A program made the position numbers and the translations under genes. A DNA stretch of 64,000 bases from Takakia lepidozioides (lineage: Eukaryota > Plantae > Bryophyta), in contig CM060732.1 of the NCBI GenBank assembly GCA_030704615.1, positions 6,386,001 through 6,450,000 on the forward strand. Reading direction: 5' to 3'. Shown in pieces: positions 1 to 64,000 of this stretch. Positions within the stretch are counted from its first letter, which is position 1. The number at the start of each line of letters is the position of its first letter. A model generated the notes under the pieces. The model had not been told where the DNA came from and made no database searches. It saw nothing but the letters and a program-made list of their open reading frames with translations.

Positions 1-985
1 ATATTCAAAATGAAGTTGACAACTGACCTCTTGATAACAGCACCGGGACCATCGTGTGGGCCCTTGCCATGGCCACTGCCAAAGAAGCTCCAAATGATTT
101 TGCAACCCCCTGTGATATTTGGGTACTTGCTTACAAAGTACCACGGCTTTGAGCTTTTAAATTGAGAGGCACAACCATCAGACCAAATCCAATGCCACTT
201 GGGTGCATGACCATGACGACCCATGTGACTCCAATGCAACTTGAAACAACGTTGCACAAACTCAGAGTCATGCTTTCGGTCATCAGAAATATAGAAGTGG
301 TACTCCGTGAGAATACGCGATTCCTCATCATATGGATCAGCATCAGGGTTATGACGAAATGTAATGTGCACAAGAATACTAATTTGATAAGTATGCCAAT
401 GCATACTCTGAACCTCATTCTGAATCTCAAAGCTGTAGTTCTCAGCAAAATCCACAACAGACACTATTGTGTCTTTTGGAAATGAGTTGATGCAGGTCTT
501 GAATTGCTTGTCCTCCCACCGTGCCACAAAGTTGTGCTTCACAAAGTTATGCAACTTAGGCTTAAAGTAGTTCACAAACTCGTCAGACATAGTTTTCTTG
601 TAAGCTATTGTCAGTTTCTTCAAAGGTTTGCCAGCTTGGGACATGGTGGTTTACATAGCAAACCTCCTCCACTGAACTAGCCCAGTGCCTGATCCATCAT
701 TGTCATCAGGGCGGAATGGAAAGATCTTCAGACCACACTTCTTGCACTGCCCAAATAGACATTCACGTTTGTGCCACTCATCCTCAACCCTTTTTTGGCA
801 AACAATAGATTCCCACAATTCGGTAATTCCCTTGTAAACCTTCAACTGTGCTCCACAAGATGATTGATTAGGGTGGAAGCATAAACCAGAGCATTGGCAC
901 TTACATACCTCTTTGTCATGAAGACCAGAAGTTACCCTCATATTGTTCAGACCAATTCGAAGTTCGTTCAGCTCAACGTGGTACT
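1..985 (-). mobile_element. Sola2-like DDD DNA transposase, pseudogenised, runs off the window start
   Basis: Manual minus-strand translation continues past the TAA at 651-653: ...HKRECLFGQCKKCG...VVDFAENYSFEIQNEVQSMHWHTYQ...ISDDRKHD...WSDGCASQFK...FFGSGHGKGPHDGPGAVIKR. The DFAENY / QSxHW / SDGC-QFK / GHGKGxxDG series is characteristic of Sola2 transposases. Confidence 0.8.
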
Positions 986-1428
986 GACCGCCGGTCGCGG
1001 GAGCGCGCCAAGCTGAGAGCGACCGGACATAGCAGGTCGCAATACTGGGGCCAGCAGAGGGAGACCGGCCAGTCATGGAGTACGTGGCAGGAATCGGCCA
1101 GAGACGTTCAAGATGCATGCACAAGTATTCCAATCCTTCATTGCTTTCACAAGGAATGAACACAATTTTAAGTAAATCTGGACTAAAGTTTGGTCCAGAA
1201 ATAAGGAGAAATATCTGAATATGTATTTTTAAACCATTTAAATGAATTTAAATTGATCGTTTTAAATATAAATATAAAGATATAATAATTATTTGTCTAT
1301 TAATATATAATATGAGCAATAAAAAAACATTATGTATAAACTTAAGGAGAAAAAGCAGTTTCTATTTGGCTCATAAAGCAAGTTCCACTGTTCACTCGAC
1401 GTTTAGTAAGAGTTGCATGAGATACCAA

Positions 1429-1636
1429 CAGTCAGTAGCTCAGTTGGTGAAGTGCACTGAGTGCCACCAAGATGATTATGGGGTCTACTGACGAGTGTGG
1501 TATGTTCTTGGGTGGTGTCCCATTCCAACGCCACATGGCGGGGTTACTGTGAAAGAGGTTATACTATTAAGGGGGCCTGATTTGCAAGCTGTCGCTCCTA
1601 GGTGTTTCCATTACATTAAAAAATAAATTAAAAAAA
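1429..1636 (+). mobile_element. tRNA-derived SINE, copy 1
   Basis: A-box GTAGCTCAGTTGG at ~1435, decayed B-box, A-rich tail at 1617-1636; aligns with the minus-strand copy at 63380-63495. Confidence 0.7.
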
Positions 1637-2612
1637 CGGGTGTCGGGTGATAACTCGTCTCATGATCCGCGGCCTGATGGATGATTGGAGCACTAGTCAT
1701 ATTCGTAACCGCGACTGAGATTACGAAGGCCGTTACTATGTAACGTACAAGACAAATCAATCAAATATGTCAACAAAACATGGCACAATGACACAATACC
1801 ATGAAATGAAATGAAAGACAATGGGGAGACATTGATGATAAACAACCAGGTTTTATTTCAGAACCATGTCAATTTGAGTAAGTCTCGCCCCATGCGGCAT
1901 GGACCAATACAAGTAACGTAAACCATGTCAATTAGAGTATCAACTTCTAGAAGGAGGGCTGAACTCTGTTAGCACAAGACGATGTCGGCCGACGTACTTA
2001 TGATGAGAATATTTTGAGGAAAGTCATTTCCCAAAATCACGATATTTTGACAAGGTTGGAGGGACCATTTTCAAATCTGTATTCTTCCGTTGTTCCGAAG
2101 GTTGATGGAAGAAGTACATGAAATGTTGTCTCGAGAATCGTTGATATGGTGATGACCTCACAAAAAATATCCTCCAATATTACACCAACAAACAATGTCT
2201 TGTGCGACCGAAGTTCAGCTGTACTTCTCGAAGAATTGGTGGTCTTGCAGACTTTCAGTGAATCGCGAAGATGATGAATTACTCGTATGCTCTTCAAAAC
2301 ATAATGTCTAAGTAACTGACCCTGGAGTAAGATGCTGAAAGTATCCAATTGGGGAGTAAGTATGTTGCTCGTATGCTTCTGGAGAGTGGCTCGGTGGCGA
2401 GTACGTTGATGGAGAGAGTGACGTTTTCTGCAAAATCTTCAAAGGAAATAATGTCGGGTGACCAGTCGAGGTTCATCTGTGACGGGCTGTGGTACTTCTG
2501 ACGATTTACTGTAAAGCACTCGTAAACTAATCACCAACTAAATAATCTCTAACTGACTAACCACCAACTAACTGATTGGAGCTGTCACAAGCAATGTCAA
2601 AAATCCTATTTA

Positions 2613-3034
2613 CTGCTAGGTGTTTGATGCTATTGTTGTTCCTATAGCTGAATTGTATAATAGTCGTTTTGTTATTCCCATGCGAACAATATCAGCCCCT
2701 AGAGACTGTCATATTCAGACTCCCAAATCAGCTACGGCCCACCATCATTGACCAATATAAAACCATCAGCTGCATGTCAGCTGACAACCAGATCTTCGAT
2801 TCATTGTATACGACTCCAGAGAAACACCCTAGCCCACAAGTAGTTGGCCAGCAGCTTGAGATATTTCTCCGGGCTGTGATTGAATGAACTGGAGATTTCA
2901 TTCTTAGCTGATGGTTTCATGTAGGTGGTGCCTAATTCCGATTTCGGAATATGGCAGTCTCAGTGGACCTGATATTGTTGGAATGGGAATAGCAAAAAGA
3001 CTCCTATAGAAATCAGCTACGTGAATTTACGCAG
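2613..3034. mobile_element. Fold-back MITE, possibly Tc1/mariner type (TA flanks)
   Basis: 2645-2770 is an imperfect reverse complement of 2905-3020; the termini read TA|CTGC...GCAG|TA. Confidence 0.5.
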
Positions 3035-3112
3035 TATTAAGCACCTTGAAGTACATATGATTGTTGAGATTGTTTGCACAGATTGTTAGCGACGGTGTTC
3101 CTCCTTTGGCGT

Positions 3113-3395
3113 CCACCCTCCTTGATCGGCAACTGGTGATATCCGGATCGTAAATCCAAAGTGTTAAAGACCTTGGCATGCCCAATGGCAACAAAGATCT
3201 CCTCTGGTGTTGGAATGACATACCTATCGGACTTGGTCTGACGATTTACAGGCCGGTAATCACCGCACATACGTCTCTCCGTCCAATTGCCATAGACATC
3301 CTTCTTGGCTGGCATCACTGTGGCTGAAGCATACTCTCCTCCAGATAGCTCCACCAAACCAACCTCTGGGAGGTCCTGAGTCCTCATCTGAATCA
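3113..3395 (-). mobile_element. Ty3/gypsy RT fragment, inverted relative to the adjacent RNase H-integrase
   Basis: EYASATVMPAKKDVYGNWTERRMCGDYRPVNRQTKSDRY...TLDLRSGYHQL (N-terminal RT motifs). Confidence 0.9.
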
Positions 3396-5072
3396 AGGAT
3401 GATGAGGGAAGAGAGTTCGTAGTGGCTTATGCTAGCTGCTCGAACAACGCTGCAGAGATTAAGTGTAGCTCATATGAGGGAGAGTGCTTAGCTGCAGTGT
3501 GGGCCATGGCACACTTCATGTGCTATCTATACGGCAATCTCTTCACCCTTGTCACGGATCACTAGCCACTCAAGTGGTTGATGGAGTCAGACAAGCTTAC
3601 GGGGAAGCTTGCATGGTGGGCACTCATACTTCAAGAGTATGACTTTCAGATTGTGCATCGACCGGGTTTGGTCAATCGGGATGCGGATGGGTTGAGTCGC
3701 AATCCATGCACGAGCCAGCAGGATGACACTGGAGCTCGGTGGCATGGTGAGACGGACGAGGAGATGGTGCCCGGATGGCATGCATCTGCATTTCTATGTA
3801 TCTTGGCAGCGGAAGGCCAGGTTGGATCTACAACAGGGATGACTGTAGACCGAGTGTCTGAGGATCTTGAGGCCAGCAATGAGCAAGGTGGCGCCAAAGA
3901 TATACATGAGGATTCAGCTGTGTTGGACTATCTCCGCACTAGAGACACGGCAGCCACTGTGACTGCCAAGGAGAGGGATCGGATCCTACAACGAGCCAAG
4001 AGGTTCAAGTGGGAGGGGACACACCTGCTCCGAGTGTGGGAGGATGGTCGAGTGAGGATTGTGCCTCACCCAACACAGTGGGCACGGTTAGTGCGGCATG
4101 CCCATGAGGAGTTGGGGCATTTTGGGGTGCGACGCACTCATAGTCTACTGTAGAGGCAGTATTGGTGGCGTGGTATGCACATAGAGGTGCAACAATTTGT
4201 GGCTAGGTGCATGGTGTGTGACAGGGTGCGTGCTTCATTCAACGCCCCTACACCACAATTGCACCATATTCCGATCATGGGATTGGGCTACAGGTGGAGT
4301 CTTGACTTCGTAGGGCCGTTGCCACTGACCATGCGCCACAACAAGTACGTGTTGGTGATGGTGGAGCACTTCTCTAAGTGGATCGAGTTGGTTCCATTGT
4401 CTGATAAGGCTAGTGAGGGAGCTACGTAAGCATTCTTGGATCGTGTACTTAGCTAATTCGGTGCTCCAGCTGAGGTACTCACGGATCAAAGGAGAGAGAG
4501 TTATTAAGGGAGTTTCAGGCGTTGTCTGACAAGGTCTTGATAGACCACCGCACCACTTCTCGGGATCATCCTGAGGCCGATGGCTTGGCAGAGAGAGTTG
4601 TGCAAACAGTTAAGAGAGGATTGCGCAAGTATGGTTTGCAGAAGGGGCACCTAGGAGATTGGGACCTTCAGCTATCTTGGTTGGCCATGAGCTACACGTT
4701 TAGCAAGCAAGCATCACTTGCCTCGTTCTCACCTTATTTCCTTCTCTTTGACCGAGAGCCAGATTTGCCTACATCTATTCACAGGGAGGCTGCAATAGTT
4801 CTCAATCTTGATGATCCGGACGTGTGGGCACGTGCATGTGGTCAACGCGCGGAGTTGTTTAAGAAAGTCATGCCCATGGCTTTCGAAAACCTTGCCATTG
4901 CACAACATCGTGATACGTTGAGGTATGCTACCATACGTGGTGGGGGCTATCATCCTAGGGTTCGGAGATTTCACCCTGGTGACTATGTTTATCTGCAGAA
5001 AACTGCTCCAACGACCTTGGATGTGACTGCAGGACGTGTTATTTTGAGGGTTCGAGAGGTATTGCCCTCAGG
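3396..5072 (+). mobile_element. Ty3/gypsy RNase H and integrase, degenerate
   Basis: VVAYAS...YEGECLAAVWA...WALILQEYDF...ADGLSR; HHCC finger (HEELGHFG...CMVC); WSLDFVGP; DGLAERVVQTVKR; several in-frame stops. Confidence 0.92.
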
Positions 5073-5623
5073 CTTGAGAAGGAAGAAATCGTCGACGTCG
5101 ATGTTCTCAAAAGACTTGAGAAGAAGACAAGATTTAGGATGGTTCAGCAAACACTTCAAAGCCGTATCATCAATCAGCAGAGTGTTACTCTGATTGTAAA
5201 AACCTTCAAAACTCTGCCATACTTTAAGGAGTGGTTTCAAGAACACAGGAGGTTGATCTTGTCCCGTTCGGTAATTTGGGTGCAGATTGCTTGGGCAAAT
5301 GATACAATCCTCCTGCGACTTGATGAACGCTGGCCGTGGAAGACCACGTAGAGCAAATCCAGAACGACAATTAAGTTTTTAAGCACCATGCAACTCCAGA
5401 TACCTAAAACGAAGTGCTTGTGTAACTCTTGCCAAACTTCCCGGTACATCTTCCGTCTAAAGATTTGCCGATACCCAACAATAGCAAGAATGCTGTAATC
5501 AGATTCCGAAAAGCGTGGAACAGGTCATGGGCTCTGGCGCTTCGTTATTTTGCATAGCACTCCATTAACGTCAAAAATTATCAAGCGAGGTCCCCTCAAA
5601 GGTGGAGATCTAGGCTGTCGGAT
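5073..5623 (-). pseudogene. FCP1/NIF-like HAD phosphatase domain, N-terminal part (inside the inverted block)
   Basis: After an AG acceptor at 5624-5625: RLIIFDVNGVLC...HFVLGIWSC...SQEDC...PVFLKPLLKVW...NTLLIDDTALKCLLNHP. One stop and one frameshift. Confidence 0.75.
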
Positions 5624-5759
5624 CTGTGAAGGAGTGATAAAGACAATTAAGTAAATCAAAAAAAGAAGAATCCCAAGAACAGATAAGGAACTCAATGACC
5701 TCAGAATCCCAATACATTTTCAAAACTAATCACTTTAATATCCCATGTTCCACTTCCAG

Positions 5760-6445
5760 GGCCTCTAGGTACTTTAGATGTGCATCCTATTCCTCCTTGT
5801 TCTTAGGCCATGGAAAGTCCTAGCGATTAATGAATTTCACTCTAGCATCCTTGTCGTGCGCATACGTATCGCTACACAACTACATCGTTGTCCAAACCAC
5901 ACCACACATATATGCACAATAAAATAGTCTGCCACAATCGCCCCCCCTAGCTGGTGGTTAGGTCCCTCTAACTCCAGATAGCTACAAGATGTAATAGCCA
6001 CAGCCGTACTAAGTCCTCTATCACTGTCCCTATTGTACTCAAACTCTATAGACCAAGAGGTCGGGTACAAGAGTAGCCCCATCATTAGTCGTCGTCTTGC
6101 AATCTGTGAACTTGAGCCAGGATCTCATGTGTTGGTCTCCTAGTAGCTTGGCCTTGCATTTCTTGTTAGCCTTCCATGGTTGTATCCACTCCCACTATCC
6201 AATGCAATGCGGACATAACCAATCCCCATCAGGAACCATCTCAAGAGGTGGAGTCAAGCATCCCATATACCAACCTCTAGAGCATTGATCACACACCAGC
6301 ATGGTGGCTGCCCCTCTAGCAGACCCACACAACATGCACCTCAAACTTGCAGGTACCACTGCCAGGTTTGGGTCAATCCTGCCATCGACATTCGGAAGGT
6401 GACATGGCGCATAATTACGCACATGGTCCTTCCAAGTCATGCCAT
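5760..6445 (-). mobile_element. Integrase C-terminus with PHD finger, polypurine tract and start of 3' LTR (inverted block)
   Basis: WKDHVRN.APCHLP...CMLC...CDQCSRGWYMGCLTPPL...WLCPHC (C4HC3-type, His replaced by Tyr). PPT AGGGGGGGCGAT at 5937-5948, followed by LTR start TGTGGC at 5936. LTR 3' limit is uncertain. Confidence 0.8.
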
Positions 6446-8250
6446 AACTTAGAGATTTCTTGCTTAGCTTCTTGAAATTTGAGAACGTCTCAAGCTTCTT
6501 GAAAGCAAAGATAATAGGATTTCCACCTTTGAAAGTTAACGATCCACAGTTCAAGCCTCTTCTTGACTATATTGACAATTCACAATATCGTGATTTCCGA
6601 GTAAATGATATATTCGCGTCCTACTATGGACGCAGTTTACTATTTAAAATTGATTGTGAAGAATATGGAATTTCAGTCTTCTTCTGATATTCTTTTGTTT
6701 TGCATGGAAATTGTTATATTGCCAAACCATATGTAATGGTCAATGGATTTGTTGTTGCTTTATGTCCGTCGATTTCTTTTCGGACCCACGCGTGGTCACG
6801 CGTTCTTCCAACTCAACTTTGTTGACATATATTTCATTTGTAGGTATGCCCATATCAAAATGTTCTCCATGCCACAAATGCATCTCAAATTGGCGAAACA
6901 ATATCGTCTGGTATTGTTGACGATGTAGAAATGATCAGGCCAGAAGCTTTCCAAGGACCTGACAACTTGTTGTCTACTCAGGCATCCATTGCTGTTATGG
7001 AGAGTGTTTCGAGGCTCAAAATGTCCAAAGGTGAATCCACAGTTAGCAGGGTCGATGATTTAACTGGGGTTGACTGCGTAGTGGAGAGTGACTCTCAATA
7101 TCTTGGGGAATCCTCCTTGGAGCCGTCCTTCTCCCAACACTTTCCACCAGACGCCTTCATGGGGGATCTACATGAGTCTACCGAACAATTGGTTGCAACT
7201 ATCGTTCAATTGCCTCCTCATCATGTCGTAATTCCAAGTGGGTCACCGGATCACGAGGGCTAGACACCTCATCTGCTGAGAAGTCATGTGATTTATTTCT
7301 ATTTCATCCATGCATTTTATTGTTACCGTGTTTCTGTTCATCCTCTGATTTTCTCTCTTTACTCCATGCCAGAAAAGCTGTAACGTTGTGAAGTGGCAAC
7401 TTCTGTGGGGTTGTATTCCAAGGTAATCATTTTTTTTTCCGTTTGAATTCAGAACAGGATGTGCAGAAAGAAAGAAACCGAATTCCATTGCCAACCGTCA
7501 GCGATAAGGTTATTGAACTCACTCATTCGTCGACTGAGGTCAGCACACCGACAAGACCGGCAAATATTTCTGCACATCCCCAACCCCCCATAATTCCGGA
7601 TGGTCCTGTGTCAAGGAAACGTCGCAGATCACAGCAGTCAACGGCGGTCGTGTCCGACGATGAAAAAACAGCATCTGGCGTTCTGTTATCCCTTCAACAT
7701 TCACCTGCCTCCAATGGTAACCCGCCTCAGAATCGGAGGGTAAATCTAGCAAAGGTAATAAGTATCTCCTTTATTTGGTCCTCTGTCTTATTGGTTATGG
7801 CTTCTTAGTAATCATTACATATATCATTTACATTGTCGACACAACTTTCACAAAGTAACCTCGCGCGATCGCGCGTGGTTGCAAGAAACACAAAGACTCC
7901 CGATTGTGATTTTTTGTCTCAAGTCTCAATTGGATGTCGTAACGCTGAAAATATTACCTTAGCAAAATATTCCATTTGAAAATCAGGATATAGAAACGAG
8001 GTAAACCACAAAACGCAAGTATGTCGCGGCATTTTTTGAGTTGCAAAATGTGTTGGAAATACCTAATTTTTGGGTCAGATAACAGAAACTAAATGGCTCT
8101 TTTGGATGGTTCAGAATGTTGTTACTCAAGAAATGTGTGGTGTCCGGAAACACAAACGCATGTTGCTGGTACTGAGTGTCAATGGACTTCTTTGCTACAG
8201 GCCACTTCCTACCGGAGGTGAGTTGCTTAAACAGAGGTTCCACTTGAGGA
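6446..8250 (+). pseudogene. Continuation of the NIF-like gene, further exon-like segments and the start of a second degenerate NIF-like domain
   Basis: LRDFLLSFLKFENVSSFLKAKIIGFPPL resembles the C-terminus of plant NIF domains. Low-complexity ORFs at 6931-7263 and 7443-7754 include an NLS-like RKRRR. RMLLVLSVNGLLCY at ~8157-8200 repeats NIF motif I. Confidence 0.55.
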
Positions 8251-8329
8251 AAATAACATCTCAGTAGATGGTTTCTACCTCAAAACATGTAGCAAGCTCC
8301 CTTCTTATCTCAAGAGCCATATCCACATT

Positions 8330-8840
8330 GATAGCATATGCAACTCAGACCATTACCCTGTCTCCGTCTCCCTACCCCCTTTTGTTATCCCCACCCGACG
8401 TCCCATCCCATCTATACAGCCCCCAGCCCCCCAACTTAGGATCCTATCACCACTACCTCAACGCAACATCACCGCATTCCAATACCACTTCCAGCCAGCT
8501 GCCGCCTCAGCCTCTATACAACATCTATCCCACACTCTCTCTGATACGAACATGTCACGAGTCCTCGATTCTACTTGGTTTGAAGCAAAGCTCACCCTTT
8601 AATCCATATACAAGAAATGACAAAAAGTGTTCTAGCCACATGCTCTGCCCCCCCCTGACGTTCCCCAAACCACACGCTCTAAACAAAATGGTGGTTACCT
8701 CACTCGGACACAAAAACGCGAATGGACCTCCCACCTCAACATCTATCATACCATCCGTCGTGCTCTCACTGTTATACCCAACTCATCCACAACCTCACTA
8801 CACAATGACTGGAGGTCGGACTCCCTCATCACCTGCTTGA
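8330..8840 (+). mobile_element. Probable LINE ORF2 internal fragment
   Basis: C/A-rich; an alternative frame gives LPPPDVPQTTRSKQNGGYLTRTQKREW...YHTIRRA, which resembles EN-RT linker regions from memory. No catalytic motif is present. Confidence 0.3.
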
Positions 8841-8899
8841 ACACCCTAACTGTATGTCAGCCACTTATGCCCCCCCCTAGCGACACATCCACTTTGTGT

Positions 8900-10585
8900 G
8901 CGATGACGGCATGGAGTAAGGGATGAAGGGGTGGACAGCTCAACATGATCAGGAAGGCAAGCTGAAATATCTAAGGGTAAAGAAAGGTATTTAAGGGCTA
9001 TGCGATGATGATGGTCCTCTTCTTCTTGGTGACTGAGATGTAGGATGCATTTAGGGGTGATGTTAGATAGAAAGATCATGTCTTATGATAGAATCAGAAC
9101 TGGAAAACTGGGAGTTTATGAATGAAGCTTGACAAATGAAGTTCACCCCATGAAAGTGCGATTGTACTGAGGTCTTTGTTTTCTCTCCTGATAGATTGAT
9201 GGATACACCTTTTTGATCCCATAAACCCCTAGGCTTCCACTGCCCCATCGTGACAAATGTACCCTCTAAATCCTTAAACTGAATCCAGGTTAACAGCCGA
9301 CTTAGTATCTCCCCATCAAGCACCGATCGTAAAAAGAGGTTATCGGAGTCACCGCCCCATTCCCCTTGATGTCATATGTGCAGACAGACACATGCCAAAA
9401 CAAAGTCATAGCTCGACGAGCTATAAAAGCTCATACTTGAACAAAATTGCGATGAGCAAGGGACATATGAACTTTTTCATCCACTGTCTGAACTTATTCA
9501 TCCTTAGTTCCCAAAAATTCTTTCTCTGCAGACCCAGAGCTCCGAAACAAACTAATGAGGTTTTTTTTCATTCCAATCGAGGTCGCATGCAAGTTGTCAA
9601 AATTTGGCAGCGTAGACAGAAGTAGGACGTGTTCCTTGACGTATGTTTCACATCTTTGTCTCTGCAACGAGTTTTCCCTATCATTCTCTCCGAACGTTGC
9701 GGTGAACTCAGACACGAATGCTTCAAAATTATTTAATAAATGCGATTTTCTAAAAAATAGAGGTGGGAACCAAGATAGAGCCGTGCCTAATAGAAGGGTG
9801 CCCACGAATCCTACTTGGATACCTTCATTGAAGTAACGTTGTGGATGTAGTCGGAGAAACAATTGTACTTATTGAACAAACCTGGGAAATTTGGATATCG
9901 TCCCATCAATTTTTTCGGGCATGCTGACCTTTGGTTCTCTCGTAATTTGTTGATAATGTGGAGGAACATTGTAGTGGGAACTCATATGGGTGAAGATTCA
10001 TTGTTAGACTCATTTAACTCTAAAATTTGTTGTTGCAAATTGTCCAGAGCGTTGCCGAGATCTTGAGATTGATCGGCTTGCACTTGGGCAGTAGAGCTGC
10101 GAACTTCTTGCATTTGGAGCTGAAGACTCTGCATGGTGGCAACCACTTCCACAAATGTGTCTTTTCATCTTGACTAACTAGAGAACAACTTAGTCTCGCC
10201 AAATTGTCAAGGACAAAGGAATAACCAACTCGAATACAACGAACAAAACTAGACTGCCTGCAATGAGACTGATGTGGTCCGAATAAGACACGATGCATGA
10301 GCAATAATCAATGATGAAGTCTATGACAGTAGTACATGACCAAGGCGATGCGTAGAGTCTACATTGTATCTCAAGACTTGTGTTGGTGAGACTGAGGTGC
10401 TCCCAGTCTTGCCTCCTATATATATACTAGGTTACCTAGAAACATTTTTAGATATTTTCCCCAACTGAAGGTTGTTTTTTAGAAGCTTCTCCAGCTAAGG
10501 GATGTTTCTTACGAGACTTCATCCGCTATGGAGCCTTCTAGATGGTTTGGATTTCTGGAAGGTTTCGATGATACTACGTCTAACA
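8900..10585 (-). mobile_element. Truncated Ty3/gypsy (chromovirus/Tcn1-like): 5' LTR 10205-10585 plus degenerate gag
   Basis: LTR TGTTAG...TTGACA with TATATA box, followed by ATTTGGCGAG. Gag reads MPEK.DG...FLRLHPQRY...VGFVGTLLLGTALSWF, with zinc-knuckle remnants near 9370-9400. Confidence 0.75.
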
Positions 10586-11221
10586 ATAGTATTTGGATGT
10601 TGTGATCAAGTATCTAGAGGCTCTTTTGAGTACAGTACCTCCTAACAAATGGTCGTGGATTCATAGTTTCATAGGTATGTTTAATGTCACCCATTATACC
10701 ATTATAGCCAACCCAACTATGGAAAGGGGGTGACAAGTTACTAAATGGATTTTTGAGTTTTTGGGATGGTTTGGGCAATTGCGTTGTTCCTGTTATGTTA
10801 ATTGCGTGTGATATCTGAAATGACGTTAGGCTGGTTTCCGGCATCTCAAATCTTCCCACCCCCTCTTGCAGGTTAGAACGAGATGACACTAAAATGGGGT
10901 CACACCGGGGTGATGGGGTGGCACGGAAGGGAGTGAAACTCCACCTGGTGTAACTCCCACTTGGAATTACATCTGGTCTTGATACTTAATTAAGTCCAAA
11001 TTTGGTTAAATATAAAATGTATTAGGAGGAGTTACACAAGACAGGGGGTGACACGAACCATATAAGCCGATGGTGATAGTGGAAATCAACATTCAAATCC
11101 CTTCATAGAGAGAAAGAGAGAGAGAAACGACTTCGGCCATAGCCACCATAACTAAGAGCTACTTTGCCTTGCGGTTAATGCCTTCTTTCAGGGGTGGGAC
11201 TCCCTTCGTGTAATCTTCTTC

Positions 11222-11550
11222 TCATATTTTGTCATCGTCCAAATTACCATTATTATTCATGTAGCCCTTGATCTTTTTGAACTCTTTCAGCATAACATCC
11301 CACTTACAATTACCACATACTTGTGTCAAGGTTTCAGATCTCACCTTTGGACGAGTGTCATAGAAAGAGGTGATATCTGTCCATGCATCTTTTCCTTCTA
11401 GAACTTCTGAGCATGACCTGCATTGTCCTTTGCATTGAACTCGGCTCGTTTGCACTCATTCAAAATTTTGTCCAGCTTGATCCTCCAATCTCTTTAGACG
11501 GTAAGTGATTTGTTTGCTCCCTCATTAATGTAGCTCCAAGTCCTCTTCCA
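11222..11550 (-). pseudogene. Myb/SANT (trihelix-like) fragment, possibly from a PIF/Harbinger element
   Basis: CGNCKWDVMLKEFKKIKGY resembles the trihelix C..KW..L..EFKKI..Y motif; adjacent GGAGTTACAC/GTGTAACTCC and GGGGTGACA repeats at 10720-11210. Confidence 0.3.
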
Positions 11551-11559
11551 TGTTGTGAC

Positions 11560-12090
11560 CAGTGTTGGACTGGTATCGTATTTTGAACACACCAGGCTGG
11601 TACTGGTATATAGGCCTCCGGCCAATTGGCAAAAATATGAGATTTGGATACCATGGTGGTATCAATAATACCTGATTGGTGTGGTGTTTTACGGGTATCA
11701 ATAGCAAGAGTTTTTAGAAATCGATACCAGGGTATTATCAATACTGGTCTGGTATAAAAAAAACTCATGATGTTAAACATTGAAAGGCCCACTTCTCATA
11801 TAAATGTATACAAAAATGCTTCTCATTGATTTTATTCCTCATAGTATTCCTCAAGTTCTTCAAAGTATTGATACCGGGTTTTCCTCACAAAAATGGATAT
11901 GGTACTGGTATCAGGTACCAGATTTTCAACCACCTACCAAACTGGTAGGGTATCGTCCATAGTATTAGGAAGCAGATACCAGGCCAATACAGGAGTGGCC
12001 TGAGGTGATACCAGACTGCTTTGGTACTTCATACCAATATACATATTAGTATTGATACCAATTTCTTACCGTTATACCAGTCCAACACTG
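11560..12090. mobile_element. hAT-type MITE
   Basis: 17-bp perfect TIR CAGTGTTGGACTGGTAT / ATACCAGTCCAACACTG; 8-bp TSD GTTGTGAC at 11552-11559 and 12091-12098; many internal GATACC/GGTATC repeats. Confidence 0.92.
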
Positions 12091-12468
12091 GTTGTGACTG
12101 CATGAGCCATTTTTTTCAAAGCCAATTTATGTGTAGGGGAAGGCCCTGCCCGCGGGCATTCCCGAACGTAAAGAACGGCTCAGAATTTTCATCCACTTTT
12201 TGCCACGTCATCTCTCAAATATGAGAGTCGTCCAATATGCAGAACGTTCCTCCAATTTGAGCCGGAGTATTTCGAGGCATATTCCTGTCAGGGAGGGACC
12301 TTCGGTCTACGTTACCCCCGCTATTTCTCAAGATCCTCAAACTCTTCCTCATAACATGTCATTTTAGACCCTTATTTTTCCAAATCCTCACTGTCCATCT
12401 CCTACCTCAAAGCCTGCATTTTCCCAAAATTTGCAAAGGAAGAGCGAGAGGAAGGAAGGGGAAAAGAG

Positions 12469-12740
12469 TAGTGTTTTTTTTTTGGCGAAAAATCGCCAAA
12501 TGGCGACCTCAAAACATAAAAATGGAATATTCTGTCGCAAATTCCCTGTTTTTTCATGGATGAAATCGCCAAACTTCTACAAGGGAAAAAAAAAGATGGA
12601 TGAATTTGCCAAATGTGGATGATATAAATGGATGAAAGTACATATGAGGATGATTCTATCCAAATTTTCAATGAATGAACAGAATATATAGCTATTTCTT
12701 GTACTCGTGCTATTTTTCAAATTTAAGAAAAAAATCACTG
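12469..12740. mobile_element. hAT-type MITE, second family
   Basis: 8-bp TSD GAAAAGAG at 12461-12468 and 12741-12748; imperfect TIR TAGTGTTTTT...AAAAATCACTG; internal TCGCCAAA repeats. Confidence 0.85.
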
Positions 12741-13749
12741 GAAAAGAGGACTCGCAGAATATGGGGAAATTTTGTCTTGCAGATTTTTCGCTACTTGAAA
12801 CCCTAATGTATCCAGGTACGTTAGCAAAACGACATCAAGCGCCCTATACAACTGCCAGCACATAACCATAGCTCCGGTAAGCTAATGTGCACTGTGGCCA
12901 CCTAAAATCACTTTTCCAGGTTAGCTATCTGAAAACAGGTTCTTCTCTGTTAGTTATTGTTCTGTGTGGACCCCATGAGACATGTTCCACAGATCCTGAT
13001 CAGCTAAGCTCCTAGCTTCTTTTTAGCTTCTTCCATCAACATGCCTACTTCATGTCCGAATTCATCCGCTGTTGCAGTGCATGCAACAATTTGGACAGAG
13101 TAATAATATGTGGAATCTAGTCACAGATTCCAGGCCTCACCTTCCATGACATTTGGATCCGTTCTACCTCTTACATTTTCTCTACCACTGAAGCTTATCC
13201 ACTAGCTCTATGACAGGCCCTCCTGCCCACAAATGCTGATGGTCAGTTCGTCTACATCTCTCATGGCAGTCTTACGTTGTGGCCCTCTGGCAAGTGGAGT
13301 TTTTTTTGCATGTGGTATAGTCGATGGGTGATCTCTGTCTTTCTACGTTGAAGGCTTCTCTTCCATTCTAGCTGCACCCATGCTGAAATTCTCCTTCGGA
13401 AGTTGAGTAGAGTCTTGTGTCTTATAGTTTACTGGGTCCAGGAGTCGCTCACTGACTGGGGATGGAAGAACTTGGGAGAAAAAAAGTGACGATCAAAGAA
13501 TTATGTGGCCAAAAAGACTGACCACCTTCTGTCCCTGACGTCTTTTGGCATTTTCTGATGCTGAAACTTTCGTTACAATTTTCTGAGCCCATTCCATCCC
13601 TGCCTTAGGAAAATGGAACAATGGGCGAGTCTCCTCATTTGACACTGCATTTAGGATATAGACACAGCTCAAATCAACCAGTGATAATGCGTCATAACTC
13701 AAGAATCCATTTAGCTTATCCTTCTCCATTGCAAACGTATACATGTCCA

Positions 13750-16700
13750 ATGTGTGTGGAAAGGAGCTCTCGTTGCTCTTATAAACCAAGGAGAGGAGCT
13801 AGTCTTAAGTTGGTAAGTTTGAAAGGGTTTCTTTCATCGTGTTGCAAAGTAGGCTTGCGCTCTGGGCTTGACAAGTTGTACTCAAGCCAACTGCGAGTGG
13901 AGTGTAGGGTAGATAGGGAAAGCGAAGATCCGCAGGAGGGCTTCACAAGAAGACGGATGGTATCAGCCATGATAGCAATAGTGCTGGCAGTGAAAGTGGG
14001 AGAAGGGCCAGCGATGGCATTTGGGTGGTTTGGCCAGCCTGATGTGGAGAAGGACCCTGTGGAGCCGTTTACTCTTTATGGCAGCATCTTGTAGGTGCCC
14101 CTTCAATCTTCGAACGCCGCTTTGTACGTTTCTCTTTGCATTTGGATGAATTGGTTTGAGACTGGCCGTCCTGATTGGTGGTGGGGTTCCAACCCACCAA
14201 GATCTTGAGATACGGAGAGATGACCTCTTGCGTGGTAATTCAAATTTCTTACGTCTTACACGGTTGGGTTTGTGAATGGTGCAATTATTGGGTTCAGCAA
14301 AAAGTACTTAATAGAGGAGATTGTGGAGGGCAAGATCGTTGGCAGGAAGAAGGGATTCACTGCATCTGCATGGTCTGTACCACAGCTCCCTAAATTCGGA
14401 GATTTTCAATAAACAAAAGAACCTCAGATAGGTTTGCACATTCCAACAATACAATTCCTTGGGGTGATGTTGTTGTGCACAGAACAAACCACCTCTATTA
14501 AGAGCACATTTGACACTGTCAACAAGTTTGCAGGTCCACATGAATGGAAAATATAGAGTAAACCTTTCGGTCCTCTCATTTGGTGATTGAATGAAGCGTT
14601 TCAAAGTCTGTAACTTCACAGGACAGCACTGACCTTCACTTGCAACAATGCAATCCAGGTGGTACTCCTGCTCTACCCTAAAACTAGTCTCCGACCTTCA
14701 GTTGTCACTAGAAAGAGTGACATCTGATAGATGATAGTTGATGCCATATTGCCTCCATTGACAAGTGGGATCATCCAAAGTTTATCGCACATATAGGCCC
14801 TTAGTTCTCAGAGAACCCACCTACATCTAATAAAGTGAATGTGAATTTCTAGTGAGGTTACGCTCTATCCGCAAGGCTGTTCCCTGACTCTAGGGGACCC
14901 GCTTCAGATAAATGGGGTTGGGGGATGAGTGGGTGAGCGGCCAAATTTTCTTAGGTTCGGACATGAGAATCTAATCAGACCTGTAGGTTCGATAAAGTTT
15001 GGACAACTGCACAAACTCCTTAATGGGGAGTCTCTCTCCCCACTCCCTAGGTAAGTCAGATGACGAGATGGAGGGGAAGCTTTATAATCCACAAAGAAGC
15101 TAAAACCTGAAGGCATTTATGGATGTTATAGACATCTTCTTTTTTCCCCTTTAGAGACTTTTGACTATTCGAGATGTCAGGCAGCTTATAAGGCACTTCA
15201 TTGTCTGACGATGTTTGGTGTATTTGGATTTGGATTCTTGTTGTTCCACTTTGTCCCCATGGGCCCTCAGGGTCTCTGGACGTTGCAAAGTTTCGTACTT
15301 TCTTTTCTCTTTCTCTCTCTCCAAAACAGCCAATGTGGCTGTTCGGGGTGAGTTTGGCATCCCGTCCTTAAGCTCCCGACGAGATGAATTCAAGGTCAGG
15401 TGGTGGGGTCAGCTGCAACATATGTCCAACACCAGATATCCTAAGTTAATCGACTCTATATCTTGGAAACAGGACCGCCCTGTCAAACAGGCTAAGTCCT
15501 GAGTAGAAGAGATTCTCAAGGATCTGGACCTGTACCCGCAAGTCTTGACCCTGCTGGATAAATCTGACGTAGAGGCTGTAGTGTCCAAAGCCATGTCTGT
15601 TGCCATGAAATTTCTGATGAAAATGAAGTTAGGCAGAAAACTTCCCTGAACTTATTTCCAGTCTGTGACATGGGGGAGGACATCATGGATGACCTCAAGG
15701 GTCTACCCACTCTCGGCTCTAGACTGAAATTTAAACTCAGGGCAGGAAGCCTACCTTTGAACAGCAAACAGAAGCAGAGAGGAAAGGGAGAGTGCAATTG
15801 CCCGTTGTGTGGGCAACCTGAAGACAATATTCATTTCCTGATTCACTGTCCGGGGTTCTCTCACCAGAGAGACGCTCTCCTCAAATCTATCAAGGGAATT
15901 GTGCCTGTACCCCTGTTTACCAACTTCGAAAGTCTCGAGGCTGAGCCAAAAGCCCAGGCCCTTCTGGGGCCTAGTTATTGGGCAAACCACACACAGCAGA
16001 TTGATGCTTGTGTGAAGGGATTTCTAGAGGATATCTGGAAAACCCGGATTAATGCTTTATACCAAGGTAAGTCTTACTACCAACGTCAGCCCCTGACAGA
16101 GGTAGGTTCTGTCCCTTTGTGTTCCGCTCAAACTGGGCGCGGGGTCAATGGCCACAAGGCTACGGCAAACAACTTCTTATGAGTACATTCTCTCTCTCTC
16201 AGGGTCTATGGCCAGAAGGCTATGGCAAACAACGTCTTATGAATAGATTCTATAGCCATGAGGATATCTCTCTCTTTCTCACACTCTTGCAGGTAGGTAG
16301 ATCCAGTTGGGCTTCCAAATGTTTTTGTCTTGTGGCAGGGGTGACTGAACTTTAAGTCACTTGCCGTCGCTGTCAAAGCAGCACTGGGGGCTTTGATTAC
16401 TCTGAGATGTACTGCTGTGGATGTGAAGTGCAGTGTGAATGTGTTGGACGCAAGCAAAGAAACTCCAGAAATGCAAGGAGTGCCAGCTGCTCTTAAGGTG
16501 GTGCCATCCTACCAACCCCTGGTGTTAATGCAAGATTGCTTAGAGCTAGTAGGAACTTAAGTACTAGAGGTGTACGAATTCTCAACAGTCGCCGGCATCT
16601 GAGGGTACTAGAATCGACCTCATGCTTTACAGTATGGATTCAGTGGCATCGCATAAGCGAGCACTCCATTCCCTGTAGTTGGATTGTCTTTGACTGTGCA

Positions 16701-18271
16701 CGAGTACTATGGCAGTTTGGAATGAACTCATATACCCTGACACACTCAATACCCATGAGTGGCTTCCAGGAGCTAGTATGGTGGGGACTCGGGCCTCAAA
16801 TCATATCCACTCCACACACGACTCTCTCCTGTCCTTTTCCTCCCTGTGTAATTTTCACCCAATTTCTGTCGATAGGTAGAATGCTGAATGATTACAGAAA
16901 TGTTGTAGCTTGCCCATATCTCCTGTCAGGTTCAAATATTCTTGGTTTGGTGACGATCTCATTACATGAATGCCATAGCACAGACAAATAATCTTGAGCA
17001 AGAGTTTGAGCTTAGCGGGTGGAGGTTTCCGCTGTGATATATGCCAGTCTAGTGGGTCAGTATTGCTGCAGCATTATAGCGCTCATCCTCCGCCCTGCCA
17101 GTTGCACTGTAAGCTTATATCCATGGAGAGAAGGGGGATGGGGGGTGAGGAACTGTACTGATTTGGGAAGGAACCCAGGTAACAAGCTCAAGTGAGGGAG
17201 TGTACAGGTGACAATAATAGGGGAGCCGCGTTGTGCAAAAGGAGAGGGACAAACAAGGGAGGAGTCATGCTTGCCGCCTTGTAGAAGAGCATGTAAGGCT
17301 GCTGTGGCACGCCATGTGGCGGAGGTTAGGGATGAGACGGGCTATTTTCTTGACTCTTCAGATACTACAAAAGCCACTGAGGCTTGCTCCACTCAATGCT
17401 TTAATGAATGTGAGCTCTTCATTTTCTGCCCTAATGACTTCTGCAAGGAGTCAGTGTTATGTGTTTATGTGTTTATGCATGGCTATCTTGCTTTGGTGAC
17501 GTTGATAGGGTACATATACCTGTATGTCCAAGAGAGGAGTATCTCTCTTACCTCTATGCAAGGCCCAGAAAGAGAGGTTATTGAAAGGAAAGGAGAAACT
17601 TATAACCTCCCTTGAAGGCAAAGAGAGAGAGAGATCTCAATTTACTTGTCAAACTTTACTGTCATAGCCTTGAGCCAGTACCTAGTATGTATGAAGCTAA
17701 AGAGAGAGTGTGCTCATTCCCTGTGGATCTTGGCTAGGAAGACTCAGTCCCTGCGAGCTAGGAACCCTCCCAGAGCAGGTGTGGGGTTCAGTCCTCCATG
17801 GTATCTGAGAGACTTGCCTTACCACTTGTATAGACTGGTACAGCAAGTTGATTTTTGTGCTGGCTTTCAGTGATTCCTGCACTGCAGCTCTAGCCCTCTA
17901 GCTGACAGCAGATGTGACAGGTGTGGCTCTGGTTGCGTTGCCACTAACACTGTCGACAGGAGGAAGAAAGGGAAATAACATACACAGGGACTTACTAATG
18001 TCCGCAGAAAGCTCGAACAGCTCAGCAAGATGACTATAAATAGAAAGAGCAGCAGTGTCTGGTGGATCAAAGGTGCCATTGATGTAGCATTGATATTCAT
18101 TTGCCTTAAACTAAAATCGCAGGTTGTGTGTCGAGGTTGGCTTTGTTGTTAGTGCTATGTTCTTAGTGCTATGTTCGCCTGTTCCTGACCCTCTTATGTT
18201 CCCTTGGCTTGGTGGAAGGTACAAAACCTGGCAAGAGCATATCGTTTGTGTTCCCATTCAGGCCCCACTGA
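13750..18271 (+). CDS. Cys-rich plastid protein, probably thylakoid lumen (Tat substrate), function unknown; exons 13750-14090, 14298-14372, 16434-16497, 17208-17409, 18219-18271
   Basis: All introns are GT-AG with a continuous frame: transit-like N-terminus, TRRR + hydrophobic stretch + AMA site, FGWFGQPDVEKDPVEPFTLYGSIF|KKYLIEEIVEGK...ASAC|VNVLDASKETPE...|VTIIGEPRC...CRRAC...CSTQCFNEC|TKPGKSISFVFPFRPH*. The start could instead be ATG 13621. Confidence 0.85.
15318..16250 (+). mobile_element. 5'-truncated LINE (family A) in intron 2, with a short extra 3'-end duplicate at 16203-16250
   Basis: Near-identical to 41698-42567 (reverse); CPLCGQPEDNIHFLIHCP zinc finger; flanked by (TC)n on both sides. 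Confidence 0.93.
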
Positions 18272-19105
18272 GCATGCGAAAGCAAATTGGAGTGCATGGA
18301 ATTCTGCAGATTTCGCTTTTGCTACCTGCGAGTGTGCTGATTGTTCAGGCAGATGGTCATAGTGTGCCCTTGTCTGCACCCTGTTATGGTAGTGAAGTAA
18401 ATATAAGAGCCACTTTTGGTTAGCAATGTGCCATTCTGCAGAGAGCATGCAAAGTGAGCAATTTTTGTCAATGAAGTTCACTTCTGTGTGATTAACTTCC
18501 TGGTGATTTAAAGAGGAAGAAAAATAGCCATGTCTGCACAAGGATGTCTTCCCTGTTTACGGGCATGTGACATGAAAGCCAGCATTTCATAAACATTTTC
18601 CAGACCCTTGAGAGATTTCTGGTGATCATCATTCCACCTTAACTTTGTACCAAAGCATAACAATGCTCAGCCACTATAACTGAGCAATCATTGGGCAAGT
18701 GTGAGTGGCTTTTGAAGAGATTGTCATTGCAGTTGACATGGTACCCAACCTCCTCTTCCAGGCGATTCACCAACACCAGGTGGATTGCCATACCATCAAA
18801 GAAGTTACCCCCATAAATATATACCAGAATTCATATTTATGATATTCTTTGCTAGGATAGAGGTCACGGAGACACTTGTACATCTCATGCCAAGGGAGGA
18901 TATAGATAGGATATAGACTATGTGAAATTCTTCCTTGGGAATAAAGACTGAAACCTTATGCATCCAAAATAATTGACCCATCTGAGGAGAACAGAGTGGA
19001 GAAACATATCATGACTTCTGTCCATAACATCACATAAGTTCCTGCCAACGGTTCCAGGATCAGATGTTTTCCGAAAGATAGCATCTCCCATGATCTTTGG
19101 AGCAG

Positions 19106-19420
19106 TTGGCAAGAAGATAGGCCCATTTGAGTACCTACACGTCCGGAAACTTGAACAACAAGTGCAGATCTGTTGGGGGCCAGACCACAACCCTTTAAAA
19201 AAAACTCCAAAGCTCTGGAGGCCACCATATATTTATCACACTAGTTGTTAGAAATGTGCCAAGCCATAGCACACCACAAATGGAAGAATTGGCAAGAAGA
19301 TAGGCCCATCAAAGTAGCTGAACGTCCGGAAACTTGAACAACAAGTGCAGATCTATTGGGGGCCAGACCACAACCCCTTAAGAAAATTGCCACCATAACT
19401 TGATCAAACTAGTTGTTAGA
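19106..19420. repeat. Local direct duplication of about 130 bp
   Basis: TTGGCAAGAAGATAGGCCCAT...CGTCCGGAAACTTGAACAACAAGTGCAGATCT...CACAACCCCTT occurs at ~19106 and ~19290. Confidence 0.85.
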
Positions 19421-19559
19421 TTAAATGTGCTGTCATATATGCTTGTCTAACACTGAGATGAACGACTATATCATGGTGATTCAGCACACCCCCAGTGAAT
19501 ATCTTGAAAACTTCTCGGGTACCCTGAAAGTTATCCTACTGATTATACAGGGTATTCGG

Positions 19560-20116
19560 TGGAACCACATGGAGATTCTAAACTGGTGGAAGTGTACTCC
19601 GGTGTGCCCGTGCAGAATCTTTTCATTTATGATGATTCTGAATGGTTGGAACTTACAGTTGACGTAGGTGTGTATTGTGCCAAAAATAAGGCCAATGTAG
19701 CCGACCCTGGTCTGAGGTGGCTAAAGTATCCAATTGGTGAGTACTTTAGGGATCCGGGAGTATACCCTGGAGATGAGGGTGTATACTTTGGCGATGAGGG
19801 AGTGTACTCTGGGGATGCCGGAGTGTACTCTGGGGTTGAGGTAGTGTACTTTGGGGATACGAGAATATACTCCGGGGATCCGGGTTTATACTCTGGGGAA
19901 TCCGGTGTATATGCAGGGTACACAACGCAGAAATCATTTGATTCCGCCGATTCTTCAGCTACAGGATTTCCGGAAGATCCTCCATAGTATTGTTCACTAT
20001 ATTATTCCAAGTGCACCTTAGTCAGGTGAAGTCATTATTGGTCAAAAGTGGCTTTTCTTCTTCATTTTGAGAGACTGAAATTTGAATATGAAAGCCTTGG
20101 ATGGTGTATAAGTATC
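19560..20116 (-). pseudogene. Exon-like segment encoding RNA Pol II CTD-like heptad repeats (21-bp tandem array at 19735-19915)
   Basis: YTPDSPE-YKPGSPE-YILVSPK-YTTSTPE-YTPASPE-YTPSSPK-YTPSSPG-YTPGSLK-YSP, plus distal YTPTST and TPEYTSTS; in-frame stops at 19627 and 20022. Confidence 0.6.
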
Positions 20117-20865
20117 TGCGAGTAAAGAGTGCCAGTAAATGGATCAGGAAATGGACTTTGGTAACAAGAAATGGACCAGTAAATGGTGCCAGTATTAAAT
20201 GGATCAGTAAAAGGACTTTGGAACCAAGAAATGGACCAGCATATGGACTTACCAGTAATTGGACATAGTAACTTGATACATGTAGTGTAAGTACTGTAGT
20301 GCAGTTGTCAGTGTGATTTGAGCACATATCATAGACATACACAGCCATTATGAAGCTGCAGCAAAAGAGGTCAAGATTTGGCACATTACAGCCTAGATTT
20401 CAATTCTTTATTGCCTTGGTCACTTTGGGTAGGTGTATCTCTTTGGAAGATATCGTGCCTATTCATTCTTTGGCATTGTCTTTCAGCAACCATGAATCAG
20501 ATGTGCATTCAAACGAAGTCACCCTTTAATCTAAGATCGTTATTTGGCAAGATCCTTGGTGATCAATGCTTGTTCATCACTGGACCCTCAAATCTGATGT
20601 GATTTCCATGTATGCAGCCCACACTTGAATCTGAATTCAGTATGCCCCCCTTCCCCCATTATCAACCATCGTATTCTGAATTGATTACGAAAAAAAAAAA
20701 AAAAAAAAAAAACCCAGTAACGCTCACTAGCCTCATTTAATGTCTTACATCCAAACAATGTCATAATAGCATCAGTTTCTAAGCTTCCACATCTGTAGCA
20801 CTTCTATCCTCCAACATTCATGCATGTTTTGGTACGCACTCAGAAACCAAAGTGGTCGAGAGAGA

Positions 20866-21234
20866 TTGTACTCATAAGACGTTGTTTGCCGTAGCCTTGT
20901 GGCCATTGACCCCGCGCCCAGTTTGAGCGGGAACAAAAGGGACAGAACCTACCTCTGTCAGGGGCTGACGTTGGTAGTGTGACTTACCATCATATATAGT
21001 ATTAATCCGGGTTTTCTAGATATCCTCTAGAAATCCCTTCACACAAGCATCAATCTGCTATGTGTGATTTGCCCAAAAACAAGGCCTCAGGAGGGCCTGG
21101 GCTTTTGGCTCAGCCTCAAGACTTTCAAAGTTGTTAAACATGGGTATAGGCACAATTCCCTTGATAGAATTGAAGAGAGCATCTCTTTGGTGAGAGAACC
21201 CCGGACAGTGTATCAGAAAGTGAATACTGTCTTC
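20866..21234 (-). mobile_element. 5'-truncated LINE (family A)
   Basis: 3' end of family A; 15-bp TSD AGTGGTCGAGAGAGA at 20851-20865 and 21235-21249. Confidence 0.95.
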
Positions 21235-21367
21235 AGTGGTCGAGAGAGAAATAAGGGCAAAGAAAGAGAAATAAAGATTCAACCAAGTCTTCATTGATGT
21301 TTTAGCTATGTTTAGTGGCATATGGATAGAAGCTGGTCTGCCTTCTACATCAGCGGGGCAAGCTTAC

Positions 21368-21460
21368 AAATGTCTCCGGCTTCTTTGCATAGTGAAGGAG
21401 CTCTCCAGTTTGTGGATCAGCCACAAGTTCGCCAAACTCAGTAGCCACCTCCTTTGATAC
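21368..21460 (-). pseudogene. Orphan exon of a GDP-mannose pyrophosphorylase alpha (GMPPA/KONJAC-like) gene
   Basis: tag|VSKEVATEFGELVADPQTGELLHYAKKPETF|gtaag matches the conserved FGELVADP.T.ELLHY.EKPETF segment. No neighbouring exons were recognised. Confidence 0.8.
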
Positions 21461-22338
21461 CTATAACCCATCACATCCCAGTTAGATCTCCACTGGTGCC
21501 AGAAATCACTTGTTTCAGGTGATGCACTAGTCTCTACCACCACCTCTCTACTGTACTGCATAATCCAAGCTCTTAACAAGCCATCCCCAATACTCTGGAA
21601 AATACAATAGTACTAAGAGAGCCTTTCATTTTCACCCCACCTTTAAATCAACTATATCCTATCAGATTTCCAAGTTCCATCCCTGACTAAATGACATGAA
21701 TTCCAGCAGCTCAAAGCTGATGAAATCCCTGCAATCCGCAATAACTAAACATTAATCTAAATGACAGTTAGCCACAACGCGCTCCAGACCAAAACTACAT
21801 GCCACAACCAACTAATGTGAGCAATCCACACGTGACCAATCTTGACATTACTACTACGATACAACATCCAAAATGAAATAAGAAAACCAGCACAAAGCCC
21901 CACTGTTAACCGTTGGTTTATGACTTAGACAAAATAGGCTATTAACACTACTGCCCATTTCCTAAGACATGCAACAGAGGTTGTCCGACAGTATGCTTTC
22001 AGAAACGATTACGAAGTAATCGTTTTAAGGATAGCTAAACCATGAACGTCGGAGGAAGCCATATCCTTGCAGACTGCTTAATCCTATTGATTAAGACCAA
22101 TTTACAGTATCTTAAGCATAAAAGATCTTAGTTGAAAGGACTGAAGCGTCTTGGTTCATACAAGCAGATGATAGTCAAGAGAAAACAAGAACTATTCTGA
22201 GATGATACACATTCTCACCATCTCACGTTCACTCTACACAGAGATACTTCGAATAGCATGGCTTTACTTCAGAGCTCGTTACATCAACACAGAAGTACAC
22301 AGAATCACTCTGAGTCCCTCTAAATACACATTGATCAC

Positions 22339-22753
22339 TGATACTCATACTGCACGCCCTCTAAGTTGCGTGCAGTCTTTTTATACCATGCTCGAAAGAG
22401 CCGTTACAGCCCGCGGTCGTTAATGACCGTTTGCCTAACTGCCTACGCAACCTAAAAGGTTTGCTAAAAAGTGGCTCGTTGTAGTGGTCGTGAGCCATAG
22501 TGGTAAACAGTCCACTACTCCCTCTATTGGTTAAAGCCGATGCTATCGTGACCGTGTGATATCGTGGTTCATGGCTCACGATTACTATACTACCCCTTAT
22601 TGCTCTCGTGGTAATGTATCCTTGTCCCGCAATTGGCTAAGTACCGCGTACATAGCCGTCTCTGCCTGTGGCTCACGTAGTGTACGTCCATCACTACCCA
22701 ATATGTCCCGTTGCGACCGTCGTTGTCTGTCCCTCGTAGCATAGCCGTTATCA
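22339..22753 (-). repeat. 3' LTR
   Basis: Collinear with 33080-33494; about 20 substitutions counted by eye, mostly transitions. Confidence 0.93.
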
Positions 22754-22798
22754 TTTATTCCCCCCCCCCTCTTTTGAAATTGTGTCCGCACAATTTCG

Positions 22799-25768
22799 TC
22801 AGTTCCTGTACTTGCTGTATCTCTTGGGGATGTAAGGTGGTGGCATGCCTGTCTGCGAGGTAGGAAGTGCGTCCCAGGATTGTCGTGGTGGCAGCTTCTT
22901 GTTCCTGTTATCGTCACTGTCTGGTTGTTCCTCTGGCTCGTGAGTAGGCCAGCTTTCTTCATCAGGGTGTTTTGCTATCTCGTCTCCACGTACCATATCG
23001 ATTTTGTTGGTCAAGTTTTCGCGGTAGGTTTGCAGCTCCTCCTTAGTCCAGGGTATAATGTGTTTTGTTGCCCTGCTGCCCATTAACCAGTTAACAGTTT
23101 GGACCCCTGTTTCTCTGAAAGGGTGGTCTCTGTCCAATACCAATGGTGAGAAGTGGTCCTTCGCCTGGCGCCATGCTTCAGCATAAAGTGGCCTATTCAT
23201 ATATGCTGGAGTGCCTGTGACTCTCTCTGGTGGCTGGAATTTGGGTAATTCCCAGTGAATATCTTTTTCAATACTCTCATAGCGCTGCTAGCTTCCCCTC
23301 ATTGTCACGAACATGCGGTACAAGTAACTGCCAATATAAAAACTTGGGCATCCCATCACAATGGTTACTGCCGGGGTAGGATTAATCTTCAATTGCCCCA
23401 CTGCCCACATGTAAACTACCAGCTCCTTGTATTCCAGAGGAGCTTGGCGCCAGAATACAACCAATTCTGCCCCTGACCATGTCTCCTCCTTAGCCAATGG
23501 TCTCATCCTATATCTCAGAGGAATAAGAGTTTGATTGAGAAGATGCAATTGACCCAATGATTTGCAGGGAGGTAAGGTTTTGAAAACCTTCTCCAGTATT
23601 TCTGGGATTTGGTGGGCTGATACTACCATCATTTTAAAGTATTCATCTGAATACTTTAACCACTCCCCATCCTGCTTGCATGGCATGATTTGGAAATCAT
23701 CCACTGCTACTGAAGTTGATGCTACCAGGACACTTGGTAGTGTTACAGGGTTTACCTCTTGAGTAGATGGCCCTGCTGTGGCCTGTACCAGTGTCTGTTG
23801 GTTTGGTGGTGGTTGTGTTGCTAGTGGTGTTTGTGTTGATGTTGTTGTTGTTGATTGTATTGGTGTCTCTCGTTCGTGATCTTGCTCCTCTTGATCCTCT
23901 TCGTCCATGAGTTCCTCTTGTTCTGGAATTGGTGGCAGGAACTCCTCATGAATGTCTGTCACCAATTTCACCAACTGGCACTTCATCTGCCTCACCATTG
24001 CCCTGTTGAGTTTCTTCATCTCCAATTCACTCCCTTCATTCAACCAGGCTCTGGCTAAGGCTGCGTCTGCTGCATCCAACTCTGCTTGCAGTGTCAGCTT
24101 CTCCAGCTGCTACTTCCATTCTTGTTCATTGCCCATGGCAATGTCACTTTCTGTGGTGGCGGTAAACAGCCTTCTCTCAACATTCTCCCTTTGCTTCAGC
24201 AGTGCAGTGTTACTGTTGAGCCACTTGGTTCCCTGATCTCTGGCAGTCCTCAGCTGCCCCTTGAGTGTCTCCACCTGCTGCTTTAATGTTTGCACCTGCC
24301 CTGTGAGTGTTTCCACCCCTGTCTCTATTTTCCGAGAGCTCTCTCGCTCTGCATCGAGGTCGGCTTGGACATGGCGTGTTTCGTCTCTCTGTCTTTCCCA
24401 CTTTTGCTCCCACTCATCTCTGCGTTGTGCCAATGTGTTGTATTGGCGGAATAAGGTTGACTTTTGATCTTCTAATGCTTCAATTGTAACCTCATGGTTA
24501 CATACTGTTCTTGCAGTGGCCAATTCCCTCTGGTGCTTCTCTTTGATGTGGTCTAAGATCATGTTCAGGTTTTCCGGGCTGATGTAATCCTTGGTCCTGT
24601 CCATACAAACTGTCAGTTGCCCCAATGCTTGTATTGCCTGCAGAATGACATTTTGTGGTGCTTCCTCCAACCCTGTGTCCCATGCTGTTGTATCTAAAAC
24701 TTGTTGTGCTAGTAGTAATTCCAAATTGGAATTTCTGTCTTGTTGCTGCTGACTCGGTGCCTGTTGTACTATCTGCTGTTGCTGCTGGTCGAGTGCCTGT
24801 TGCACCATCTGCTGTTGTTGCGCCACTATGTCTCCCTCCTCTGATTGTGTGGCCTCTGTGTGTGCTGCTTGCTGTGCTTCGGTGTTGCCATGGCTAATTT
24901 CCATGGGCGTTGCTTCGTTGGTCTGTGGTTTGTTCCCTCCTTCTGGCTGTTGATTCTCCCCTTCTTTCTGTACTGGGGAATCAGCCGTCGAGTTGATGAT
25001 GTCCTCTGCTGCTGCACTTGTGGTTGCTTCGTTGATCCGGGCTCTCTTTGCAAGTCCGCCTTCTTCTTCTTCCTCCTCCATTGTGTCTACTCGTTGCATG
25101 ATTCCCAACGTCGCTTGCTCTTCGGCCGTTAGGTGTACAGTGTGTCGAATCTTCTGGAGTAACAATGGAGTTGTCATGGTAACAGTCGCTTCCTTCTTCT
25201 TTTTTGTCAACCTGGTCAGTTCTTGAGTTAACTTCTTCAATAAGAAGCTTGCCCAATTCACAATTCGCCCATTGAAGCAAATCAACACTTGGTCGATTAG
25301 CTCCTTGGTATAGTAGCTATGGTTTTGCCTGAGGCAAAGCAATGTGCTAAATACCGGGGCTATCTTCCTGAAGCCATGGTTTTTGCTGTGGCTGCATGTG
25401 TAGCCTTGATCTGCTTGGTTGAGATTCTCAAACAAATTTTCAAGTACAAACCTTGAAGGTTTGCCGGTGTGCGGTGGTACGTCCAGACTGGGAAGGTGAA
25501 ATACTTCCACCAAGTACTTGTCTCTCAGCAGGATGTGCGTGTCGTGGACATTTGTGCTCCGAGTGCTGGTGTTGTAATTCTCCAAGAACTCCTTGCATAG
25601 CTCGTCGTGCTTCAGGTTCCAGTCCAGCGTGGTGATGAAGTATCGCAGGCCAAGACTGTCCAACGTCTCCTGTGTCTCTATGTCCTGCTCAATCTTCCGC
25701 AACGCTGGGCTGATTTTGAAATTGACTTACGTATAAGAACTCGGTGCCTTCTGCTTGGTGCCTGCCAT
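22799..25768 (-). pseudogene. Extra ORF downstream of pol (~990 aa when 3 in-frame stops are read through): plant-transposon-protein-like domain, Q-rich region and coiled coil
   Basis: ORFs 25727-, 24110-25702, 23288-24079 and 22799-23200 share one frame, separated only by TAA/TAG/TAG. N-terminal domain: LCKEFLENY...VEVFHLP...GRIVNWASFL. Confidence 0.8.
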
Positions 25769-28700
25769 TTCTCTTAGTCTCGCGGTTGCTGTAAGGAATT
25801 GGAGCACCAATTCCTGTATCACAAGAAGTATGAAGTACACTGGAAGTTGTGTATACATCAATTTCCAGTTTGCGGAAGAGAAGGTGAGGAGTTCGCTCCT
25901 GGGTTTAAGTAGGGGTTCCTCTCTGTAGGTTTGTCCTCTAACTTCTCTCGAGGTTCTCGTGGAGGTAATTCTGTCCTGCTGGTTGCCTAGGTTTAAAGCG
26001 TGGTTAGCTTTAATTGCTAGGCCCAGGCTTACCAAGAAGCATTTAGCCTCAGGTAACGGTTTTGAGAAAACTTCATCCCTTTTGTGCTTGATTTTCTTCC
26101 GTTGGTTTTTTCTTCGTGATTTGTTTTATTTAAAACTGATGGTCGTTGATGATTGTCCAGTTTCGGTCAGTTTATGTTCATCCCTCTGAGCTGTGTTCAT
26201 CCACTTTGGTATGTGGCCCGTTTTTAGATGGGCGGCGTTGGCGCAGTACTTGCAGCTTGGTTTAATGGCTTTGCCCTTATCGTCCGCCGTCTTTTGGCAA
26301 TCCGTTGGATTGCGCCGTCGTTCCGCCTCTGTGTTATGATCGAAGGGTAGTGGTGTATGATTACCACTGTCGGTGGGGTGATCTGAAGCGTACATCTCAG
26401 AATTTAACACAAGCAGTGACTCGTTGGCCGTTTCGTATTCGTTCATTGTTCTGTAGGGCATATATGCTGGCCACGGTTCACCATACGGTATACGGGGTGG
26501 TAATGCTGTCCTCCAGATAAATGGTGGTCTAGCCATCGTGGTGCCCTGAATTCGTGTTGCCACTTGTCTTAGTACATGCTGATTCACCGTGTCGTGATGA
26601 ATATAGTAGGCATTGGTGGTTTCGCGCTCTTCCTCTTCAATTTGATCTTTCTCGTTGGCGTATAAATCATGTATAAGGGTTTTGTCATGTATTCCCTGGT
26701 AGCCTTTTAACTTGTTAATATTAATTCGTCCCACGAATTCTTGTTCCAAGGTTTGCAAATCAACAGTTCCATTGTCATGTACCCTTTTGATTTGAAATGG
26801 TCCCATCCATGGCATTTTCAATTTTCCGCCCAGTTTGATCTTCTTGATTTTTGGTAACCATAATACAATATCCCCGTCCTGGAAAGATTTCTCTTTCCCT
26901 TCGGATATTCTTTTCCTTCGTTGTTCCTAGATCCGTGCCATATTATCTGCGGCATTTGTTCGAACTTCTTCCAGATGGAATAATTCATATTCCCTGACTT
27001 GTAATGATTCTTCTAAGCCCCATCGTTCATGAGTTCCGGTTTGTAGTGTGGGTATCATACATTCAATGGGTAATAGTGCCTCTGCTCCATACACCAGTTG
27101 AAATGGTGTATGCTTCGTGGTCACCTTGTATGATGTCATGAATGCCCATAGTGATGTGTTCAATTTGGTGTCCCAATCTGTACGATTGGCATTTACTATC
27201 TTGGTTAAGATAGTGCATAATATTTTGTTGGTAGATTCGGCCTGACCGTTTCCTTGAGGATAGTAAGCAGTACTTTTGTGATGTACAATCATGAACTCCT
27301 CCGTCAAGCATTTTATAGCATCATTTGTGAAGTGTGATCCCTGATCACTGACGAATTCCAGTGGGCAACCAAATCGTGTGATGATGTTTTCATATAAGAA
27401 TTTGGCTGTTGATCTGGCAATGTTGTCTCTTAGTGCCTTGACATCTACCCATTTGGTAGTGTAGTCAGTGGCTGTGAGGATGTATTGGTTTTGTGTGTAC
27501 CTTGCTGGAGGCTTAATGGGTCCCACGAAGTCTAGCCCCCAGCGCTGGAATGGTTATGTTGGTAGTATTGGGTGCAGAGTCCCCTTCCCCGTTCGTTCTA
27601 CTGGTCCCATCCTCTGGCAGACATCACACTGTTGACAGTGTTCATAAGTATCTCCAAATATAGTAGGCCACCAGTAGCCTGCTAGTAATATTTTCTTTGC
27701 TGTCAGGTCCGAACTGAAGTGTCCACCTGCAATTCCTTCGTGTAGTTCTTGCATTACTGTTTTGGCTTGGTCTTTGTTTACACATCTTCTCATTATGGAG
27801 TCAATTCCTCTTTTGTACAAAATCCCTTTGATTAATGTGTATGGCTTGCTTTTCATTGAAAGCTTCCTCATGTCATCTTTGGTGTAACCTTCAGGAAATT
27901 TCCCTGTGTTCAGATAGTATTTGATTGGCCATTACCAATCATCTTGATTTTGATCCTGAATATCTTCTGATTCTTCTTTGGTGACTGTATAAGCTCCAAT
28001 ACTGATATTGGCTAATTCTTGATTGTTTGTTTCTTTGTTTTCCTTGTCATCTTCTTCTTGTGGATTTGGCTCTTCTTCAATAATAAGTCCTTCATCAAGA
28101 GGTTCATCTTCATCGGATGAATCTTCATCTTCATCCGTGTCGTCCATGAGTTTGAGAGCATCTGGAAGGTCATAGTTTCCTTGAAACATTCCCAGAGCAT
28201 TTATAGGATCTGTCCCTTCATCTGGTGCTTCTGGTTGAACAACAAACAGAAATGCATCGGGAAGTTGATCCTCTACCCCCGTGGTTGTTTCTCCTGTAGT
28301 AATCCTTGACAGATGATCTGCTGTAACATGTAATCTCCCTGGTTTATGAACAACTTCAAAGTCATACTCATGAAGAAGTAATAACCATCGAACAACCCTG
28401 CCACTAGCTAGTGGTCGATTTGCTAGATGAACTAGAGTCTGATGATCAACAATAAACTTAAAGCGATTGCCAAGTAAATAATGCCGAAATTTTTGAACAG
28501 CATAAATCATTGCCAATGCTTCCCTTTCTGTGGTGCTATAGTTCTTTTTTGCTGCTGTCAACAATCTGCTTGCATAGTAGATTGGTGAATCTATTGTGCC
28601 TGTCACATTCTGAGCTAGAACCGCTCCCAAAGCAATGCCTGATGCATCACTGTGTACATGCAATGGTAAATCCCATCTTGGATTTATCAGAATTGGTGCT

Positions 28701-31700
28701 GCTGTGAGTGCCTTTTTTAGTGAATCAAATGATTCCTGGCAAGCTGGAGACCATCGATATTCGGCATCTTGCTTCAGCAGTCTATAGACTGGTGCCGCTC
28801 TGAGAGCATATTTGTCCATGTACCTTCTGTAATAGCTCGTCTGTCCCAGAAATCTCTTGAGTTTCTTGGGATTTTCTGGTGGTGGTATTTTCTGGATAAC
28901 CTCCACTTTCTTTGGATCTACCAGAATTCCTTAAACAATATCCAGAAAGTGCAACACGGCAGGAGAAAAAGAGCTTACACCAGGAAGTAATTAAAACCAT
29001 AGCTCAAATGCAAGAGGGAACCCATATACCTTCTGGAGAGCCAACTCCAGATAAGCAAATCAGACCAACAGTGAAGACCATGAATACAACCACGGAAACA
29101 GAATTGGCCAAAATAATCTGCCAGACCAAGACCCAAATTACCATTGGACAATTATTAAAAATTGCTCCACACTGCAAGAAAACTTTATTTCGGGCGATCG
29201 AGGCATTGACCCCACACCAAAACAAAAACCAACACCAGAGGTTTACACGATTAAACCCACAGCTATACGACAAACTCCAGATTACGACGAAGCAGTACCT
29301 GTAATACAAGTATGTATTGGACGGAAGATAGTAACAAATGTACTCATCGATGGAGGATCAGGAGTGAATATCATGACAGAAAAGATGAAGAAATCATTAG
29401 GATTGGGGCACATGGAACCTGCTCCATTCACGGTACGAATGGCTGAGCAACAAAAAGTGCAGCCATTGGGGATCATCAGACGACTTGCAATGGAAGTAGC
29501 AGGACTGGTATACGAAATATCAGTAACCATTCTCAGAATGGAGGATGTGGCAGAGGGATATTCACTACTACTTGGCCGACCATGGTTAACACAAGCCCAA
29601 TCACACCACGATTGGGGAAGTCAGACTCTCACAATCAAAAAGGGAGCAGAACAAGTCACCATCACGACGAAGCAACGAGGTACCATTCCACGAGAGAAAC
29701 GACCTTGCATAGTGGAAGAATATGATTAGTCCAATGGACTGTCGGATGAAGAAGAAGCCATAGTATACGCAACACATCCTCAGTTGGAACCTATTGGACA
29801 ACTGGTGGTCAAGCATACCACAACAGTAGGATGTCACATGGTGAACACCCAAGGAGAACCAAATACTTCGAGAACTGAAGATCCAGAGGAAGAAGCGATG
29901 GACACACACCTCAACACCCGGCCCGGTTCTATCAAGAAAGGGAAGAAGACATTCAAATCAGTGAAGTACCTGCCACAATTGCAACCATCGGACAAGAGAT
30001 TGCAGGATGGACAGTAATGGAAGAAACTCAATTGATTCAAGTGAATCTGGGAACAGTGGAAGAACCACAGATAATACGAGTAAGTGCAGGTCTTGAAGAA
30101 TCATTTCTACAAGAAGCCACCGCATTATTCACTGAATACAAGGATGTATTTGCCTGGAACTACAAGGATTTGAAGGGTATACCTTCTAACATCTGTCAGC
30201 ACCGAATTGAATTGGAAGTTGACACAAAACCAATTCGTCAGAACCGTTACAGAATGAACCCCAACTATGCAGCTAAAGTTTGGGAAGAAATCAAGAAGTT
30301 ACTGGATGCAGGATTCATATACCTAGTAGAGACACCAAAATGGTTATCGCCCATTGTGATAGTACCCAAGAAAAATGGAAAACTACGAGTGTGTGTGGAC
30401 TACCGCAAGTTAAACGCAGGAACCAAGAAAGACCCTTTTCCACTACCTTTCACTGAAATAGTGTTGGACACAGTGGCTGGACATGAAATGTACTCATTCA
30501 TGGATGGGTTTAGTGGGTACAACCAGGTACAGATGGCAGAAGAAGACCGAGAAAAGACCGCATTCATCACTAAATGGGGAGCATATGCTTACAAAGTCAT
30601 GCCATTTGGACTTTGCAATGCACCAGCCACATTTCAACGAGCAGTACCTGAGATATTCAAGAACTATCTCAATGATTTTATGCATGTATTTTTGGATGAT
30701 TTCAGTGTCTTTGGACAGAAATCCAAACATTTGGCACAGTTAAAACTTTGCCTACAAGCCTGCAGAAACAATGGAATAAGTCTCAACCCGGAAAAATGTA
30801 CATTCTGTGTGAATTCAGGATTTATTGGGACACATTGTGTGGGTTACCACACTTACGGCTACACTTGGTCCGGCTTCCATATTTCCCACTTCTGCCTCAT
30901 GCTTGATTCGCAACTGACATTCATGTTTCCAGTGTCCCTCTTTCTTGCAATAGTGGCATCTCGTGCTTTCTTTGTTTCTGGGTTGATGTTCCCTATCCCT
31001 TGGTGGATATTCATTTCGTGGTCTCTGATAACGATTACCCATGTTGTATCGTCTTGGTTCGTCCGATCCTTCCCGTCGGATTTGGACTTGGTGTACCCCC
31101 ACCTCTCGTGTGTACCCAGTCTTCTTGGCCCGTTGGTTGTAAATACAATGGCTGGTATTATGATTGTTCATATGACAAATTTCACAGTATTTGTCCTTCA
31201 TATGGCATTCCGTTGCCAGGTGTCGTGCAGTCCCGCATTTGTGACACCATGTTGCCTTTCGTGGCCCTTCATCTTTAAAATTCTTGATAGCATTTGCTAT
31301 CTTCTGATCCAAGGTGGTTTTGTCAATCACTTCTTTCTTCTTTTGCTTGGGCTTTTCTTCATCATCAGAGTCTTCTTCTTCCAAGAGATCCTTGGAATCT
31401 TTGTTTCTGCTATGATGGAATCCCAATTCCAACTTCTTTGCAGTCCCTACTGCTTCAGCCAAAGTGTTGTTAGGCATGACTGTAACCATGGTTACGTATT
31501 CAGGACGAAGTCTATTGATGAACCATGATTTTTGCAAATCATCCCTTGGTGCTTGAGGTAGTTTCCTGATCAGAGTCTTCATTCTCTCCAGGTAGTCGAC
31601 TACCAATTCTTTCTTTTTCTGTCTTAGGTTCTGTAATCCTGTGAAGATTTCAGACGTGGATTTGTTGGATCTATATCTTTCTTGAAACGCGGCTCTCATA

Positions 31701-33079
31701 TCCGCCCAATTCGCAAAGTGATTGGCTGGGAAAGTTGCCAACCATTCAATGCCTTTTCGGGCCATTGAACAAGGAAAAGTCGGATCTTCTCTTGGTCTGT
31801 TGCTTCATTGTAAATGGTGCACATGTTTTCAAATTGATTAAGATGGATATCTGGATCAGATTTCCCATCATATAAAGGAAATGGTGGTCTGGTTTTGCTT
31901 GTTGCTAAAGCCATCGGTGTAGCTGGTGCAACTGGTGCTGCCAGTGCAACTGGTTGTCCAAACTGGGATGGTCTCGCTGCTGCTGGCTGTGGCGGTGTTG
32001 GTGTTTGTCTTCCAAACAGTGATTTAAAGCTAGGAGGTCCTTGTCCCAATGATAGTCGTCTCCCAGCTGCTGTCCCTACTAAGCTTAATGAATCTTTAAA
32101 AGCTTTGAGTGCAGTTCTGGTTATCCTTTCTGGAGAAGTGCTTTCACTTCTTTCACCTTCTTCACTCAAAATGTTCTCAAATCTTTCTTCTAATATTTCA
32201 GCAAAACCTCTATTTGGGCTTGTTACTGTAGAAGGTCTTTCAGATCTTTCTTGTGGTAACCATTCACCAAGTACATTATTGGCAACTTCTTCTGGTGTAG
32301 TGTTCCCCACTTCCCACCAATCCGATTTCCTAATCTTCTTCTCGTTTATCACTGTTTGATGTCTCACCTTGAATAATTTTCAAGTTCTGCAATTCTGGGA
32401 ACTCTTCTCTTAACCGAGCCTCCCTTTCTGCAGCATATTTCTCTATTCGTTCAGCTCTGTCTTGTTTAGCTTTTTCTTTAATTTCCTCATTCATTCCCAC
32501 ATCATATGTAGAATTCCTTTTCAGTACCCTTTAAAACAGTCTTGGTATGTCAGTAAAGAAATTTTTTAGTGTCTCTACCCTTTCTTCAAGACTCATCCTA
32601 TCTTGCAAGAATCCGTATTACAATTTAATTTTCCTTTTTACTGATTGATCACCAAACTTTTTAATGGGCACAATAATACCATCTGTCTTTTTCAGTGTAT
32701 CTGACTTGCAATAAATCTTTGGGTATCCAGTACTCCACTGCTTCTATGATCGTGTGACAATATTCACAATTTGAACATCCTTCTCTGAAAATATAACTAG
32801 TGTAACAAACTTTTCTGATTGGGATTAGAGTAATCAATAGAGCTAGACGAGACAACCACTCTTCACTTCTAATCCTACATTCCCAAGGTGCTCGTGTAAT
32901 ACTGATCACTCCTCCCTTCAATCCCCATTTGTCATCTTCTTTCATGACTGACAGAAAGATTTTCTATTGTATTGCTCTTGGTAAACCATGAAAATTTTCC
33001 AAGAATGTTTTCTATTCCTTTGCTTCTGTTGACTCGTTCTGTCGTGATTTCAAGAAATCACTGAGTAACCATTGATCAG

Positions 33080-33494
33080 TGATACTCATACTGCACACCC
33101 TCTAAGTTGCGTGCAGTCTTTTTATACTATGCTTGAAAGAGCCGTTACAGCTTGCGGTCGTTAATGACCGTTTGCCTAACTGCCTACGCAACCTAAAAGG
33201 TTTGCTAAAAAGTGGCTCGTTGTAGTGGTCGTGAGCCATAGTGGTAAACGGTCCACTACTCCCTCTATTGGTTAAAGCCGATGCTATCGTGACCGTGTGA
33301 TATCGTGGTTCACGGCTCGCGGTTACTACACTACCCCTTACTGCTCTCGTGGTAATGTACCCTTGTCTCACCATTGGCTAAGTATCGCGTACTTAGCCGT
33401 CTCTTCCTGTGGCTCAGGTAGTGTACGTCCATCACTACCCAGTATGTCCTGTTGCGACCGTCATTGTCTGTCCCTCGTAGCATAGCCGTTATCA
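33080..33494 (-). repeat. 5' LTR
   Basis: Partner of 22339-22753. Confidence 0.93.
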
Positions 33495-33499
33495 CCCAC

Positions 33500-36476
33500 C
33501 ATTAATAGACCAGCAAATTTCAGGGCCCTGTGGCAAATGACGTACTTGCAGATTGTCCAACAAGGGTCACAATTTCAACTTCCCCTTCGACCCATGAGTA
33601 TGAGTATGAGCAACACGGGTCGTCTTCGCAATTGAGATCCTTTCTGCAACAGGCTTCTTCTTGCTTGTTCTCCTTGATGGGGAACCCCCCTTTGAAGCCT
33701 TATGCTTGGACTCCCCCTTAGATGACAGTTGACCCTTATTCGCATTGTGCTCTTTTGAACTGGATTTCTTCTTTTTGGGTGGTCCTTCTAGAAAGTCCCC
33801 ACTCTGCACCTCATGATCTAAACGCTTTACCAATTTTTTTATTCTTCACAGGTAATAATACTTCTTCTAGGTCCCCAGTATCTTCCACATCATCCTCAGC
33901 TTCACTTTCAGTGGAGTCCTTCTCCTCATGGGGCTGGTCACTTTCCTCATCACTACTATCTTCAGACTTAGAAATTGACACTTGTGTCACATTGACAGGT
34001 TTGCTACAGTGGTCTTGATCTTTCCCACCTGCAATATTATCATCTCTCAACATATAACTGTTACCTGCCCTCTTCTGTCTCTCTCTATTTGGGCTTGTAA
34101 ACTCACCTTCAGGTGCCTCACGGTTGGGTGGGGATTTAAATTGTTTGCTACCCACACTAGGAGTAACGCCAGGGTTATAATTCTGTAAGCTTGGCGGTAT
34201 GCGGGTGATAGCCGTTTTCACAACACTAGGATGTGTTCCTGAGAAAGAAATGGAGGCTCGTTCAGGGTGCTACTCCACATAAAACCCTGTACCCAACCTT
34301 GAATTATGGACTTATTCGCAATTAGCAAGACATAGACACGCACATGGACTATACAATGGAGTACAAATGGACTTACATGTAGTTGCCTGATGGGAATTGG
34401 ACTAAAAGGACTAGTATGAAAACTGATGGACTGTTCGTATGGATTAAAAGTACTCGTATGGACAAAATGTGAGACTAACACACTCAATTGTAATATGAAA
34501 GTACTGTCATAGTACTCACATGGACATTCTATGGAGTTAAATGACAAAATGTGAGACTAACACACTCGGTTGTAATAAGAAAGTACTGTCATAGTACTCA
34601 CATGGACATTCTATGGAGTTAAATAGAGAACCTATGAAGGCAAAGAACTCTAACATATGTTTCAAAGACCTCTATGGACTGTTGCTAGACTTCTTGTATT
34701 TCATGTACTCATATGGACAATAGATGGCAAGCAAGTTCTAAGTTTACACTAACATCAGTCCTAAATGTAGCAACACTAACAGTTGATGTAAGATAAGTAC
34801 TAAGGCTCTCTTTACCTAGAGTTTTGCAGAATCTGTAGTCTATTTCAAGTGGATATTTGGGACTAAAGGGAGTAAAAAGAAGCACAATGGCAGTTCTGGA
34901 CCCTAGACTAGAGGACTCACCAAAGTATAGTTTCAAGAATAGTTTTGGGACTCACCTGGAGTGGTGCAATCTTCAGGTGTGCGCTGTTGATGCTGATCTC
35001 CTTCATTACTTCCAGTACCCGGCTTCTGGATGCCAGCACAGACCCACCAACCTTCCTGCATTTCCTCTTCACATAATCGCTCGATACATTTAGTTGAACG
35101 AGTAAAGTGGACATTTCCGCACCAAGGGTGGTAAACATGTTTACATGAAGCTATCATCCCTGCCCACACCGGTTCAAATCCCAGCCCACAAAAGGACAAT
35201 GTTCAACCCACAAGCTGCTTGGTAAACTTGCTCCGTTTCTCATGATTGATGTAGATGGAAGAGGTAAACATAAAGAATATTTGGCGAGCCCCTTCTGCAC
35301 CTTTCTTGTAAGTGAAATTGCGGCTTCATGGTGGCGTTTAGCCAATGTGACTTTATCTTCCAGAGCATACAATCTTCCGCCTACGACTTCCGAGTCATGA
35401 TTGACACGCTCATTCTCTTCCTTACCTTAACTAGCAAGTGCTTGGAAAGCGTCGACTACGCTCCCTGTGAATCTATCTTTTTCTGCAACACATCTCTCGA
35501 TACAGATGCCTCCTCACATTTCAGACTCTCTAACTCAGCAAGCAAGGATGTCAGGCAATTTTGGGCTCCTGTCAAATGGTTATTTCGATCCTCCATTTGG
35601 CTCTGTGCTCGCATGCATGCCATCACAGTGTCTTCCTTAAGTTGCTTGGTCAACAGTATCTTCTCATGGGCCTCCTCTAGCATCTTCTGTGCAAAAGCGA
35701 CATATTGTTGACGCTCTTCTGGCACAACAGCTGCATAAAGAAAGCGTACACATGCAATATTAGACCATCTTCTGTCACACATTAAACCCTAAACACCTTC
35801 ATTGACGTGAAAGAACGAGAAGCGAGTTTTTGCCAAAATGTAGGTCCAGACACTAAATCGTAGTACCTGCATTGCTTTTAGTTTTCCCATTGTTGTCATG
35901 TCCTTGCTCTTCCACTTTGAAGTCCACCTCTTCACCTACACTTAGCATTGACAGGGCCTCAGACATTGCCTTACGTCGTCGCTGCTCAACATTCGTCCAC
36001 TCTCCATAGAGAGCCCAGTTCATCTTCTTTCCTTGTTGCTCACATGTAATTCCTCTAGCCATACCCAGTGAAATCAGTCGTGAAGATGGAACATATGCCT
36101 TCTGGTGTAGTATCATCCACAGTTTTTCTACTCTCGCTATCAACCTTTGGTCATTACTGTGAATGTAACTATGTCCGTTTTTGTTGATGACTAGCCCAAA
36201 CAGTTTTTTGACGTCTTCTGAGCTAACATCTCTAGGCACCCTGACACGTTTAGGACTCAACCCTTCAGTGCACAGCCCATACTTCTCTGCGAAAGATTTC
36301 CTAGTTAGAGAGCCGCCATCGCCCAACTCAGGAACCGTTCCATAAAGAGGCGTTGAGAAACCAGGCCGCAAGCCCTTTCCGTGATATTCCCCCTCTTGCT
36401 TCACTTTGCGTAAAATGTCAGATCTCACAGTGGGGTCAACATTAGTATCCATTTTGTATTCTAAGAGGTCAAACAT
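33500..36476 (-). pseudogene. Spliced, decayed, probably TE-associated gene: 'NWA' plant-transposon-like domain, coiled coil, RING-H2-like finger and acidic/basic tail
   Basis: 35853-36476 ...GITCEQQGKKMNWALYGEW; coiled coil at 35300-35710; CPFC...CKHVYHPWC...CIERLC at ~35070-35200 (frameshift near 35195); D/E- and K-rich segments at 33560-34220. Confidence 0.55.
34461..34624. repeat. 82-bp tandem duplication within an ATGGAC-rich intron-like tract
   Basis: GACAAAATGTGAGACTAACACACTC...CTATGGAGTTAAAT occurs twice. Confidence 0.85.
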
Positions 36477-36779
36477 TCTTCTAACTATTCACGCTCGCCA
36501 AAACACTCACGCACGTCCGAGGTGTTAGAGCTGTACTTCAACTCGACAGTGACACTGACAGATACAACAAGACCCAAGTGAGAGACGGATACACGCGATA
36601 GCATGTATTCCCACTCCATAGAAACATGGAGACCGGTGATCGTCGGTAATCGCACCGGCACGTCGACTATCGCGATTTGAAAATCCCGCCTTTAATGATG
36701 CGTCATAGTCAGCAATAGACGGTCAAGATCATAAAGTACTTGAATGAATCCAATGGTTGAAAATTTGCGTTGCCAACCT

Positions 36780-38299
36780 TATGTACTTTTATGTAGGCCA
36801 CAACTACAACTTTTTGGTCCACTCTTCGTTGCAACTACCCCCTGTCTTTCGCCCCTAGGGACATCTGAGAAACATTCAACCCTTTCAATTGCCTCGTTCA
36901 AAATCTTTGGTGCCTTTTCCTCCAACTTCCGCCTAGCCCATGAGGCCAGTCCCGCCACAAAGTTGAAGACCATTTCTGGGTTCGCCATATCCGCGACTTC
37001 GAGCAATAGCACATTAAAAGCCTAAACATATCCCCGAATGTCATCCGTTTGTTTCTAGTTTATCTTGTCCCGGGCGAGCCAAAACGCGTTGAGAGGCACA
37101 AACTGTCATTTCATAAGTTCCTTAAACCAACTCCACTCAAGGTTTCTGGGTTTGGCCCTTAGTCCTACCGATTTCGGACGCCCTCGAAGGTGTCGGGTTC
37201 TTTAGGCTTCACCTTAAACTTAGCCTTAGTGGAAGTGGCATTAGCTGCCCTCATCACGTCTTTCAACGTCCCGCCAAATTGCGCCAACAACCATTTCCAA
37301 AAGGCTGTTGGCATGGGGGGCATCTGTTGGTCTGGCGGAACTTCTGGGAAGTACTTGGGCTCCGACTCCCCAAATTCCTCCCGTTCTTGAGCGGCCTCGC
37401 TTTCATAAGCATAAATTGCCTCTTCCATTTGCCGCTTCGGTGATACGTCGCCCCCACCGGGCTCACCAGGCTCATCGTCTTTCGGGCCGTTCCGCTTTCG
37501 CTTTGTCTTGCCCGACCCCATGGTGAGGCCGATCTCAAGGACGATCGCGTACTGAACTCTAAGCTCTGATACCAAGTGTCGCGCACCTCACTTCGGTAAG
37601 CTCCCCTTCAAGTCATAGTTACTACTTTGATGTGCGCGCCTAACTCCCAAACTGGCCGCCGGGCCAACTCGGAGCTTCGGCTGCTCACCGGGGCATAACG
37701 GTCCCCTCACACTCCCACTCGACCCTCGACCTGTCGGGCTCAGTGGAAATTCCCTTTGGTAGATGATAGACCGGAACAGCTCCCCACACCTTGGTCGCTT
37801 TCAAGCTCGCACGCTTACTCACTAGTTTTTGGTCACCAACGGGCTTGCACCGTTCTCCAAGTTACTGCTCCCTATATATATTTCTGTAGGTGTCCGCGGG
37901 GGTTCCACAAGTAGTACAGTCCAAATCTGGTGCACCACCACTTAGACCCTCGGTCGTCCCAGTGGTGAGCCGCGGTGAGTCTTGGCCCACCCACCACGGC
38001 CCTAATGGACCGTGGTGAGTCCCAAGACTCCCCACGACTCCCACCACAAGGCCTCAGCCCCATGGTGAGTCTTATGCCACCCCCATTACGACTCCCTACG
38101 CTACCACCACCCCTCGTGGAGTCCCCACCACCGCCACCCGGTTGCGGGGCTCTACCTAGTGAGCGCCTCCGCCTCCTTAAGTGCCTTCGGCACTCAAGGG
38201 TGCTTCAGCCCCCTTTCCTATTTGTTGCCACTGCCCCCACCACAAGGGCAGCCCCTCTTGTGTCCCGACCCCCCGCCCTCAAGGCAAAGGGCTGCGACA
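36780..38299 (-). mobile_element. Truncated Ty3/gypsy (Galadriel-like): LTR 37577-38299, tRNA-iMet PBS, partial gag
   Basis: LTR termini TGTCGC...GCGACA; PBS TGGTATCAGAGC at 37563-37574; gag KPKEPDTFEGVRN...FNFVAGLASWARRKL. Confidence 0.88.
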
Positions 38300-39249
38300 G
38301 TAATACTGGCCACTCTGCGCAGTAATAGGTCTTCTAAGTCGAGTAGGCGTCCACGGTTATAGGTGGGCAGATCCTGAAGCGTGAGCAGATTTCTGCTCAC
38401 GGAATTTTCTACGGGATCTGCTCACATAATAGAATCCCCCATTTTCTTATAGAAAGGTGGACTTCTGGCAAGCGTAAATTACGGGTGTCTCGCGAAGGCC
38501 TACTCGTCGAAGGTGGACAGACACCTTCTCTGGTTGATTAGTCTGTAGAAAGAGAAAGATAAGGGGGAAACGGAGCAAGTGAGAGAGAAAGTACTTGGTT
38601 CGGAGTCATGTTAGAAGCTCTTTTGGCCTTCACGCGACTAGATGCTGCCATCGGAGGAGAAGCGTCTGTGGACGTACTACAACCTATGTTGGATCCTACT
38701 TTTCGGTTCAGGCTGTTTTATTTGGCCCAGCCTCTTCCTGCACACCACAATCTTTCGTCATTGCTTTTGACTGACAGAGATTGTAAATGCATATGAACTC
38801 TTGTTGACAAAATTGATGACAGAAATCGTCCTCATTGTTCATGTGGGGATTTTGCCTTTACACACTGACGACATATCACTCTTCCAATTGCTCTTTTCTA
38901 CAAATCAATTAATATTTTTTATCTCCCTAGGTTGAAGGAATTTCCGCGACTTTGAAGGTTCTGCATCAATTCCTCTCTGCAATGCCTCGATCATCCAACA
39001 TTCCTGAGTATGGACAAGGAAAGGGACGTGAGAAATAATAGGTGTGGTAAAGACAGAGAGACAAGAAGCGGTTCGTGGGGGAGAAAGGGAGAGGGGCAGT
39101 CCCGTCAAAGTTTTGCTCGGACTACCTTACGTAGTCCGTAGAATTTCGGCCGTCGAGAATGGAAGTATAGAAATTTCGTCCGTTCACTCAATTTCTAGTC
39201 GCCGACGTGCGCTCAGGTGACAAAGTCAACGTACCACATACCTTCTATA

Positions 39250-39335
39250 AAGGCGACCCTGCCCCACCACAGCACCCAAGGATTTGAACCCACGGTGATC
39301 GCTGACACCTTAGTATCCAACTGAGCTACCAGTAA
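39250..39335 (-). mobile_element. tRNA-derived SINE-like remnant
   Basis: A-box GGTAGCTCAGTTGG and B-box GGTTCAAATCC at tRNA-like spacing; no intact acceptor stem. Confidence 0.6.
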
Positions 39336-39408
39336 AGTTATTAGGTGACTCCAGGTTGTCGACCATGGACCAAGTGCAGAACAGCGAACATGATACACAT
39401 AAGATGGC

Positions 39409-39418
39409 CTATATAAAG
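39409..39418 (+). promoter_or_regulatory. Candidate TATA box of the CTL gene
   Basis: CCTATATAAA followed by plausible non-coding exons (donor at ~39511; exon ~39795-39907). Confidence 0.3.
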
Positions 39419-40767
39419 AGCAGCGTTCGAAGGCGGTATGCGGGGTTTACGGTGGTAGCACGAGGCGAAGACTTCCAGAGTCTCTTGATTCATTTCACAT
39501 CGATGTGCAGGTTTTGTCTTTGTGTCACCACTGCACGCAATCTTTGTCTTCCAGAAGTGCCGTCGAGACTGCGCTCGTCTTTTATTTTTCGTTCGTTCCG
39601 TCCTTCAGCCGACAAATCGCCGTATGTGTATTTGATGATCCGCACATTAAAAGAGCTTTGCATCGTATCTCTTAGCTGTGCAGATTTATAGAAACAGCGT
39701 GTCCTGAAAATTCAGGACGGCTAAGTTGAATGCGTGCGGTTTATATTTGATAGGGCTGATAGAAATCTAGTGTAGACCTTGGATTTATGTTCAGGAATTG
39801 TTTGCATGGAGGAGGAGGGAATCAATAGTACGGACGATAAAGATTGCAAGTGGAGTAGAGGCATCTGAGCGGAGTGAGGATAGGAGCTGTAGCACGGAAG
39901 CCTTCTGGTGAGATCATATCACACGTTCTTCCGAGATGATAAACAATTTGCTGGATAGTGTGACCTAAGCCAAGGTTCAATTCGGTGCTCCCCTATTTGG
40001 GGGATGAGAGGGATACGGGAGGGCATGAGTTCAGGTAGTTGATATGCAGACTCAGTCTTCAGCAGAGCGTAGCAGCACCCCTCGTGCTCGTGATCAATGT
40101 GTCGATGACGATGCTGACCATGGCTCCATTGGTAGTGTCGACCAGGTGAGATTTTTTGAATAAGGAAGTTCAATTTGTGTGACAATGGTGGAGTCAATTC
40201 GTCCGTGCTTTACCAGAGTCTGTCAGAACTAGGCGAATTCGGCGTAGTCAATGAGAGAGTAGAGAGTGAATTTGTTTGCTTCTCACGCACTATCTCTGCA
40301 TCGTCAAGCTCAACTACTTCGGTTGCAGTCAGTTAATTTTGCGTAAATTATGGGGACGAAATCTGCCTCTCCCTGAATCGAACGCTAATAATGAAAGTCA
40401 TGGGGTTCAGGCTAAGTCCCATTTGAGAGGAGAGTGAGGGATGCAGTCAATTCCAGGATTCTCTATCAGGTTTGCAGTGACCTAGAACTAGACTACTATA
40501 ATCGCCTTCACCACTTTTGCCCATTAAATGAACAGCCAGCACACGCACTTGATACGATTGCATGGGGCACAGTTGTCCATTTTCACCGAAGGGCAAAAGA
40601 GAGTAAGAAATTGGAGATCGATAGCAGAGAAAGAGAATGCCTATCAATAAAACATGCAGCTCTGGGTTTCAGAAGTTGATTACCTGGCCCTCCTGACGTA
40701 GGATCTGAGTTCACGTCCCTCGAGTGCCAGAAAATAAGAAAGAAAACTCCTTAGAAGCAACTCCAGG

Positions 40768-43700
40768 ATGGTGGGTGAAACAGTGAGAAGCTGAATTCAC
40801 AACAATCCAGTCTCCCTCCCTTTCTTGAACAGACAGTTGCAACTACCCACACAACTACATATGGTTGCAAGACAAGAAAAAATTTGGTGGGCAATAAAGA
40901 GCACCATCCCTATGATCAACTCAAAAGTCTTCTGTTATATGATAGCTCAGAGTGAAAGAATAACTTATGCTTAAGCCAAGGATAAGCCAAGGATAAACAT
41001 GTTGTAATTTAACTCAGAGGTCATGCATCTGTCAAAGTGCCTTGTTCACACCATGCTCTCTTTTCCTTAGGAGCGGGGAAAATTGTTATTCAACTTACCA
41101 GCCTTCTTCAATGACAAAACATCTCCTTCACTCCTGCTTTGTGCGAGCTGATGCAGGTCTAGGGAGCATGCATGCTTGAAACCTTGTTGGCTTGAATCAG
41201 ATGGTTTGTTAGAGTTAGGCCCTGCATTATTGTTCATGGGCATAATTACTTGTTTTATCTTGATGCAGGAATTCCAGAGCATTGACTCTGGGGAAGGGGG
41301 CAGCACACCACCTCCACTGGGTCGGACACCAGAGCCCTCACGGAGGTGGCGTGATGTGTTCTGGTTGGTTGTGTTTGTGGTTCACTTGCTCGGCTTTGGA
41401 TTTTGTCTTGCAGTTTTGGGCATGGACAGATTTCGGTAATGACTCTACTGAATATCAACCAGATACAGATGTGTACCAGGATAAAAGGATAGGCACAAGA
41501 AAGGAGAGCATTTTTTGTAAAAGGAGTGGTAAATGTGAGTCAGCAGAAGGTTGAGATGAATCGCATTTTGATAGAGAGAATGCACTCATGCGGTTCCCTG
41601 CGAATGTTGGCTTGCCATAGCCTTATGGTCATTGACCCTGCGAGAAACTAACCCTCCGGATCCTTTTGTGGGTTTCGCACTTCACACCCGCCAGAGATTG
41701 TACTCATAAGATGTTGTTTGCCGTAGCCTTGTGGCCATTGACCCCGCGCCCAGTTTGAGCGGGAATAAAAGGGACAGAACCTACCTCTGTCAGGGGCTGA
41801 CGTTGGTAGTAAGACTTACCTCCATATAAAGAGTTAATCTGGGTTTTCCAGATATCCTCTAGAAATCCCTTCACACAAGCATCAATCTGCTGTGTGTGAT
41901 TTGCCCAAAAACTAGGCCTCAGGAGGGCCTGGGCTTTTGGCTCAGCCTCGAGACTTTCAAAGTTGGTAAACAGGGGTACAGGCACAATTCCCTTAATAGA
42001 TTTGAAGAGAGCGTCTCTTTGGTGAGAGAACCCCGGACAGTGTATCAGAAAATGAATACTGTCTTCAGATTGCCCACACAACGGGCAATTGCACTCTCCC
42101 TTTCCTCTCTGCTTCTGTTTGCTGTTCAAAGGTAGGCTTCCTGCCCTGCGTTTAAATTTCAGTCTAGTGCCGAGAGTGGGTAGACCCTTGAGGTCATCCA
42201 AGATGTCCTCCCCCATGTCACTGACTGGAAACAAGTTCAGGGAAGTTTTCTGCCTAACTTCATTTTCATCAGACAATCTCATGGCAACAGACATGGCTTT
42301 GGACACTACAGCCTCTAAGTCAGATTTATCCAAGACTTGCGGATCCAGGTCCAGGTCCTTGAGAATCTCTTCTACTCTCTTCTGCCAGGACTTAGCCTGT
42401 TTGACAGGGCGGTCCTGTTTCCAAGATATAGAGTCGATTAACTTAGGATATCTGGTGTTGGACATATGTTGCAGCTGACCCCACCATCTGACCTTGAATT
42501 CATCTCGTCGGGAGCTTAAGGACGGAATGCCAAACTCACCCCGAACAGCCACATTGGCTGTTTTGGAGCATGCTGACATACACTCCTTAAGCACCCCCAC
42601 TTGAATGGATTCTAGAGACTTAGCCTGGTTGGAGTTATCAACCCATATTGCAGATCCGTACTCCAAGGCAGGTCTAATAATGCGACAAAGCATGGTTTTC
42701 TTAACCTCAGAGTTGACCCCACTGCAGTGGAAAAATTTAGTGAGCCCCAGAGCTTTGCCCTTGCCAGTTTGAACAACTTTCCGGATATGTGCATCCCAAT
42801 TACAATTGGAGGAAAACTCAACGCCCAGGTAAGTGTAGGAAGGGAGGACCGGGATCTCTTGGCTACCCCACTGCCACTTAAGATCACTTCCTCCCTCTCC
42901 TCTGTCGTTGAATGCTACCACTGCACATTTGCTGACATTAGCCTCTAGCCCCCAAAGATCAAAGTATCTCTTCGCGCAATCAATCAACTCCTGGAGATTG
43001 GTTGGAGTCTCCCCTATGCCTGCGAAGTCATCCGCAAACATAAGGGCTGGTAAGGTGGTATCACCCACCCTTAACCCAAATCCCTCACTTTCCACATCCT
43101 CGAGGAGTTGATTGAAAACATTGAAGAGCAGAGGGGAGAGAGTACATCCTTGAGCTACACCTTGGTCTATGTCAAAGAAGTTGGACTTCTGTCCGTTAAC
43201 AGTGACACAGCTTTTGGTGTGAGCATACAAGTTGTGGACAACTCTCCACATCTTTCCCTTGATCCCACAAGACCAGAGGCGGAACCATAGGCCATCTCTC
43301 CATACTGTGTCATAAGCCTTTTTGACATCCAGGAAAAAAACATAAGTGGGTTTCCCTTCTTTTTTCCTTCCCTGGATAATCTGGCTTAGAGTGAAGATAT
43401 GATCCACACAGCCCCTGTTTCGCCGAAAGCCAGCTTGGCCTTCGTGGAAACAATCTCTAGACTCCAGATCAACCTCGAGACAAGTACTTATAACTCTGCA
43501 GAATGTCTTGCCAACAGCATTGAGGAGCGTGATGCCACGGTAGTTCCCCGGTTCTTCTCTGTCACCCTTCTTGTATAGATTGACAATGACCCCCTGTCGC
43601 CAGCGAAAGGGGATCATTTCAGTCTTCCAGATAAGGTTAAAGAGGAGAACTAGGGCCTCTATCATGGGATCGCCACCGTGCTTGATAAGCTCGTGACAAT

Positions 43701-46700
43701 ACCATCAGGTCCACCAGCTTTATATCCATTTAAATGTTCAATTGCTTCCACAATCTCAGAAGAACTAATGGGAGCGTTATAAGCCATTGAAATATACTCC
43801 AGTTCATCAGGGCTGTTTCGAATCATAGGAACAGTTTTTCCAACTGTGTCCCTCCATTCAGCAGAAGACCCCTCACTGTTAGACCTAGAAGTTCTGCCAA
43901 GGATACTGTAGTGAGTTTCAAAGGTTTTGACAATGTCAACCGATGAAGTCACCACTGCACCTTTAGTAGTCTTCAGCGCTTGTACTTGCTGACCGTTTTT
44001 CGGCTTGTACAAACGTTGAAGGGCCAACGAGAATTTCTTGTCATTACCACCATGGTGGTTTGAGTTTATTTCACTGTATAACTTGTCCCAGTATAATTTC
44101 TTCTGAGACCTAACAAGCTGATTGATATCTTTACGGAGCTGGTAGTACCTCGCCCACAATTCTCTGTTGGTTTTCAAATTGCAGCACTCTTTATAGAGGG
44201 CTCGTCTCTCAGCTATCTTGAGTTTAATCTCATTGGTCCACCAATTAACAGCTATACCGCAGACAATTAGTTTCCTCCCAATGATCTTGTCAGCCACGGA
44301 GGAAACGAAACTCTCCCAAGAGTCCACTGCTCTTTCGACTTCATTTCTTGCGTTGTCAGAGCGAGACTGAAGTTCTTGGAGCGATTGGACAAAATGGGGG
44401 AAAGCCTCTTGCAAGGCCTGGACATACTCAGCCTTGACCTCCTCATTATGGAATTTTTCTATGCGCCACTTCCGAATCGAACGTTTCACAGATCTCTTGG
44501 TGTTGGGAAAACACCTTTTGATCTCAGTCCAAACCAGGAAGTGGTCAGAGGTACCAATATCAGTTCTGTCGATCAACACATTGGCACACTGGGGAAACAA
44601 ATTTTTGTCCATTATGATATAGTCCACAATGGAACGTTCCCCAGTTTGGGATTTCTCACAAGTCCACTGCACTTGGTCACCTCTTGTCCTGTTATTCAAG
44701 GTCAAAAGCTGAAGCTCTTCCAGACAGTTAATTAACCGTCTGCCATTAGAATTCAGCTCGTCCTCACCAAAAGGCCCAATGATATCGTCCTGATGGAGCC
44801 CTTTGCCCACCCGGGCATTGAAGTCACCCAATAGCACCACCTGACCTTTGGCAAGGAACGAAGCACAGTCCAGCTTTACATCTTCGAAGGCTTTGTCTGC
44901 GTCAACACTAAGGGTCCCCTCTGTGGGCATGTATACACAACCCACAAAGAGGTCCTTTGTATTCACGCCCTTCAGATTCAGTTTTAGCCAGATACTATGC
45001 TCATACCTCAAACCCTTGTTGATAATTTCACAATTATCAAACAAGAAATCGCGGACAAAGAATCCAACCCCTTTTTGGCCGCGTTTGGCAGAGGCTGCCT
45101 TGAGAGTACACATCTTACCCGTCCACTTATACCCATTGACATCTCCAACCAATTTATCCAGAGTTTCCCATGTCTCCTGACCAGCACAAATATGAATGTT
45201 ATTGGCCTGAAGAACTTGTGCCACTTCGAGTTGTTTCCTTTGGTTAGTCAGCCCTGAGAAATTGAAAGTACCCAGCCGCAAGCCAGCCCTTTGCATATGA
45301 ACTGTTTGTCATAGCTTGTGATTGCTCCTGGACGGCCAACCGTTCTGCAAAGGGGGGACAGTTACCCCGTGTGTAGATTTTGCTAGAATTGGTAAACCAT
45401 TCAGGGTACCAAATCCTTCAGTTACACGACGCACAGGCTCCGCCCACTGGACAGATTGTCCGTCTGACTGCTTGGGGACAATTACCCCGTGTATAGATTT
45501 TGCTCGTCTTGTGTAGACTTTGAGGATTGGTAAACCATTTAGAGTACCAAATCCTTCAGTTACACGACGTTCAGGCTCTGCACACTTAGGGACAGATTGT
45601 CCATCTGACGGCTTGGGGACAATTACCCCATGTATAGAATTTGCTCGTCTTGTGTAAACCTTGAGGATTGGTAAACAGTTCAGAGTACCAAATCCTTCAG
45701 GTTCAGGACGTTCAGGTTCCGTACACTTAGGGGCATCTTGTCCTTCTGGCTGTTTGGATTCAACCTCATCCAGAGCATCAAACCGATTAGAAACTCTCAA
45801 GTTGAAGTCCTTGCCCTTGGTTGTCTTCCTAGAGCGCCCCATTGAATCACCAATGTCTAAGACCGCTCTCCAGCCAGTCAAGGGACAAACTTCTTTGAGA
45901 TTGAATTGATGTGGGACTCTATTAGAAGCACTTTTGGTCATTGCAACCTTCAACGTACCCCTGTTATCAAGTCTCGAGATGGAACCATTAGCCATGAAAT
46001 CCAAGCCTAAGCTAGAGCATGTAGTTTTAAAGGACACATCGTCCATCCTGGGATTCACCCCAAAAACTACACATGAAGCCCTAGATTTGGCATAAGTAAC
46101 CAATTCCCAGGAATCACCTTGAGGAGTGTTGATGTTGATAGGAGCTAAAATTTTGATTGTTGTCGCAGGCTATAAGTTTAAGCACAGGAACCAACCCGAG
46201 CCCAAGTGCCAAGTATGCTAGACAGAGCATACGACTGCCCAATTTGGGCAGAGGGGCTGCCCCCAAGCGGTAGGGGTCCGCTTGTTACCATTCAGAGATC
46301 ACACTCCAGGGAGTTGCAGGGAATGGCCCGTGTAGGCATATTCTAAAGAGGGAAAGGCCCCAAGCTTTCCAACTAAATCCAATGCACTACCTTACCTGGA
46401 GCAAAGCGCTTCAGGTCGAAACAAACAAGGACACGAGGTCACAAGGCCGGCATTTAGTCACAGAGACATTAGTGTACTCCCGTATCAAGTCCACCCAGTG
46501 GCAATAGGCTTCCTAGAGGACAGGGAGAGAGAGAGAATGCAGACGTTGTTTGCTGTAGCCTGTGGCCATAGACCCCATGCCGAGTTTGGGCAGAACGACA
46601 GGGAATGGACACTACCTTTGTGAGGGGCTCACTCCAGTAGTGGGACTTACCTTGGTATAAACAATTCTTCCGGGCTTTCCAGATTTCCTCTGGAAGTCCC

Positions 46701-49700
46701 TTCACACATGCATCAATCTGCTGTGTGTGAGCTGCCCAGCAATTAGACCCCAACAGGGCCAGGGCTTTAGGCTCAGCCTCCAGATTTTGAAAGTTGGTGA
46801 ATAGGTGCCGGGACTATGTTCTTGATGGTCCTGAAGAGGGTCACTCTCCGATGAGAATACCCCGGACATTGTATCAGAAAATGGATATTGTCTTCAGGCC
46901 ACCCGCACATCGTGCATTGACAATCTCCCTTTTCTCTCTGCATCTGTTTATTGTTCAATGGTAGACTCCATGCCCTGAGTTAAAATTTCAGTCTAGTACC
47001 AAGGATAGGTAGGCCCTTCAGATCCTCCTTAGGTGCTCGCCCATGTCACAAACTGGAAACTAGTTTTATGCCTAACTTTGTTTTGTTTGAACATTCTTCG
47101 TGCCTCCAACATGGCCTTAGACACTTCAGCCTCCAAGTCAGCTTCATCTAGCAGAGTCAGTTCTTCCTGCCAAATATTCAGGTACTTCAAATCTCCTCTT
47201 CCTTTTCCCGTCAGGACTTAGCCTGTTTAACAGGACGGTCTTGCTTCCAAGAAATAGAGTCGATCATCTTAGGGTATCTGGTATTAGGCATGCGAGTCAG
47301 GTACTTGAAAATCTCCTATACCTTTTCTCGTCAGGACTTGGCCTGTTTAACAGGACGGTCTTGCTTCCAAGAAATAGAGTCACACCTCTCAGGGTATCTG
47401 GTATTAGGCATGCAATTAAACTGACCCCACCATCTGACCTTGAACTCATCACGTCAAGAGCTCAAGGGTGGTACGCCAAACTTACCCTGAACAGCCACGT
47501 TAGCAGTTCTAGAGCACCGAAAGTTGAATGGATTCTAAAGTTTTAGCATGGTTGGAGTTGCCATCCCAGACAGCAGATGTGTACGCCAAGGTAGGCCTAA
47601 TAACGTTGCAAAGCATGGTCCTTTTAACTTCAGTATTAATCCCTCTGCAGTTGAAAACTTGAGTGAGACCCAAAGCTTTGCGTTTAGCTGTTTGAACCAC
47701 TTTTTGTATATTTGCAACTCGAGGAAAACTCAACACCAAGATATGCACTGTTTGCACGATTAATCAACTCCTGAAGATTGGATGGGATATGCCCTAGGCC
47801 CGCAAAGTCATCAGCCATCTGCAAGGAGCTGATTAATGAAAACATTGAAGAGCAGTGGGGAGAGGGTACAAGCTTGAGCTACACCTTGGTCAATGTCAAA
47901 GAAATTAGATTTCTGGCCACTCACCATAACACAACTTTTGGTGTTCGCATACAGGTTGTGAACCATCCTCCGCATCTTTCCACTAACCCAGAAGACCACA
48001 GACGAACCACAGCCTGTTGCACCATACAAGCCTTTTTGACATCCAGGAAGACAAAGGTGGGTTTTCCTTCCTTTTTCCTTCCCTCAATAGTCTGGCTTAG
48101 GGTAAAGATATGGCCAACGCAGCCCCTTTTTCTCCCGAAGCCCGACCTTCATGGGAAACACTTCTTGTCTCCAAATCAATTTTCAATTTTCTTATTATCC
48201 TACAAATCAGCATGCCAACTTTGCAGAGAGTGTAATGCCAAGGTAGTTCCCAGGCTCTTTCTGTGTTTCCATTCTTATACAAATTGACAATGACACCCTC
48301 TCTCCAGCGAAAGAGTATCATTGCTGTCTTCCAAATAAAAGAGGAGGGCAAGGGCCTCTACCATAGGATTGCCACCATGCTTAATTAGCTCATTGACAAT
48401 GCCATCATACCACTGGCTTTATAGCCCTTTAGATGTCCTATTGCTTCAGCAATCTCAGCAGACCGTTGTATCCCTTTGTGATATACTCCAATTCATCAGG
48501 GCTGTCTTGGATCATAGAAACAGTGCTTTCTACTGTTTCCTTCCTTTCTTTGAAACCCCTCACTATTAGAGTTGGATTCACTGCCAAGAGTGTTGTAGTG
48601 TGTTTCAAAAGTTTTCACAATCTCAACCATAGAAGTCACCACTGTTATTCCTTAAAGCATGTACTTGCGGACCATTTTTCAGCCTGTACAAACACTGTAA
48701 GGCTAACCAGAATCTTTAATCATTACCATTGTGGTGGTTCAAGCTAATGTCATGGTGCAACTCTTCCCAATACATCTTTGATATTAGAGCAGTCCCTGTA
48801 AAGTGCCGGTCACTTGGTGATCTTAAGCTTGATCTCATTGGTCCACCACATCACTGCTCTTCCACATACAAGTAGTTTCCTTAGAGCCTCTTTCAAGGCC
48901 TGGACATCTTCTATCTTGACCTCCTCCCTCCAGAAATTTCCTTTGCACCTAGTTTGGGCTTTTTTGCAAGTCCTCTGCAGAGTCTTCTTTTGACCTATTA
49001 AGCTTTTCCAGGCAATTGATAAGCTGCTTGCCGTGAAATTATGCTCATCCTCCCCAAAAAGCCCAATGATGTCGTCCTGTTGTAGACCATTGTCCACCTG
49101 GGCATTGAAGTCTCCCAACAAGACCATTTGGCCTTTGGTGCACAATTGAGCTTACTTCCTGGAAGGCGTTATTACTGTCCACACTAAGGGCTCCCTCTGT
49201 AGACATGTAGACACATCCCACAATGAGGTCCTCAGCCACCACGCCGCCCTTCAGATTCAGTCTCAAGGTCAAAAGCTGAAGCTCTTCCAGGCAATTGACA
49301 AGCCGCTTGCCGTTGGAATTATGCTCATCCTCGTGAAAAAGCCCAATGACGTCGTCCTGTTGTAGACCCTTGCCCACCCCGGCATTAAAGTCTCTTAACA
49401 TAGACCATGTGGCCTTTGGCGAGGAACAATCAAGCTTAAGTTCCTTGGAGGCTTTATCAGTGTCCACACTTCCTCTGTAGGCATGTAGACACGTCCCACA
49501 GCCATCACGCCGCCCTTCAGTTTCAGTCTCACCCAAATACTGTGTTTGTACTGAAAGTTCCTTGTTGATGATTTCACAATTATCACACAGTAAAGCATGG
49601 ACAAAGAACCCCTCTCCTTTTTTACCATGCTTGCAGAGGCCATCTCGAGGGCACACATCGTACATCAGCTTGAAGAACTTGTCCCACTTCAAATTGTTTC

Positions 49701-52700
49701 CTTTGGTTAGCAGCCCACAGAAGGTAAAGTTGCCCAGTTGCAAGCCAGCCTTTTTCTTACAAATTTCTGTCTCGTAGGTTTCTTTTGAATGCTCCTAGAC
49801 ATCCTGCAATTCTGCATTAATGGGTCAGCTTCTTTGCATGCAGGCTTTGGTCACCTTGTGTAGACTTTGAGGATTGGCATGCCATATCCTTCGTTTACAG
49901 CTTGATCGGTCACTGCACGCAAAGGCAGGTCACACTGAGATGGTCTTCTTTCATAGACCTTTGTAGATCTATAGTAAAAAGAAACTGAAGGACTTCCACA
50001 CCACATCAGATACCACCCAAGCCAAAGCCAAAGCCAAAGCTCCTGAACATATGTATATCAGAGCTATGATAGATATTAACACCATAGTACAGAAGAGTCA
50101 GCGAGCATATTGAAAGAATACCTTTCATGCAGTTTCCAAACTCTATGCTATGCAACCAAACCTCATGTAGCAGCCACTCCTAGCTATCAAGGCAAAGGTG
50201 AAGCCTCGCATGCTCCCATCCCATCCAGAGCCACAAACAATAGTTGGTGGTTAGTGAGGAATAGCAGGCTTCATCGGCTTACCTATTTGTTGCCATGTCA
50301 CCAAGAAAGATAGGGCAATGAATGAATGACAATCTAAATGACAATCAAACATAATTTCCTTGCAAAGTTCTAGCATGTAGATCAATGCATGAGGAAGTAG
50401 TAAGGAAAACCTGCTCATGCCCTCTACGCGAGTGTTAGAGGCCATGGCTGTCAATCTCCAGTTTCACTCATCCATTTGATCATGCGCAAGCCACCAACTT
50501 AAGCCTTGAAGTCAAGTTGGCATGCGGTAGCATCTTCTGGAAACCCGCAGAAGTGAGAGAGGTCTCAGGTTGGCAGTAGGAAGGTCTTACAATCACTGAA
50601 GCTTTAAAAGTCAAACAATGTCGGAAACTACCTGTGTCAGGAGCTGACGCCGGTAGTATGACTTACCTTGGAACAGACAATTAATCAGGGTTTTCTAGAT
50701 ATCCTCTAGAAATCCCTTCACACAATCTGCTGTGTGTGGTTTGCTCAATAACTAGGCCCCAAAAGGGCCTGGGCTTTTGGCTCAGCCTTGAGACCCACTC
50801 AAGAGAGAGAATGTACTCATAAGACGTTGTTTGCCGTAGCCTTGTGGCCATTAACCCAGCGCTTAGTTTGAGCGGAACACAAAGGGACAGAAACTACCTT
50901 TGTCAGGGGCTGACGCCGTAGTATGACTTACCTTGGAACAGACAATTAATCCGAGTTTTCCAGATATCCTCTAGAAATCCCTTCACACAAGCATCAATCT
51001 GCTGTGTGTGGTTTGCCCAATAACTAAGCCCCAAAAGGGCCTGGGCTTTTGGCTCAGCCTCGAGACTTTCATAGTTAGTAAACAGAGGTTTAGGCACAAT
51101 TCCCTTGATGGATTTGAAGAGGGCATTTCTCTCGTGAGAGTACCCAGGACAATGAATCAGAAAATGAATACTGTCTTCAGGTTGCCCACGCAACGGGCGA
51201 TTGCAATCCCTCTTTCCTCTCTGCATCTGTGCTGTTCCAAGGTAGGCTTGTGACTTACGCAGCCTCAGGCGCCTGATATCTGTAACTGTAATTTGGCATG
51301 TTTTGTTTGTTTTTCAAGAAAGGGTAGTATCCTTCTTCCATTGGTCCCTACCTTTAGGAGGGTGATTTTGGCCATTATTCCAGTAGCTGTGATGTGAGAA
51401 ATAGGTTGACTAAATCAATGGCCTGAGAACTTAACAACCTGCCAAAAGTAAATGCTTTCTTCTGGTAAGCTAAAAGGAAGAAGTGCTGTTTGGCAGAGTA
51501 TAATCTAATATGCTCTTGTTTGTGCATGTTTTGTGTCAGTGGAATCAAGCGACTGAAAAATCTGGACAGGCTCAAGTCTTCTGGGCCTGATCACACAGAG
51601 TTCTACTGGCCAATCTATGCAACAGCCGCTGCAATTGGTGCTGTGCTGGCGTGGGTTTGGCTCTCACTTCTGTGCTTGCGAGCTGACCAGATGATCAAAG
51701 TTGCAGTTCATAGCATCACCACTTATCTGGCTGTTATTGCAGTATTTTGTTTCTGGCACCTTCAAATTTTCTGGGGCATTATGTTTGCTGTGGGAGCATT
51801 TGTGCAGTTTCTGTACTCTATGTCGGTGATGGACAGGTTGGAGGCCCCCGTTTTACCTCTTCCCTCCCAACTTCTTCTCTCCCTCTTCTCTCTTTCTCAA
51901 AAGGAAAGGCTTAACCCCAGATCAAAAATCTCTCTCTCTTCCCCCATATTCTCACTTCTGTGCGAGTCTGTGTTCACAAGGCTACAACATGAAGTTTATG
52001 GGTTTCTGCTCTTCTTCTTTCTGTATTTCTCCCTCTATGGCACTACCCTGCCCTGTCCCCTGTGCAATGTGCAATGTGACTCACAGTGAAATCACAGCTA
52101 CATATGTCACATTTTTCTTCAGTTAATAGGTTACAGGAAGAGTACACAGTATTCCCTCCCTTGTGTCCTTGGCTGGCTCAAGTGCTGTGACAATTTTTTG
52201 CTGTCTAAGGAGTTAACCGTCTCCTCTTTACATGGGTTTTGCAAATACCCAACTATCTAAACTGACAAAGTCCATCATATACAAGCAATGCATGCTGCTA
52301 TGACAGCTAGCAGCCATTATCAAGCTTATAATAACGATGCTGGCAGGAGTTGTAGTCAGATCCGCACATGTCTATGTCCCAAAAGCTCACCTCCTCAATC
52401 ACCTCTAGGAAGCATGATAACTATTCAGTGGGTATGTGCAGGCTTCCTTTCACAATGCTGGTGCTGCGAAAATCGGTAAAGTTGGTTGGGAGTTTGCCTG
52501 CAGCAATTCGAGTATCGTATGCATTTTTGGCAGTGATGCTGGTGTGGATGGTAATCTGGACCTTTGGCGTGTCAGGAGTGGTGGCATCAGGCATGGGGAC
52601 CGACGGCGGCATCCAGTGGTGGATTCTGGTGGTGAGTGTTTCCTCGCGTGTGGATGGAGCAAGCCTTCAACTGCATATTGGATGTTGGGAGATGTGATGA

Positions 52701-55700
52701 TGATGAGCCTAGATTACAAGCCTATGGGAGACCATAGAACTAAAATTCTTATGGCTAGTGAAGCATGGAAGCAAAGGTCACCAGTCGTCACTGCCAAAGT
52801 TGATGCTGAAATGACGACCTGTGCTTTCCTTTCCAAGAGGGACACCCACAAACAAAACAGCATATAAACAACCAACCCCTGGTGAACTTGCCTTCTACTA
52901 CAGCAATCAATTTGTACACAACCTCATCTGCGTGATGTACGTACATCACTTCATGAATAGAATCAGGTTTGCATGCATGATAAGATGAGAAGAAAACATG
53001 GATCTTGCACAACATGCTGGGTCTCAGCTACGGTTACGATTGAGACAATTATTGTCTTTATTTATAAGTAATTGCTAAATTGGTGCAGGTGTTTTCAATC
53101 AGCCTTTTCTGGACAGGTGCAATTGTGTGCAATACAGTGCATGTGGTAGTTGCAGGGTTAGTGACACTAGTACTAGGACAAGGGGTCCCAGGAGCTCCCC
53201 CAATGCCCCGCCACCCTGTGCTGCGGACTCTCCGACATGCAGTCACCACGTCCCTGGGAAGCATCTGCTATGGATCCCTCTTCACAGCTGCAATTCGAAC
53301 TCTCCGTTGGTCGGTGGGTGCTATATCCTCTGTCTCACCATCATTTCTCTCTCTTTTCAGTGAAGAGAGTAGAAGAGATTCTCAAGGACCTGGACCTGGA
53401 TCCGCAAGTCTTGACCCTGCTGGATAAATCTGACTTAGAGGCTGTAGTGTCCTCAGCCATGTCTGTTGCCATGAGATTGTCTGATGAAAATGAAGTTAGG
53501 CAGAAAACTTCCCTGAACTTGTTTCCAGTCTGTGACATGGGGGAGGACATCTTGGATGACCTCAAGGGTCTACCCACTCTCGGCACTAGACTGAAATTTA
53601 AACTCAGGGCAGGAAGCCTACCTTTGAACAGCAAACAGAAGCAGAGAGGAAAGGGAGAGTGCAATTGCCCGTTGTGTGGGCAATCTGAAGACAGTATTCA
53701 TTTTCTGATACACTGTCCGGGGTTCTCTCACCAAAGAGACACTCTCTTCAAATCTATTAAGGGAATTGTGCCTGTACCCCTGTTTACCAACTTTGAAAGT
53801 CTCGAGGCTGAGCCAAAAGCCCAGGCCCTCCTGAGGCCTAGTTTTTGGGCAAATCACACACAGCAGATTGATGCTTGTGTGAAGGGATTTCTAGAGGATA
53901 TCTGGAAAACCCAGATAAATTCTTTATATGGAGGTAAGTCTTACTACCAACGTCAGCCCCTGACAGAGGTAGGTTCTGTCCCTTTTGTTCCCGCTCAAAC
54001 TGGGCGCGGGGTCAATGGCCACAAGGCTACGGCAAACAACGTCTTATGAGTACAATCTTTTCAGTGGAGAACGTGTGAGTGCATCAATGTTGAACTTATG
54101 GATCCCCGTGCAAGAGCAAAGAGCCATGCACCCTGTGATGAGCCTCCAGCACAAGATTGGCTGCAGAACTGTGATGTGCGCTAATTTTCAACATCTTATC
54201 ATTCACCTGCAGTTTTTTAATCCTGGGCTTCCAGAAATCCAATCTTATCTCTAACAGTGGGAGCTCATGTTATTCTCTCTCTGTGTGTTCTTTGTTAAAA
54301 GCCAATGAACAGTTTATGACTTAGCTGAGTGCAGGACTAGCAAAAGGTGTGCTGAAGATCATGGCCACTCTCACATTTAGTAAATGTGAAGTAATGAAAT
54401 GCTTAGGTACTTTGTGACAGTTTGCTCTGCTCCATGATTTTCAATAGCATACCTAAGAAGCCTTAGTGAGCTTGTCCTCATCTATCTCAAGGTATATGAT
54501 GGTTCAAGTCTTGAAAGTCAAAAGTCGGTTTATAAGGGGTTTGGTATCTCATAGGAACTTCGCATAGGGCAGTTCCTTCGCCTGCAGCTTCTACACTAAT
54601 GTGTTTGCATATGAGAAACATATGTTGACTCAATCTGAAATTCAAGGTCAATTTTCACGCAAAAGGAAGATGATTGAACTATTTGTGGCAATCTTTTTAC
54701 ACTGTCTTTGTTTGTAACAGGGTAATCTTTCAGCAGTCAGCTGAAGGTTCTCACTTACATCTTTTGATGTGCAATGCAGATAAGGGGTTTCAGGTCGCAG
54801 ATTGGTCATAACGAGTGCCTGCTGTGTTGTGTGGACTTTTTATTCAATCTGGTGGAGACATTGGTACGATTTTTCAACAAATATGCTTATGTCCAGGTTG
54901 GTTTCATGCCTTAATGGTTTCATGCCTTAATCTGGACCAATGGTCTAATTGAACATTGTCATCAATGTTTTGCAAAGTACAAGAGCTTTGGCATGCCACC
55001 CTCGTCTCTTGTAGAATCTCAATGATCACTTACTACTTAACTCTAGAGGGACAGTAAGAATGTTACACATCATAGGCAATCGTTTGCCAAACCTCTACTG
55101 GTTTTGTTTTTGCAGGTTGCCTTGTATGGGAAAGGCTATAACCATGCTGCCCGTGATGCATGGGAGCTCTTCCAGCTGACTGGCGTGGAGGCATTGATAG
55201 CGTATGATCTCTCAGGGGCCATACTGTTGATGGTAACAGTGCTGGGAGGTCTGGTCACAGGAACCTGTGTGGGCATCTGGGTATGGTTTGTGCACAGAGA
55301 CCGTGTGTCTGTCGTGGGCGCCACCTCCATGCTCATGGGCATGATACTGGTTGGATGCCTTACTTGGCTGTTCCATGATTTTGTCTGTTGGTCTTTGTCT
55401 GTCTGTTTTGCTATGGGCGTCCTGTGGACATAATAACTTTTTTTCTTTCTTCCGTAAAGCTTCGAGCATGGTCTAATGAATTTATCTTCCGTCGAGAGAC
55501 ATCCCTGATGATAGAATCTTGCAGCCCAATTACCTTTCGGCACCTATATCTCCTTCCCTCCTGAGGGCATTGGGGCGGTTCAGGGTGGGCTCCCACAATC
55601 TACAGACACAGACTGGTAGATGGGAAAACCTGCAACGGGAGGACCGCCTATGCCCAGCTTGCACCGGGCATAACCAGGAAATTGAAACTGAAGAACACTT

Positions 55701-56247
55701 CTTCTTTTATTGCCCTCTATATTATGAGATCCGTGGGAGATTCCACTGTCTATTGCGTGGAACTCAAACTCTCCCTGAAGTCTTCTGTTAGGATTAGAAA
55801 TGCTTGGCAGCTTACCTGCTCGAGGCCTTGACCCTTAGACAATCCCTTGAGCAATAGTTGCTTTTGGGCTATTTTTTGGCTCTGGTTTTGTTTCCTCTCT
55901 CTTGTTTTTTCCATTTTGTCCCATAAGCTCTTTGAGCTTTCCGCAGACGTTATAAAGTACTATTCATTTCATTTCATTTCTTCTTCCTCTCTTATGTGAA
56001 ATTTCTCAAATCTCCTTGCTCTATACTGCAGGTTGGCTCAACACTGGTAGTGGTTGAAAGTGCAGTGACCTCAATCTATATCTGCTATGCTGAAGATCCC
56101 TCCCTCATCAGCCGATGGGACCCTGACTTCGCAGACCAAATTGCAGAGATGTTGCACCAACGGTTACATTATCGGAGTGGTAGAAATGTACCTTCCCACA
56201 TACTACCCAAGCCATTGCCAGGGGTCATGCAGACTGAAAGAGCCTGA
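40768..56247 (+). CDS. Choline transporter-like (CTL/SLC44) membrane protein; exons 40768-40770 (tentative ATG), 41269-41435, 51540-51836, 52442-52631, 53089-53313, 54780-54896, 55116-55349, 56032-56247
   Basis: GT-AG introns with a continuous frame; motifs RRWRDVFW, VMDRLPFTMLVL, SLFWTGA..CNTVHV, TTSLGSICYGSL, RFFNKYAYVQVALYGK, VVESAVTSIYICYAEDP. The start exon is uncertain. Confidence 0.93.
41698..46460 (-). mobile_element. Near full-length APE-RT LINE (family A; RTE/RTEX-like) in a CTL intron
   Basis: N-terminal ORF 45309-46103; APE endonuclease (GTFNFSG, GQET, LLGDFNARVG, SIVDY, SDH); RT (NYRGITLL, QAGFR, GVAQGCTLSPLLF, FADD); CCHC finger; 1-nt frameshift at ~43693; candidate TSD CAGAGA at 41692-41697 and 46461-46466. 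Confidence 0.95.
45355..45735 (-). repeat. About three tandem ~140-bp coding repeats in the LINE N-terminal region
   Basis: EGFGTLNxLPILKVYTRRAxSIHGVIVPKxSDGQSV is repeated, with the third copy shortened. Confidence 0.9.
46535..49890 (-). mobile_element. Older, heavily degenerate near full-length family A LINE with internal duplications
   Basis: Fragments of APE (LLGDFNA, duplicated at 49030-49500), RT (GVAQACTLSPLLF) and zinc finger; duplicated block at 47180-47410; ends in (GA)n at 46525-46537. Confidence 0.9.
50622..51250 (-). mobile_element. Two adjacent 3' fragments of LINE family A (50622-50795 and 50811-51250)
   Basis: EAEPKAQALLG..YWANHTQQ segments; the 3' end at 50811 abuts AGAGAGAGA. 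Confidence 0.9.
53363..54055 (+). mobile_element. 5'-truncated LINE (family A) in a CTL intron
   Basis: Nearly identical to the 3' end of 41698-46460; 11-bp TSD TCTTTTCAGTG at 53352-53362 and 54056-54066. Confidence 0.95.
55454..55980 (+). mobile_element. 5'-truncated LINE (family B, RTEX-like) with a (CATTT)n tail
   Basis: LGRFRVGSHNLQTQTGRW...RLCPAC...ETEEHFFFYCPLY C-terminal motif; tail CATTTCATTTCATTTC; candidate TSD TTCTTCC. Confidence 0.85.
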
Positions 56248-56842
56248 TGTGAGAATGCCAACTGATGTGGACAAGAGGTGTTTTATTTGAAGTTGGTTAG
56301 TATGAGAGAGCCTTTACTACAGATGGTGGACCATAGTTGCAAATCTACCAGATAATCTGAGGCAGGCTTATGTTACTGCGGGGCTGATTGCACAGAGACA
56401 GACAAGAAGTACTGACATCACCTTTTCTCCTTTTCCACTAAGCAGCCCAGAAAATGGTGTTGCAAATTTGGGTAGGTGTCGATAGCAGAGTGATAGAAAG
56501 GTACCCAACTTTATTGGGGATCATCCTAGGCTTGGTAAGTGTTGGCCACGACGGATGAATGAAGCCCTATTTGAGGGTTCTTGTATACAAGCTTCAATTT
56601 TTGTGGATTTTTTGCTTCAGAGGAATCAATTGTTTTGGACAATGACCTGACCGTGCCCCTTTTGAGTAGGATTTTGGATGCCTTTTAGAGTGAGGTAGTT
56701 CTGGGTGTGGCACTAGATGGCATGGGGGTAAAAGAGAGCTCAACCTTTATGTTCTATCTAAGGGCAGTAAGGTCTTTGCAACACTAACATTTAAAAGGTA
56801 GGAGTGTGGATCACTAGTCAACTCCACCATTGTCATGCCCCA

Positions 56843-57221
56843 CTACCTCTGTCTAAGGCATCGTGGACACAACCATTCTCCAGTAAGAACCTCATCCAGT
56901 GGCGGTGTCAAGCATCCCATGTGCCACCCCCTTGAGCATCTATCACACACCATCATGGTGGCGGCACCACCAGCATGCTCACATAACATGCAACGCAACC
57001 CTGCAGGTACGATTGCAAGGTTGGGATCTATCCTCCCATCCACATGTGGAAGGTGACATGGCGCACAATTGTGCACATGGTCCTTACATACCATGCTATC
57101 TCGACCTCCAGAATCAACACTCCTGAAGGCAACACCTTTCATACCCGTAGAATTACACGTCCTGTTGTGACATCCAAGGTCGTTGGTGCTGTCTGCTGCA
57201 GATACACATAGTCCCCAGGGT
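56843..57221 (-). mobile_element. Second Ty3/gypsy integrase C-terminus with PHD finger
   Basis: PGDYVYLQQTAPTTLDV...VLPSGVL...KDHVHNCAPCHLP...CMLC...CDRCSRGWHMGCLTPPL...WLCPRC; homologous to 4975-5072 plus 6195-6445. Confidence 0.9.
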
Positions 57222-57729
57222 TGTAGAATAATAGGAATTTCTGGTTAGGCTATGATTTTAAGACTTTTTAACGCATTTTCTTGTCGATATACTCTACGAT
57301 ACCTTCGATATTGCTGCGATAGAGCAGTGTTCCTCGATATTTTGTAAACAGTCAATAATATGTCCTTGACTAGATGATAGAAGAAATAAATAGATGACTA
57401 TTTTGGATGGATAGAAGAGGTTGCACGGTTATCGAAGTTGTTGGAGCAACTCTGCTATTTATTCCGTTCATGTGAAATAGATGATGTCAGATGAGCCAAA
57501 AGAGCCGTGACCAAAGTAGAGTGGGTCTGTGTGTGTGTAGGAGCTAGAAGATAGAGTTATTTCTCAATGGTAGATTAGTATTGCGATATTGCAATGTAAT
57601 GTTTACGAATGAATAGAAGAAAATAAGGGAAAGAAGTAAATTCAATTCAATCTATTTTCTTTGAGAAATGGAATGATGGAATGTGAAACCGATTCTGAAT
57701 GTAATGAATGGAAGATTATGATTGTGTGA

Positions 57730-57998
57730 GATGGTGAGAATTTGCATATTGAAGAAGATGATAATTCTGTGCGGGAATTAATCCCTGGGCTACCATATCA
57801 ATTCTGATATTTAATAGTCTATTATGTAATGATGCAGAATTAGTGCAATTAGAGAGTGTAAATAAAGCCTGGTATAAGGAGTTTATAGAACATTGTTATC
57901 TGAGATGTAAGTGGATCCAGATGTGGTGTTGTCTTTTAGATGGATATCCAAAATATATGAAGACGCGAATAAAAGACTTTGGGGTAGGGAGTCCTTGA
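57730..57998 (+). pseudogene. F-box-like micro-ORF 1 within the LTR (frameshifted)
   Basis: ELIPGLP/(frameshift)SILIFNSLLCNDAELVQLESVNKAWYKEF. Confidence 0.55.
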
Positions 57999-58043
57999 TT
58001 GAATTAAACAAGAGAGATTAATGGTGAAGAAGAGGGCATCTGA

Positions 58044-58328
58044 ATGGAGAAGTTAGATGATGAAGAAGTAAGAGAATCGTCAGAGTTGATTACTAATTTA
58101 CTAGACAATTTGTCGATATATATCTTTAAGAAGCTGTGTTGTAGTGATATAGAGATTATCCAATTACAGCTTGTGAGTAAGGGATGGTATAGGGAATTAT
58201 CTATCCTTTATAAAAAAGATTATTGGAGAAAAAAAATAGTTGAGCAATGGTATTTAATTTCCGCCGATGGAGCAGAGTTCATAGAGGATGTTTATGAAAT
58301 CTGGAAGAATAATGATCGTGTTAGATGA
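58044..58328 (+). CDS. F-box-like micro-ORF 2 within the LTR (94 aa, intact)
   Basis: ATG start, acidic leader, then ELITNLLDNLSIYIFKKLCCSDIEIIQLQLVSKGWYREL; paralogous to micro-ORF 1. Confidence 0.55.
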   Translation: MEKLDDEEVRESSELITNLLDNLSIYIFKKLCCSDIEIIQLQLVSKGWYRELSILYKKDYWRKKIVEQWYLISADGAEFIEDVYEIWKNNDRVR

Positions 58329-60949
58329 AGATGACTGGTGTTAAAAGTCGATCCATTGAAGGGATAGAGAGAGAGAGAATAGTCTAGCATCGTTATTTCA
58401 CAATCGTATAGTGCTTTCCTTGTGAACGAACCTCGAAACTAATTGATCCTTTTCCTAGGGTTGATTCTAGTTTTTATTCTACATCTTTTTGGCGCTGCTG
58501 CCGGGGAAAGACTATGCGGTTGAAATAATGATATGTTGATCACAATTTCTAAGATTTTCTTTTGATTGGTGTGACTACCAAAGAAAGGCGGGATGACGGG
58601 GGAAGTCATTCGTGACAGTAAGATTCCACCACCTAGTTTAAAATTATGTCCTTTTTGCAATCCACGAAATCAGCACAAAAAGACAGAAATTCCTGAATGT
58701 TATGGAGTCAGAGGAAGAAGGCTAAATCGATTGAACCTTCAATTTCTAAGGAAGACGGAGATGCTACCCCTAGCGGTAGGCAAGGAGGACCAGATAGACT
58801 TATCACCTAAACAGGGGGAGCAGGTGACGACACTAGAATTGTCTATCGCAAGAAATCAAGGAGATCGTCTTGTGTTTTCGATAAAGAAGAAAGGGGTATG
58901 GGGAATGAGGGAATCCCCTGTGAGAAGGGAACATCAGGCTAAGGCAAGGGCTGAGCGATTGGCAGTGCGAATAGCACGACGTGCATTATTAGCCGCATAG
59001 CTAGCTGCAGTATCAGCACCGCCTAACGTACCTCCTATCGTATCTATCGTACCGCCTATTGTACCAATATCTATGGTTGCGGCTGTACCCATTGGAGTTA
59101 ACTCACAGTCGATTCCGGTGGTAGTGAACTCGGGAGGCCCGGGTGATAGACTAGTCAATGTATCGCCTATGCCACAGTTCACTGGTCTATCAACATTTGG
59201 CCCAGTTTATGACGGCTTGTATCGCCAACAATGCTAGGACAGAAGATTGGTGGCGAATGATGTGGAAACGTTGCGTGAGCTACCTTTTCAATGGTACAAT
59301 CGTCAACCTCATGGCATCTATACTGATTGGAATGCCCTAAAGACAACCTTTCTGACTCAATTCAGGCCCTTCGGTTTTACCAATCGTTTGCGTGAGCAAT
59401 TGACTAAGCTCCACATGGTGGAAGGTGAATCAGTCAGCTCCTTTGCGGGACGATTGGAAGATATCCTCCAGCGATGGAATAACCATAACATCCCTGACCA
59501 TATGCAGATGGGTCTTTTTGTGGAAGGATTGATGCCACAGGAATTGAAGCGGTTTGTAAAAGAAGGAACATTGGCCAACCTCCAAGCAGCCCTCAATCGA
59601 GCTAAATTATGGGAAACTATTAATGTCTCCACTTATTCAATTGCGCTTGGCAGGATATTTGATACTAATTCTTGGGCCTCAAGCTTCGGTATCCGTGTTG
59701 CCATCGGCCATAGTTTCATCACCTCAAACTACTGTGGGAATGTATGCCCCCACGTCCTTGTAGAATCAGTTACCAACTGGTGTAGTAATTGATCCGCAAG
59801 AAGGACAGATTGCCGCAATAACTAAGAGCTCTCCGTGCAATTGGCTACTAAGAAAGAAGGAAGGCCAAAGCCAAATAATCAGAGAGCCAATATGTGGTGC
59901 TCTACTTGTCAAGTTCAGGGCCACCCTGCTAATGAGTGCCCATTAAACCCAGTGACCAATCCTACTAATGGAACTGGCGTCAAATGTGGATATTGTGCCA
60001 AGACAGGACATGTGATATTGTAGTGCTAGAATTTGCAATCGGCCATGGGATTGGCCCCAGTTAAGAATAATCAAAGGACTGGATGGGATGTTAACCAAAT
60101 TGGTTTAGCAAATTGGTCTGAACAGGCTTCTCAGATGCAGCAGCCATGGCGACCAACCCGGGGACCACAGAGCTGGTATCAGCCAGCTAATCAGCCCGCT
60201 CGACAGCAATTGAGGGGAATACCATCTCAGGGAGCCTATGGACAATCTTATGGAGGCGGACAGCAATAGCAAACATATTCGCAGCAGTCCAATTCTTCTT
60301 ATCGACCTCCTGCTCGGCGATTACGGAATGGACAATATCCGATTTGTTTCCGTTGCCATGAGCTTGGTCATATTGCTAATGAGTGCCCCAACCGCAAGGC
60401 TCTTGTCGATTATATACCATTGTGTGGTCATTGTGGTGGTCAAGGACATAATGCGGTGTAGTGCGATAGCCTGCGTACCCGCAAACCCCTTTGCATCAAC
60501 CGCCACAATCGGCACCAATGCCACCAGTATCGAATGCGGTTCATTCTGCACCAGGGCCATTTCATTCTTTTGGGCCATCTAATCCCACTCGCCCTGTCAA
60601 TTGGCTCAAGGTGCAAGACTGTTTTGAAGATACGAGTTGTTTGGCTGCTTCATTATTTCTCGATAGTCTGTCCATGAAGACTAAGTTGAAGGGGAAGTCT
60701 AAGCTCGAAGATGAGTTATCTGGCGGTCAAGCAATTTCCTGATGGCCTGCCTTGGATAAGGAACATCCAACGGTGAAGGAGTGACAACAAGACAGCGCAA
60801 GTTGCTCCCTATGGACCCTATCGTAGAGGAGAATGTTCCAAAGATGGCTGATATTACCCCAGTATCGCTGCCCATTGTGTCCGAAGGTATAACCCTGCAT
60901 GCCGCGGAGTGACGTGGTGAGATTTCACTGGCGCCCTTTTTTGGCCGCC

Positions 60950-63379
60950 ATCGCATTAAATAGTTGCAGACCCCTCATACGTGCTGTCGGTATGCCACTG
61001 CACGGACAGACTTGTATGCCACTGCACAGACAGTCCAGCAGACGGAAGGTTCAACAGAATGAAGAAGAGACTGAGGCAGACTGGATGAGTGGGACTTTCA
61101 TCAGTCTGCCGTCGCCGCATTCATTAAGTCCAGCAGACTTACTCTTGATGACAAATACGGCCGAGCAGACCCAATATTCTCAACAACAGACTCATATGCC
61201 ATCGCAAGGACAGACTGACGACTGAGGTTAAGTGGACTGACGAAGAGACTGAGGCGAGTGCGGAGTCTGGTGCGGAGATTGATGACGTGACGCGACGTGA
61301 CTGGGCCTCCTTACCGACGTCGTTGCATTTATTGCGTCCAGCAGACTTACACCTAATGACAAAACGGCCGAACAGACCCACTGCAAACAAACTTGCATAA
61401 CAGACTCATATGCCACTACACGGACAGTACAGCAGACGGAAGGTTCAACAGACTCACGAAGAGACTGGCGCAGAGTAATTTGCGCGACAACAGACTGATT
61501 TCTAACAAACTAATATCCCAAAAGACAAACTATCCCCTAGACGGCCGGGTGATACGGGAGTAGAGGCTGAACCGTAAACCGCACTTTCTATCCGAGTTCG
61601 AACGCGGTGCGAGATCATTGGCGCCCCTTCCCGCCGTCGTTGCATTAATAGGTCCAGCAGACTTACACGTGACGGCTCAACAGACCTAGCGCAAATAGAC
61701 TTGCGCCACAGTAGACTAACTTCGTGACAGTCTAGCTGACTGATATCAGAAGAGACCGACAGACCAGCAGTCCGACGGCTCAGCAGACTCACGACAATGC
61801 GGATAATTAAAAGGTAGTAGTTAAACGGACTCATATCTGAAAAGACGGACTTCCAGCTGACCGACGGTTCAACAGACTGACGAGAGAAGAGACTTCGGGG
61901 ATAAGACGAGAGAATAGACTTCGGAATTCGGCAAGCAGTGACGGCCCAGTAGTCCACTGAAGAACAGACTCGCGCCACACCAGATTGGTATCCCTACACA
62001 CCAACAGTCCAGCAAACCAGACTGATATCCCATCAGAACCACACTTGGCGTCGCCGTCATGCCGTGGTTGCATTTCATCCATCCAACAGACTTACATATG
62101 CCCATACTCATAGCACAACACACTGCTTAGAGAAAGTACTGACAAAGACGCAGTCGAAGAGCCTATTGATCCACGCACATTTGCAGTCATAAGGACCTTG
62201 AACATCCACAAGCAACGTGAATCCACATCTCTCAGGCTACGTCTCCTTTCCCATTGTCCAATTTGCAAGGAGTCGGTAATGGTTGAGATATGATGATTCA
62301 GGAGGTGCATCTGGATGTTTGAGGACCTTCGGACTGGATCCTGTTCCGTTCACACTCTTCGCAGTTCCCAGACATGTTGTTGTGGTGGCAGAGACGTCCT
62401 CCCCTGAACAGTCTCATCGATGGACATAAATTCTGCAATGTATACACTCCCCCACGTGCATATGCTTCCGCGATTTCCGCTATCGTGTTACCAATGGTTT
62501 CCTGCTCCATACGAAGGAGCTCGGACTCGGACACACACCACAAACCGTAAACGCATGCAATTTTTCCACATATCGTCCTAAAAAATAACCACGTCAGCAC
62601 AAAACGAAGGCGAAAATAGGGGAAGCATATGCACGATGGTGGCTGTAGAGCCCCGCCAACCTTCTCATGTTCAGGCACACCCTTCATCGTCATTAAAATC
62701 ACCCTAAACAAGAAGAACAGCCGCGTGCGTGCAAAGTCAGCTCCGCAACATTGGACAACAAAGAGCCGCAAGAACGAGACAACAAGAACGAGTGGCCGAG
62801 TTTGTGGCAGGATGTTGCGATTTTCCATGCCCTAAACATGGATGGCGCGGATGGGTTTCTCAGAATGGACGATCCAGATCCTTCGGCTGGCGCGGATTGG
62901 CAGACTGGCAGACTGGGGGCAGTAGACGGGCACAACGGACTGTTGGGTGGACTTGCGGGGACTGGCACAGCGGACTGGCCGGCAGACTGGCGGTTTGGCG
63001 GACTGAGGGGAACTGGATTCACGGACGGACTGGGGGCGCGGCGGAGTGCGGGCGGGGCGACCGCGCGCCCGGGGGGGGGGGGTCCCGGTGGGGGCCGGGC
63101 GTCCGTGCGTGGGGCCCACCGGTCAGCTCGTGTGTGCGCCATAACGTCCCAATTATTGTAAAAGCCTCTCATTTTTTAATAATTGGGACTTGAATGCACC
63201 TATGGGCCCCGCCAGTACGGCCCACCCCCCTTTCACCGGGTCTAGATTCTGAATTTTTTCTAAGTCCTAGATCTTTAAGGGCGGTGGACCTTCTAGCGGA
63301 CTGGCCAAACCCTCAACAAACTGACTCCAACTGACGAGCGGACTGACGAGCGGACTGGCGAGTGGCGAGCGGAACACTG
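60950..63379 (-). mobile_element. Partial hAT-like DNA element with one visible TIR and CAGACT/GACTG-rich internal repeats
   Basis: Terminus CAGTGTTCCGCTCG at 63379 interrupts a SINE; subterminal GACTGACGAGCG repeats at 63320-63370; repeated GTCCAGCAGACTTAC / ACGGxxxxTTCAACAGAC blocks at 61000-62100. No second TIR or transposase was recognised. Confidence 0.55.
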
Positions 63380-63495
63380 CCCAAGGGTAGTGGGAGAAGA
63401 GTAGGAGAAGAGCATACCACACCCGTCAAGTAGCAGGATTTGATCCCAGAATCATCTGGGTGGCATCAGTGCACTAACCAACTGAGTTACTGACT
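63380..63495 (-). mobile_element. tRNA-derived SINE, copy 2 (5' half)
   Basis: AGTCAGTAACTCAGTTGGTTAGTGCACTGATGCCACCCAGATGATTCTGGGATCAAATCC matches 1429-1515 up to CTTGGG, where the hAT-like TIR begins. Confidence 0.7.
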
Positions 63496-64000
63496 CTTGG
63501 TAATAGTTATTGTTTTGAAAATATCAAGTTGCCCCTGGCACCCCAACAATATTTCAAATCTCAATAAAGTCAATAATAATAATAATACCCTGACCCAGCG
63601 GGTAAATCTTTTCACAAAATTCAGGTTACCCTTAGGAAACCACCATACAAAGAGATTAGGCTTACATTGGAAGAAATCTGAGAACCACATAAAGTTATGT
63701 GTGCTTATCATTTTTGTATATTTCGGATATGTTTGTAGGCATTGCCACAGCCTTTTGCAGTTTGCTGCTTGTTCTAATCTAAATTACAAAACAGCCTGTT
63801 AGTGCAGTGTTGCAATAATACTTTTGGAGTTGCACATGGAGAGCATCAGTTGGTTCCCTTGGTTGAAGGAGGCATGATATGTTAGTTGCTCATTACCATA
63901 TCACAAGCCTGTGCTTGATCACCTAAGTAGGTCAGGGTTTGTTACAGCCCAGCTAGAGTAACCTCTCCACTGGTGGCTGCACCGTGGCTCTATACAATTA

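Follow-up and report, generated by a model that had tools for sequence, protein, structure and literature searches.

The LTR of a truncated retrotransposon in the Takakia lepidozioides genome carries, on its sense strand, a tandem pair of small paralogous units which, as judged from the way their codons have diverged, appear to have evolved as protein-coding sequence during much of the time after their duplication, and the F-box is the only protein family that any method indicates for them. The element was found in a window (the whole stretch of DNA analysed here, 64,000 nucleotides in length), and the positions given below are those of the window. Our best explanation, which we put forward tentatively as having a little less than an even chance of being right as a whole, is that the segment is the 5' LTR of a truncated Ty3/gypsy-type element with a tandem F-box-like cassette, whose products may dock on SKP1 and whose expression may depend on its placement in U3. 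The features on which the account draws are as follows.

57222 to 58483, plus strand: 5' LTR, 1262 bp, GC 35%, with TG..CA ends and a 10-bp inverted pair
57730 to 57807, plus strand: N-terminal piece of copy 1 in translation (..EEDDNSVRELIPGLPYQF, then a stop), corresponding by eye to about ORF2 residues 6-20
57795 to 57998, plus strand: main piece of copy 1 (ISILIF..CND..VQLESVNKAWYKE..), in a different frame from the N-terminal piece; a pseudogene in this LTR
58044 to 58328, plus strand: ORF2, an intact F-box-like mini-gene of 94 aa with an ATG start, its F-box-like core formed by residues 17-51
58209 to 58217, plus strand: TATA-like box TATAAAAAA inside ORF2, a sequence motif and candidate LTR core promoter
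58490 to 58506, plus strand: PBS-like site TGGCGCTGCTGCCGGGG, TGG plus 14 nt, 6 nt 3' of the LTR end
59247 to 59792, plus strand: gag capsid-like domain (PF03732 Retrotrans_gag, E 1.1e-11)
59835 to 60460, plus strand: gag C-terminal region with several CCHC zinc knuckles, interrupted by stops (PF00098, E 8e-6)

An initial annotation of this DNA had described a 1.26-kb LTR with 10-bp inverted termini, and this is borne out by the 1262-bp segment with TG..CA ends between 57222 and 58483 (first bases TGTAGAATAA, last bases TTATTCTACA); the units (57730 to 58328) also lie inside it, as had been stated. The primer-binding site, ascribed in that annotation to tRNA-Asp, is present as a PBS-like site at 58490-58506 in a region that is well conserved across the contigs of the family. 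Neither a tRNA gene nor a second matching LTR was found anywhere in the 64-kb window. The assignment of the segment as an LTR draws on the TG..CA inverted termini, on the adjacent PBS-like site, on the gag region downstream on the same strand and on its repetition in the genome with the same edge, the last of these being seen in contig depth and in a break at 57221/57223. The left edge is backed independently of the termini, because many contigs of the flanking repeat switch to differing sequence exactly at 57221/57223. Base composition within the LTR is asymmetric between the strands, the plus strand having 9-11% C, 21-25% G and about 65% A+T, and the differences among LTR family contigs are mostly transitions.

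The sequence into which the LTR is inserted is itself an extreme-copy repeat (56843-57221), with a summed depth of about 150,000-365,000 against about 65 for single-copy sequence, and the repeat depth of the immediate flank, 57000-57221, is several-thousand-fold. On its minus strand this repeat encodes a PHD finger (PF00628, E 1.2e-10), and two further diverged copies of it are present in the window at 6186-6445 and 4973-5072. The window as a whole is rich in transposons, including LINE-type open reading frames with endonuclease and reverse-transcriptase domains and fragments of RT/RNase H. One LINE-type element on the minus strand, 41704-45296, has endonuclease (544 aa) and reverse-transcriptase (653 aa) reading frames that are apparently intact, and diverged or inverted partial LINE copies lie near 46.5-51 kb, 15.3-16.2 kb, 20.9 kb and 53.4-54.1 kb.

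Downstream of the LTR the element can be followed through gag and then breaks off. No protease, reverse transcriptase or integrase of the element was found after about 60.5 kb, family similarity stops near that point and family depth drops to about single-copy past 60509; the element has therefore been cut short, by truncation or by interruption, and any 3' LTR must lie beyond the window. It is best explained as a truncated LTR retrotransposon with a gag of the Ty3/gypsy type, and since it breaks off after gag this locus is probably dead, a decaying, truncated copy. The sole gag relative found is a protein (P0003, 58% identity) encoded on an AT-rich metagenome contig of 3912 bp (L001). This contig includes an LTR end, its PBS (TGGCATCATTGTCGAGG) differs, and its 530 bp of LTR contain no F-box-like sequence; we assign it to a distant family that is not the one described here. 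Directly past the break of the element, at 60980-62100, diverged repeats containing motifs such as CAGCAGACGGAAGGTTCAACAGA recur irregularly at a spacing of about 180-400 bp, in an array which Tandem Repeats Finder did not detect. In a GC-rich segment farther on (62700-63200), both strands have open reading frames of 136-157 aa that overlap, and there are short repeats of the GGCAGACTGG type.

The two units are clearly related to one another and differ in their state of preservation. Translated comparison of copy 1 with ORF2 gives a tblastn E of about 1e-6 with 38-40% identity, and their local BLOSUM score of 99 was reached by none of 2000 shuffles, which scored 26.4 +/- 5.0. Copy 1 is split: its N-terminal piece (..EEDDNSVRELIPGLP, ..ELIPGLP) occupies a single open frame from 57730 to 57804 that closes with a stop at 57805-57807 and has no in-frame ATG, the ATG at 57731 belonging to the third frame and running into a stop after 16 codons, and its main piece (..WYKE..) is open from 57795 to 57995 and ends with a stop at 57996-57998. 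Owing to this frameshift the LIPGLP motif and the remaining unit are not translatable together in this copy. Of the two paralogous sense-strand reading frames of the initial annotation, then, the paralogy stands, on both the tblastn and the BLOSUM shuffle comparisons, as does the intactness of ORF2, whereas copy 1 does not hold up as a reading frame, having no ATG and being divided between two frames; nor can LIPGLP be counted, as it had been, as a hallmark within the reading frame of the unit, since in copy 1 it sits in a separate frame from the remainder. A candidate third unit upstream, at 57414-57524, was rejected, its score of 33 falling inside the shuffle range (95th percentile 36), and no further copies of the unit occur elsewhere in the 64-kb window.

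The length of ORF2 alone is not evidence of coding, because when this C-poor LTR is dinucleotide-shuffled, an ATG-initiated reading frame of at least 94 codons turns up in 6.7% of cases. The argument for coding comes from the manner in which the two units differ. Their codon alignment, which was selected at the protein level, covers 44 codons with 56 nucleotide differences (58% nucleotide identity) and 19 of 44 residues identical; random placement of the same differences would leave 11.8 +/- 2.1 identical residues (P = 0.00075). The sum of BLOSUM scores is 112, against 25 +/- 17 in the simulations, and 97% of the neutral simulations pick up a stop. By Nei-Gojobori counts pS is 0.69 and pN 0.37, with dN/dS about 0.27 and dS near saturation. 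In the proposed frame the residue identity is 0.43 and the BLOSUM score +2.55 per site, as compared with 0.17 and -0.24, and 0.29 and +0.36, when that nucleotide alignment is read in the two shifted frames, where 9 and 14 stops occur. Block-like conservation of a non-coding enhancer repeat would not be frame-specific, which argues that the units evolved as coding sequence during much of the time after their duplication. The protein-level likeness despite diverged DNA to which the initial annotation had drawn attention is thus confirmed, being frame-specific and exceeding chance (19 of 44 residues against 11.8) at 58% nucleotide identity.

What family such proteins would belong to is less firmly indicated. 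The only Pfam matches of ORF2 are PF00646 F-box (E 0.01; 16.2 bits against a curated cut-off of 20.5) and PF12937 F-box-like (E 0.083; 13.1 bits against a cut-off of 24.3), both of them below the cut-off, with ORF2 residues 17-50 aligning to positions 2-33 of the 43 in the F-box profile; the pieces of copy 1 have no Pfam match. Among 10 control reading frames of similar size from the window the best Pfam E was 0.073, and in none of them were two related families matched. In a language-model atlas all named families among the matches listed for ORF2 are F-box (0.94, 0.90 and 0.88), and among those listed for the main piece of copy 1 the named ones are likewise all F-box clusters, at 0.87-0.88, which is the level of a lead. 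The motif of ORF2 reads L-L-D-N where the canonical F-box has L-P-D-E, copy 1 having the L-P in its separate frame, and by eye ORF2 has a two-residue insertion relative to canonical F-box spacing between I-F and K-x-W.

Structural comparisons returned no F-box. The AlphaFold model of full-length ORF2 has a pLDDT of 53.7, and single-sequence modelling of residues 12-69 gives three helices, confident in one of five models (pLDDT 81; the others 48-64). With this core model, confident in that one of the five, a Foldseek search of the PDB produced no match to an F-box fold, a wide VIA-align search produced generic helical matches (best Z 5.1) with no F-box among them, and an atlas fold search produced unrelated rows with no F-box among the matches listed. 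We do not count these fold searches against an F-box identity. A profile search with both units against PDB sequences likewise recovered no F-box protein, and weak unrelated matches only. The initial annotation had described the units as F-box-like microproteins and proposed comparing both with F-box profiles; in that comparison ORF2 falls short of the gathering cut-offs (16.2 against 20.5 and 13.1 against 24.3) and copy 1 gives no match. Its identification is favoured by the F-box families being the only ones matched in Pfam and by the language-model neighbours, and is weakened by the scores below cut-off and the silence of copy 1. Genuine F-box kinship of the units is suggested, not proven, by these sequence comparisons, and we regard it as somewhat more probable than not.

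Searches of public data place the family outside what has been annotated. A word-based protein search found no homologues of ORF2, its exact product is not on record, and an exhaustive profile search of 1.84 billion protein representatives recovered no true relatives, the two matches obtained being rejected as spurious, low-complexity repeat proteins. Viral contigs contain no relatives of the units, and metagenome contigs gave no matches to the protein pattern or to a 25-mer spanning the LTR end and PBS. Because public protein predictions and viral and metagenome contigs contain no detectable relatives, the unit family is, as far as sequence searches can tell, lineage-restricted and unannotated. 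In the literature we found no report of F-box reading frames or F-box-like genes inside retrotransposon LTRs.

Within the genome itself the cassette is not unique. The sequencing runs consist of assembled contigs, from which transcript starts, ends and strand are not readable, and copy number was gauged in the DNA run X1 as the summed depth of contigs of at least 80% likeness, a rough measure for which the exact contigs of this locus, at depth 62-70, served as the single-copy reference. Summed depth over the region of the reading frames (57726-58209) is 620-1494 in X1, or roughly 10-23 times single-copy, and at the LTR ends it is 2600-3700. This rough measure implies that the cassette exists in about 10 or more related copies, and that more copies have just the LTR ends in common. 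The initial annotation had allowed that the segment might prove to be a one-off insertion, and would then have abandoned its proposal; this does not apply to a segment present in multiple copies (620-1494 against 62-70). A separate contig, 404 nt long and about 85% identical, runs from the 3' portion of copy 1 through a substituted spacer into ORF2, most of which it covers, showing that the two-unit architecture is present elsewhere in the genome, and no contigs were found that skip the whole cassette. In a major variant of the family 9 nt are inserted and 1 nt is deleted near ORF2 codons 83-85, and the C-terminal tail of ORF2 is accordingly not conserved.

No RNA contigs cover the reading frames in two probable RNA runs. 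We note that these same runs contain contigs about 85% like 58393-58730 (LTR end, PBS and leader), which diverge for more than 250 nt upstream of 58393. Because of that divergence they point to a related family and not to this cassette, and it appears that a related element family with another LTR body is transcribed, or is present in those runs as DNA.

A roughly three-fold increase in family depth that begins at bin 58210 suggests wider conservation of the 3' part of the LTR from about that point. Given the single TATA-like motif at 58209 and this step in depth at 58210, we infer from sequence features that the core promoter, R and U5 would occupy the last approximately 270 bp of the LTR, and the cassette would lie mostly in U3, immediately 5' of the TATA-like box and extending over it. 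With the cassette so placed, the promoter of the 5' LTR seen here would not drive the copy that this LTR contains. By analogy with retroviral genes situated in or across U3, expression would be expected from the 3' LTR copy, on an RNA that is 3'-coterminal and either spliced or internally initiated.

The mechanism that we propose begins with a family LTR that would carry very small protein genes as a cassette duplicated in tandem. A unit would encode about 90 residues, acidic at the N-terminus, with a three-helix core like that of an F-box and, after it, a short helical tail rich in W and K; the core would follow the pattern L-x-D-x-L-x-I-x-I-F...L-C-x-D...Q-L-x-x-V-x-K-x-W-Y-x-E, and there would be no substrate-binding domain. 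The products may be F-box-only microproteins that dock on the host SKP1, and docking could either titrate SKP1, the microprotein serving as a decoy, or bring a target to SCF by way of the short tail, in which case it would serve as a minimal adaptor. A bolder version of this account, which we consider improbable, is that in the lineage of the element the LTR array is translated into F-box-only microproteins which, by docking on SKP1, bring about the degradation or titration of a host factor holding the element in check, and that the array is present in both LTRs and in solo LTRs.

The principal competitor to our preferred explanation is that the LTR took up part of a host F-box gene, which was duplicated there and has since been carried without benefit, ORF2 being a leftover and the constraint having acted early or in the host gene. 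That retrotransposons capture gene fragments is known, fragments of an F-box gene in Drosophila telomeric elements being an example (PMC13534243), and a passenger of this kind would fit with copy 1 being already a pseudogene, with the indels by which the tail of ORF2 varies among copies, and with the two probable RNA runs having no contig over the reading frames. Against it, the units, which neighbour each other at a distance of about 310 bp, have fallen to 58% nucleotide identity, yet one frame has stayed open and conserved; their divergence is most simply placed after duplication within the LTR, so that the constraint would have operated with the cassette already part of the element. The search of public proteins, moreover, recovered no longer relative of host F-box type. 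We consider this origin unlikely on balance, and the nearest in probability to the one we prefer.

Two further explanations seem to us quite doubtful, and equally so. If the duplication were a non-coding one of the enhancer type, tandem repeats being common in U3, then the reading frame and its F-box likeness would be products of chance in A/T/G-rich, C-poor sequence; the reading frames of at least 94 codons in 6.7% of shuffles, the sub-threshold F-box scores and the lack of a structural match are all compatible with this, but the conservation depends strongly on the frame and the replacements are conservative, more residues are identical than neutrality would predict (P = 0.00075), and two differing methods indicate the same protein family, Pfam for ORF2 and the language model for both units. 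Alternatively, the small proteins may serve the host or have been domesticated by it, as a family of mini-genes to which the LTR, including solo LTRs, supplies a promoter and a means of dispersal. F-box genes as a superfamily tend to expand in particular lineages, which would suit such a role, but this copy is decaying, neither of the two probable RNA runs has a contig over its reading frames, and public protein sets contain no annotated relatives.

If the F-box-like cassette is what we propose, its closest known counterparts in architecture would be the retroviral accessory genes situated within the U3 of the LTR or overlapping it, namely MMTV sag, HIV/SIV nef and the foamy-virus bel/bet genes, and its closest counterparts in function would be the viral F-box mimics. 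In the retroviral genes, as here, sense-strand coding sequence lies within the LTR of a reverse-transcribing element and is consequently copied into both LTRs in each cycle. Those, however, are single genes with unrelated folds that belong to infectious retroviruses and have known spliced mRNAs, whereas the present case is a tandem array of F-box-like units of about 90 aa in a retrotransposon, with a placement in U3 that is itself an inferred one. Viruses and parasites that exploit SCF through F-box or F-box-like proteins include poleroviruses (P0), nanoviruses (Clink), poxviruses (PRANC proteins) and Agrobacterium (VirF). The likeness to these lies in a mobile or parasitic element encoding a short, and here putative, SKP1-docking motif without a substrate domain of the classical host type; the differences are that no sequence kinship is detectable, that ORF2 is without the proline of the LP motif and that the carrier is an LTR retrotransposon. 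For kinship with P0-type proteins of poleroviruses in particular, neither the viral contigs nor any of the protein sets yielded relatives of the units.

Cellular F-box proteins, of which SKP2, beta-TrCP and FBXW7 are familiar examples, are resembled by ORF2 in the pattern L-x-D-x-L-x-x-x-I-F-x-x-L ... L-V-S-K-x-W-Y-x-x-L and in a D-x-W-R-K motif after the core, which recalls the D..LW+ usual after an F-box. ORF2 departs from them in its sub-cut-off scores, in its total length of 94 aa and in having no LRR, WD40, Kelch or FBA domain. Additional reading frames beyond gag and pol have been described in plant LTR retrotransposons, and the conclusion of a review of these (PMC7264820) puts them between pol and the 3' LTR, the phrases 'within the LTR' and 'in the LTR' being absent from it; a study from 2026 (PMC13534243) reports fragments of an F-box gene captured by telomeric non-LTR elements of Drosophila. 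These cases share with ours the presence of extra coding material beyond gag-pol and provide a precedent for F-box gene material in a retroelement, but they concern reading frames between pol and the 3' LTR or fragments in non-LTR elements, whereas here the units are mini-reading frames in the LTR, arranged in tandem and with a signature of selection.

LTRs are customarily treated as non-coding promoter and terminator modules, although accessory genes have been described from retroviruses and a few plant elements. Even if the cassette should turn out to be a captured fragment only, it would still document gene capture and tandem amplification within an LTR, with a period of constraint at the protein level. 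If the units are expressed and bind SKP1, they would represent an entry into the host ubiquitin system that is encoded by a transposon. Such a cassette would make the element a testable candidate for retrotransposon counter-defence, and solo LTRs could act as a source of dispersed small F-box genes; and should the bolder and less probable version prove true, in which a host restraint factor is degraded or titrated, the family would constitute a retrotransposon counterpart of the viral F-box mimics.
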